Below, in pieces: positions 1 through 64,000 of a stretch of 64,000 bases of DNA. The notes beneath the pieces were generated by a model that worked only from the letters and a program-made list of their open reading frames with translations, did no database searches and was not told the origin of the DNA. The translations under genes were made by a program, and so were the position numbers. How positions within the stretch are numbered: position 1 is the stretch's first letter; each line of letters opens with the position of its first letter. This stretch comes from Anaeramoeba ignava BMAN (lineage: Eukaryota > Protista > Anaeramoebae), in assembly GCA_028826165.1 (NCBI GenBank), contig JAPDFW010000011.1, positions 124,001 through 188,000 on the forward strand, read 5' to 3'.

Positions 1-78
1 ATTGATTTAATTTTTAATTGATTTAATTTTTTATTGATTTAATTTTTAATTGATTTAATTTTTTATTGATTTTTTAAC

Positions 79-1219
79 CTTGAATCCGTGATTTTAAAAG
101 TTTAACTTCAATTAAACATGCATTTGTTGATTCTTGTCTTATAGCATTATTTCTAATTTGCTTTGCCTTTTTGGCAAATTGTAAAGTTGAGAGAGTAGCA
201 AAAGATGAATTGTGATGAGGAGAAATATTGCAAATAATAGCAGTTTTATGAGAACCACCGATCGAATTCTTGAGAAGAAAAGTGAGTTTTGAATCGGAAA
301 AAGGAATATATTGATGTTGTTCATTTGAGGCAAGAGAATAAAGAGCACCAATAACGTTGTGCAAAGCAAACAAATTAGGATCTGTTTTTACTTGATTTTT
401 AAGAGGCATTCCACAAATTTGGTCGTGATTTTCTCTTTGGGAATCTCCAAGATCAACGAAATGAAGTTTTGATATTTGGATGTTAGTGACACCATTTGTT
501 GTGAAAACTTTTCTTTCGAGGGAGATCGAAAACCACACATGGGAAAGAGAGCTCCCCTTGTTTGAACTTTTGACACTGATCATCTTGCTCTCGTTCCCTT
601 GACGCAAAACACTCAAGACATCCTTTAGATTGTGAGCAATGACTTCTTTTAATCCGTTGACATCAGGACCCAAAATGGGATTTTTTTGAATATTCAAATT
701 TGTTGAGGTTGGAGAAAGAAGATCCACAAGAGAATCCTCATAAATTTCGAAGTATTTGCATGTGATTTGGAAGTCTATTTTGGCATTTTTTCTTTCCTTC
801 TTTTTTTCCGACTTGATTTTTTGGAAAATATCATCAACAATACGCGGAAGTAAACCTCTCATTTGAAAAACAGGGTCTGTTTTCTTTTCTGTTTCAAGGG
901 ATTCCAATGAACCAAAAAGTGTGAAAGATTTTCCTGAGTATTTATCTCCGAAGGCGATGATTGTTGATGTGAATCCTTGCATAAAGGCATTTGAGAAGGA
1001 TTTTCCAATGAAATTATGAACTTGTTCTTGAGAAGTGTCTTCATCCATAACGTAATCAAACCCAAATAGTTTTGGTGGATCAGTCAAAAGTGCAATTTCG
1101 TTTCGAAGATTCCTCACCTCTATGCATTTATCTGGTCCTTTTTCTATTTCTTCTTCAAGTAAGGGTCTAACTCTTATTAAAACACTTAAATCTCTTTGGA
1201 TTGTTAAATTTGTTGTCAT
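79..1219 (-). CDS. Kinesin motor-domain protein (kinesin-12/KIF15-like) with degenerate catalytic motifs; 3' part runs off the window after an intron starting at 78
   Basis: Kinesin fold motifs VRVRP, FGFDYV, FEIYED, LHFVDL, IPFSDSKLTFLLKNSIGG, STLQFAKKAK; CAAG|GTTAAA donor at 78 followed by an AT repeat. Confidence 0.9.
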
Positions 1220-1392
1220 TTATTGAATTAGTTATTTTTTTTTTTAAATCTAAAAGAAGAAAAAAATGAAAGATTGAAAATAAAAAAAAATAAAAAATAT
1301 AAAAAATAAAATTTGGTTTTAATTGTTTAAAAGAAAAAGAAGGAAATTTTTTATTTGAAAAATTTTTTCGTTTTTCTTGATCTTTTCTTTTT

Positions 1393-4300
1393 TTATAATT
1401 CAAATTCGACATTTAAAAATTTTGAAATTGGAGAAGTTTTCTCGAGTTCAAGAGCTGATATGAAACATTTTGCGGCTTCTTTGTAATAGTTTGAAGGATT
1501 ATTATTATCGAGTTGGGCTTTTCTTTGCAAAACTTTTCCAAGACAATACCAGACTCTGTGATTCATTGGATCGAGCCTGATAGAACTTTTGAGAAAAGAT
1601 TCCGCAAGATGGATGTTGTATTGTTTTTCTGTTTGATTTGGTGAAATTTTCTGGTGGTTTTCTGTTGATTTTTGTTGCGGAAGGGAGGAAAGATTTGGAT
1701 CATTAAGATGATTTGAAATCAATGATTCTTTTGGGTTGTCAACAAGGGAGTATTCGTTTTTTGATCTATGAAGATAAGAATGGACATTGGAATTTGGTTT
1801 CAAATGGAGTTTTGATTTTGATTTTGATTTCTGTTGGGGATCGTCTGTTTTGGAGTCTTTGTTGTTGCTGTTGTCATTTCTTTTATTTTTGCTATTATCA
1901 TTATTTTTTGGATTGTCATCATTTCTTTTATTTTTGTTATTATCGTTATTTTTTGGATTGTCAGTATTTTCGCTATCATCACCATTTTCCGAGTCGATAA
2001 AAGAAGATTTGTAGAAAATAAGCCCAGTTTGAAGAAGCGCCTTTTGGTTGTTTGGGGAAAGAGAAAGAGCTTTTTCAAGATGTTCAAGAGCGGATTGATA
2101 GTTTTTGATTTTATAGGCAAGAAAGCCGAGATAATAGAACTGGTCTGAGGTGTGGAAGGGATAGAAGAAGGTTTCCTTGATGCAGTTGAGCGCGTCGTCA
2201 TAGAGGTTGAGGTTGATGAATTTTCTTGCAGATTCGAGCCAGATGAGTTTGAACAGCTTGACTCCGTTGAGCATTTTGGAACGCATTGGGTTAAACTCAT
2301 CCGTTTTGTTTTGAGAGTGTATTGAGTTCTCGTTGAAAAGCTGGTGGATATTTCCCGAGAAGGAGTACTGGCTTTGGAGATCCGAGAAGTTTGTGTTTGA
2401 GGAAAGATCCGAGTTGTCCATGTTTTGGTTTGTGTTCCACACCTCGTTTGTTTTGATCCCGTCGATCATTTCCGTTGAGTTTTTTTTCAATTTATCACGT
2501 GAGTCGGAATCTTGTGGAAGACCCGATTTTCCTTTGTCTGTTTGTTTTGTTTGTTGGAATGATATTTCTTGGTTTTGAGATTTGGATTGGGATTGGATTT
2601 CTTTTTGGGTTGTTTTGTCGGGTGTTTCAAAAGTTGGATCGTATATTTTTCTCCATTGAATCAGCGCCGCTTTGATTGGCGCGAACTGGTTGATTGGGAT
2701 GTTATTTGGTGCGGTTGTTGATATTTCTGCGAGAATTCTTGATTTGAGAAGCAATAAAAGAATGCAATCTTGATGTTCCTCGAGCGCAGCATTGCATGCA
2801 TCGAGCGCAAAGAAGTAGTTTTTCTGCGCGCTCAATACCAGCGTGAAAAGATACCAGTAGCTGACCTTTGAGCGGTCGAGAGAGAGTGAGAGCTTTACAA
2901 AATTCAGGGCGTCTTGATTATTTCGAGCATGTGCATATTGCAGTGCTAAATGGAACGCAATTTTCGAGTCTTTGGGGTTGATTTTGAAGCATTTGTGCAG
3001 ATATTTCAATGCCATCTGCCGATGCCTCTTCTTTTCCTCCATTGTTTTTGATTCAAAAGACAGTTTTCCATAGCAAACCCCGATTGTATATAAACACTGG
3101 GTTCTATTTTTCTTGGTTTTTTTTGCTCGAATCGCCATTTCCAGCGCTTCTTCTGTTAATTTTAAATTATTCACGCATAATTTCGCACACAAAAGAAGCG
3201 CAAACGTGTTTTCTGGTTCTCGCAGAAGAACGTTCTTCAGCGCAAAGTGTGCTTTTCTGTAATGTCTTGCGCAAATCAATGACAAAGCATATTGTGTTCC
3301 AAAATACGGATCCCCAAGTTTGTATTGCAGACCAATTTCAAAAGCTGGGGAAACCATGTTGCTTTGGATGATTGAAGAGTATGCAACAGCAAGATAATCG
3401 AAACATAATTCGGAATTGTCTCTAGCTGTAAAACTATTTGTATATTTACTGGGCAAATTTTCGTTATTAATTGAAACATCTTCATCAATTTTTTCTTTTT
3501 CTTTTTCTTTTTCATTTTCATTTTCATTTTCATTTTCAATTTTAATTTCTTTTTCTTTTTCTTTTTCTTTTTCTTTTTCAATTTTAATTTTAATTTCTTT
3601 TTCAATTTCTTTTATTTTCTCTTCTGGATTCTTTTCAAATCCTTCAATAAGAACCTTCGATAAAATTTTCATCAATAGAATTATTTCTTCGATTCGATTT
3701 TCGGGATAGAACAAATCCGTTGCCTTTTCCTTCTCAATTTTAACGTAATTTTTATCAGAAATATTTGTTGACAATAAATATCCCAATCGAATAAGTGTTT
3801 TCTTTGTAATACCGCTTTCTGTCAAATGCAGATCTCCAACTGCGCGAGAATGCATCTTCCTTTTAAGAAAAAGACGCAGGTTCTTCACAGCTTCATGAAC
3901 ATTTCCTGTCTGTTGTTGCATATTTGCGTAATTGAAAAAAATTTCTTCTACAATTTGATACTGATCCTTTGTCCATCCTACTTTCTCTCTTTCGCTTAGA
4001 GACAGTATTTCTTCTTGGATCTTCCCATAATAATCAATCGCCTCTTTGTGTTCTCCAAGGTTCTCTGAGGCAAGTGCTAGCATCCACTGTGATTCTATCC
4101 ATGTAAAGTCGATTAAATTGGATTTTGTTTTTGTTTTTGTTTTCAGACTTAAAAAATTTTCAAGATATTTCTTCGTTTGTAAATGTTCTTTTTGTAAATG
4201 TGATATTTTTCCTGCAAGAAATAATATTTCCTGTAAAAATACAAAGGAGTTGATTTATTTTGTTATTTTGGAATTTCTTTTTTTTTTTTTTTGGAATTTT

Positions 4301-4428
4301 TTTTTTACTGGATTATTTGGTTCATTTTCTAATGTTTTTTGTATTGTTTCTTTGGCTTCTGTTAACTTTTTAGTTGATATTAAAGTTTCTACTGTTTTTA
4401 TTATTTCACGAACTGTTTTTTTAGACAT
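1393..4428 (-). CDS. TPR-repeat protein, TTC7/Ypp1/NPG1-like; 2 exons (intron 4231-4308)
   Basis: Multiple TPRs; segment LALQYA...WYLFTLVLSAQK...ALDACNAALEE resembles TTC7/NPGR; ATG at 4428 and a GT..CAG intron restore the frame into the 896-aa ORF. Confidence 0.75.
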
Positions 4429-4598
4429 TTAATTGAATATTTTTATTATTAAAAAAAAAAGAAAAAAAAAAGGAATGAAGAAAAAAATGAAAAATTTTTT
4501 TTTTCATTTTTTTCATTTTTTTCATTTTCATTTTTATTTTGAATTTAAATTTGATTTTTTCTATTTCTTCTTTTTGTTTTTTTTTCTTATTAATCTAA

Positions 4599-7500
4599 AT
4601 GAGTAATTTAGATATTCGAAACCAAAAAAAACAAACTTTTTTTGCAAATTTTCTAGTAGATGGAGAAATTTTAGAAAAATTATGGCAAATTTATCAAAAA
4701 TCACCAGATGTAAATAATAAAAATAATAATAAAAAAAAAAAGCAAAAAAATTTTCAAAATAAAAATAAAAAATTAAAAATTAAAATAAAAAAGGAATCAA
4801 ATTTTTATTCTTTTGGTCAACAATTTATTATTTCTTTTATGAAATGGAATCCAGAACAAAAATTTAATTCAGAAAAAGAGAAAGATCTTAATTTAGCAAT
4901 TGAAATGCATTTTGCACATCCTTATGAAGTTATTGTAGCAATAATAAAAGCATTTGCAAGATGTCTTGAAAATTTAGAAAGTAAAAAATTTCAAAAGAAA
5001 AAAGATGTTTTTGTTTTTTTAATTTTTCTTTTTTTTTTAGAAATTAAAATTACCCAAAAAGAAAATGAACGAATTGATTTTCGAAATTCAAATCTTAAAT
5101 GTTTAATTTCTCTTGAAATTATTTTAATCCTTTGTCGTTCACCTTATAACAGGGAACAACTTATAAATTTAGAAATATTTACCATATTATCACAATTTCT
5201 TGAAATATCGAAAGATTTTCTTATAATTATATCACAACAAGTTAATTAAATTTAAAAACAATTTAAGAAAATTTATATTTAACAAATTTATTCAACAAAT
5301 TTATATTTAACAAATTTTATTTAACAAATTTATATTTAACAAATTTATTAAACAAATTTATATTAAACAAATTTATATTAAACAAATTTATATTAAACAA
5401 ATTTATATTAAAAAAATTTATATTAAACAAATTTATATTAAACAAATTTATTCAACAAGTTTATATTTAACAAATTTATATTTAACAAATTTATATTAAA
5501 TAAATTTATATTAAACAAATTTATATTAAACAAATTTATATTAAACAAATTTATATTAAACAAATTTATATTAAACAAATTTATATTAAACAAATTTATA
5601 TTTAACAAATTTATATTTAACAAATATATTAAAACAAATTTATATTTAACAAGTTTATATTAAAACAAATTTATATTAAACAAATTTATATTAAACAAAT
5701 TTATATTAAACAAATTTATATTTAACAAATTTTATTAAACAAAATTTATATTTAACAAATTTATATTTAAACAAATTTATATTTAACAAATTTATATAAA
5801 ACAAATTTATATTAAAACAAATTTATATTTAAACAAATTTATATTTAACAAAATTTATATTTAACAAATTTTATTTAACAAATTTATATTTAACAAATTT
5901 ATTCAACAAATTTATATTAAAACAAGTTTATATTTAACAAATTTATATTTAACAAATTTATATTAAACAAATTTATTAAAAACAAATTTATATTTAACAA
6001 ATTTATATTAAACAAATTTATATATTTAACAAATTTTATATTTAACAAATTTATATTAAACAAATTTATATTTAACAAATTTATATTAAAACAAATTTAT
6101 ATTTAACCAAAATTTATATTTAATAAATTTATATTAAACAAATTTATATTAAACAAATTTATATTAAACAAATTTATATTAAACAAATTTATATTAAACA
6201 AATTTATATTTAACAAATTTATTAAACAAATTTATATTTAACAAATTTATATTAAAACAAATTTATTAAACAAGTTTATATTTAGCAAAATTTATATTTA
6301 ACAAATTTATATTAAACAAATTTATATTAAACAAATTTATATTAAAACAAATTTATATTAAACAAATTTATATTAAAACAAATTTATATTTAGCAAAATT
6401 TATATTTAACAAATTTATATTTAACAAATTTATATTTAACAAATATATTAAACAAATTTATATTTAACAAGTTTATATTTAACAAATTTATATTTAACAA
6501 ATTTATATTTAACAAATTTATATTTAACAAATTTATATTTAACAAATTTATATTTAACAAATTTATATTAAACAAATTTATATTTAACAAATTTATATTT
6601 AACAAATTTATATTAAAACAAATTTATATTTAACAAATTTATTCAACAAGTTTATATTAAACAAATTTATATTAAACAAATTTATTCAACAAGTTTATAT
6701 TTAACAAATTTATATTAAACAAATTTATATTAAACAAATTTATATTAAACAAATTTATATTTAAACAAATTTATATTAAACAAATTTATATTTAACAAAT
6801 TTATATTTAACAAATTTATATTTAACAAATTTATTCAACAAATTTATATTAAACAAATTTATATTTAACAAATTTATATTAAACAAATTTATATTAAACA
6901 AATTTATATTAAACAAATTTATATTAAACAAATTTATATTAAACAAATTTATATTTAACAAATTTATATTAAACAAATTTATATTAAACAAATTTATATT
7001 TAACAAATTTATTCAACAAATTTATATTTAACAATTTAGGAAAGAAATCAACATATGTTCAATAATTTATTTCTCGTTCAATATATTTATAGTAAATGTT
7101 TAGAAATTATTAATCGTTTTTTTCGACATAATGATATTGATGAAGAAAAGAAAAAATTTTATATTGGGTTTAGAAGATATGGGATTGTAAGGAAAATTTT
7201 AGGTAAAAATTATAATAAATACAAAATAAAAATTTATAATAAATATAAAATAAAATTTATAATAAATACAAAATAAAAATTTATAATAAATATAAAATAT
7301 AAAATAAAATTTATAAAAATAGAGTCATTAAAAGAAAATTTAAATTTGAGGAAAAAATATGTTTTCACAAAAAAACATTATGATCTCCAAAACCACTTTC
7401 TTGATATATTAGAACAGTTATTTTTATTTGATATTTTTTCTACAGATGAAAAAATTGAAATGGCATCACTTCTTATTGATTTTTTCAAGTTGCCAAATTT

Positions 7501-10500
7501 GCAACTTCCTACAATTGGGATTGAAGAAGAAAATGAATTTGAAGCAGAAAAAAAAATCAACGATGTTTATCAAACAAATTTTTTTGGATTTAATGAAAAG
7601 GAAACAGAGTTTGAAATGATTGAAGAAAATATTGTGAGCAAGAATTTTATACCCGAACATTGGGAATGCATATTGGTTGATGTTGCGTTTAAGTTTTTGA
7701 TCTTATTGGTTCGTCATTTATCGATTCATACATTAATCATTTCTGATTCAAGAATATTGGGTTTGCGAGAATTGATTTTATGGATGGCATATCGTTTCCG
7801 GATCAACAAGAAGGATTCCAGGAACGAACAAGATAATTTGAATTCTGAAAGTGATAGAGAAAGTATTCAAGAAGAGAATCGTGATATTATTGAAAATTCA
7901 GGATGTAAAAAAAAATATTTTTATTATAATTTTATGATTTTATATTAATTTTATATTAATTTTATAATAGATTTTTTTTTATCGAAATGCTTTTTTCCAC
8001 AAGAAAGATTGAAACTTGTTCTTAATTTTATTAATTTTGAAGTGAATACAACAAATTCTCATCTTGATAATATGTTTCATAATTTACGAAATTTTGCATT
8101 GATTTCTCCAAAAGGAGGATTAAAAACGAAGATACAAAATAAATATCGGGCTTTGAATGAACCATATTTAATATTGCAAAAAGAGGAGAATTTTCCAAAT
8201 ACATTAAGACAACGAATTTTTTTGCTTTTGTTTGATTTGTTTAGGAAGCGAGATGGAGATTCTGCTTTTATTCAAGAGATTATTGATTATCATGAAAAGT
8301 TTGCTGGAGAGTTACAAATATATGTTATTTTAGAATTAGAAAAGTGGGTTTTATTGAATGATGAGAGTCTTCAGCAAGATTTACAGTTTTTACAGAGGAG
8401 TGGATGTTGGGATATTCTTTTTTCGAAGAGTTTTATTACGCCTTTATATGTAATCTAAATATAAAATATTAAATAAATATTAAATAAATATAAAATATTA
8501 AATAAATATTAAATAAATATTAAATAAATATAAAATAAATATAAAATATTTAAAAATATTAAATAAATATTAAATAAATATTAAATAAATATAAAATATA
8601 AAATAAATATTAAATAAATATTAAATAAATATTAAATAAATATTAAATAAATATTAAATAAATATTAAATAAATATTTAAAAATATTAAATAAATATAAA
8701 ATAAATATTTAAAAATATTAAATAAATATTAAATAAATATTTAAAAATATTAAATAAATATTAAATAAATATTTAAAAATATTAAATAAATATTAAATAA
8801 ATATTAAATATTTTTTATTAAAAAAAAGGATCAAGATTTTCAACCCTTTCCAACTCCAAGACTTCTCATAAAATTATTTATAGATATCATTAAAAACTTT
8901 CAAGAATTTGATTACCAAGTTCTTCTCAATTTTATAAGCAAAAACAAAAATAACTTGGGAATTCTCAGATTAGGCCTTCAAATATTAATGGTTGTAACAA
9001 ATGATTCCAAATCAAGAGAATGGGTTTTTGGAAGACTAAACAGAGACGAAGAATTCATTATTAAATTGGTAAAAATGATGCAATCGTTGAGACTAGAAAA
9101 CCCAAAAAAAGTGCATGGTGTTGAGGATCGAGAGGGAATTGATGAACATGAACAGGAAAATCAACAACGAAAAATTATGCAACTCTCGGAAGTTGTTGAG
9201 ATGAGCTTTGAAATACTTCATCAATACATTTTGTTTGAAACAGAACAAAAACGAATTCTTATGCACAAAGATGTGATAACACTTCTTGTTGGGATTCTCT
9301 CGAATCCACATTTAAAAAACTTTGTTTTGGATGATTTGGGGTTGATTATCGACACAATTGATTCTGTAACTGAAGATGCACAGTTTCTTTTTGGCAAAAT
9401 CATTGAAGTGATGTTTTTTCTAGCACAATACACAGATAACATTTCAGTGTTCAACTTCAGAATCGGAGTTGTAAAGGATATTCTGAATGTGTGCATCAAT
9501 AAGATCTCAGTGCATCGGAATACGATCCAAACTTTACTTGTAAATGCGGGCGCGTTTTCTGCGTTGATGAGTCTTTTAAGCAACCAGAAGATGTCAGAAG
9601 ATATCACTGAGACGATATTTGCGATCATTCTTCAACTTCTAAGAGAAAATGAGATGAGTCTTGTTCAATTCAAAAAGCAAATCGGTTACACTTCCTTTCT
9701 GACTGTTCTTCAGGATATGCAGAACAGACTCACTCCTGAGAATATCTTTGCAATACTTCTGCAAATGCTTGTTAACAATGGAAATTTTGATTTCGATAAC
9801 AATTACATTATCCAAAATCAAGATGTTATTCTTGTTATTTTTGAGCTTTTTTCGCAACCTCAGTATTCAGGTTTAGATCCAAGCATTGAGAAAAACGAGT
9901 CCAAAATGAAGAAGCAACGGCCGATTGAATTTGAGACGATTGTGGAAATATTCAGCGGGATATGCGCCAAATCAGTGCATAACACTTCATGCTGTTGTGA
10001 TGTTGGACTGATTAGTTTTCTACTGAATTATATTGCGAAAATTGACAATTTTATTTTACTTGACAAAATTCTTACATTTATCGGTAAACTTGGATCGCAT
10101 CGGATCCTTGTTGCGGAGCTTAAGCTCTACACAGCGCTGTTCAAGTCGTTTCTGCGTAAGAAAAAGACTTATATTGCATGTGAAATGGTCCGAGAGATGA
10201 AAAAGATGATCAAACAAACACAAGAAGGTCCATCTAATTTTTTTGATTTCAATGGAACTCAGTCGTATATCAAACTCCCGCCTGTTGACACGAGTTCTGT
10301 GCGCGGAATTACCCTCCACACATGGCTCAGATTTGAGAGTTTTGTGTCGCCGCTCAGCACGGGGAAGTATCGACCGAGGATTTTTAGTTTTTTCCAAAAC
10401 AAACAAGCTGGATTTGAGTTTTTCTTAAAAACACCCAAAAATACACATCAAGAATCGCAGATCATTTTGCAAGTTTACAGCAAAAAAGCGATGCCACAAA

Positions 10501-13500
10501 CGCAGAAAGTGCAATGTATGCTTGAGCCGAAAATATGGTATTTTATGGCTTTTACGTTATCTACTGAGCGAGAAGGAACGTCTATATGTTTTTACATAAA
10601 CGACAAACTAATAAGAAAACTTGATCTAACAAAAATTCTTCTTGGGAAGAAATACATCAAGAACAGAGTCGGGTCGAATAGTAAGGCGCTTCATCCTTTC
10701 TATGGGCAAATGGCGACAATTTATATGTATGATGTTGTTCTTGAATCCGAAAGGATCCAATCTGTATATTCTCTTGGCCCTAATTACAAGTCACTTTTCT
10801 ATCAATATGAACTGAGAAATTTCCGTATGTTTGAATCAATGAAGTCAATTTTTGATGGTTCTCTTACTTCCAGGATACTCATGTGTTTCAATTCAAATGC
10901 GCGACAAGAAATGCTCTGCTACAACCAGAGTCCTGTTATTGGTTCCCATCCTGAGCTTGAGACTGCTAAACTTCATCATGTGTTTACTTGTTCAAGAACT
11001 ACTGTAGATAGTATTATCAATTGTCTTGGTGGAATTCAAGCATTTTTCTCGCTTTTTTTTGAGTTAGGTCTTGAGAAGTATGAAGAGAATATGGATGATA
11101 AGGATAAGTGGAATTATGTGAGTTTGGATGAGGAAGATGAAGATGAGGATGAAGATTATTTAAATAATTTAAATAACTTAAATAATTCAAATAATTTAAA
11201 TAATTTAAATAACTTAAATAATTCAAATAATTTAAATAATTCAAATAATTCAAATAATTCAAATAATTCAAATAACTTAAATAATTTAAAAGATTCAAAT
11301 AATTTAAAAGATTCAAATGAAAATTCCACAAAACCAAATTTTATAAATATCCCAAAAAATAACCCAAAAAATATCATTGAAAAACATATGCAATCCATCT
11401 TCGAACAACTTTTTGAAATCATTGTGCACATACTTAGATCAAACAAAACATATCAAACAGAAATAGTCGCTATCCAAGGATTCTCAATAATCGCACTATT
11501 TCTGAAACAAATACATCCCAAACACATCACAACCAAAATAATTGAGATGATCAAGTCACTCTCATTATCACCAAGTGAGGAAATCTTTCTGGAAGAATTC
11601 AAAAAAAACCTGCTTGTTAATTTTGGGATCTGGTTCAAATGCGCGCCCAAATTTCAATCACAAATTCTTCACCACATCTCAATTTTGATTGAGTTGCAGG
11701 AAAAGCAACAAGAACTCTCGCGAATAGAAAAAGAGAAAAAACAAGACAAAGAATGGCAGATAGAAATGGATGAACAAACAGCGGAGGAAAGCGGTGTTCT
11801 CGACTACGAAAAGACGCACCGCAAAGAAACGAAGATTGAATGGAAAATCAACCTGAAGGATCTCGTATCGATTGTGAGAGTGTATGATCATTACATGAGC
11901 CGAGGAAAAACCGAAACAGAATACATTGCGCGGAATAGCAAAGAGGAGGAAAAGGAGGAAGAGCAAACTGATGAGCAGAAGAGCATTGAGGATCTTTGCC
12001 AACAGATATTTGGGCATTTCCGGATTTTTCTTGCGCGACAAGAGGATTCTTTCAGGATCATTGTTGACCGATGCATGACTATGAGAACAGGGTTTATTGT
12101 GCAGTTTGCGTTGGAGACGATTCTGAGGTTTCTCAAAGAAGAATCGTTAGTCCGAATGCAGATGAGGATTGTGGAGAAAAATCCGTGGATATTTGATCCA
12201 TTTCTGCGAATGCTTGAGAATTCAGGACGATTAAGTGCCAGATGTCTCTGCATCGCAATTATGCAGCGACTTGAGCGATTGCGGGAGAAGGTGCAGCAAC
12301 GGAAGGAGCATAAGAAGAAGGAGAAAAGCCGGCGCAAGAGCCGGAAACAGAACACTGCTGGAGAGCTTGTAACGCTCGAGGAAATATTTCCTCTTGTGCA
12401 TGAAATAATTGTTTCAAAAAATTTATATCAAAAAGGGATTCTTGAGAACCTCTACGGGATATTTGTGTTTGAGGAAAGAAATATTTATCTTGAAGTGGAG
12501 CGTATTCAGCACCCGCATGTTCTCAAGACGATATGCGCAGTGATTGCGCAGAAACCAACAGAATTTGGATTGAACATTCTGTGCTGCGTGAAAATGCGAG
12601 TGGAAGAAGAGCCTTTAAATTGCGCAGCGGTTCTTTCCCAGCACGGATGGCAGAAGTGGCTTCTTCAGTTAATAGGGCCATCTGTGATCCAGAAAACAGG
12701 TGATTTTGATGAGGAAAATCAGCTGCATTCAGCAATCAATGAGACTGCGCTAGGGATATTCAAGAGAATGCATGTGTACTGTCTATTGCAACCCAATGTT
12801 TCTTTTGTGGATGTTTTTGAGCAGCTTCTTTTCTTCATCGACGCTCTCTGGCATAAAACTTTTGTTGTTGGATCAAGTATAGTTGCGCGAATGATTTCGG
12901 ATGTTGTTGTTGGTGTTGATCGCCAGAAACCCCTTGATATCCCTCGCCACTTCATCGACAATCTTGCGTATCTTGTGGGTCTTGTTAATGTGTATATTTT
13001 CCCGCGAAGACATCCTGATGCGGAGAACACCGAGCCGCGAAAAGACGAACTTGCGCATCTGAAAAAATGGAAAAGAAAAATCGCTCCAAGTTCAACAGCG
13101 CTCTTTGGGATGTGGAGTCGCAAGGACATCCGCACGCTCGACCCCATCCTACTCAACACTGAAATCGAGGAGATTCCTATGATGTTTGAACCCTCGTTTG
13201 TTATCAGACTCACAAGACTACTCAACTCGGCCCACTTGATGTCGCCAAAGGGTTTGCCGATCAAGGAAAAACATGTTCTTTTTGGCGTGTATAAAACAAT
13301 CGTTGTTCTTCTTCTTCTTTCAATGAAGTTCGCAGAGCAGTCTGAACTTGTTCTGATTCTTGATTTTCTCTTTGATCTCCACACACAACCTCTCAGTCTT
13401 TCTTCTCCCATTTTCAAGCCTGTTTCGCAATTTCTCTACATCACCTTCAGCTATCTTTTCTCCTCAATATACTCTTCCATCGAAAGCAGGAAATCCTCGG

Positions 13501-16500
13501 AAAAACACAAGCTCTTTGCCTCTGCAACACAGCGCTTAATGCGCAAAACTTACGATTTTTTCCTTTCTGCAATCAAGAAATACAACGACAACTTTGCGTT
13601 TCTTGTCCGCAATGTTGACCAATCCTTTGTCACAACCGGAGGCACAGAAGAGTTTGTTGCCACAATCACAACACAAAGATGGCGCGAAATTATCCATAAA
13701 GTTTTTGATTGGAATTTTGTTGTTCTTAGTGAGATTGAAAATAATCAGGAAAATTTCCGTTTAATTCAAGGTCATAATGCTGCTATAATTGTTCAGATTT
13801 TCAAGAGTATTAGCAAGAAAAAACGCAATAATTTGAAGTTTCTTCGCAGTAGAATCAACCGCAATGTATCGTTGATGATCCGTCATGAGCGTCGGCGTCT
13901 TTCATCTATTCAACTTGAGACTGAAAAACAGGATCGTATTCGTATTCAACGTTTCCAAAAGTTTGAACGATCTAGTCGGCATAAGAATCCTGCTGATATG
14001 AAGTTTGAGAATCGTACTCGTTTTGCAGAGCATTCTGAGATTGGTTATTTAGGGATTCGTGTTAAGCTTGATTCTACTGAGGATCGGAATCGAAGGCGAA
14101 GGAAAACGAAGCTTGTTTATTATGGAGGAGATGACGACAATAATATAAACGAAAATTTAAATATAAATGAAAACAATTTAAATATAAACGAAAATTTAAA
14201 TATAAACGAAAACAATTTAAATCAAAATGAAAATAATTTAAATATAAATGAAAATAATTTAAATGAAAATAATTTAAATATAAATGAAAATAATTTAAAT
14301 ATAAATGAAAACAATTTAAATCAAAATAATTTAAATCAAAATAATTTAAATCAAAATAATTTAAATCAAAATAATTTAAATATAAATGAAAACAATTTAA
14401 ATGAAAATAATTTAAATCAAAATAATTTAAATATAAATGAAAACAATTTAAATATAAATCAAAACAATTTAAATCAAAATAATTTAAATATAAATGAAAA
14501 TAATTTAAATATAAACGAAAATAATTTAAATGAAAATTTAAAATATAAATGAAAATAATTTAAATATAAACGAAAATAATTTAAATGAAAATAATTTAAA
14601 TGAAAATAATATAAATGAAAATAATTTAAATGAAAATAATTTAAATGAAAATAATTTAAATCAAAATAATTTAAATATAAATGAAAACAATTTAAATGAA
14701 AATAATTTAAATCAAAAATAATTTAAATATAAATGAAAACAATTTAAATATAAATCAAAAACAATTTAAATCAAAATAATTTAAATATAAATGAAAATAA
14801 TTTAAATATAAATGAAAATAATTTAAATATAAATGAAAATAATTTAAATATAAATCAAAATAATTTAAATGAAAATTTAAATATAAATGAAAATTTAAAT
14901 ATAAACGAAAACAATTTAAATCAAAATGAAAAACAATTTAAATGAAAATAATTTTTTTTAAATCAAAATAATTTAAATATAAATGAAAACAATTTAAATA
15001 TAAATGAAAATAATATAAATGAAAATAATATAAATGAAAACAATTTAAATGAAAATAATTTAAATCAAAATAATTTAAATATAAATGAAAACAATTTAAA
15101 TATAAACGAAAATAATTTAAATCAAAATAATTTAAATGAAAATAATTTAAATATAAATCAAAATAATTTAAATCAAAATTTAAATGAAAATAATTTAAAT
15201 CAAAATTTAAATATAAATCAAAACAATTTAAATCAAAATAATTTAAATATAAATCAAAATAATTTAAATGAAAACAATATAAATGAAAACAATTTAAATT
15301 TAAATCAAAATAATTTAAATCAAAATAATTTAGATATAAATCAAAATAATTTAAATTTAAATATAAATGAAAACAATTTAAATATAAATCAAAATAATTT
15401 AAATGAAAATGATTTAAATGAAGATATCAAAAAAAATATTAAAAAAGATATTAAAAAAGATATTAAAAAGATTTTCAAAAAAATACTAAAAATCTAAATC
15501 AATCAAAGAAAAACCAACTAAAGAAAAAAAACTCTCAAAAACAAATTCCACAAACACCCAAATCAACAATGAAAAGAAAAACAACCATAACACCAAAAAT
15601 GACAAAAAATCGATTAAGCATGACACCAAGCATTAAAGAAACTCGGAAAACAGAAGGAACACACGAAATAGTATCACAAACAATAGAATGCGAACTTGTA
15701 TATCTTTTATGGACAACACCAGGAGTGCTTGAAATATGGGACAACACATTGTGGTTCTTTGTGGATCGAAACAAAATACAAGAAGATCGACAAGTAAGAT
15801 TCAAAAAGATAAAAGATTACGCATGGCCATTAAGCTCACTTGCACAAATCCACAAGAGACGGTACTGCCACCGCCACACAGCACTCGAGCTTTTCTTCAA
15901 AACACGCAGATCGATTTTCCTCAACTTCACTAGTCAAGATGAACGTTCATCGGTTTTTTTGCGACTCTCAACACATAGGAAAACGCGATTGTCAAACACT
16001 TTTGAGTTTGCAGCAGAAGATCCAACACTATGGACACGCCGCTCGGGAATAACAACGAAATGGCAGCAACACGAGATGTCGAATTTCGAGTATCTGATGG
16101 CACTTAACACACTTGCAGGACGCACTTACAACGACCTCTCGCAATATCCCATTTTCCCATGGGTTCTTTCAAACTACACTTCCCAAACCTTGGATTTGGA
16201 GGATCCCTCAGTGTACCGCGATCTGTCACGACCAGTAGCAGCACTTGATGAGGAGCGGTTGAAGAAATTTGTAGCCAAATACGATCTGCATCCAGAATTG
16301 GATTCTTCCTTTATGTTCCCTTCACTTTATTCAACTTCGCAAATTGTTCTATCGTTTCTTCTCAGACTCGAGCCTTTTACTTCCACTCTTTTCGAAACAC
16401 CCACTCTGCTCGTTGGATTGGAAAATATTCTTTTCGTCTCAATCGCGGATATGTGGAAATCATGTCTTAGCTCTGAAGACAATGTGGCGGAGTTGATCCC

Positions 16501-17899
16501 AGAATTTTTCTATCTCCTGGAGTTTCTCGAGCACGGCAACGCCTCAGTCGCAAATCTCAACGAAATTACGCTCCCTCCTTGGGCTGTTTCTCCCGAGGAC
16601 TTTATCAGAAAGCATCGCGATGCACTGGAGAGTGATTATGTGTCGCAGAATTTGAACCATTGGATCGATCTTATTTTTGGATACAAACAATTTGGCGATT
16701 GTGCTCGAAAAGCATGGAACGTTTTCCATCCCATGAGCTATGAACATAACGCGGACTTTGCGAACCAAGACGCAATGCAGATTGCAGCACGAGATCTGCA
16801 GATCAAACGGTTCGGACAAGTCCCACCTCGGCTATTCACCAAGCCTCATCCCCAACGCAACCCGAGTTCGCGGATCAAAAACGCACTTTCTACGGTTCTC
16901 TGGGACACACGGATGTTTGGGGAAGCGTTGAAAAGCTTCACAATCAATCTCCACAATCAACCTATTGTGTTCCTGAAATATGTGCGACTCAGCTCAAAGC
17001 TTCCGCTTGCTGGTGAGCCTGATAAGATTGTGACACTTGAACTCAACAGGAGATTACTAGTCCATAAATGGCTCACTGTTCGTTCTTCTTCCGTTCCTTT
17101 TTCGTTTGAGCCTGATTCAATGATGCGGAAGAGAACATGCATTGGAGTTTCCTTTGCGAGCCAGATCAACTTTTCCAATTGTTTTTGTGTTGATAAATTT
17201 GGGACATTTTTCGTGAGTTGCGGGTATTGGGATGATAGTTTCAAGGTGAACCGCATCGATAACTCCAAACTCATCCAAAGCATTACCCGACACAAGAACG
17301 TTGTCACTTGCGTTGCGCTATCGAAGGGGTATTTAGTAACCGGGTCAAGGGATACAACAGTGGGAGTTTGGGAATTCAATCGACTCACGGGAATGGTGGA
17401 TCAAAAACCAATCCACATTCTACTCTCTCACAATACAGAAGTGACTGCTGTCGATGTTAATCCCGAGCTCGATGTCGTTGTGAGTGGTGCACAAGATGGC
17501 ACCATTATTATCCACACCCTCCGCAAAGGCAAGTTTGTCCGAGCTTTTTCTTCTGCAGAAAACAGAGGTATTTCCATGATTAAAGTTTCTGACGACAGCA
17601 ATATCATCGTATATACAGCAGGAATGCGTCTCATGAGTTTCTCAATTAATGGTAAACTCCTCAAGTGTGTTTCATCTGACCAGGTTATTTATTCTCTTGA
17701 GATCAAAAGAGATTCACGTTTTTTTATTCTTGGTGGAAAACAAGGTGTTGTTCAAATTAGAAATATTCCTGATTTGGAACTTGTTCATCGTATCAAACTT
17801 GATTTCCCTATTTATTCTTTAGCTTTTGCTTCAAATGATAATTTTATTTTAGCTGGATTTGGGAATGGGAATTTATTTATTGGTTCTTTGCAATTTTAA
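4599..17899 (+). CDS. BEACH-domain protein (neurobeachin/Lvs-like): ARM region, ConA/LamG-like domain, Asn-rich insert, PH-BEACH-WD40; about 6 introns plus homopolymer frameshifts
   Basis: HTALELFF (PH); MSNFEYLMALNTLAGRTYNDLSQYPIFPWVL, ELIPEFFY, ALESDYVSQNLNHWIDLIFGYKQ, FGQVPPRLF (BEACH); C-terminal WD40s; GT-AG introns link the upstream ORFs. Confidence 0.9.
5270..7035 (+). repeat. Intronic 15-bp minisatellite (ACAAATTTATATTWA)n, over 100 copies, in BEACH intron 5241-7039
   Basis: Directly visible tandem array. Confidence 0.95.
8460..8812 (+). repeat. Intronic 12-bp repeat (AAATAAATATTA)n in BEACH intron 8450-8828
   Basis: Directly visible tandem array. Confidence 0.9.
14140..15420 (+). 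repeat. Asn-rich repeat (NLNINEN/NLNQN), probably coding, within the BEACH gene
   Basis: In frame with the 1865-aa ORF at its start; no GT dinucleotide inside; frame breaks fall at A/T runs. Confidence 0.8.
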
Positions 17900-18194
17900 T
17901 TTAAAAACTAAAAATGAAATTTTAATTTAAAAAACAATATAAAAATTTTAATTTAAATTGTTTTTTATTTTTGATTTTATTTTTGATTTTAAAAAAATTT
18001 TTTATTGTTTTTATTTTGTTGTGTTATTGAATAATCAATCAATCAAACCATCAAGATCTTGTCAATTTCCAAACACAAACTGAACTGATTAATTGAGTAG
18101 CAAATGTAATAATATTTTTTCTCAAAATTTAAATGAAAAGGGAAAAGAAATGAAAAAAAAAGAAAAAAAAAGTGTAGTCTAATCAGAAAATCAT

Positions 18195-20186
18195 TTAGTT
18201 ATCATTTTTTTGGTCATTTTCATTATCATTTTCATTTTCATTATCATTTTCATTTTCATTTTCATTATCATTATCATTTTCATCATCATTTTCATTATCA
18301 TCATCATTATCATCAGAATCATCACTATGACTTTCACCAAAATCAGCAAGATTAGCATCAACACTTTGTGCTTGTGGATTTTCCTCAGCAATAGTGAATC
18401 CACGAATAACATTATCTGAGTATCCAGCAAAAAGATTTTTACCATCAGCACTCCAAGCAAGAGAAACAGCATAAGGTTGGATAGCCTTCTTGCCGTGGTA
18501 GTGTACAGGACAGTCAATACGGGAGATTTCTTTCTTAGTTTTGACATCAAAAACTTTTATAGCATCACGAGTTGAAGCGGCGATCCAAAAACGGGTTGGA
18601 GAGAAAAGCACTGAGAAAATTTCACCGCCTGCATCTACTGAGAAGAGCTTGTTCTTTTGGGTCAAATTCCAGAATATAAGTTGTCCGTCTCTTCCTCCAG
18701 TGGCGCAAATACTTGAGTCTGGAGTGGGTGAAAGTGTGCTCACATACTCAGTGTGTCCTTGGAATTCGTGCACTTGTTCGCATCGTGTTAAGTCCCAGAT
18801 CTTCACCATTTTATCTCGTGATGTTGAGATCACTGTTGTGCTTTTTTCTGTGGGGATAAATCGCACACAGGTTACCCAATCAGTGTGTGCGTTTTTGTCT
18901 TTTATTGTGTGTTTGCATTCTCCAATTGTGTTCCATAATTTGATTGTTTTATCTCGTGATCCTGATACAATTTGTCGGTTGTCTGGTGAGAAACATACTG
19001 AGAGTACGTCTGATTCATGTCCTCGAAATAATTTTTTTGATACTCCGTTCTTTAAATCCCATAAACGAAGTGTTTTGTCCCATGATGCTGTGAGTGCAAA
19101 TAATCCATCAGAGGATAATGCTATGTCTTGAACTATGTGTGAGTGTCCTTTGAGTGTTTTTGTTGGGAATGCAAAGCTTTCTCCTTCATTTGTCATTTCC
19201 CATGTTACTATACTTTTATCTAATATTTTAAATATTTATATTTATATTTATATTTATATTTATATTTATATTTATATTTAGATTTAGATTTATATTTAGA
19301 TTTAGATTTATATTTATATTTATATTTATATTTATATTTAGATTTAGATTTATATTTATATTTATATTTATATTTATATTTATATTTATATTTATATTTA
19401 TATTTATATTTATATTTATTTATATTTATATTTATATATATTTATATTTATTTATATTTATATTTTATATTTTTATATTTTATATTTATATTTATAATTA
19501 TAATTATATTTATATTTTTATTTATATTTATTTTTTTATTTATATTTATATTTTATATTTTTAAATATTTATTTTTTATTTATATATTTATATTTATATT
19601 TATTTTTATATTTTATTTATATTTTTATATTTATATTTTATATTTTATATTTATTTTTTATATATTTTTATATTTATATTTATATTTATATTTATATTTA
19701 TATTTATATTTATATTTATATTTATATTTATATTTATATTTATATTTATATTTATATATTTATATTTATATTTATATTTATATTTATATTTATATTTATA
19801 TTTATATTTATATTTATATTTATATTTTAAATATTTATATTTATAATTATAATTTACCATATTTAGAAGTTAATAAATCTGGTCTAACTAATGATGTTGC
19901 ATGTGATGTAACCCATCCTGTATGTCCTTTAAGATCAGAAATATAATCAAAATATTGTTCTTGCTAATTTTAATTGAAATTAATTTATTTTTTTTAATTG
20001 TTTAATAAAATAAAGAAAATCAATATAAAAAAATTTTTTTGTGTTTATTTTTTTTTTTTTTAAATTTAATAATTTGAAATTAATCATAAATTCATTTATA
20101 TTTTTAAAATTTGGTTCTATTTTTTTTGTGTTTGTTTTTATTTTAAGTTTTTTTTTTAAATGTAAAATGATAACAACATCAATCAT
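18195..20186 (-). CDS. RACK1: RACK1 (WD40 ribosomal scaffold) with an acidic D/N/E tail; introns 19220-19857 and ~19964-20177
   Basis: LKGHTGWVTS, GHSHIVQD..SSDG.FAL.ASWDKTLRLWDL, DVLSVCFSPDNRQIVSGSRDKTIKLWNTIGECK; the 9-12 nt first exon is inferred. Confidence 0.92.
19230..19850 (-). repeat. Intronic hexamer microsatellite (AAATAT)n on the RACK1 sense strand
   Basis: (TATATT)n on the + strand. Confidence 0.95.
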
Positions 20187-20425
20187 TTTGTTCTAAACTG
20201 AAAAATGAAAAAAAAAAATTTTTAAATTAAAAAAAAAATTTTTTTTTTATTAATGTGGGCAAAAAAATTAATAAAAAAATAAAATAATTATTAATAATTT
20301 TAAAAAATTAACTAATTAAATAAAAAAAAAGAAAAAAAAAAAAAAGAATAAAAAATTTTTGCTTTTTTTCTTTCTTCTTTTTGTTTCATTTTTTCACTTT
20401 TTTATTTTTTGGAATAATAATTAAA

Positions 20426-23400
20426 ATGAATTCAAAAATTAACGCACTTGAAATTCTTGCAACAATAATAGTTCATTTTCAAAATAAACTTTCCAAATTA
20501 TGCAATGTTATATTTGAAAAATTTAACTTATCCAAAAAGAAAAAAACTGATAAAGAAGAAGATGATATTGAATTAAGAACTTGGAAAAGCTTCCCAAGAG
20601 ATGTTCCTTTTTATTCAGCATTTATCCACAAATTTACTCAAATTTCTCATGATTTCCCATCTGAAGCAATCCAAATGATTTTGAAATTTTTACCTCAAAT
20701 GTCTTTAACTTATCAAGTTATGAAAAAAGAGAATAAAGAAAAAATTATTAATTTTAATCGAGATATTGTTTTTCCATTTACTTTTGATGCTTTTGTTGAA
20801 AAGATTGATAATTTTGAACTACAATCTAATAAATATGAAATTTTATCAAATATTGCTAAAATTTGTGTTGGTGATTTTGTTGTTGATCTTCTTTTTTCTT
20901 TTAAAAATCAAAATATGGTATTGAGTAATGAAACAGCAAATCTTGTTCAAGAATTTTCTCTTCAATGTTTTGAAGTTACTAAACCACAGTAAATATGAAA
21001 TTAATATTAAAAATTAAAATCAAAATCAAATTTAAATATAAATATAAAATTAATATTAAAATTTAAATATAAATCAAAATCAAAATCTAAATCTAAATAT
21101 AAATCTAAATCTAAATATAAATATAAATATAAATATAAATATAAAAATATAAATATAAATATAAATATAAATATAAATATAAATATAAATCTAAATATAA
21201 ATATTTTTAAATATAAATATAAATATAAATATAAAATAAATATAAATATAAATATAAAATATAAAATATAAATATAAATATAAAATTAAATCTAAATCTA
21301 AATCTAAATATAAATCAAAATATTGTATAAATCTAATTTTAAAATTAAAATTAAAAATTTTTAAATATAAAATATAAATATAAATATAAAATGTTTATTT
21401 TTAAAAATATAATTTGAAAAATATAAATCATTTAATTTTAAAAATAAAATTTATTTTTAAATTTGTTTAAATTTTAAGTTTTTAAATGTAAATAAATAAC
21501 AACATCAATCTAAATTTAAATCTAAAACTGAAAAATGAAAAATTTTTAAATTAAAAATTTTAAATCTAAATCAAAAATTAATAAAAATAAAATAAAATTA
21601 ATAAATTTAAAAATTAAATAATAAAATAAAATAAATAAAAAGAATAAAAATTTAAATTTTTCTTTCTTCTAAAAATTTCATTTTTCTAAATTTAATTTTT
21701 GAAAATAATTAAATGAATTCAAAAATTAACGCACTTGAAATTCTTAAATATAAAATATAAATTTTCAAAATAAAAATTAAAATTAAATCTAAATATTTGA
21801 AAAATTAAATATAAATCCAAAAGAAAAATATAAATATAAATATAAATTAAAAATAAGAACTTAAAAAAATATAAATATAAATATAAATATAAATTCAGCA
21901 TTTAAATATAAATCTTAAATATAAATATAAATATAAATCCAAATGATTTCTAAATTTTAACCTCAAATCTAAATCTTTAACTTATAAATGAAAAATAAAT
22001 ATAAATAAGAAAAAATATTTAATAAAAATATTGTTTTTCCATAAATATTTGATGCTTTTGTTGAAAAATTAAATAATTTTGAAATATAAAATAAAATAAA
22101 TATGAAATTTTATCAAATATAAATATAAATATAAATATAAATATAAATATAAATTATAAATATAAATATAAATATAAATGAAATATAAATATAAAATAAA
22201 TATAAATATCAATGTTATAAATATAAATTATAAATATAAATATAAAAATCTAAATATAAATATAAATATAAATATAAATATAAATCTAAATATAAATCTA
22301 AATCTAAATATAAATTAAATATAAATATAAATCTAAATATAATTATAAATATAAATATAAATATAAATATAAATATAAATATAAATATAAATATTTAAAA
22401 TATAAATGTAAATATAAATCTAAATTAAAATATAAATCTAAATAAAATTAAAATTAAAATTAAAATTAAAATATAAATCTAAATCTAAATAAAGAAAAGT
22501 ACATCCTTCATTATGGAACTATCACTCAAACCTTATCTTAGAAATTTGGTCAAACGCTTTACGCTTAATTTCACCTCAAAGAACACAAAAAATTTGTCAA
22601 AGAATTTTTAAAATTCTTTCTCCAAAAAAAAAACAACCAATAGAACAAATCATCTCAATTCTAAAAGGAATCCAATTTATTGATTTCACCCAATCCTCAC
22701 CTGAAATCATTGAAAATATCTTTAAAAAACACATCTCTCTCTTTAAAGAACACAAAAAATCCCAAATTCAATATACTTACATTGAAGTATTAGAAAATTT
22801 AATCACTCAAGTTACTTTCTCAAATGACCAAATAAAATCTCAACAAGTCCAACAATTAAAATCAACAATCGCCGATTTCCAACAAGAAAAAGTCTTCAAG
22901 GCAAAAGCTCTTGCAATACCAAGACTTAATTTTGAACTGGCTTTTATTACACGTTTTTCTTCTGAACTCACTAAAAAATATTTAAGCGATTATTTAAAGG
23001 AAAAATTCATGCCAAACATCTCCAATGAAAAAAAAAGAAGTGGATATCTCAAATCGCTTTTTAGAATATTAAGAGGCCAAAACAATTCTTTAATCAAATA
23101 TCCTGCTCAACCAAAATCTCGTTTCAATCGATATTTAAAAAAGCAAAACATGTTTTCTCAAATTCGACCTTTTGGTAAGAAACCAAAAAATTTTAAAAAA
23201 TTAGAAATAATATTTAAATATTATTTTATTCATAGAATTCTACAAAACGAACTTTGTTCTTAATGATGCCACAAGTTCCTTCCTTGCTTCTCTAATTGAT
23301 AACATTTTTACTATTGAAAACCAAATGAATCTCCAAAAAAATATCCCAACAATCTCTGATATTGTTTCTTTAATATCTATAAATCACCTTACTTTCAGCT

Positions 23401-26400
23401 ATTCCAGAATATTCACTTACTTATTCAAACAGAATCAGCCAATCGAATTATATTTAATTGGTGCAAGAGCTTTTCACACTATCCATCTTCCTGAAATAAA
23501 ACTATTAATTCTTGAAAAAAATCCTCAAAACGCAACTTTTCTCAAGGATTTAGACGATTTATTTCTCAGTATCCTCCCTTATTTGATTACAAACTGCGAA
23601 ATACGTTCAGGAATATCTGAAAACAACACTTACAATGATGTTCTTCTCTTCACAAACTTTATTGATCCAAATTTCGATTTATTTGAAGAAAAGCTTCTGG
23701 ATCAGAAAATACAATTTTTCCATGAAAAAAACCCCGTATTTGCCCGTTATTTAAAAATGCTCAAAGCTCACTATCGCTCCATTTTGGAATCTTATCGAAA
23801 CTCAAGAAAAATAAAACCAGTTCCATCAATGAAGAAATTCACAAATTTCCAACTCAAAAAAGTTGAAACAACCAAAAAAGTGGAGAAAATTATTTCTGAA
23901 TGGATCAAATTATTAAACTTGTTTTTTGCTCCTGATTTTCTTCAGCTGATACCAGAATTTTCTAATATGTCAAATCTCCTTAAATTCACAAATTTTTCGT
24001 CTTTCTCTCACGAACAGTCCAAGAAATTGGCAGAAAAACAGAACGATTTTCTTTGGGTCGAGCTATACAAACAATTATTTAAAATATTTCCTTTAATTGA
24101 ATTTGATAAAATTTACTCAATGATCGGTAGCATCAATTTCCTTGGTAAGAATATTCTACATCCTAATACAGAATTAGCAACCGTTTGTTCTCATTCCTTT
24201 CAACAAATTTTCATGACTTATCCTGAGTCAAGAAGAGATATTCTTGTTGATTTTTCCGCATTACTCGACTCAGAAAAACACACAAAACAAGAGACTATTT
24301 ATTCCATTTTCAATCAAATATCTGGCTTTTTGAAATTGTATGAGATGCTACTTAATGAAGAAAATCGATTAAATGTTGAATATCAAATCAAAAAGAATTC
24401 TCCAAAAATAACATTTGATTTTGAAGATAAAACAAAGGAAATCAAAAAAGTTAGTTTAGCATCAAATTTGCCATCGGCACCAATCGATAACAAACTTAAA
24501 AATGAAAACAATGAAAACAATGAAAATAATGAAATTGAAATTGAAAACAATGAAAATAATGAAAATAATGAAAATAATGAAAATAATGAAATTCAAATTG
24601 AAATTGAAAATGAAAATAATGAAAATAATGAAAATGAAAATGAAAATGAAAACTTCAATATTCCAGACTTGACACAAGAATCATGGTTTATTCACTTTGA
24701 TACAATTTCAGCTGCATATCTTTTTCACAAATGCCTGAAATCCGCAAAAAATGCTTCTCGGTTGCTAAAAAAATCAAAAGAATCCTTTCTCTTTGTGAGA
24801 ATATCAATCAGAACAAAACCAAAGAAATTCTCCTGATTGATATTCTGCAAGAAAATGAACAGAATATCAGCTCTGATATCAAAGCATCATTTATTTCAGA
24901 ACTACTTCTAGGTCTAAACAAAGATCTTCGAATCACAAACGAATACCAAAATATAACATTTAAAGATGCTCTTGTTTCGTATCATCCAATAATATGGATT
25001 CTTTATCTAACACGAATCGCAAAATTGCTCATCAAGATAAAAAGTTTTGATGATCTTAATTGGCTCCACAAAATAATCCTATTTCACATTAAGAAAATCA
25101 ATTCCTCAGTAGATAGTCCACCTTCCCAATTCTCTTCAGATGTTTTCTATCAGTGGCTAAATCTTCACGCATTTCTATTCAGTTTGGTTTCTTTTCCTGA
25201 AAGCAAATCCGAAGAGATTTCCATCAATAATGAAAGGTCAGAAACTTTCCAGAAATTCAAAAAACTGACTGAAAATGCAACTCAAGTCTTCCCCATTTGG
25301 TTCGAAACTCTCTTCTCAAGTACAAAAATAAAAAAGAAATACGTCTCCTTCACAACAGGCCAATGCTCAAATTCTTGGCTTTTCCCTATCATCCTCACTT
25401 TCATATCAAAATCTATTCAGTCTCTTGAGCTAAGAGAAAAGGTTCCAGAAATCGAAAATCAATTTTACAAATCCATATTCTCAATCGCAAGAATGGTGTT
25501 ATCGCAAAATGATATTGATGTTGTTCTCAAATTAAATCCGGAGCTAATCAAGAACACGCTCTTGTTTTTCGAAACAAGCGAGAAGATCATTGAAAAGAAG
25601 CAAGAACTAAATATGCCTGATAAAAAGCATCTTTTCAAAAAAGCAGTATTTTCTCATATTTGGCAAATCCAACCTTTCGAAATATGCATCAACTATTGCC
25701 TCATGGTTTACCATTTGCTAAATAGTGTTGTTATCAAACCAAGCTACCAAACATTTGGTATTATCCAAAAGAGCTTCCATTCAACTAAGCTCATCTCCAA
25801 AAATTGGCAAAAAGAAAGACGGTATAAAACATTTAAATTACTTCAACTGTGGACAGGTTTTGGCAATGAATCTATCAACTTTTTCCGTTTAATATCTGAA
25901 AACATGGAAAAAATAGTAAGCAAGATCAAAGATTCTTCAAAAGTGGAAAAAAAGTTACCCAAATTCAATTGGAAAATAAGCCGTTTGAAATTATCAACTA
26001 ATTTAGCTTCACTTAAATTGGTGAAAGTCGGCAGATTACTTAATCCAAATGAATTAAAAGAGACCATTTCTTTGCTCCCATCTTTCGAGCAAATTTATCG
26101 TAAATCTGCGTCTGCTTTCTTCTGCTTCCATTTCCCTGAATTGCTAGAAACCTTTATTACAAATGCGTTTTCTTCTTCAGATAGGGCATATGTTTACTAT
26201 CGTTCAATCTATAAGCAGCTTATCGGTAAAAAGCATTTGTATGCAGCTATTGACAACAAATATGATTTAGAGACGCACGAAATCATCACAATAGAAAACG
26301 AGAAGCAAAAATCATTGATTCGACTCTTTCAAAGCAAGAAAGGCGCACTCATCCTTTTGGGTCTTGTTTATCTTCATGATATTAGTCAGTCCATACGCGA

Positions 26401-29400
26401 AAATAGTTTTGAGTTTCTGTGGAAATTGATTCCCACTCTGTTTGTTGATCTAGAAACATTCACACTTGACTCTCAAAAATTCGAAATTCAGAATATCATC
26501 AATAAAATAAGACCTTACGGATACAAAACCTTTTCTTTTGGCATCGAAGATACCTTGACCAGGCTTAATAGCTTGATATCCAGAGAATGCCCTGTATTTG
26601 CTGATTATATTTTCAAAGAGGCTTTCGAGAGAATCAGCTCAGAAAATGTTAATAAAATTTTCATTCCAAGAATCCAAAAAATACTCATTCCTTGGTGCAA
26701 GATTGTTCATTTTGATAACGAAAATGTCTATTTTATTGGCAAGGAAAAAGTCAAATCAGTTTTCTTCACAACTCGCTCCTTTCTTGAAAATCTGTTTGAA
26801 ATTACTTCTCATAATCAAATCCTTGCCAAAAACAAAAAAGAATCAAATTTCTTGGTTGATTTATGGGAAGGTTTAGCGCTGGTCGACTTGGATGAATACA
26901 ACTCTAGATATGGAGTGAAGTATACAGAACTTAATAATGAGAATATTTCTGGAGAATCATTAAAACAAAAACAAAAACAAAAACAAAAAAAAACTGAAGG
27001 AATAGACAACGAAAAATTTGCAAATGTTCCAAAACCAAAAGTCATGAATATTGAAAATGATCTAAAAACAAACAAAAACGCGCTCCTAATGTAATCTATT
27101 TCATGATCCACAAACGACCTAAAAGTGCCCTACCAAGAAAAGTGATACTTCGTCTGTACAAATTATTCCCTGAATTCACAATCATTCCTCTGGTTTATCC
27201 GTTTATGCTCAAATATTGGAATGACTGGAAAAAAGTGGATTTCCCAGATACTTTCAACAATATTGACGAGGATGACTGGATTTACGAGCTCACACTGCAA
27301 AGATCACAATTAATAAATTCGCAGATGCAATATGCCCAATTCAATTACGACAATTCTGATTTCACAAACACAGAAATCGATTGTGTGCTTATGGTCATCA
27401 ACGATATTGTTCTTTTTGATATCAAACCGCTTCTTCCTTATTTGCATATTGTTATCAATCATTCCCTGTTACGGATCGGCATGCACGCACTACTTTATTC
27501 CTTTTTCCACATGAGATCTGTTCTGATGTTCCTCGAAGGCATCATCTCGTCTCTTGTTCTTTATTCGTTCCCTCAAGGAAGCAAAGAGTTTCTTAGAAAC
27601 GCTGAGTTGATCAAAAAATTCATTTTCGAATTCCAGAATTCTCACGCTGTATTTTACTTCCGGCTTTAGAGAAGGAGAGCGCCCAGAAACTATACGAAAT
27701 CCGCCAGTCAGATTTATCACCCAAGATCAACTTCCAGATCGAAGATACATCCCTTAATTTGGCAAATTTCATTTCTGTTGTGGATAAGAGCACAGAAAAT
27801 AAAACACAAGACAAAGCACAAAACTTGTTTAGCTTTTTTTCCAAAGCGTCTTTTAAATCCAAAGAGCGGAAAATTAGTATTTTTGATTTCTATTCCCTAG
27901 TCAAAGAATGCCTCGTTTCTGCAAGTCCAGAAATCGCAGAACGCTGTGGAGAATATGCGCTGAAATGGGGATTGTTTTGTGTGGATCCTCTATACTCATT
28001 TGTTTCACTAACACTTTACAACGCTTTCAATTTGCCGCTTGATTCAAATATTTTTGAAAAGCTAATTGATTTTTCTCAATTTCATCTCAATAAATTCATC
28101 AAAGTTTCCACTTCTCTCAAAAATGCGCGTTCTTCTCGCTTTTTAACTACACCCAAATTAGCACCAAAACCAAGCGCCCGCTTCTTGATGATGAAACAAG
28201 ACCAGGAGAATATAGTAATCAAGCCTCTTGAGTATCTATCCAATTTCCTCGATTCTATTTTTTATATTTTGGAAAACATCAACTCCGAAAACACAAAAGA
28301 GTTTTATATCGAGATCTTTTGGGTTGTTGTTGCTCTTCTGCAGTTCCAAAACCCATCAGGAACAAAGATATATCAAAAGGCAGTATTCCTTCTCGATAAG
28401 ATTTTGCACGACAATTTTTTTAAGAAGATGATCGAGCAAGATTTATTGAAATACGACGAACCCAAGGAAGATGATGATACTAAAGTGAAGGTTTTCACAT
28501 TGAATTCATTCTTCTTCAAATTCTCTCAAAATTGGAAGAATCCGTTCGAAGGATTGCAGCCTCTTCTTCTGAAAGGACTCACACTTGATTCAACTCGCAA
28601 AAAAACTCTTTCGATTCTTTTCTTCTTGAATTTTTCTACATGCGATCATCTTGTTGACAAATCCGAAACAAGATATATGACTGCAATCATTCTTCTACTT
28701 ACAAGAATCCATTACATTTCGACTAAATTCCACAAATGGACAAAAGAGAAGCAAGCAAGAATCCGTTTAGAAATCCAGAAAATACTTGCAAAGCTCTCCA
28801 AAACACTTTCCTCTCAGAAACAACTTTCCCAAATTCTCCTCCAATTTTCCACAGAATTTCAAAAAGAGTTTTTCGATGTTGAGCCATATATACCTCTAGT
28901 CTGCAACCAAATAATCTCCATTTTCTTTCCCCAATTTGCCAAAAAAGCATCGGATTTGTTCTATATATTAATCAGTTCTTCTAAATCCCATTTAGCACCC
29001 AGTTTTTTCGAGATATTATTTCATTTACTAGACAAACGCACATCAAAAGATTATCAGGAAAAATTCAATGATATTTTCCATATTGCAATCAGTTTCATTG
29101 ATTCTGCCAACCACAATTATTCTGCAAAACTATTAAATATTCCGATTAATTTTTCTTTGTCAAGAAGAGATCAGTTCCGACAAAGAATTCAAATGAATGT
29201 CTTGGAACATAAATATCTCGAGATTTGGACACACAGTGCAAATGATTGCAAAGATGCTCTTGGTCGAATTCTCCATGTCATCCATCTTGTCAACAACGAA
29301 GAAATTTTACTGGAACCTCCCAATATTCATTCAGAAACATCAATATTAAGTCAAGAGCTACAACAAAAAGGCGAAGAAATTTCCAATGAAAATCCCGAAC

Positions 29401-30584
29401 CACTCGCACCCAAAAAACGTTTATCAGTAGTTGAGAGAATACCTTCTCTTCAGCACACACCAACAAAAATACCTCATTATAGTTCTTTGAGAACCAATTT
29501 GGAAACATTCCAAACACTCTTTAAAATAGAAACCATGAACAAAAACACATTTACCAGTTTTTCAAGTTCAGTAATACCACAAAAGGATTCCAAAAAAGAT
29601 ATTCCTTTGTTAAAAAAAATTGATGAGCAAGAAAAAAAAGTGGATAATGATTTGGTTGAGGAAAAAGATCAAGCAAAACCCCCGCTAAATCAAGAATTGA
29701 ATCGAACCCAAACCCGAACTTCAAATATTCACTCAACCACATCTGGATATGAACAAGAATCTTTAGAACAAAAAAAATTCACTCCAAAGAAAAGTTTGTA
29801 TACATCATTTATGGAAAATTCAAAATTATTCGAATCATTCGATCAAATATTGACACATGAAGATTCTCTTCAATCGTTAGAAAGTCAATTAGATATTGAG
29901 ATTGTTGATGATGAATCAACAGACTTTGGGTTGGATCAATCCAAAAAAGATAAATTTTCAGAAAATTTTGAATCAGACACTTTAAGTGAAGCTGAAAATC
30001 ATTTTGAAAATGAAAATGAAAATCAATTTGAAAATGAAAATGAAAAAGATCTCGATTCTACAGTTGAATTGGAAAACTTTGTTCAGTCATTCCAAGCCAT
30101 AAATTCTAATCTCGAACAAAATACAAAAACTCCATCATTTGAAAATATTTTGGTTGACCCAATTTTACTCAATGATTTCGGGGTTTTTGTTGAGAGAAAT
30201 TTCAAAGATGAAGTAGGTTTATCTCTTGAATTTTATGAAGAAACTTTTACTTATTTAAAACAAGAAGATTCAAATGAGGCATCTTCTCAAGCACAAATTA
30301 TTATGCAAAGGTTTATCGATGAAAAATCGGAAGAACAAATTATATTGAGTGATATTTCTCGAGAAGAAATTTTAATATCTTTTGATTCAGTTCCAAAACA
30401 TCCAGATCGAAACTTATTCGAAAACGCATTGAATGAAACAACTTCAATTCTTCGTGATGCTTTCGAACAATTCGTGAAAACTGCAACTTTCCGAACAGGT
30501 TTGAAAAAGGGAAATTATCAATTCCCAAATTTGGATTATCAACGAAAATTAACGATGAAAAAATTAAATTCCAAATTTTTTTAA
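20426..30584 (+). CDS. Furry/Tao3/MOR2-PAG1-like scaffold with a C-terminal RGS domain; introns 20989-22494 and ~23175-23236; three 1-nt homopolymer frameshifts (~24730, ~27088, ~27652)
   Basis: Roughly 2800-aa helical protein; EIFWVVVALL and FEGLQPLLLKGL match MOR2-PAG1 C-terminal motifs; FLGKNILHP..ELATVCSHSFQQI resembles the N-terminal domain; RGS-like final domain. Confidence 0.72.
21000..22490 (+). repeat. Intronic (AAATAT)n microsatellite containing a degenerate copy of 20100-20970
   Basis: Visible array with embedded collinear fragments of upstream sequence. Confidence 0.9.
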
Positions 30585-30663
30585 ATTTATTTACTTTTTT
30601 TCCCACAAAGAGAAATAAAAAAGTGGAATTCGAAATTTATTATTTAAAATTTAAAATTTAAAA

Positions 30664-32795
30664 TTAATTATGATATTCTTTGAGAATTCTTAATAAAGAA
30701 GAATTTTCATTTAATTGGTAATAATCAACTGCATCTTGAAGATCATCAATTATTGATTGAGAAAGTGATTTGGGAAGTTTGTTTGTGTAAAGAAATTTAA
30801 CTAAAGTTTGAACAGAGTTAAATGATTTTCCACTATAATCATTCACACAATTAGAATTATCAGAAACACTTAAAAACATCCCACGATATAAATCACTTCT
30901 CATTAATAGTACAAATTTATGCACTTTGATTCCTTTTTTTTCCACAATTATCGTGAAATCTTTTGATTCATCGTCTTCATAAATTTCAATAAAAAAATGT
31001 TTCAATTTTTCAACTTGATTATCAGGACTTAAATCAATCGAAAGATCATCAAGAATTGTTTTTACTGCTTCATAATTCTTTGTTCTTCCGGTATAAACCC
31101 AAGTGAAAAAAATATTGCATGTTTCAAGTGTTTGAGTTTTGAAGAAATTGATAAGTTCTTCTGGTTTTTTTTTGAGTATTCTTGTTACAAAAAAAGAATG
31201 CAATTCAAAATTTCCTCCATGACAACTTAATACCAAATCACACTTTTCTTTTCTTTCAAATAATATCCTCAAGTCTTCAATTAATCCTGAATAGAATATT
31301 GACTTTTTGTTTTTAAATAAATGTGAGCAAAAAAAAAATCACATTTCTTTCTTAATAATAATAAAAATTTACAGAAACATCAAAAATATGAATTTGTGAG
31401 GCGTGAGTTGTTCCAAGACAAAGCCAATTTTTGTTAGATACACATGCCCATATTGCGCCCTCAACAGTACTTCCATAAATCTTTTTTTCATTCTTTAAAA
31501 TTTTTTTGTTATTTTTGTTTTCATTCAAATTTAAAAAAAAAATAATTGTTTTTGCAATTTACATTAAGATCATATATTGTAAAATTTCCATTTTCATCTG
31601 ATGTAAATAATTTTGATTGAGTTCTTGAAATGGAAATGATTGGGTTTGAATGTAGACTAATATTTTCTATCAACTTTCCTGTCTTAATTATACAATAAAA
31701 ATAAATAAAAAAATAATTTGAATATTTTAATTGATTTCGAATCAAGTTATCCAATTTTACTTCAAGATCAAATTTCTTGATTAATCCATCAACTGCAGCT
31801 GTTATTGCATAATTCTTATAAAATTCAATAGACCATGTATCTTCTTTATGTTTTTCAAAACTACGAAGTAAAGATAATGTCTGAAATGATTATTTAAATT
31901 AATAAAAAAAATATTTAAATATAAATTTAAATTTTTAAATGAAATTTACTTCAGGATCTCTTTCTTGAATTGCTCCTGATGAAAGACCAAAATATACTAA
32001 GTTATTATGGAATGATATTCCTAATATTTCAGCTTCTAAATTAACTTTCTTTTTGAGTATAAATTGCTTTTTATCCTTTAAACACTTGGAAATATTTTAT
32101 ATTTTGATAAAAAAAAAAGTAAGAAAAATTTTTTCCCAAATCGAAAAAAAAATTTTTTTTTTTTTTGCTTTTTAAAATGAGACTATTTATACAATTTCAT
32201 AAATATGAATATTTCCATTTTGATTTCCTGCAAAAAGTAAATCTTTGTATAAACTAATTTTGAAAAAATAAGAAGAGTAAACTTCAGAATCTTCAATTAA
32301 TAATTCTCCATCCTTTATAAAAAAAAAAATAATAAAATTTAAGTTAAAAATTAAAATTAAAATTAAAAATGAAATTTTTACTTTTTCTTTGAAAGCATAA
32401 AGTTGATAACCACATGCAAATATCATATCTTTATAACGAGCAAGTGAAAAAAGATAACTATTACAGTTTTGACTCCAAATACATTTTTGAGTCTAAACGG
32501 AAAATTTTCTCTTAAATTATGTCACTTTCTTTAATTATAAATTTTTTTTTTTTTTTTGCTTAAAATGAAATTTTACTTGTAAATCCCATTTTTTCAAATT
32601 ATAATCAAAACTAGCTGAAAAAAGTTTATCTTTTTCTAATAATAATGTTCTAATTTCTTGTGTATGCTCCTTTAATATATAAGCTTCTTTTAATTCCTGA
32701 ATAGAATCATCATTTTTCTTTATTAAACAATAAAATTAAATTAAAATAAAATTTTTTAATTTTAAAATCTTTTCAAAACAAACTTCTTCATTCAT
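30664..32795 (-). CDS. Seven-bladed WD40 + tandem BTB/POZ protein; 9 exons
   Basis: Exons 32784-32795, 32577-32717, 32382-32492, 32193-32312, 31950-32075, 31761-31880, 31563-31682, 31373-31492 and 30664-31302 splice in frame at GT-AG; LFSASFDYNLKKWD; BTB motif DFTIIVEKKGIKVHKFVLLMRSDLYRGMF. Confidence 0.88.
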
Positions 32796-32919
32796 TTCCT
32801 TTCAAATTTAATCAAATAATTTTTAATAAAAAAAATGAAAAAAAAAATGATAAAATTTTTTTTCATTTTTTTTCTTTTTTTTTTTTAAAAAATTTATAAT
32901 TTAAAAATTTAAAAAAAAA

Positions 32920-34004
32920 ATGGAAAAACTTTCCCAAAAATTACTTCAAAAAACAAAAGAAAGAGAAGAAATGGAAAAATCAATTGAAGAAATTAATCGA
33001 AAATTAATTAAAAACTTGCGAATTCTTGATGAAAAGCAATTTATGTTTTCAAAAAACACTCAAGAAATTGATTCAAATATTGGATTTATAAAGAATGAAA
33101 ATGAATCATTTGATGAATCAATTTTGAAAGCTATTCCCTCACAAACAAAATTAATACATAATTTACAAAGAAAACAGAGTGTTTTAAGTGAACAAAATAT
33201 GTATTCAAAAAGTTTTTCTGAAAATTATGATAAAGTTTCTTCAGTATTTTTTATATAAAAATAAAAGTTTAAAAAATAACTTGAAAAAATAAATTGAAAA
33301 AATAATTCAAAAAATAGAAAAAAAATCCAGTCAAATTACAAAGAGAAATGGATGAAGTGATAACAAAAGGAATTCCATCACTTGAACAAGATTTAGAAGC
33401 ATTAAAAGAAAAAAATCAAGCAGCGTTATTTAAAATTAATGAACTAAATTCATTCCAAAAAAATCAAGAAGAATTTTATAAAAAAGAATTTGAAACAAAC
33501 ATGAAAATTGTTGAAAATCTTGAAAAACAGACAGAAGAAGTGAATAAAAATATATTCAATTTGGAAGATCTTTTGGATCAATTAACTCAGAAAAAAAATA
33601 AAGTTGAAACAAATGAAAAACAAACTATAAATTTTAAAGCAATTCAACAAAAAGAAAATAATCTTAGATTACTTTCTATGGAAAATCAATCATTGGAAGA
33701 AGAACACAATTCTTTAGCAAAACAATATAAGGAAAAACTTTCTGAACAGCATCATTTGAAAAAACAACAAAGAAAAGTTGCTCAAACTCATCAACTTCAT
33801 ATCTTAGATTTGCAATCTAAATTACTTGAATCAAATAATATTCTTCAAAAACAACAAGAACAACTTGATTTGTTATTAAAAGAAAAATCTAATTTAGAAA
33901 GTTATGCATTACAACCTTCTCTAATACTAATTGGAAGTTTAGTTTCAATTCCAATTTTAGCCAAAATTTTTAAATTGGCAAATTTTTCAATTTATTTTAA
34001 GTGA
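32920..34004 (+). CDS. Coiled-coil protein with a C-terminal hydrophobic anchor (golgin-like, unassigned); one intron ending at 33317
   Basis: Heptad-rich E/K/Q sequence; terminal SLILIGSLVSIPILAKIF. Confidence 0.7.
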
Positions 34005-34133
34005 TAAAATTTTTTTTTTCTTTTTTAAAAAATTTTTTTTAATTTGAAAGAAAATTCTCCACAAAATTATTTTCATTTTTATTTTTATTTTTATTTTTAT
34101 TTTTATTTTTTCTTTCTAAAATTTATTTTTAAC

Positions 34134-36217
34134 ATGATTGATAGTGATGTTTGGAATTTATTACTTATTTTAATTGGTTGTTTTATGTTTCTTTGGGTTG
34201 TTAGATTAACTCGCAGAATATTTCAAATTATTGAGATATCTTTATCAATTTCGAGTAAACAAGTTGCAAGATATGATTATTTTTGTGAAGAGTTTCCAAA
34301 TACCCCAATTTTTTCTCGTTTCCATTATGCAATATTGATTCGGAATCGTGCTCAAGAAATGGATCAAAATAACCATCAAGAATTATTTTCTGTTATTGAT
34401 TTTATTACTTTTTATTCCAAACAATTTTTTATTCATTTAACAAAAAAGGCAGAAATGAAAATACAAGACAAGATTATTCTTAAAAATATTAATGAACAAA
34501 ATAACGAAAATAATGAAAATCATGAAAATGAACAAAATAATAATGAAAATCAACAAAATAATGAAAATCAACAAAATAATGAAAATCAAAATCAAAATCA
34601 ACAAAATAATGAAAATCAACAAAATAATCAAAAATCAAAATCAAAATCAAAATCAAAATCAAAATCAAAATCAAAATCAAAATCAAAATCAAAATCAAAA
34701 TCAAAATCAAAATCAAAATCAAAATCAAAATCAAAATCAAAATCAAAATCAAAATCAAAATCAAAATCAAAATCAAAATCAAAATCAAAATCAAAATCAA
34801 AATCAAAATCAAAATCAAAATCAAAATCAAAATCAAAATCAAAATCAAAATCAAAATCAAAATCAAAATCAAAATCAAAATCGAAAATCAAAATCAAAAT
34901 CAAAATCAAAATCAAAAACCCAAAAAGAAAAAATTATCCATAACAAAAAAGTTCCTTAATAATTTTAAATCTATTCAAATCTTCCTTAAATTTTCAAATC
35001 CAATTTCTCAAACTAAAATACAAATTTTTTGGGGTGTTGATATTAAAGATTTGGAAAACAGAATCTATTCATTTTCCAAATTTTCTAAAATCAAAAAACA
35101 AAGAAAAGCAAAATTAGCAATCAAGAACAAAAACAAAAGAAATCAGAAGAAAATGAAGAAAATGAAGAAAACTAAAAAACAAATGGAAAACATGAAAGAG
35201 AAAAAACAGAGAAAAAATCAAAAAGTTTCAAAAAATACAAATAATTCATCGAAAAAGTATTCTTTATTAAAAGAAGACCAACAAGATATAATAGATAATG
35301 AAACAAAATCAGGAACAGAAAAACAAAAAGAAATTGAATTAGAAATTGAAATGAATTCTTTAAGTGAAGTTGAAGAAAAACCAAAAGAAAACAAGAAGAA
35401 AAAAAAGAAAAAAAAGAACAAAAATATCTTATTAAACCCTGAAGATGTATATATTTGTTCAGATGTGAAAGTATTCCCACAAAATTCAAAAGAAATGCAA
35501 TATTCATCAGAAATATTTCCATTTTCTTTATTTGAACCAAATTTTCAATTCAAATATCAGCAACAATTATCAAAATATTATCCATTAGTGATAATAATCA
35601 AACCAAAAAAAAGTGAGAAATGGACTTCAAAATTCCCTCAATTCGAAAATACAATACATAGTAAAAACCGACTTCAAATGTATAAAGAAAATCAATTTGA
35701 AGAAAAAGAGAAATTGTTAGAAAATGATGAAAGAAATTCGTTAACGGGATATGAAATCGAAGAAGAAATAAAAACAGGAAGATATTTAGAAAAGGAACGT
35801 TCAGAGATTTTACTAGAAAATGATGATGATTACGATGATTATAATTATAATGGAATGAATTATTCAAAAGAGAAAGAAAAGAAAGGAATTGAAGAAATTG
35901 AATTTTTTATTCGAAATCATATTGATCAAGTTAAATTTATTAATTTCAAGATTATTATTATTCATTTTCCAAAAGAATCATTAAATCCTGTTGTTTTACA
36001 CAATTTAGTGGTTATTGATGAGAATATTTATTCAGTAGATGAAGTTTATGGAAATAATGATTTTGATTCAAATGAATGTGTAGTTTGTATGGAAAGAAAA
36101 AGGAATGTAATATTGTTACCATGTCGGCATATGTTTATTTGTAATCTGTGTCTTAAAAATATTGATCGATGTCCAGTTTGTCGAGCTCAATTTAGTTCAC
36201 ATTTTGTTTTTGTTTAA
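34134..36217 (+). CDS. RING-HC E3 ligase (MGRN1/RNF157/LOG2-like C-terminus) with an N-terminal TM and a QN repeat; frameshift within the repeat
   Basis: YSVDEVYG followed by CVVC..LLPCRHMFICNLC..CPVCR; N-terminal WNLLLILIGCFMFLWVV. Confidence 0.8.
34627..34915 (+). repeat. Near-perfect coding (CAAAAT)n, poly-QN
   Basis: Directly visible, about 48 units. Confidence 0.95.
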
Positions 36218-36239
36218 AAATTTTGAAAGGAATTTTTAA

Positions 36240-36690
36240 TTACAATTTTTTATTAAATTTATTATTAAAATTATTATTAAATTTATTATTAAATTATTTA
36301 TAAATTATTATTAAATTTATTATTATTAAAATTATTAATAAAATTATTATTAAAATTATTATTAAATTTATTAATAAAATTATTATTAAAATTATTATTA
36401 AAATTATTATTAAAATTATTATTAAATCTATTATTAAATTTATTATTAAATTTATTAATTAAATTTATTATTAAATTTATTATTAAATTTATTATAAAAT
36501 TATTAATAAATTATTATTAAAATTATTTATAAAATTATTATTAAAATTATTAATAAAATTATTATTAAAATTATTAATAAAATTATTATTAAAATTATTA
36601 TTAAAATTATTAATTAAATTTATTATTAAATTTATTATTAAATTTATTATTAAATTTATTATTAAATTTATTATTAAAATTATTAATAAA
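36240..36690 (+). repeat. Intergenic ~12-bp minisatellite (AAATTATTATTA)n flanked by a direct repeat
   Basis: Visible array; TTTTGAAAGGAATTTTT on both sides. Confidence 0.9.
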
Positions 36691-36737
36691 TTTTTGAAAG
36701 GAATTTTTTCATTTTTTCATTTTTTTTTTTTTAAAAA

Positions 36738-38902
36738 ATGGGACAAAAATTAGTAGCAAAATTTGCATTTCTTCCACCACAAAATGCACCACCACCTGAT
36801 ACAGAAAATGCAACATTTTTAAGAACAAAAAATGGATATCAATTTCCAGTTTTATGGTTTGTATCACATTCTTCAGTTGAAGAACACAGTTCAGATACAA
36901 ATGCAGAACTTGATTACACTGAATCACAAGATGATTTTTCAAATTCAAACTCAGATTTAGATAGTGCTCTTGAAGAGGAAATTAAAGAGGTTAATTTGCA
37001 TGCTGCTGAACAAATTAAACATGAAATGACTAATAGATTTACTATCATTTTTAGTCATGGAAATGCTGAATCAATTACTTTGATTTATTATTGGGCAAAA
37101 AAATTTACTGAAAAAACTAAAACAAATATGTTGTTATATGAATATTCTGGTTATCCTTATGCTGAAGGAGAAGTATATTTTATTTCAAATTAAAATTCAT
37201 TTATAAAATTCAAATTAAAATTAAAATTCATTTTAAAATTAAAATTTAAATTAAAATTCAAATTAAAATTAAAATTTAAATTCATTTTGAAATTAAAATT
37301 TAAATTAATTTTGAAATTAAAATTCATTTATAAAATTCAAATTAAAATTAAAATTCATTTTGAAATTAAAATTAAAATTCATTTATAAAATTACAATTAA
37401 AATTAAAATTCATTTTGAAATTAAAATTAAAATTAATTTTGAAATTAAAATTAAAATTCATTTTGAAATTAAAATTCATTTATAAAATTAAAATTAAAAT
37501 TCATTTTGAAATTAAAATTAAAATTCATTTATTAAAATTAAAATTAAAATTAAAATTCATTTTGAAATTAAAATTAAAATTAAAATTAATTTTGAAATTA
37601 AAATTAAAATTCATTTTGAAATTAAAATTTAAATTCATTTTGAAATTAAAATTTAAATTCATTTTGAAATTAAAATTAAAATTCATTTTGAAATTAAAAT
37701 TCATTTTGAAATTAAAATTCATTTATAAAATTAAAATTAATTTTGAAATTAAAATTAAAATTTAAATTAATTTTGAAATTAAAATTCATTTTGAAATTAA
37801 AATTAAAATTCATTTATAAAATTCATTTATAAAATTCATTTATAAAATTTATAATTAAAATTATAAAAGTGTAGCGAAGAAAATACATACGATTGTGCAG
37901 AAGCAGCATACGATTTCCTTGTTGAAAAAAAAGGAATTCTTCCACAAAATATAGTATTTTTTGGGCATAGTTTAGGATCAGGACCAACAGTACAACTTGC
38001 AATAACAAAAGAATGCGCAGGAGTTATTCTTATGTCTCCACTTCTTTCATGTATGAGAACAATTTCGAAAATGTCGCCAGGATTTGATATTTTTTGTAAC
38101 ATCCAAAAAGTGGATAAAATTCATGTTCCTACTTTGATTCTTCATGGACAAAGTGATATGATTGTCTCTTATTCTCATGGAAAAACCCTATTTGAAACAA
38201 TTAAAAAGGAGTTCCAATACAAACTCATCTTGATTGAAGAAGCAGGTCATAATGATATTGAATCAAATTTCGAAAAAATTTTTTATTCGGAAATTAATGC
38301 CTTTTTAAAACACTTGGAATTGTTTGAACAAAAAAAAAAGAAATCAAAGAAAATCAAGTTGAAAAAAGAAAAAATTAAAAACAATGAGAATTTAACCCAA
38401 AATCAAAGTGAAAATGATGGTTTTAATGTTAATGATATGGATAATGAAAATCAAAATCAAAATCAAAATCAAAATGAAAATCAAAATGAAAATCAAAATC
38501 AAAATGAAAAAGAAAAGAAATGAAAATGAAAATGAAAAAGAAAAAGAAAAAGAAAAAGAAAAAAAGAAACACAAACAAAAAAAACAGAAATATTCAGAAT
38601 CAAATGATTATATTTCATCACTAAGTAATTCATTTTCTGAAAATGATGGCAATTACTTGATTGAAAAGAATAATAAAATTACAATTATAAAAGCTCAAAA
38701 AACTCGAACTGATGATTCAGATTTTATAAAAGAAAATACAGTTAAAATGCCGAATATTGATCAATTGATTGAAAAAAGATATCCAGAAATGGATCATGAT
38801 ATAGTATCACTTAAAATTAATCAATTTTTAGTTCGAGAATGTGATTCTGTAATGAAGAATTATTTTTTTCTTCTTGATGAAGAAAAACAAACAAAGAAAT
38901 GA
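36738..38902 (+). CDS. ABHD17-like alpha/beta hydrolase (depalmitoylase family); intron 37173-37869; frameshift near 38520 in a low-complexity tail
   Basis: AKFAFLPP, IIFSHGNAE, YEYSGY, nucleophile GHSLGSGP, LILHGQSD, EAGHND. Confidence 0.88.
37190..37860 (+). repeat. Intronic compound repeat (AAAATT / AAATTCATTTTG)n
   Basis: Directly visible. Confidence 0.9.
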
Positions 38903-39166
38903 TTTCTTTTTTTTTCTTTCTTTCTTTCTTTCTTTCTTGAATTGAATTGAATTGAATTCATTCCTTTTTTATGGAAAAAGAAAAAGAAAAAGATTCCACA
39001 AATAAATAATGTGGGTTTCCTTCTTTCTGGATTATTATTATTATTATTTTTTGATTTATTTTTTATTATATTTTTTCATTCAAAAAAAAAAAAAAGAATT
39101 GTTTTTTTGGAATTTTAAAAAGAAGATTAAAAAGTTCTCAAATTTTTTTTTTCTTTTAATTTGTGA

Positions 39167-42100
39167 TTATTTTTGTTTGATCATAACAAAAGTTTCTGCT
39201 GTTGATTCATCACTTTTCGAATAATCAATCAAAGGATCATCTTCATCAATTTCACTTGTTGAAGTATCGAAAAATTTCTTTTGTTCATCAATTTCTTGAT
39301 TTTCATTATGATCAAGATGAATACTTTCTTTTTTTGGGAGTTTTTTCGAAGATCTCTTTTTCAAAGAACGTTTTCTTGAAGCAAGAAGACGGTAATGATC
39401 CAAAGATTCTTGTTCACCCAAAAGATTGAAAATTTTTTTGGATCGTTTTTTTCGAGTAACCAAAAGAATAATAATAATAGCAATAATTGCGACACCAATA
39501 ACAGGAACCATAATGACTTCGACTAGTTTTGATTTTGTCAGAAATTTGGAGTGAGAGCTTGGATTAGGATGAGGAGAAGTTGAAGGCGAAGACGAAGGTG
39601 AAGGTGAAGGTGAAGGAACTGGAGGAGTTGTTAAATTGAGTAAATATTCAAAGTTACTTGTCCTGTTACTTGGTGCTAATAATCCGATATAAATAAATAT
39701 TGCTTGCTGAATTACGTTAAATGAGCAAAAAAGGGTTCCTGTTGTATTTGAATAATCGAAGGTTGATTCTGTTGGTGGTTGGCCTAATTTAGTGTAAAGT
39801 GTTGGATATAGTATTGTGTTTGATCCATCCGTTTCTGTTATTGGCTGAATTTGAATTTTAACTATTGATGTTTCGTTTGTTGGTCCGTAAAGGAATTTGT
39901 AGTATTCCCAAAGTCCAGGAAAAGATATTCCTTCAACTGTGTTATTTGGACTTGTTGTTTGTATTTGGTATATATTTTGTGTTGCTTTGATTGTGAAATT
40001 GCATGAGTTAATGAATTGGATAGTAGGTTTTTGGATTATAGCTGTGTAAGCAATCATTGTTGCGTTTGTCAAAGAAGAAATTGTGAAATGGAAATTATTA
40101 CAGTTGTTTTGGTTTAGTGTACAATTTCTTTTCGGAAGAGTATAATTTATAAAAGAATCAATTTGATTTAAATGATTTAAATTTTTTGAATTTTGATTTG
40201 AATTTTCTTCTTCATATGATGATTCCATTACAAGAAAAATCATCACATCATAAACATCTTGTGGTGTTTGTGTTACATTATTGAAACAAGTTGCATTTGT
40301 AAGAGAATCTGGAGGATAATTAATATCTACCTCGAAAGGAATTGTTGGAATACCTGTTGGGATGATTGTCTGGAATACAAGATATCCATTTCCTAAACTA
40401 TCATTTTGAATTGGATGATATGGATGAGATTTTGTAGTTGCTTGATTTTCGAAATCCAATTCAATTCCTCCTGAAGAAATGGAGGTGTTGTAAGAACAAG
40501 AAAAGGGATATGAATCTGAATAGCATTGCATGACTAAATAAAAAAGTTGGTCAAGAATTGATGTATTGTATTCGAACTGAAGAGCATTTACTTGATGATC
40601 TCCGTATTGAAGCACATGTCCTTGTCCATTTAAATCAGGATCAATATCTGGATCCCATCGATCCCTGAGAGTATCGTTGGAAAATGTAAATTGAAGATCA
40701 GGAGAAATTGAGGTGAACGTGAGTGTGAATAAGTTTGTGATGGAAATTGGGAATTCATTTTGGACTAAATTATCATATTTGCTAAGTTGAGATTGTGTTT
40801 CAGGAATTGAGTCAGAAAGTGGAAGAAAGAAATACTGGGAATAATTAAAACCACTAGCAGTATAATTTGTTGTATTGAAATTTAGAGGGGAAGATAAGAT
40901 CTGGAGAGCATCCATTGAGAAAAAAGAGGAATCCAACATGGTGAAGTTGGAAATGACCCAAAAATAAATCCATTTGTAGAAATTTTGGCACTGATTTTGA
41001 GGCAAGGGTTGCGAAAGAATTAATTGAGCTGATGGAGCTGTTTCAACTTGAGAAAAATCATAATTCCAATTTAGACTAGTTTCGTTGAAAAACAAATAGG
41101 AATCCCATTTATAATTATAAGAGTATGAGCATTGATTTAAATTGCTTGCATTAACACCAACTACAGAATATCCGCCAAATTTGCAAATCTGGGAGAGATT
41201 AAAATTGACAAAATCATAACCTGTGAAGAGGGTCTGATTTAGATACAATTCCTTTGAGAAGGATGTTTGCTGTTGGGTAAATTGGTTGATGATATTGTCT
41301 GACGCGTTTATATTGAAAGTGGATAAATCTGTTGAATTCCCAAGCACAACGGAAATGAAAATATACATTGTTGATTGGAGCTGATCCATATCATTCTCGG
41401 AAGTTATTATCGAGAAATTTTGTGAGGAAAAGCTGATATAATCGATATTTGTTGACGCTTGCAAAGGAATATCGTTGTGACCCATATCCACACTGATTAC
41501 TCCATTTGAATCTTGTTGATTCATTTCTGGAATTGGATTCGAAGTTGAATTGGATATTAAAACACTAAAAGATGTCGAGTTTATTTGCAATGGAATATAG
41601 AAATAATTCCAAAAATATTGGATTGTTTGTATCGATGGGAATTGGGTGCTATTTATTAAGGTTGGAATATTATTATAAATGGTCAAGGAATATGCATTAT
41701 TTTGCACTGTCATAAAAGATATCCACAAATAAAATGTATAAGGCCATCCCGACTTGGCATTTTCTTTTGCGTTGCAATTGTCGTGAAAACTTGCAAGGTT
41801 AATGAAAAGGTATGTGTCGTTATTTGACAAGCTTTGTGTGGGAGAAACCTTCTCGAAAAAGCCTCCTTCAATATCGAGAGGGAACTCGCTCATTTGAATT
41901 GAAACTTCGGGAACTAAGTCTGTTGTGTTTGTCTGGAAAACAAGAGGATATGTTTGATCCCAAGTGCCGATAAAAAAGGCGCTTGCTGTTTGCTGGGTTT
42001 GTGTGAATGTGAAGGTTTGGTTCCAATTTTGATCAGCGAAATCAAACAATTTTTTCATTGATTGATCAAAAAATTGTGGATCAGAAATATTATAGATAAA

Positions 42101-42901
42101 GGAATTAGAAGCGGAAATTGTGAAATTGCAAGAAACAGGTCGTGCAGAGAAGATTGCAATGTTGTATTGGTCTTGGTTGTTCTTGATATCTGATGGGATT
42201 GTGAGGGATTGATTTGAAGAAGAGGAAGTTTGAGCTGATTGGAAACTTCTTCCCTGCCAAATTACATCAGGAACCGCGTAATCATTGGCCCTTCTCCATG
42301 CAAAATAAAAGGGGAACGTGTCTTGGGATTGGTTGTAATTGATGGAAACCTCGATTGCTTGAGGAGGACTAAAAGGAATTGGTGCTTGGGTCAAATAAAT
42401 GATTTCCCATTCAGAAACAGTAAAAGTTGAATTTGTATCAAAAGAAAGAGTTCGAGCATAAGAAGAGGTTATATTGAAATTGCAATCGAAATCCTGCGAG
42501 ATATTAAAAGAAATTTCTAGTTGGCCAAGATTGTCTAAATCGGAAATGGGGACTGGCGATTGGGATGAAGAAAGAGGAACAAAAGCGACGGTTAAAATAT
42601 TTGAAAAATCATAAAATAAATTTGGAGAATAAGTCGAATTGAGTCCCTGTGATTGAACAGTAACCAAAACTTGATCCGTTGGATTGATTGGAATTTTGCA
42701 GCTTGAATTTGTAATAGAAAACCATATCGTTGCTGGATTTAATGATATGTTTTGAACTTCAATTACTGTGTTTTGTGTTATGTTATCTAAAGATAAAATG
42801 TCCCCAATTGAATATTGAATTGAATCAGTTGGTATTTTTGAATTTTGTTTTGTTAAAAAGAGCAGAAAAATGAAAATGAAGAAAAAAAGCTTTTTATTCA
42901 T
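39167..42901 (-). CDS. Large intronless type I membrane glycoprotein (~1240 aa) of unknown function
   Basis: Signal peptide MNKKLFFFIFIFLLFL, many N-x-S/T sequons, PSPSPS stalk, single TM VIMVPVIGVAIIAIIIILLV, basic then acidic tail. Confidence 0.85.
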   Translation of the reverse strand: MNKKLFFFIFIFLLFLTKQNSKIPTDSIQYSIGDILSLDNITQNTVIEVQNISLNPATIWFSITNSSCKIPINPTDQVLVTVQSQGLNSTYSPNLFYDFSNILTVAFVPLSSSQSPVPISDLDNLGQLEISFNISQDFDCNFNITSSYARTLSFDTNSTFTVSEWEIIYLTQAPIPFSPPQAIEVSINYNQSQDTFPFYFAWRRANDYAVPDVIWQGRSFQSAQTSSSSNQSLTIPSDIKNNQDQYNIAIFSARPVSCNFTISASNSFIYNISDPQFFDQSMKKLFDFADQNWNQTFTFTQTQQTASAFFIGTWDQTYPLVFQTNTTDLVPEVSIQMSEFPLDIEGGFFEKVSPTQSLSNNDTYLFINLASFHDNCNAKENAKSGWPYTFYLWISFMTVQNNAYSLTIYNNIPTLINSTQFPSIQTIQYFWNYFYIPLQINSTSFSVLISNSTSNPIPEMNQQDSNGVISVDMGHNDIPLQASTNIDYISFSSQNFSIITSENDMDQLQSTMYIFISVVLGNSTDLSTFNINASDNIINQFTQQQTSFSKELYLNQTLFTGYDFVNFNLSQICKFGGYSVVGVNASNLNQCSYSYNYKWDSYLFFNETSLNWNYDFSQVETAPSAQLILSQPLPQNQCQNFYKWIYFWVISNFTMLDSSFFSMDALQILSSPLNFNTTNYTASGFNYSQYFFLPLSDSIPETQSQLSKYDNLVQNEFPISITNLFTLTFTSISPDLQFTFSNDTLRDRWDPDIDPDLNGQGHVLQYGDHQVNALQFEYNTSILDQLFYLVMQCYSDSYPFSCSYNTSISSGGIELDFENQATTKSHPYHPIQNDSLGNGYLVFQTIIPTGIPTIPFEVDINYPPDSLTNATCFNNVTQTPQDVYDVMIFLVMESSYEEENSNQNSKNLNHLNQIDSFINYTLPKRNCTLNQNNCNNFHFTISSLTNATMIAYTAIIQKPTIQFINSCNFTIKATQNIYQIQTTSPNNTVEGISFPGLWEYYKFLYGPTNETSIVKIQIQPITETDGSNTILYPTLYTKLGQPPTESTFDYSNTTGTLFCSFNVIQQAIFIYIGLLAPSNRTSNFEYLLNLTTPPVPSPSPSPSSSPSTSPHPNPSSHSKFLTKSKLVEVIMVPVIGVAIIAIIIILLVTRKKRSKKIFNLLGEQESLDHYRLLASRKRSLKKRSSKKLPKKESIHLDHNENQEIDEQKKFFDTSTSEIDEDDPLIDYSKSDESTAETFVMIKQK

Positions 42902-43006
42902 TTTTATTTTAAAAAATTTAGGAAAAAAAAAATGAAAGAAAATTAAATTTAAAAAAAATTTTTTTTTATCATTTTTTTTTATCATTTTTATCATTTTTTT
43001 TCTTTG

Positions 43007-45181
43007 ATGTTACTTTCTCTTGCAAGTAAAAATGCAAAATTTGAAGCTAAATTCTTTTTTGGAGCTGTAAAAATTTGTGCACCAGATTATTCTTTTACTT
43101 CTTATTTGATGCTTCTTTATTCTTTTGAAATTTATTATATTTATGGAATTGGGTTTATTTTATTATTTGTTAGAAAAGCAATTACAAATTTTTATTTTAT
43201 GATTCTTGCTCTTTCTATTTCTCTTTGGAATGATGTTATTTTAAAAAATATTATTAGGCAAGAAAGACCTGAAGGTGCTTGTTCCAATTCTTTTGGGATG
43301 CCTTCTGGTACAAATTTAAATCAAATATAAATATAAATTAAATATAAATATAAATATAAATATAAATATAAATATAAATATAAATATAAATATAAATATA
43401 AATATAAATATAAATATAAATATAAATATAAATATAAATATAAATATAAATATAAATATAAATATAAATATAAATATAAATATAAATATAAATATAAATA
43501 AAAATATAAATATAAATATAAATATAAAAATAAATATAAATATAAATATAAATCTAAATAAAAAAAAAATATAAATATAAATATAAAATAAAAATAAAAA
43601 TATAAATATAAATATAAAATATAAAATATAAATATAAATATAAATATAAAATATAAATATAAATATAAATATAAATATAAATATAAATATAAATATAAAT
43701 ATAAATATAAATATAAATATAAATATAAATATAAATATAAATATAAATATAAATATAAATATAAATATAAATATAAATATAAATAATATAAATATAAATA
43801 TAAATATAAATATAAACTAAATATAAATATAAATATAAATAAATATAAATATAAATATAAATTATAAATATAAAAATATAAATATAAATATAAATATAAA
43901 TATAAAATATAAATATAAAAATAAAATAAATATAAAATAAAAAATAAAAATAAATAAAAATATAAATATAAAAAATATAAACATAAATATAAAATATAAA
44001 AAATAAAAATAAAAATAAAAATAAAATAAATAAATATAAATATAAATTATAAAAACATAAAATATAAATATAAAATATAAATATAAAATATAAATATAAA
44101 TATAAATATAAAATAAAAAAATATAAATAAATATAAATATAAAATATAAATATAAATATAAATATAAATATAAATATAAATATAAATATAAATATAAATA
44201 TAAATATAAATATAAATATAAATATAAATATAAATATAAATATAAATATAAATATAAATATAAATATAAATATAAATATAAATATAAATATAAATAAATA
44301 TAAATATAAATATAAATATAAATATAAATATAAATATAAATATAAATATAAATATAAATATAAATCTAAATATAAATATAAATATAAATATAAATATAAA
44401 TATAAATATAAATATAAATATAAATCTAAAAATAAATATAAATATAAAAATATAAATATAAATAAATATAAAAATATAAATATAAATATTTAAAATATAA
44501 ATATAAATATAAATATATAAATATAAATATCTAAATAATATAAATATTTATTCAAAAATTTAAAAAGGTCATTCCGTTTCTTCTTTATGCTTCTTTACTT
44601 GGTTTACTTTAGAAATTTTATTCGGATCAAGAAAAAATTATTCCAAAAAAATGAAACTATTCATAATATCTTTAATTGGTATTTTATTATTACCTGTTCC
44701 TTATTCAAGAGTTTATTTAGGATATCATTCAAAAGAACAAGTTATTGTTGGATCAATTACAGGAATTTTTTATGCAATTTGCTTTTTCTTTCTTTTCCAA
44801 AAATTCCATAAAAAAATATACATGTATTTCACTAAATGGTTTGATATAATAGATGATTACAATCCAGATGCAACAAGAAAAGAAGTTGAACAAAAAGATA
44901 TTGAAAATCAATCTTTGTTAGAAAATGATGAAATCAAAAATAATGATAATGATAATGATATTGATATTGATATTGAAAATAATCCTGTTAATAATAACAA
45001 TAATAATAATAATAAAAATAAAAATAATAATCAAAAGAATTCTGATGATGAAGGAGAAACTAAAATTATTTATCAAGTTTCAACTAGTTCTTCAGAAACA
45101 AGACCAAGAGAAAAACCAAAAAATGAACAAAATTTTGATGTATTTTTCACAAATTCAGAAAATGAAAGTGATTTTAATTAA
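43007..45181 (+). CDS. PAP2-family dolichyl-pyrophosphate phosphatase (DOLPP1-like); intron 43308-44567; frameshift near 44650
   Basis: KNIIRQERP, GMPSG|HS and SRVYLGYHSKEQVIVG are the three PAP2 motifs. Confidence 0.88.
43325..44545 (+). repeat. Intronic (AAATAT)n microsatellite, ~1.2 kb
   Basis: Directly visible. Confidence 0.95.
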
Positions 45182-45333
45182 AAATTAAAAGAATTAAAAA
45201 TTTAAATAAAAAAAGGAATTAAACTTGAAAATTGTTTTAATGTTTCTTTAAAGATGGATGATTCAATTAAAAAAAAATGAAAAAATGAATAAAAAAATGA
45301 AAGAATAAAAAAAGAAAAGAAAAAAAGTGGAAT

Positions 45334-48300
45334 TTAATTTTGTTTTGAATCATCAATAAGATCATCAGAAGTATCAGAATTTAATTTTTCTTTATCACCA
45401 TCATTATCATCATCATTATCTTTGTCTTCATTGATTTTAACTTCATTATCCAAAAGTGATGTTTTTTCATCTGATTCATCTTTTGTCTTTTTAGGTTTAA
45501 CTTTATCAACAGGAACAGGAATTAATCTAAGCAAAAATCCAATAGGAATTGAAAGAGCGCCAATTACAAGACAAACAAGCCATTCTGCCCAAGTCAATTT
45601 CTTTGTTGAGAAAAATTCACCACCAAATTCAACAATCAAAGTTTGAAGAATAATTGTAATTGAAACAATGAAAAGGAACATTGGGTTTTTGAACATTCTT
45701 TTAAAGACGTTGTTTTCATCTGCAATTTTTCTGCAATTAATTTCGTTAAAAACTTGACACCAGACAAAGGCATTGAACAAAATGGTATAAAGATGAGTTT
45801 CTTCATCATCATTGCTGGTATTATAATCAAAAATTTTTCCACCAGCATAAAGAATCACAAACAAGACAATTAATTGATAAGTTGATTGACCGAGAATGTT
45901 TCTCTTCATGATATTTGAAAGCAAACTCTCATCTCGTGAATAAGGTTTTCTTTTGAGCAGTTCTCTTGTGGGAGGCTCAGTTCCAAGTGCAAGTGCAGCC
46001 ATTGTATCCATAATCAAGTTGACCCACAAAAGTTGAATAGCTTTCAAAGGAGTTCCTTTTTGCGAAATAGCACCAATAAGAGCAACAGCAAGAGCAGCAA
46101 CGTTGACAGTCAATTGGAATTGAAGGAATTTTCTGATGTTATCATACACACTTCTTCCCCACATTACAGAGTTTACAATACTCTTGAAATTATCATCCAA
46201 AATGATGATGTCACTTGCTTCTTTTGCAACGTCTGTTCCAGTGATTCCCATTGCAAGTCCAACATCTGCTTCTTTCAATGCGGGTGCATCATTTGTTCCA
46301 TCTCCAGTTACACCTACAATTTCTCCTTTTTTTCTTAATAAACTCACAAGTGTTAATTTATCTTTGGGTGATGATCTTGCTAATACTTGAAGTTTTGGAA
46401 GAAGTGCTAATTGTTCTTCTTCGTTCTTTGTTCTCCATTCATGTCCTTCAATTGCTACTCCATCTTCTTTTAAGATTCCACATTCTGTTGCAATGTGTTT
46501 TGCTGTGAGAATGTTATCTCCTGTAACCATTCTGACAAATATTCCTGCTTTTTGGCATTCATCAACTGCGTATGGAACTTCTTGACGAACTGGATCTTTG
46601 ATTCCAACAATACAATAACCTTAAATAAAAACAAAATTAATTTTCATCAATTTTCATCAATTTTTATCAATTTTCATTAATTTTTATCAATTTTCATGTT
46701 TTTGGAAAATTTTTATCAATTTTCAAATTTTTATTAATTTTTATATTTATTTACAGGTTAAATTGGATTCAATCTCTTCTTCATTTGACCAATCTCCTTG
46801 AGCTTCATCAAAATCTCGATAAGCCAAAGTAATTGTTCGAAGCCCATTTGAAGCCATTGCATCTAAAATACTATTCAATCTTTGTCTTTCTGAATCATCA
46901 ATTTCCACAACATTTCCGTTTTCATCAAGAGAAGAAGAGCAACGTCCCAAAACAATTTCACCTGCTCCACTAAGATAAAGTCTATATCCAGCTTCTTTTT
47001 CAACAATTGTTCCTGCTCTTTTTCTCTCGCTTGAAAATGTGAAGATTTTAGGTCTTTTTTTTTCAAATTTCTTTCGAATAGCTTGATAATCGCAGTCAAA
47101 TCGTTGGACAAATTTCAAAAGTGCAATTTCTGTTCTTGATCCTGTTTCCTTATTTTCTCCATCCACTTTCTCAAAGAATGCTTTTGAATTAACAGCAATT
47201 CCTTCGTTTAATAACTCAATGAATTCAGGTTTAAGATCATCAGCAGAAGGAAGTTCTTGATAATGAGTTCCGAAGAGATAAACCTCAGTAGCAATCATTA
47301 AATTTTGAGTTAATGTTCCAGTTTTATCTGAGCAGATGTCTAATTTTTGGAAAAAAATAAGATGAGAAAAAAAATATTCATATCAAATAAATATTTACTT
47401 GTTGCATTTCCCATTGTTTCACATGATGAAAGATGTCTCACAAGATTCATATCTTTCATCATCTTTTTCATTGAATATGCAAGTGAAATTGTAACAGCAA
47501 GTGGAAGACCTTCAGGAACAGCAACAACAACAATTGTAACACCAATAATAATATAATCAACCAATAATTCCCAACGGTCTCTTGAGAATGTACTTCTGTG
47601 TTTAACTTATAGAAATGAAACAACAAATTTTCATTTTAAATTTTCATTTTAAATTATTTTTTTGGATAATTAAAAGAGAACTTACTTGCCCAAACAACCC
47701 AAGCAATAACTAACGCAAGAACTGTTAAAATAGCTGAATAAAGCCCAACTTTTCCAATAAAAACAGCCATTTTATCAAGTTTGTTTTGGAGTGGTGTTGG
47801 ATCAGGTGGTTTTTCAAAGTTTTTCTTTGCATCTCCCCATTGTGAATGAATTCCAACTGAAGTTACAATCATTTTTCCTTCTCCTTCTATTACTTGTGTT
47901 CCGCAAAGCATTTGGGGTTTTGAATCAATACTTTTATGAACATCATCAGCTTCGCCTGTCATTCCAGATTCATTTGCAACCAATTCTATTTAAAAAAATT
48001 TAAATCAAAATTTGATTTATATTTAATTTATATTTATATTTATATTTATATTTATATTTATATTTATATTTATATTTATATTTATATTTATATTTATATT
48101 TATATTTATATTTATTTATATTTAATTTATATTTAATTTATATTTGATTTATATTTGATTTATATTTGATTTATATTTGATTTATATTTATATTTATTTT
48201 TATGTTTATATTTGTTTAATATTTAATTTATATTTATATTTATATTTAATTTATATTTATATTTGATTTATATTTAATTTATATTTAATTTATATTTATA

Positions 48301-49325
48301 TTTGATTTATATTTAATTTATATTTAATTTATATTTGATTTATATTTGATTTATATTTGATTTATATTTATATTTATATTTATATTTATATTTATATTTA
48401 TATTTATATTTATATTTATATTTATATTTATATTTATATTTATATTTATATTTTATATTTATATTTGATTTATATTTGATTTATATTTGATTTATATTTA
48501 ATTTATATTTGATTTATATTTGATTTATATTTGATTTATATTTGTATTTATATTTATATTTATATTTGATTTATATTTGATTTATATTTATATTTAATTG
48601 ATTTATATTTGATTTATATTTAATTTATATTTAATTGATTTATATTTATATTTATATTTATATTTATATTTATATTTATATTTAATTTATATTTAATTTA
48701 TAAAATAAATACCATTTGCCAAGAACAAAATACCATCAGCAGGAACTTTATCACCAGTAGAAAGAATAACAATATCACCAACATTAAGATCGAAAAAAGA
48801 GATAGTTTGCTCAGCACCAACACCATAATTAGAAGGGTCTTCACGGATGACCTTAACTTGAATATCCTCTTTAACCTTATTAAGCCTACGGAATTGCTTT
48901 TCCTTTTGGAAGTCATTGATAGCAGTAACAAAGGAGACAATAAGAACAGCAACAAGAATAGCAGTACCATCAATCCAGTCGGAAGATCTGTCACCAAGAG
49001 TAAGACCAAGAACCAACGAAATAACGGCCGAAACAATAAGGATAATAAGTGTAGTATCCTTAAAGGTTCCAAAGAACAATCCAAAAAATGAACTGTGAGG
49101 TGGCTCGGCAAATCTGTTGCTCCCATATTCTCCTCTTCTTGTTGTAAATCCCTCTTTTATCTCCCATTGTGGTAATCCTACTTCAAGGTTTGAATGTAAT
49201 TCTTCTGTTAATTTTTCGACTCCCCCTAATTCTTGTAGTTTTTCTAAGTTGTTTTTATCTCCTATTGTGTGAAGTCCCATTAATTGTGGTATTGTTAATG
49301 TGAATTGTAATGCTTCTTTATCCAT
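45334..49325 (-). CDS. P2B-type (PMCA-like) Ca2+-ATPase; 5 exons
   Basis: [77 protein letters not shown]. Confidence 0.96.
48010..48700 (-). repeat. Intronic (AAATAT/AAATC)n microsatellite in PMCA intron 47986-48712
   Basis: Directly visible. Confidence 0.95.
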
Positions 49326-49685
49326 TTTTTTCTTTTATTATTTTTTTTATTATTTTTTTTATTAAAAAAGGGATTTTTGATGATTTATTTTTATTAAATA
49401 AATAAAAAGAAAAAAATTTTTTTTTGTGTTGTTTTGTTTAAAAAATTAATTATTAATTTGTATATAAATTTCAAAAAAAAAATACAATGATCAATTTACA
49501 TACAAAAAAAAAGGAAATTTAAAAATGAATTTCTTTAATTTTAATTTTAATTTTAATTTTTTTAATTTTTTTTGCTTTTTTTTTTATTTTGATGAATTTG
49601 ATTATTTTTAATTATTTTAGATGAATTGAATAATATTTAAATAATAGTTTTAGATTTGATTCTTTAATTTGATTTAATTTTAATT

Positions 49686-51516
49686 TTAATTTTGATTATT
49701 AAATTTGTTAATTAATAAATCAAATAAATTTGGATTTGTTTGATTTAATTGAAAATAATCAATTCCAATTTGAATTTCATTAATTATTTCTTGTGTAATT
49801 TGAATTCCTTCTTTAATTTGATTTGAATAAATCCAATATTCAAATATTTGAAATGATTTATTACTTAATTCACTATAATCTGTAACTTTATTAGATTTAT
49901 CTTCTGTTACAGATAAAAACATTCCTCGATATAATTCACTTCTCATTATTAATATTAATTTAGGAAATTTATATTGTTTTTCTTTTCTTTCAATTATAAA
50001 ATCTTTTTCATTTTCATTTAAATAAATTCTTTTCATCGTTTCTTCAATTTTTTCATTTGAATTTATAATTTCTTTGATTTCATAATATAATTTTGGATTT
50101 ATTTTGGAATTGTTTGAATAAATCATTTCAAATATTTGATTTGATTCTTTAATTGATTTATTTGAAATAATTTCTTGAAGTTTTTCAAGTTGATTTTGAT
50201 TTTGATTTAATCTATATTTTAATATTAATTTATGAGCTTCAATTATTTCTCCATTTTCTGTTTTAAATGAAATATCACAAAATTCTTTTCTTCTAAATAA
50301 TTTTATCAAATCTTCTTCAAGATTGGAAAAAGAAGGAGGAGAATAATAAAGAAATGATCTGCAATATTCACAAGAAAGATGATAATTATAAATTTCTTCA
50401 TTAAATCTTAATTCAGGAAGTTCAATTTGAATTGGAATTTCTTGATAATTTGTATCTCCAATTCCTAATTCACCATAATGATTCTTCCCAAATCCAATTA
50501 GTTTCCCTTTGGAAGTAAAAATCAAAGTATGATTAGAACCAGTAGAAATTTCAAGAATATTATCATCATTTTCAAATAAAGATGATTTGATTTCAGTAAA
50601 TTCATGATAATCTTCAGTTTGTTTGTTATATTGAATAAATGGATAAAGTTCTCTTTTTGTATTTTCGTGTTTATTTTTGCCAAGTCCATTGTATTGATAA
50701 TTTCCACATGAATAAAGTTTTCTTTTTGGATTTTGATTTTCATCTTCATTTTCAATCAACATTATTGAATGATTAAATCCGGATTGAATATCAATTATTT
50801 TGCCTTTTGGAATATTTTGGATTTTGGTTAAATTTTGGATTTTTGTTTCTTCTTTTTCTGTTACTGATTCTCCTAATCCAATTTGACCATATTCATTATT
50901 TCCGCATCCAAATAATTCTTGATTTGAATTTAAAAGAAAAACATGTTTTGAAAAATTTCCTGAAAACATTTTAGAAACATTTTTCATCATTAAAATTGGT
51001 TTTTGTGTTTTTTTAAGTGTTTCAGAATCTAAACCAAGTTGACCAAAATCATTTGAACCAAATCCATAAACATTTTGATTTGAAGTTAATAAGTAAATTG
51101 AATTGAATCCAGAAGCAATATCTTCAATTATTCTATCATTTTGTATCTTCAATTAATGATGAAATATTGATAAATTTATTTGGATTTTCTGAATTAATAT
51201 CAATTCCTTTGGCAAATACATTTCCTTTTATTGTTAAAATAGCCGCATTTTGCCAACCAACAGATGCTTTTTGAATATTTTCTACAATTTGGATTATTGA
51301 AGGATTTTGACTTAAATATTTTGAATATTCTATTGCTTTTCCATTTTTAAAAAGGAAAATTATTGAATAATCTTTTGATGATGAAATTTGTTTAATTTGT
51401 TTTCCATTTTCATTTTCATTTCCAAATCTAAATTGAATTGGTTTTTTTATATCATATGGTTTATTTTTGAAAATTTTTGGTTCTCTATTTGCACCAAAAA
51501 ATATAATTTCATTCAT
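49686..51516 (-). CDS. RCC1-repeat + BTB protein, tandem copy 1 (1-nt frameshift near 51140)
   Basis: GxNxxGQLG RCC1 repeats; FCDISF..AHKLILKYR and DFII..RSELYRGMF BTB domains. Confidence 0.88.
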
Positions 51517-51853
51517 TTTTAAAAAGTAAAAAAATGAAAAAATGATTTGGAACTTTTTAATTTTAATTTTAATTTTAATTTTAATTTTGATTTTTAATTT
51601 TATTTTTAATTTTAATTTTAATTTTAATTTTAATTTTAATTTTAATTTTAATTTTAATTTTAATTTTAATTTTAATTTTAATTTCAATTTTAATTTTGAT
51701 TATTAAATTTTTTAATTAATAAATCAAATAAATTTAGATTTGTTTGATTTAATTGAAAATAATCAATTCCTCTTTTATTTTATTTATTTTAATTATTTGA
51801 TGAATTGAATAATATTTAAATAATAGTTTTAGATTTGATTCTTTAATTTAATT

Positions 51854-53689
51854 TTAATTTTGATTTTGATTTTGATTATTAAATTTGTTAATTAATAAAT
51901 CAAATAAATTTGGATTTGTTTGATTTAATTGAAAATAATCAATTCCTGTTTTAATTTCTTCAATAATTTCTTGTGTAATTTTAATTCCTTCTTTAATTTG
52001 ATTTGAATAAATCCAATATTCAAATATTTGAAATGATTTATTACTTAATTCACTATAATCTGTAACTTTATTTGATTTATCTTCAGTTACAGATAAAAAC
52101 ATTCCTCGATATAATTCACTTCTCATTATTAATATTAATTTTGGAAATTTATATTGTTTTTCTTTTCTTTCAATTATAAAATCTTTTTCATTTTCATTTT
52201 CATTTTCATTTTCATTTAAATAAATTCTTTTCATTGTTTCTTCAATTTTTTCATTTGAATTTATAATTTCTTTAATTTCAGAATATAATATTGGATTTAT
52301 TATTCTGTTTGAATAAATCATTTCAAATATTTGATTTGATTCTTTAATTGATTTATTTGAAATAATTTCTTGAAGTTTTTCATTTTCATTTTGATTTTGA
52401 TTTAATCTATATTTTCAATATTAATTTATGAGCTTCAATTATTTCTCCATTTTCTGTTTTAAATGAAATATTACAAAATTCTTTTCTTTCAAATAGTTTT
52501 ATCAAATCTTCTTCAAGATTAGAAAAAGAAGGAGAAGAATAATAAAGAAAAGATCTGTTATATCCACAAGAAATATGATAATTAAAAATTTCTTCATTAA
52601 ATCTTAATTTAGGAAGTTCAATTTGAATTGGAATTGTTTTAAAGTTAGTATTTTCAGTTCCTAATTGACCTGAAGAATTATATCCAAATCCTATCATTTG
52701 TTTTGAAGTTAAAATCAAAGTATATCCATCTCCAACAGAAAAATCAAGAATAATATCATCATTTTCAAATAAAGATGATTTGATTTCAGTAAATTCATAA
52801 GTACATTCATCATTTCTATAAAGTCCATTAAATTCTAAATATCCACATGAATAAAGTTTTCTTTTTGGATTTTCATTTTGATTTTCATCTTCAATCAACA
52901 TTATTGAATGAAATTCTCCACATTGAATATCAATTATTTTGCCTTTTGGAATATTTTGGATTTTGGTTAAATTTTGGATATTTGTTTCTTCTTGTTCTGT
53001 TATTGATTTTCCTAATCCTACTTGACCATATTCATTATCACCGCATCCAAATAATTCTTGATTTGAATTTAAAAGAAAAATATGATTTGCAGAATTTCCT
53101 GAAAATATTTTAGAAACATTTTTCATCATTAAAATTGGTTTTTCTGTTTTTTGAAGTGTTCCATAATCAAAACCAAGTTGAGCATAAAAATTATCTCCAA
53201 TTCCATAAGCATTTTGATTTGAAGTTAATAAGTAAATTGAATGAGCTCCGGAAACAATATCTTCAATTATTCTATCATTTTTATCTTCAATTAATGATGA
53301 AATATTGATAAATTTATTTTGGATTTTCTGAATTAATATCTTCTCCTTTGGCAAATACATTTCCTTCTTTCGTTAAAATAGCTTCATTTCGATAACCAAC
53401 AGTTACTTTTTGAATATTTTCTTCAATTTGGATTTTTTCAGGATTTTGATTTTGAATCTTTTTCATTTAAATATTCTATTGCTTTTCCATTTTTAAAAAG
53501 GAAAATTGTTGAAAAATAACCTGATGCAATTTGTTTAATTTGTTTTTCATTTTCATTTTCATTTTCATTTTCATTTTCATTTTCATTTTCATTTTCAAAT
53601 TTAAATTGAATTGGTTTTGTTATTTTTTCTAATTCATTTTTGATAAACTTTGGAGATTGATTTGAACCAAAAAATAAAATTTCATTCAT
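51854..53689 (-). CDS. RCC1-repeat + BTB protein, tandem copy 2 (several 1-nt frameshifts; assembly error or pseudogene)
   Basis: Collinear paralogue of copy 1 split over three ORFs. Confidence 0.8.
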
Positions 53690-53927
53690 TTCTGAAAAGA
53701 AAAAAAGAAAAAATGAAAAAATGTTTTTGGAATTTTAATTTTAATTTTATTTTTAATTTTAATTTTAATTTTAATTTTAATTTTAATTTTAATTTTAATT
53801 TTAATTTTGATTATTAAATTTTTAATTTTTAATTTTAGATTTTAATTGAATTTTCAATTTTTATTTTAATTTTAATTTTAATTTTAATTTTAATTTTAAT
53901 TTGATTCTTTAATTTTAATTTTGATTT

Positions 53928-55694
53928 TTAATTTTGATTATTAAATTTGTTAATTAATAAATCAAATAAATTTGGATTTGTTTGATTTAATTGAAAATAA
54001 TCAATTCCAATTTGAATTTCATTAATTATTTCTTGTGTAATTTGAATATCTTCTTTAATTTGATTTGAATAAATCCAATATTCTAATATTTGAAATGATT
54101 TATCACTTAATTCACTATAATCTGTAACTTTATTAGATTTATCTTCAGTTACAGATAAAAACATTCCTCGATATAATTCACTTCTCATTATTAATATTAA
54201 TTTTGGGAATTTATATTGTTTTTCATTTCTTTCAATTATAAAATCTTTTTCATTTTCATTTTCATTTTCATTTAAATAAATTCTTTTCATTGTTTCTTCA
54301 ATTTTTTCATTTGAATTTATAATTTCTTTAATTTCAGAATATAATTTTGGATTTATTATTCTGTTTGAATAAATCATTTCAAATATTTGATTTGATTCTT
54401 TAATTGATTTATTTGAAATAATTTCTTGAAGTTTTTCAATTTGATTTTGATTTTGATTTAATCTATATTTCAATATTAATTTATGAGCTTCAATTATTTC
54501 TCCATTTTCTGTTTTAAATGAAATATCACAAAATTCTTTTCTTCCAAATAATTTTATCAAATCTTCTTCAAGATTAGAAAAAGAAGGAGAAGAATAATAA
54601 AGAAAAGATCTGAAATATCCACAAGAAATATGATAATTAGAAATATCTTCATTAAATATTAATTCAGGAAGTTCAATTTGAATAGGAATTGTTTGCATTC
54701 CTGTATCTTCAGTTCCTAATTGACCATATTGATTAAACCCAAATCCTATCAACTTATTATTGGTTGTTAAAATCAAAGTATGAAAATGTCCACAAGAAAT
54801 TTCACGAATATTATCATTTTCAAATAAAGATGATTTGATTTCAGTAAATTCATAAGTATTTTCATTTTTGCCAAGTCCATTATATTCCCAGTATCCACAT
54901 GAATAAAGTTTTCTTTTTGGGTTTCATTTTCATTTTCAATCAACATTATTGAATGAATTGAAGATTGAATATCAATTATTTTGCCTTTTGGAATATTTTG
55001 GATTTTGGTTAATTTTTGGATTTTTCTTTCTTTTATTGATTCTCCTAATCCAAGTTGGCCACGTAAATTATATCCACAACCAAATAATTCTTGATTTGAA
55101 TCCAAAAGAAAAATAGATTGTGAAGAATTTCCTGAAAATATTTTAGAAACATTTCTCATTATTAAAATTGGTTTTTCTGTTTTTTTAAGTGTTTTCAGAA
55201 TCAAAACCAAGTTGACCAAATTGATTTGAACCAATTCCATAAGCATTTTGATTTGAAGTTAATAAGTAAATCGATTGAGAAGTAGAAATAATATCTTGAA
55301 TTATTCTATCATTTGTATCTTCAATTAATGATGAAATATTGATAAATTGATTTGGATTTTTTGAATTAATATCTATTCCTTTAGCAAATACATTTCCTTC
55401 TATTGTTAAAATAGCTAAATTTTCATGACCAACAGTTACTTTTTGGATATTTTCAAATGGAATTTCTTGAGGATTTTGAATTGGATTGTTGTGAACAAAA
55501 TATTCTATTGCTTTTCCATTTTTAAAAAGGAAAATTGTTGAATAATAACCTGATGCGATTTTTTTAATTTGATTTTCATTTTCATTTTCATTTTCATTTT
55601 CGAATTTAAATGGAATTGGTCTTTTTATCGAATTTGGTTCATTTGGAATAAGAATTGGTGATTGATTGTAACCAAAAAATAAACAATCATTCAT
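53928..55694 (-). CDS. RCC1-repeat + BTB protein, tandem copy 3 (frameshifts near 55190 and 54920)
   Basis: Collinear paralogue of copy 1 split over three ORFs. Confidence 0.8.
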
Positions 55695-55878
55695 TTTCTT
55701 AAAAGAAAAAAAATGAAAGAATGAAAACACGTTTTTTTTTTTTAAATTTTAAATTTTGGAAGATTTCTTAAATTTGGAATTTTGAAATTTTATTTATATT
55801 TTTTTTTATCAAGATTTTCAAAAAAGAAAATCCAAAAAAAAAAGTTAAATTTTCATAAAATAAAATAAATGAATTCTT

Positions 55879-57583
55879 TTACAGAAGATTTGTTATATCT
55901 TTGAATCTTGAATTTTTTGTAACTGAATCAATTTTAAAAACATGATCTTTGAATAAAAAATAAATTAAATAAATAAAAATAAAAATTAAATAAGAATTCT
56001 TAATTTAAAATAAATAAAAAATAATTTAATTTTACATTTTTCTTGTTTTGGAGGAATTTGGAAAATCAAAAATATGAATAGCAAAGGAAGAATTTCACAA
56101 CAAAAATAAAATATTAAAAATAGAATATCAATAAGTCTTTTACTAGCATTATGTGAATCAAGAGTACTAATTATAGAAAGAAATGGGATTCTAATCAAAT
56201 AAAACAATGTGCAACCCATCATTCCTAAATGCATTTTTCTGAGTGAATCATTGAGTATTAAGTCATATTCTTGTGGGACAAGTTTTAGTAATTTTCTTGC
56301 ATAAAAAAGCATTCCCAGTGAAAATGCAAAATACATTGCTGATACAAAATACATATTTGCTCGGTTTTCTACTCTTGTTAATACAATCAATAGAACATGT
56401 GTTATTACTGTCACAATTAAGATTATTGTTATTGATATTTTTAGTATTTTGTTCCTTTTTTGTATTTTGTTTTTCGATGTTGCGATTATTTCATTTTGCA
56501 TTTGAACTCTTTTTTTAATTTTTAATTTTAATTTTAATTTTGAATTTTTGATTTTAATTTTAATTTTAATTTTAATTTTAATTTTAATTTTAATTTTAAT
56601 TTTAATTTTAATTTTAATTTTAATTTTAATTTTAATTTTAAATGAATTTTAATTTTAATTTTAATTTTAGTTTTAATTTTATAAATGAATTTTAATTTTA
56701 ATTTTGAATTTTAATTTTAAATTTTAATTTTAATTTTAATTTTAATTTTAATTTTAATTTTGAATTTTGAATTTTAATATTAATTTTAATTTTAATTTTA
56801 ATTTTAAATTTTAATTTTAATTTTAATTTTGATTTTAATTTTAATTTTAATTTTAATTTTAATTTGAATTTTAATTTTAATTTTGATTTTAATTTTAATT
56901 TTAATTTTAATTTTAATTTTGATTTAAATTTTAATTTTAATTTTAATTTTAATTTTAATTTTAATTTTCATTTTTAATTTTAATTTTAATTTTAATTTTA
57001 ATTTTAATTTTAATTTTAATTTTAATTTTAATTTTAATTTTAATTTTAATTTTAATTTTAATTTTAATTTTAATTTTAATTTTAATTTAATTTTATAAAT
57101 GAATTTTTAATTTTAATTTTAATTTTAATTTTAATTTTAATTTGAATTTTAATTTCATTTTTAATTGAAAGGAATAAATACAAGCAAAATATTAGAATTA
57201 AAAAAGCTGCAAAAAATAAATCAGAATTTATTCCAATAACAACTTCAAAATAAGCAAGTTGTTTTTCATAAAAATTATAGTAAAAGGCAGAAAAAAAACT
57301 TGTAACACATCGAACAAGCGTTCCAATAAATATAAGTGAAAAGATTAACTTTAAAAAAAATTATTAAAAACAAAAAAAATTTTTTTTCAATCATTAATTT
57401 TTTGATTTGATTTTTTTTTTTGTAAAGAAGAATAATATTTTTATAACGAATAAAATAATGTACTTTTTGATAAGTAAATGATTTTATTCGAGTTATTAAT
57501 AAAAGAACTCGAATTGCTACAAAAATAAAAAATGCACAAAATGCACAAAATAAAATTAAATCAGGATAATCTATAGAAGCCAT
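55879..57583 (-). CDS. Multi-TM protein, THH1/TOM1/TOM3 or GPR137-like; 4 exons
   Basis: About 7 hydrophobic helices, YQK|LIFSLIFIGTLVR, FCCEILP; spliced C-terminus DITNLL*. Confidence 0.65.
56515..57165 (-). repeat. Intronic (AAAATT)n microsatellite in intron 56509-57181
   Basis: (AATTTT)n on the + strand. Confidence 0.95.
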
Positions 57584-57723
57584 TTTGAAAAAAGAAGGAA
57601 AAAATGAATTTAAATTTTATTTTTATTTTATTTTTATTTTATTAAAAAAAATTTTTTTTTGAAATTTTTTTTTTCATTTTTTTTCTTTCTTTTTTTTTTT
57701 TTTTAGATAAAAAATTAAACAAA

Positions 57724-60700
57724 ATGAAAAGAATTTATTTTCTTTTTTTTGTTTTTTTCTTTTTTATTCAAGTTAAATCAATTCAAAACGGAACTGTTTA
57801 TTTTGATCACGACCAATTCTCTTTTAAAGGAGGAATAATCGATACTCAAAATGGGATTGCTTGGGGTATTTTTAATGATGAAGTTGAAGTTGATGGTTGG
57901 TAAGTTCAAATAAATTAAAAAATTGATTGATTTTTTTTTTTTAATAAATTTTTTTTCTTTTTATTTTTTTTAGGGGAAAATTAGAAATTTATTCCTCTTC
58001 TTCTTCTTATTTTTCTGATTATCACAAATCATATGCAATGGGTTATATTGAAGGGATTTTAACTAAAACAAGAATTCAACAATATTTCAATAATTTTTTC
58101 AATTATAATTTTCCAAATGGTTTGAATTTATAAAAAAAATAATTTAATAATTTAATAAAAATAATTTTAATAAAAATAATTTAAAAACAAAGGATTTGAT
58201 CCAAAATTAATTGCTTTTTTGAATGAAAATATTAATTGGATGAACCAGAAACTAAAAGAAAATCCACAAACTCCTTATTGGAAATCGGTTTCTTATGTAG
58301 TTAATCAAGTTCAAGGAATTTATGATGGAATGTCACTTGATCATGGAACGAATTTATCTTTTATAGATATTTGGATTATGAATGTAAATTTATTTATTTG
58401 ATTTAAATATATTTATTTGAATTAAATATTGATTTATTTAATTTAAATTTTGATTTATTTGATTTAAATATTGATTTATTTGATTTAAATATTGATTTAT
58501 TTGATTTAAATATAGATTTATTTGATTTAAATATATTTATTTGATTTAAATATATTTATTTGATTTAAATATATTTATTTGATTTAAATATATTTATTTG
58601 ATTTAAATATTGATTTAAATATTGATTTAAATATTGATTTAAATATTGATTTAAATATTGATTTAAATATTGATTTAAATATTGATTTAAATATTGATTT
58701 ATTTAAAATTTATAGGTTGAAGGAGATGTTGAAGATATTATCGAAGTTTTGAATATTACTACAGCTCATTTTAAAGATAGATTTTCATTAGATCATTGTT
58801 CTGGTTTAGTTAAACTTTTAGAAGATGGTTCAGATATTTATATGAGTCAAGTCACGTATGATTATAAATTTATTTCAACAATTTTAATTGAATTTATTTA
58901 AACAATTTTAATTGAATTTATTTAAACAATTTTAATTGAATTTATTTCCACAATTTCAATTCTATTCATTTCAACAATTTTAATTGAATTTATTTAAACA
59001 ATTTTAATTCAATTTATTTAAACAATTTTAATTCAATTTATTTAAACAATTTTAATTGAATTTATTTAAACAATTTTAATTGAATTTATTTAAAAAATTT
59101 TAATTGAATTTATTTCAACAATTTTAATTCTATTTATTTAAACAATTTTAATTGAATTTATTTCAACAATTTTAATTGAATTTATTTAAACAATTTTAAT
59201 TCTATTTATTTAAAAAATTTTAATTCAATTTATTTAAACAATTTTAATTGAATTTATTTAAATAATTTTAATTCTATTTATTTAAACAATTTTAATTCAA
59301 TTTATTTAAACAATTTTAATTCAATTTATTTAAACAATTTTAATTGAATTTATTTCAACAATTTTAATTCTATTTATTTAAACAATTTTAATTCTATTTA
59401 TTTAAAAAATTTTAATTCAATTTATTTAAACAATTTTAATTGAATTTATTTAAACAATTTCAATTCTATTTATTTAAACAATTTTAATTCAATTTATTTA
59501 AATAATTTTAATTCTATTTATTTAAAAAATTTTAATTGAATTTATTTAAAAATTTTAATTCTATTTTTTTTTAGATGGAATCGTTGGTATTCAATGCTTA
59601 GATTTTTGAAGGTGATTTTAATTAAAAAAATTTTTTTTATGAATTAGTTTTGATTTTTAAAAGATAAAATTTTTTATTTAATAGTATTATCATTATGGAT
59701 ACACTGAAACACCAACAGAAGATGTAAATATAAAAAATTTAAATATATAAAATTTAAATATATAAAATTTAAATAAAATAATCTAAATATAAATAATCTA
59801 AATATAAATAATCTAAATATAAATAATTTAAATATAAAAAATTTATAGGTTACATTTTCTGGATATCCTGGTAGATATTTTATTTGAAAAAACAAAAATA
59901 TTCAATAAAAAAAATAATCTGTAATATTTGATTAGGAATTATTGTTTCTTTGGATGATTGGTACACATTGAACAAACAGTTTATAATCACAGAAACAACA
60001 ATGATAATGAACAATCCTGCTTTATACAAGTATGTTAATACAAGCTTATTACTTACAACTGTAAGAACAGTTTTATGTTCACATTTAGCAACTTCTGCAG
60101 AAAATTGGGCTACATGTTTTGCAAAATACTCAAGTGGAACATATAATAATGAATGGATCATTCTTGTAATTAGAAATTTTCTTTCCAAAAAAAAAAGATT
60201 CAAACATGAAATTCATTTCATCAATTACTTTTTTTTTTTTCTTTAATAGGATTATAGTTTATGGAGTCCAGGAACAAAAGTTCTTCAACCAAAAACAATT
60301 TATTGTTTAGCTCAAGTACCAGGAACAGTTCTTTATCGTGATATCTCAGTCAATTTAACTGAAGACACTTATGTTGCCAGTTATAATATTCCAAGGTTAA
60401 TTCAATTCAATTTAATTTAATTTAATTTAATTTAATTCAATTCAATTCAATTCAATTTAATTCAATTAATTTTTTTCTTTCTTTTGAAAATTTAGATTTC
60501 CTGAAATTTTCGATTTAGCTGGATATCCTGAATTAGTTCAGCAATATGGTTCTTGGTTTGATTTTGTAAATATTTTGGTTATCATTTTGATTTTAAATTT
60601 GATTTTAATGATAATTTTTCATTTTTTTTAATAAAAAGAATGAACATCCACGTGCAAAGATATTTGCTCGAGATCAAGGAAAAGTTACTGATATGAGTAC

Positions 60701-61589
60701 AATGCAACATTTAATGAGATATGTAAATATTTTAATTTTAATTTTATAAATGAATTTTATAAATGAATTTTAATTTTGATTTTATAAATTAATTTTGATT
60801 TTATAAATTAATTTTGATTTTATAAATGAATTTTAATTTTTAGAATGGTTATCCAAATGATCCACTTTGTGATGATTGTCCAGGAAACGCAATCTCAAGC
60901 AGAAAAGATTTAATTGATCCTAATAAACCACCAATTAATCCTTATTTACTTGCAAGTTGTTTTGGTGGAGAAGATGCGTAAATACTTTATATTTTTAAAT
61001 CAAATTTTATTTTAATTTAATTTTAAATTAATTTTAAATTGTTTCTTTTCTTTTAAAAAATTTTATAGGAAAATTGGTAAAAAATCGAAAAAAAAAAAAA
61101 TGTCAAGTTTTCATCAAAAATATTAAAATATTAAAATATCCAAAAAAAAATTAGGTACTTATTCATCAATTCAAGATTACAGTGTTTATGCAGAAATGGG
61201 ACCTACTCATGATCAACAACCTGTTTTTTCATGGAGTACTGCACCTGATGTTTGCAAAGGTATTTAAATAAAAATAAACCAATATTTTGGATCATTTTTT
61301 TAATTTTTAATTTTAATTATATTTTATTTTATTTTATTTTTTAGGTGTTCCACATGAAGGTAAATAAACAAAAATTAATTTTTTATTCTCATTTTTTTAT
61401 TCTTATTTTTTTATTCCTCTTTTTTATTTCTTCATTTTATTAGGTCAACCTGGTAAACATTTTATTTATTTTATTAATTTATTTATTTTTATTTTATTCT
61501 CAACTAATATTTTTATTTTCTTTATTAAAAAAATTTACATTCCAGATACTTTTGATTTTAGTTGGATTCATTGGCAAAAAACTCTTTAA
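57724..61589 (+). CDS. Phospholipase B-like (PLBD, Ntn-hydrolase) secreted/lysosomal protein; 17 exons
   Basis: Signal peptide, GW|[23 protein letters not shown]|[52 protein letters not shown]; the exons read splice in frame. Confidence 0.93.
58390..58705 (+). repeat. Intronic 20/12-bp repeat (TTGATTTAAATA-based)
   Basis: Directly visible. Confidence 0.9.
58870..59565 (+). repeat. Intronic 24-bp minisatellite (AACAATTTTAATTGAATTTATTTA)n, about 29 copies
   Basis: Directly visible. Confidence 0.93.
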
Positions 61590-61760
61590 AAAATTCAACA
61601 ATAATTTTTTTCCAAATTTTCAAATTTTCAAATTTTCATTTTCATTTTTTTCATTTTTCTTTTCTCAATTCTTTTTAATTCAACAAAAAAAAAAGGATTA
61701 AAAAAACAACAATAATCATTCCAAAAAAGGAATTTTTTTATATATATTTTTTTTTTTTAA

Positions 61761-62243
61761 ATGAAAATTATAGTTATTTTTTTCATAATTCTTTTTCCAA
61801 ATTTTATTTTTTCTCAATCAGAATTTTCTGAAATTTTAAATCAAAAATTTTTACTTATTCCACCTATTTATAATTTAGAAAATTGGGAAGGAGAAAATTT
61901 TAAAGTTGAACAAAATAAAATAGATTTATCAACTTCAGAAACAATTTTATCTTCAATTTGGACAAAAAATGTATTTTAATTTTAAATTCAAAAAAATCAA
62001 ATAAACTAAAAACAAAACAAAACAAAACAAAACAAAACAAAACAAGAAAAAATGAAATGAAAAATTGGATTTTGGAAATTTCAACTCAATCAGGATCAAA
62101 TAAAAATTCTTTTAGTCAATTTATTGGAATTGGATTTTGGTTTACAAAAGAAAAGAAAAAAAATGGAATTTTATTTGGAAATACAAATAATTTTGAAGGA
62201 ATTGGTATTCTTTTATCAGTATTTGATTTTATTTTCAGAAAAC

Positions 62244-62274
<31 letters not shown>

Positions 62275-63442
62275 AGAGAAAGAAAATGTTTATTTTTGAT
62301 ATAATTTCATATTACTTTATTGTATTAGGAAAAAATTGAAGTTATTTATCAATATAATTCAAATGACAATCTAAAACAAAAAACTATTTTACAATTTCCA
62401 ATTTCTTATTTTGGTTTGAAAGAAATTACTAAATTAAGAGTTATTTATATTGATAATAAGTTGATTGTATTTCATTTCTTTTCCAAAAATCAAACCAAAT
62501 TTTATTAATTTTTTTTTTTGGAAAAAATAATAATTAAAGGTTCAACTTGATTTAAAATCAATAGGAGTATGGAATTTAATTGGAACAGAATCTATTGATT
62601 TACCAACAGATTATTTCTTTGGAATTACATCTTCACATTTTGAATCAGAAAGTTATTTTTTTAAAGAATGAAAAAAAAATATTTTAACAAAATCAATTAA
62701 TTTAACAATTTATTTTTGTTTTAAAATGAAATGGAACTTTTCAATAACAATATTTTAGTCTATCATTATATTTATTCTTTTAAAATTTATGAAATTCCAG
62801 ATTCTAAATCAAGAAATATCATTTCTTTAAGGAATGAAAAAGAAAAACAACAAAAAAGAGTTGAATCTTATAAATTTCAAGCTAGTTTAGATTTATTAAA
62901 AAAATTAGAAAATAATTTTGAAGATGGAGAAAAAGAAGAAGAGGAAGTTTTAATAATTGAAAGATTGATGAAAAAATATTCCATAGATTTATTCGCAGAG
63001 AAAATTGTTAATTTGATTGAGGAAATTATTAAAATTGATTTGTAAAAATTTTATAATATTTATTTTTAATATTTTAATTTAATATTTATTTTAATTTAAA
63101 AGAGAAGCAAAAAAAAATTATCAAAAAACGAAAAATTTGGAAATTACATATTCAAGAATCCAAAATTCATTTTTAGAACAAGTAAATCTAAATATAAAAT
63201 ATATTGAACAAGCAACTACAGATGTAATAGATCAAGTAAAAGATATTCGAAAATCTTCTGAATTTCTTAATAATAGATTTGACCAAATAATTTTTCAAAG
63301 ACAAACTAAACAAAATTTAATTGCAATTAATAAGAAAAGTTCTTCATATTTTTGGGTTTTTTTTATTATTTTTGAAATTGTCTTCTTTATTTTTATTTTA
63401 AATTGGGCAACAATCCAAAGAAATATTTACAAACTTTTTTAA
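61761..63442 (+). CDS. Divergent L-type lectin cargo receptor (ERGIC-53/VIP36/Emp47-like); about 6 exons
   Basis: Signal peptide, SIWTK, GIGFWFTKE..GILFG..NFEGIGI, LPTDYFFGITS, coiled coil, TM, short tail ending YKLF. Confidence 0.72.
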
Positions 63443-63609
63443 TTTAAAATAATAAAATTAAAACAAAATAATTTTTCATTTTTTTTCTTTTTCATTTTTT
63501 TTTAATTTTTCTTTTTAATTTTTTTTTTTAATTTTGATTGTGATATTTTCTTTCTTTTTTAAAATTTTTTTTTAATCAATAAATATCAAAAAAAAAACAA
63601 TTACAAAAA

Positions 63610-63686
63610 ATGTTTCGAAAAAAAAAGAAAAGACCAAATTTTGCAATTACAATTGAAATACCAAGTCAAAAAGATGATGTACAAAT
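63610..63686 (+). CDS. First exon of a gene continuing beyond the window (MFRKKKKRPNFAITIEIP...)
   Basis: ATG after an A-run, GTAAAA donor at 63687, then a repeat-filled intron. Confidence 0.5.
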
Positions 63687-63744
63687 GTAAAAAGAAAAAA
63701 ACACATTTAAACAACATTTTCAACAATTTAATTCTTACTTTAAA

Positions 63745-64000
63745 TTTAATAAAATTAAATATAAAATTAAATATAAAATTATTTATAAAATTAAATATAA
63801 AATTATTTATAAAATTATTTATTAAATTATTTATAAAATTATTTATAAAATTATTTATAAAATTATTTATAAAATTATTTATAAAATTATTTATAAAATT
63901 ATTTATAAAATTATTTATAAAATTAATTATAAAATTATTTATAAAATTAAATATAAAATTATTTATAAAATTACTTATAAAAAATTATTTATAAAATTAA
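63745..64000 (+). repeat. 12-bp repeat (AAAATTATTTAT)n, probably intronic
   Basis: Directly visible. Confidence 0.9.

Follow-up and report, generated by a model that had tools for sequence, protein, structure and literature searches.

The window analyzed here, a 64,000-nucleotide stretch of eukaryotic, very A+T-rich DNA from Anaeramoeba ignava BMAN (contig JAPDFW010000011.1, positions 124,001 to 188,000), bears on its minus strand (30664-32795) a gene of nine exons and eight introns, whose product is the public A. ignava protein KAJ5080227.1 (505 aa; hereafter P0001). A query with its last exon against 1.8 billion representative proteins recovered this 505-residue protein at 100% identity, under the public record name 'lissencephaly-1'. 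All its exons lie on the minus strand. Exon 0 (12 nt; 32784..32795) supplies the start codon and three further codons (MNEE); a homologous 15-nt first exon is present in the paralog P0151, where it is borne out by the transcript-derived protein P0072. Seven exons then encode one WD40 repeat each, viz., exon 1 (141 nt; 32577..32717), exon 2 (111 nt; 32382..32492), exon 3 (120 nt; 32193..32312), exon 4 (135 nt, 31950..32084, in the public model, or 126 nt, 31950..32075), exon 5 (120 nt; 31761..31880), exon 6 (120 nt; 31563..31682), and exon 7 (120 nt; 31373..31492). The terminal exon 8 (636 nt plus stop; 30664..31302) codes for a degenerate BTB-like half followed by a Pfam-recognized BTB domain, together forming a tandem-BTB tail. 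In the coordinates of P0001, the exon boundaries fall between residues 4/5, 51/52, 88/89, 128/129, 173/174, 213/214, 253/254, and 293/294.

The intron-bearing span (31303..32783, minus strand) contains introns 1-4 (32783-32718, 32576-32493, 32381-32313, and 32192-32085, the last reaching 32076 with an alternative acceptor) and introns 5-8 (31949-31881, 31760-31683, 31562-31493, and 31372-31303). All eight are of the GT...AG type, 66-117 nt long, with 6-17% G+C and in phase 0; genome-wide, the 32,108 introns of A. ignava have a modal length of 76 nt and 8% G+C (PMC11550330). Aligned exactly to the genome with splicing allowed, P0001 yields the same exons as the original prediction, which had been read from the DNA alone, with the intron 4 acceptor as the sole difference. 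Here, two in-frame acceptors lie 9 nt apart (32084 versus 32075), and the upstream one, used in the public model, adds the residues CLK to P0001, opposite which the paralog alignment shows a gap; the intron is in phase 0 with either. The analysis confirms that the seven exons hold one WD40 repeat each and that every intron is in phase 0. The further proposals that these exons end at a common register and that the whole BTB part resides in a single exon hold as well: the repeat exons stop 2-3 residues past strand C, and the PF00651 match falls within the 636-nt last exon. The blades are also strongly diverged, as had been claimed, with the seven repeat exons being mutually alignable at 10-23% identity.

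Domain architecture, predicted fold, and likely partners

Whole-protein searches were run with the public record P0001, and the exons were searched one at a time. Single-exon Pfam scans were mostly blank because segments of 37-47 residues are too short; exon 1 (32577..32717, minus strand) gave weak WD40 and beta-propeller matches, and only the last exon gave a clear one (BTB, E 2e-13). The BTB domain (PF00651) is above its gathering score in P0001 and in the last exon (46.6-50.8 bits versus a cut-off of 20.5). The WD40 profile (PF00400) scores 20.4 bits against P0001, below its curated cut-off of 27, and several WD40-type propeller profiles match with E of 1e-10 to 1e-13, each below its own cut-off; the paralogs P0003, P0004, P0008, and P0010 exceed the PF00400 cut-off (39.5-70.2 bits). 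An AlphaFold2 model of P0001, computed from an input alignment of eight paralogs (pLDDT 88.2, pTM 0.79), has 28 strands in residues 15-291 followed by two alpha/beta BTB-like units. It confidently predicts a closed, seven-bladed WD40 propeller with four-stranded antiparallel blades. The C-terminal tail would comprise a degenerate BTB-like unit, as judged from the predicted secondary structure of its first half, followed by a single Pfam BTB.

When the exons are laid on this model, each repeat exon is predicted to span strands D, A, B, and C, in this succession, i.e., the classical WD40 sequence repeat. Consequently, the original reading of one blade per exon stands as one sequence repeat per exon and fails for the structural blade: on the model, every blade would be built from two adjacent exons, with exon 1 contributing strands A-C of blade 1 as well as the strand D that completes the last blade, begun in exon 7.

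Foldseek searches against solved structures returned, among the best matches, the WD40 domains of beta-TrCP and Fbw7/Cdc4 along with designed symmetric propellers (E about 1e-21). The SCF receptors beta-TrCP/FBXW11 and Fbw7/Cdc4 (TM 0.45-0.51 by query) dock via an F-box to Skp1-Cullin-1, whereas the WD40-BTB protein has no F-box and instead possesses BTB. The nearest solved BTB sequences include those of KLHL22 and KBTBD2, at weak similarity (E 1e-4 to 1e-2). These Kelch-BTB Cullin-3 adaptors likewise combine a beta-propeller recognition domain with BTB, and proteins of the LZTR1 and RCBTB types are also Cullin-3 adaptors that join a propeller to BTB. The A. ignava protein differs from all of these in that its propeller is WD40 rather than Kelch or RCC1 and is N-terminal, and in that its tail combines a degenerate BTB-like unit with one BTB. 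Judging from its domain types, KAJ5080227.1, a member of the A. ignava BTB family, probably serves as a Cullin-3 substrate adaptor, its N-terminal propeller likely acting as the substrate-binding face and its double BTB tail most likely dimerizing and docking onto a ubiquitin ligase of the Cullin-3 type.

At least eight cullin loci are present in the A. ignava genome, six of which were examined by their best solved match. One of these, on contig C58 (locus L059, C58:18500-24600, at 4210-5757 within it), matches human Cullin-3 best (E 4e-127 versus 2e-107 for Cullin-4B), an assignment by best hit only. It is alone among the six in being Cullin-3-like, the other five being Cullin-4-like (four) or Cullin-1/2-like (one), which suggests an expansion of Cullin-4 in A. 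ignava. The C58 Cullin-3-like locus lies approximately 10 kb from a WD40-BTB paralog and another BTB gene (C58:5000-9100).

The WD40-BTB subfamily within the BTB expansion of A. ignava

The WD40 module is confined to at least 11 loci of the A. ignava genome: those of eight annotated proteins (P0001, P0002, P0003, P0004, P0007, P0008, P0010, and P0151) and three further loci, namely the partial model P0155 and two loci, on contigs C126 and C55, for which there is no usable model. The annotated paralogs are 29-35% identical to P0001 in the protein alignment. A homolog search with P0001 returned 20 proteins and missed known paralogs, making it uninformative on relatives outside A. ignava. In all eight annotated genes the introns occur at identical alignment columns (88, 125, 165, 212, 253, 304, and 344) and in phase 0, with a single loss, i.e., one of the seven introns of P0007, which results in a fused 240-nt exon. 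Exon 2 measures 111 nt at the C126 locus as well as in each of the eight and, on an approximate reading, about 117 nt at the other two unannotated loci. The P0155, C126, and C55 loci contain repeats b1-b7 in order, and their b2-b7 exons are AG/GT-bounded, in frame, and 111-132 nt long, with edges at the expected register or within a few bases of it. All 11 loci thus show the same succession of seven repeat exons, b1 to b7, and the only departures are the intron loss in P0007 and a frame-shifted blade-4 exon in P0003. This shared register of seven introns, recurring at the same columns across the paralogs, is more than chance.

The P0003 gene (KAJ5071033.1; C82:1029900-1033900, minus strand) was considered as a natural six-and-a-half-blade variant, a reading that was rejected. 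Its public model has exons of 10 and 38 nt and two 77-nt 'introns'; in the DNA, at about 1568-1695 of the locus, there is a single blade-4 exon of approximately 125 nt whose frame shifts by one base at an A5/T3 run. This shift, masked by the annotation, is either genuine or a product of misassembly. The closest paralog of the KAJ5080227.1 gene (C126:283300-292400, minus strand) shows a 6.3-kb separation between blades 1-3 and blades 4-7 plus BTB. Within this gap lies a 1018-aa ORF (3013-6066 within the locus, minus strand) with DDE_Tnp_4 and HTH_Tnp_4 domains, bordered by microsatellite DNA of 1-3% G+C. By its domains, this ORF appears to be a PIF/Harbinger-type transposase, pointing to a transposon inserted in the blade-3/blade-4 intron. 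The longest annotated A. ignava intron (4168 bp; PMC11550330) is shorter than this one.

The WD40-BTB subfamily is a small branch of a very large tandem-BTB family. A search of the A. ignava genome (42.8 Mb in 147 contigs) with the tandem-BTB tail gave 2023 first-look candidates, and all 150 that were scored had E below 1e-25; PF00651 gave 3711, and all 150 scored reached at least 75 bits. Set against a gene total of about 15,000, this expansion is enormous. The genome paper (PMC11550330) and the other literature searched contain no discussion of BTB genes or intron phase. In both A. ignava and A. flamelloides, BTB is combined with ankyrin, RCC1, Sel1, ubiquitin, and WD40 domains, among others. 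The RCC1-BTB, ANK-BTB, and Sel1-BTB branches share the tandem-BTB tail of approximately 200 residues with WD40-BTB at 35-51% identity, and gene structure differs between branches. Unlike the WD40-BTB genes, the RCC1-BTB genes are single-exon, those in the window having several blades and BTB in one open frame without inter-blade introns, and the other WD40 ORFs of the A. ignava genome run through more than two repeats uninterrupted. The ANK-BTB relatives have exons of 93-108 nt, with 27 of 28 introns in phase 0 (one A. flamelloides gene included), and their last intron follows the ankyrin register, at least 18 alignment columns further upstream than in the WD40 genes. This position led us to reject a module boundary shared by the branches just before the BTB exon. 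The exon-per-repeat pattern is tied to the N-terminal module.

Elsewhere in the window (49686-55730, minus strand) lies a tandem array of RCC1-BTB genes or pieces, with a 488-aa ORF at 49686-51152 carrying several RCC1 repeats and BTB in a single frame with no per-blade intron; the ORFs beside it look like split or broken RCC1-BTB copies. An ANK-BTB gene of A. flamelloides (JAOAOG010000266.1:1609975-1636927) spreads 515 codons over 24 kb, with all five introns in phase 0. Three of these are 7.1-7.3 kb long, a closeness in size that may point to a repeated element within these introns.

Assembly of the propeller and the standing of the gene

We consider it likely that KAJ5080227.1 is a fully spliced member of the WD40-BTB subfamily, combining a propeller with a putatively Cullin-3-docking BTB tail, whose layout was inherited from an ancient amplification of an exon+intron cassette. 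We propose that one exon for a D-A-B-C WD40 sequence repeat, together with its intron, would have been amplified in tandem to seven copies, and that this process would have been completed before the subfamily radiated. Ever since, the seven exons would have retained their number, order, and intron positions, with diversity arising via whole-gene duplication and point divergence rather than exon choice. Such an amplification, already put forward in the original prediction, is a plausible origin and the simplest account of the data, since the seven phase-0 introns share one repeat register. The repeats themselves provide no independent proof of an amplification specific to this lineage, as blades within the subfamily are no more alike than expected of generic WD40 repeats. 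Neither do the introns: an all-against-all blastn comparison produced 4115 matches, all of them A/T low-complexity, and yielded no signal of cassette age, the introns being 83-94% A+T low-complexity sequence that carries no usable signal of this kind.

The similarity of the blades at the generic level would suit an inherited intronless gene of seven WD40 repeats that later gained its seven introns in parallel at the same position of each repeat, for instance through a sequence-directed site at the conserved repeat end, with subsequent spread by gene duplication. Such a history would be in keeping with the intron-dense genome of A. ignava (0.74 introns per kb, 32,108 introns; PMC11550330 supplement) and with a context shared by several exon junctions, in which GAA is followed across the junction by AC/AA. 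However, introns would have had to land seven separate times on one and the same codon boundary of a 40-codon unit, and junction contexts vary overall, with the commonest type accounting for just 4 of 59. Moreover, such introns are absent from other propeller genes of A. ignava, both WD40 and RCC1, whereas the ANK-BTB genes follow one repeat per exon at their own register, as growth by cassettes predicts. We hence regard parallel intron gain as unlikely.

A different question is whether the KAJ5080227.1 copy is itself functional, as its clean exon structure might merely have been inherited by a silent or decaying gene. A transcript-derived protein clustering with P0001 was looked for among its database relatives and none was found; additionally, in the blade tree, b3 and b6 of this gene sit on branches flagged as long, and P0001 has the lowest WD40 Pfam score in the subfamily. 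Against this, the reading frame runs unbroken through nine exons and 505 codons, each of the 16 splice sites is canonical, and the predicted fold is a confident one, which together make decay of this copy quite improbable. From the intact canonical sites and the transcript of a paralog, we infer full, constitutive splicing of the KAJ5080227.1 gene.

That transcript is represented by P0072, a protein derived from the A. ignava transcriptome in EukProt and the only one of this provenance found for the WD40-BTB subfamily. It is identical to P0151 (C46:602800-606400) save for one residue over positions 1-410, spans all eight junctions, and includes every exon. Past residue 410, inside the second BTB domain, P0072 departs from P0151, a divergence that reflects either paralogs fused during transcript assembly or the existence of another, near-identical gene copy.

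Exon choice and the meaning of the layout

The original prediction had gone beyond gene structure in proposing that any blade could be skipped or swapped in frame to make a combinatorial substrate-recognition module, and had looked to paralogs and per-exon trees to expose shuffling. The paralogs exist, and their blades follow position. Blade-by-blade similarity between paralogs is 43-79 on the diagonal versus 24-40 off it, and the likeness of blades within a gene is no higher than that of off-diagonal pairs between genes. Mapped onto a 55-blade tree, the position label undergoes nine changes (minimum six; 37.5 when shuffled, with none of 200 shuffles as low) and the gene label 46, i.e., the blades cluster by position and not by gene. 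Building separate trees from blades 1-3, blades 4-7, and the BTB tail gave little resolution, and seven of the eight AU tests of conflicting groupings between parts of the gene were non-significant. The eighth (p 0.0065) concerned a grouping chosen post hoc after viewing the trees and is borderline after correction. Taken together, the fixed exon number and order, the positional orthology of the blades, the mostly null AU tests, and the complete exon set of P0072 speak against diversity having been generated by the skipping or swapping of blades. The outcome is the historical relic that had been named as the contrary finding, with no altered exon order among the 11 loci found, although the gene is multi-copy (at least 11 loci).

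What speaks for symmetric exons in active use, be it through alternative splicing or exon recombination between paralogs, is the arithmetic by which phase-0 introns flanking every repeat exon leave any subset in frame, the resemblance of the BTB family overall to a diversified receptor repertoire, and the one nominally significant post-hoc topology test; with exactly seven repeat exons in the order b1-b7 at 11 of 11 loci, blades that are positional orthologs, and a paralog transcript containing all exons, this reading is very improbable. The predicted structure adds to the case against it: as each blade would be stitched from two neighboring exons and the ring closed by exons 1 and 7, skipping of one exon would yield a six-bladed ring with one chimeric blade. 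We give hardly any credence to rarer versions of exon choice, such as condition-specific in-frame skipping or exon exchange among the at least 11 paralogs, furnishing new blade combinations for a Cullin-3 receptor repertoire.

Exon-per-repeat genes with a uniform intron phase are also known in the LRR genes of Tetrahymena, with their arrays of 90-bp exons (PMC6564038), and in the ROCO/LRR genes of brown algae (PMC11378527). In both, exon counts differ from gene to gene, exon length is exactly uniform, and shuffling mechanisms have been proposed. The Tetrahymena arrays, whose 90-bp exons have a conserved leucine pattern, were attributed by the authors to clonal exon amplification (PMC6564038), and alternative splicing has additionally been proposed for the brown-algal genes (PMC11378527). 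The WD40-BTB genes, in contrast to both, have seven exons of fixed number and order that are only 10-23% identical and encode a closed ring requiring a set number of blades. Unlike the dynamic exon-cassette genes, they show no variation in the number or order of repeat exons among the 11 loci.

With cassette amplification as the preferred origin, the significance of these genes lies chiefly in what their introns would record. Propellers are thought to have grown by the amplification of a single blade-sized unit, a history that has been erased in most genes. In the WD40-BTB genes, the intron positions would preserve this assembly history and indicate that the copied piece was the D-A-B-C sequence repeat and not the structural blade. 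Once the ring had reached seven units, the number would have been frozen through at least 10 gene duplications, providing a natural contrast with open-ended arrays, such as those of LRR and ankyrin repeats, where an exon-per-repeat layout accompanies changing repeat number. No new mechanism is revealed thereby, as repeat genes with exons that mirror the repeats are a kind already known. For A. ignava, the subfamily adds a small, well-defined branch to a very large and so far unpublished BTB expansion, in which the exon-per-repeat layout looks like an old scar of gene assembly rather than a mix-and-match device.
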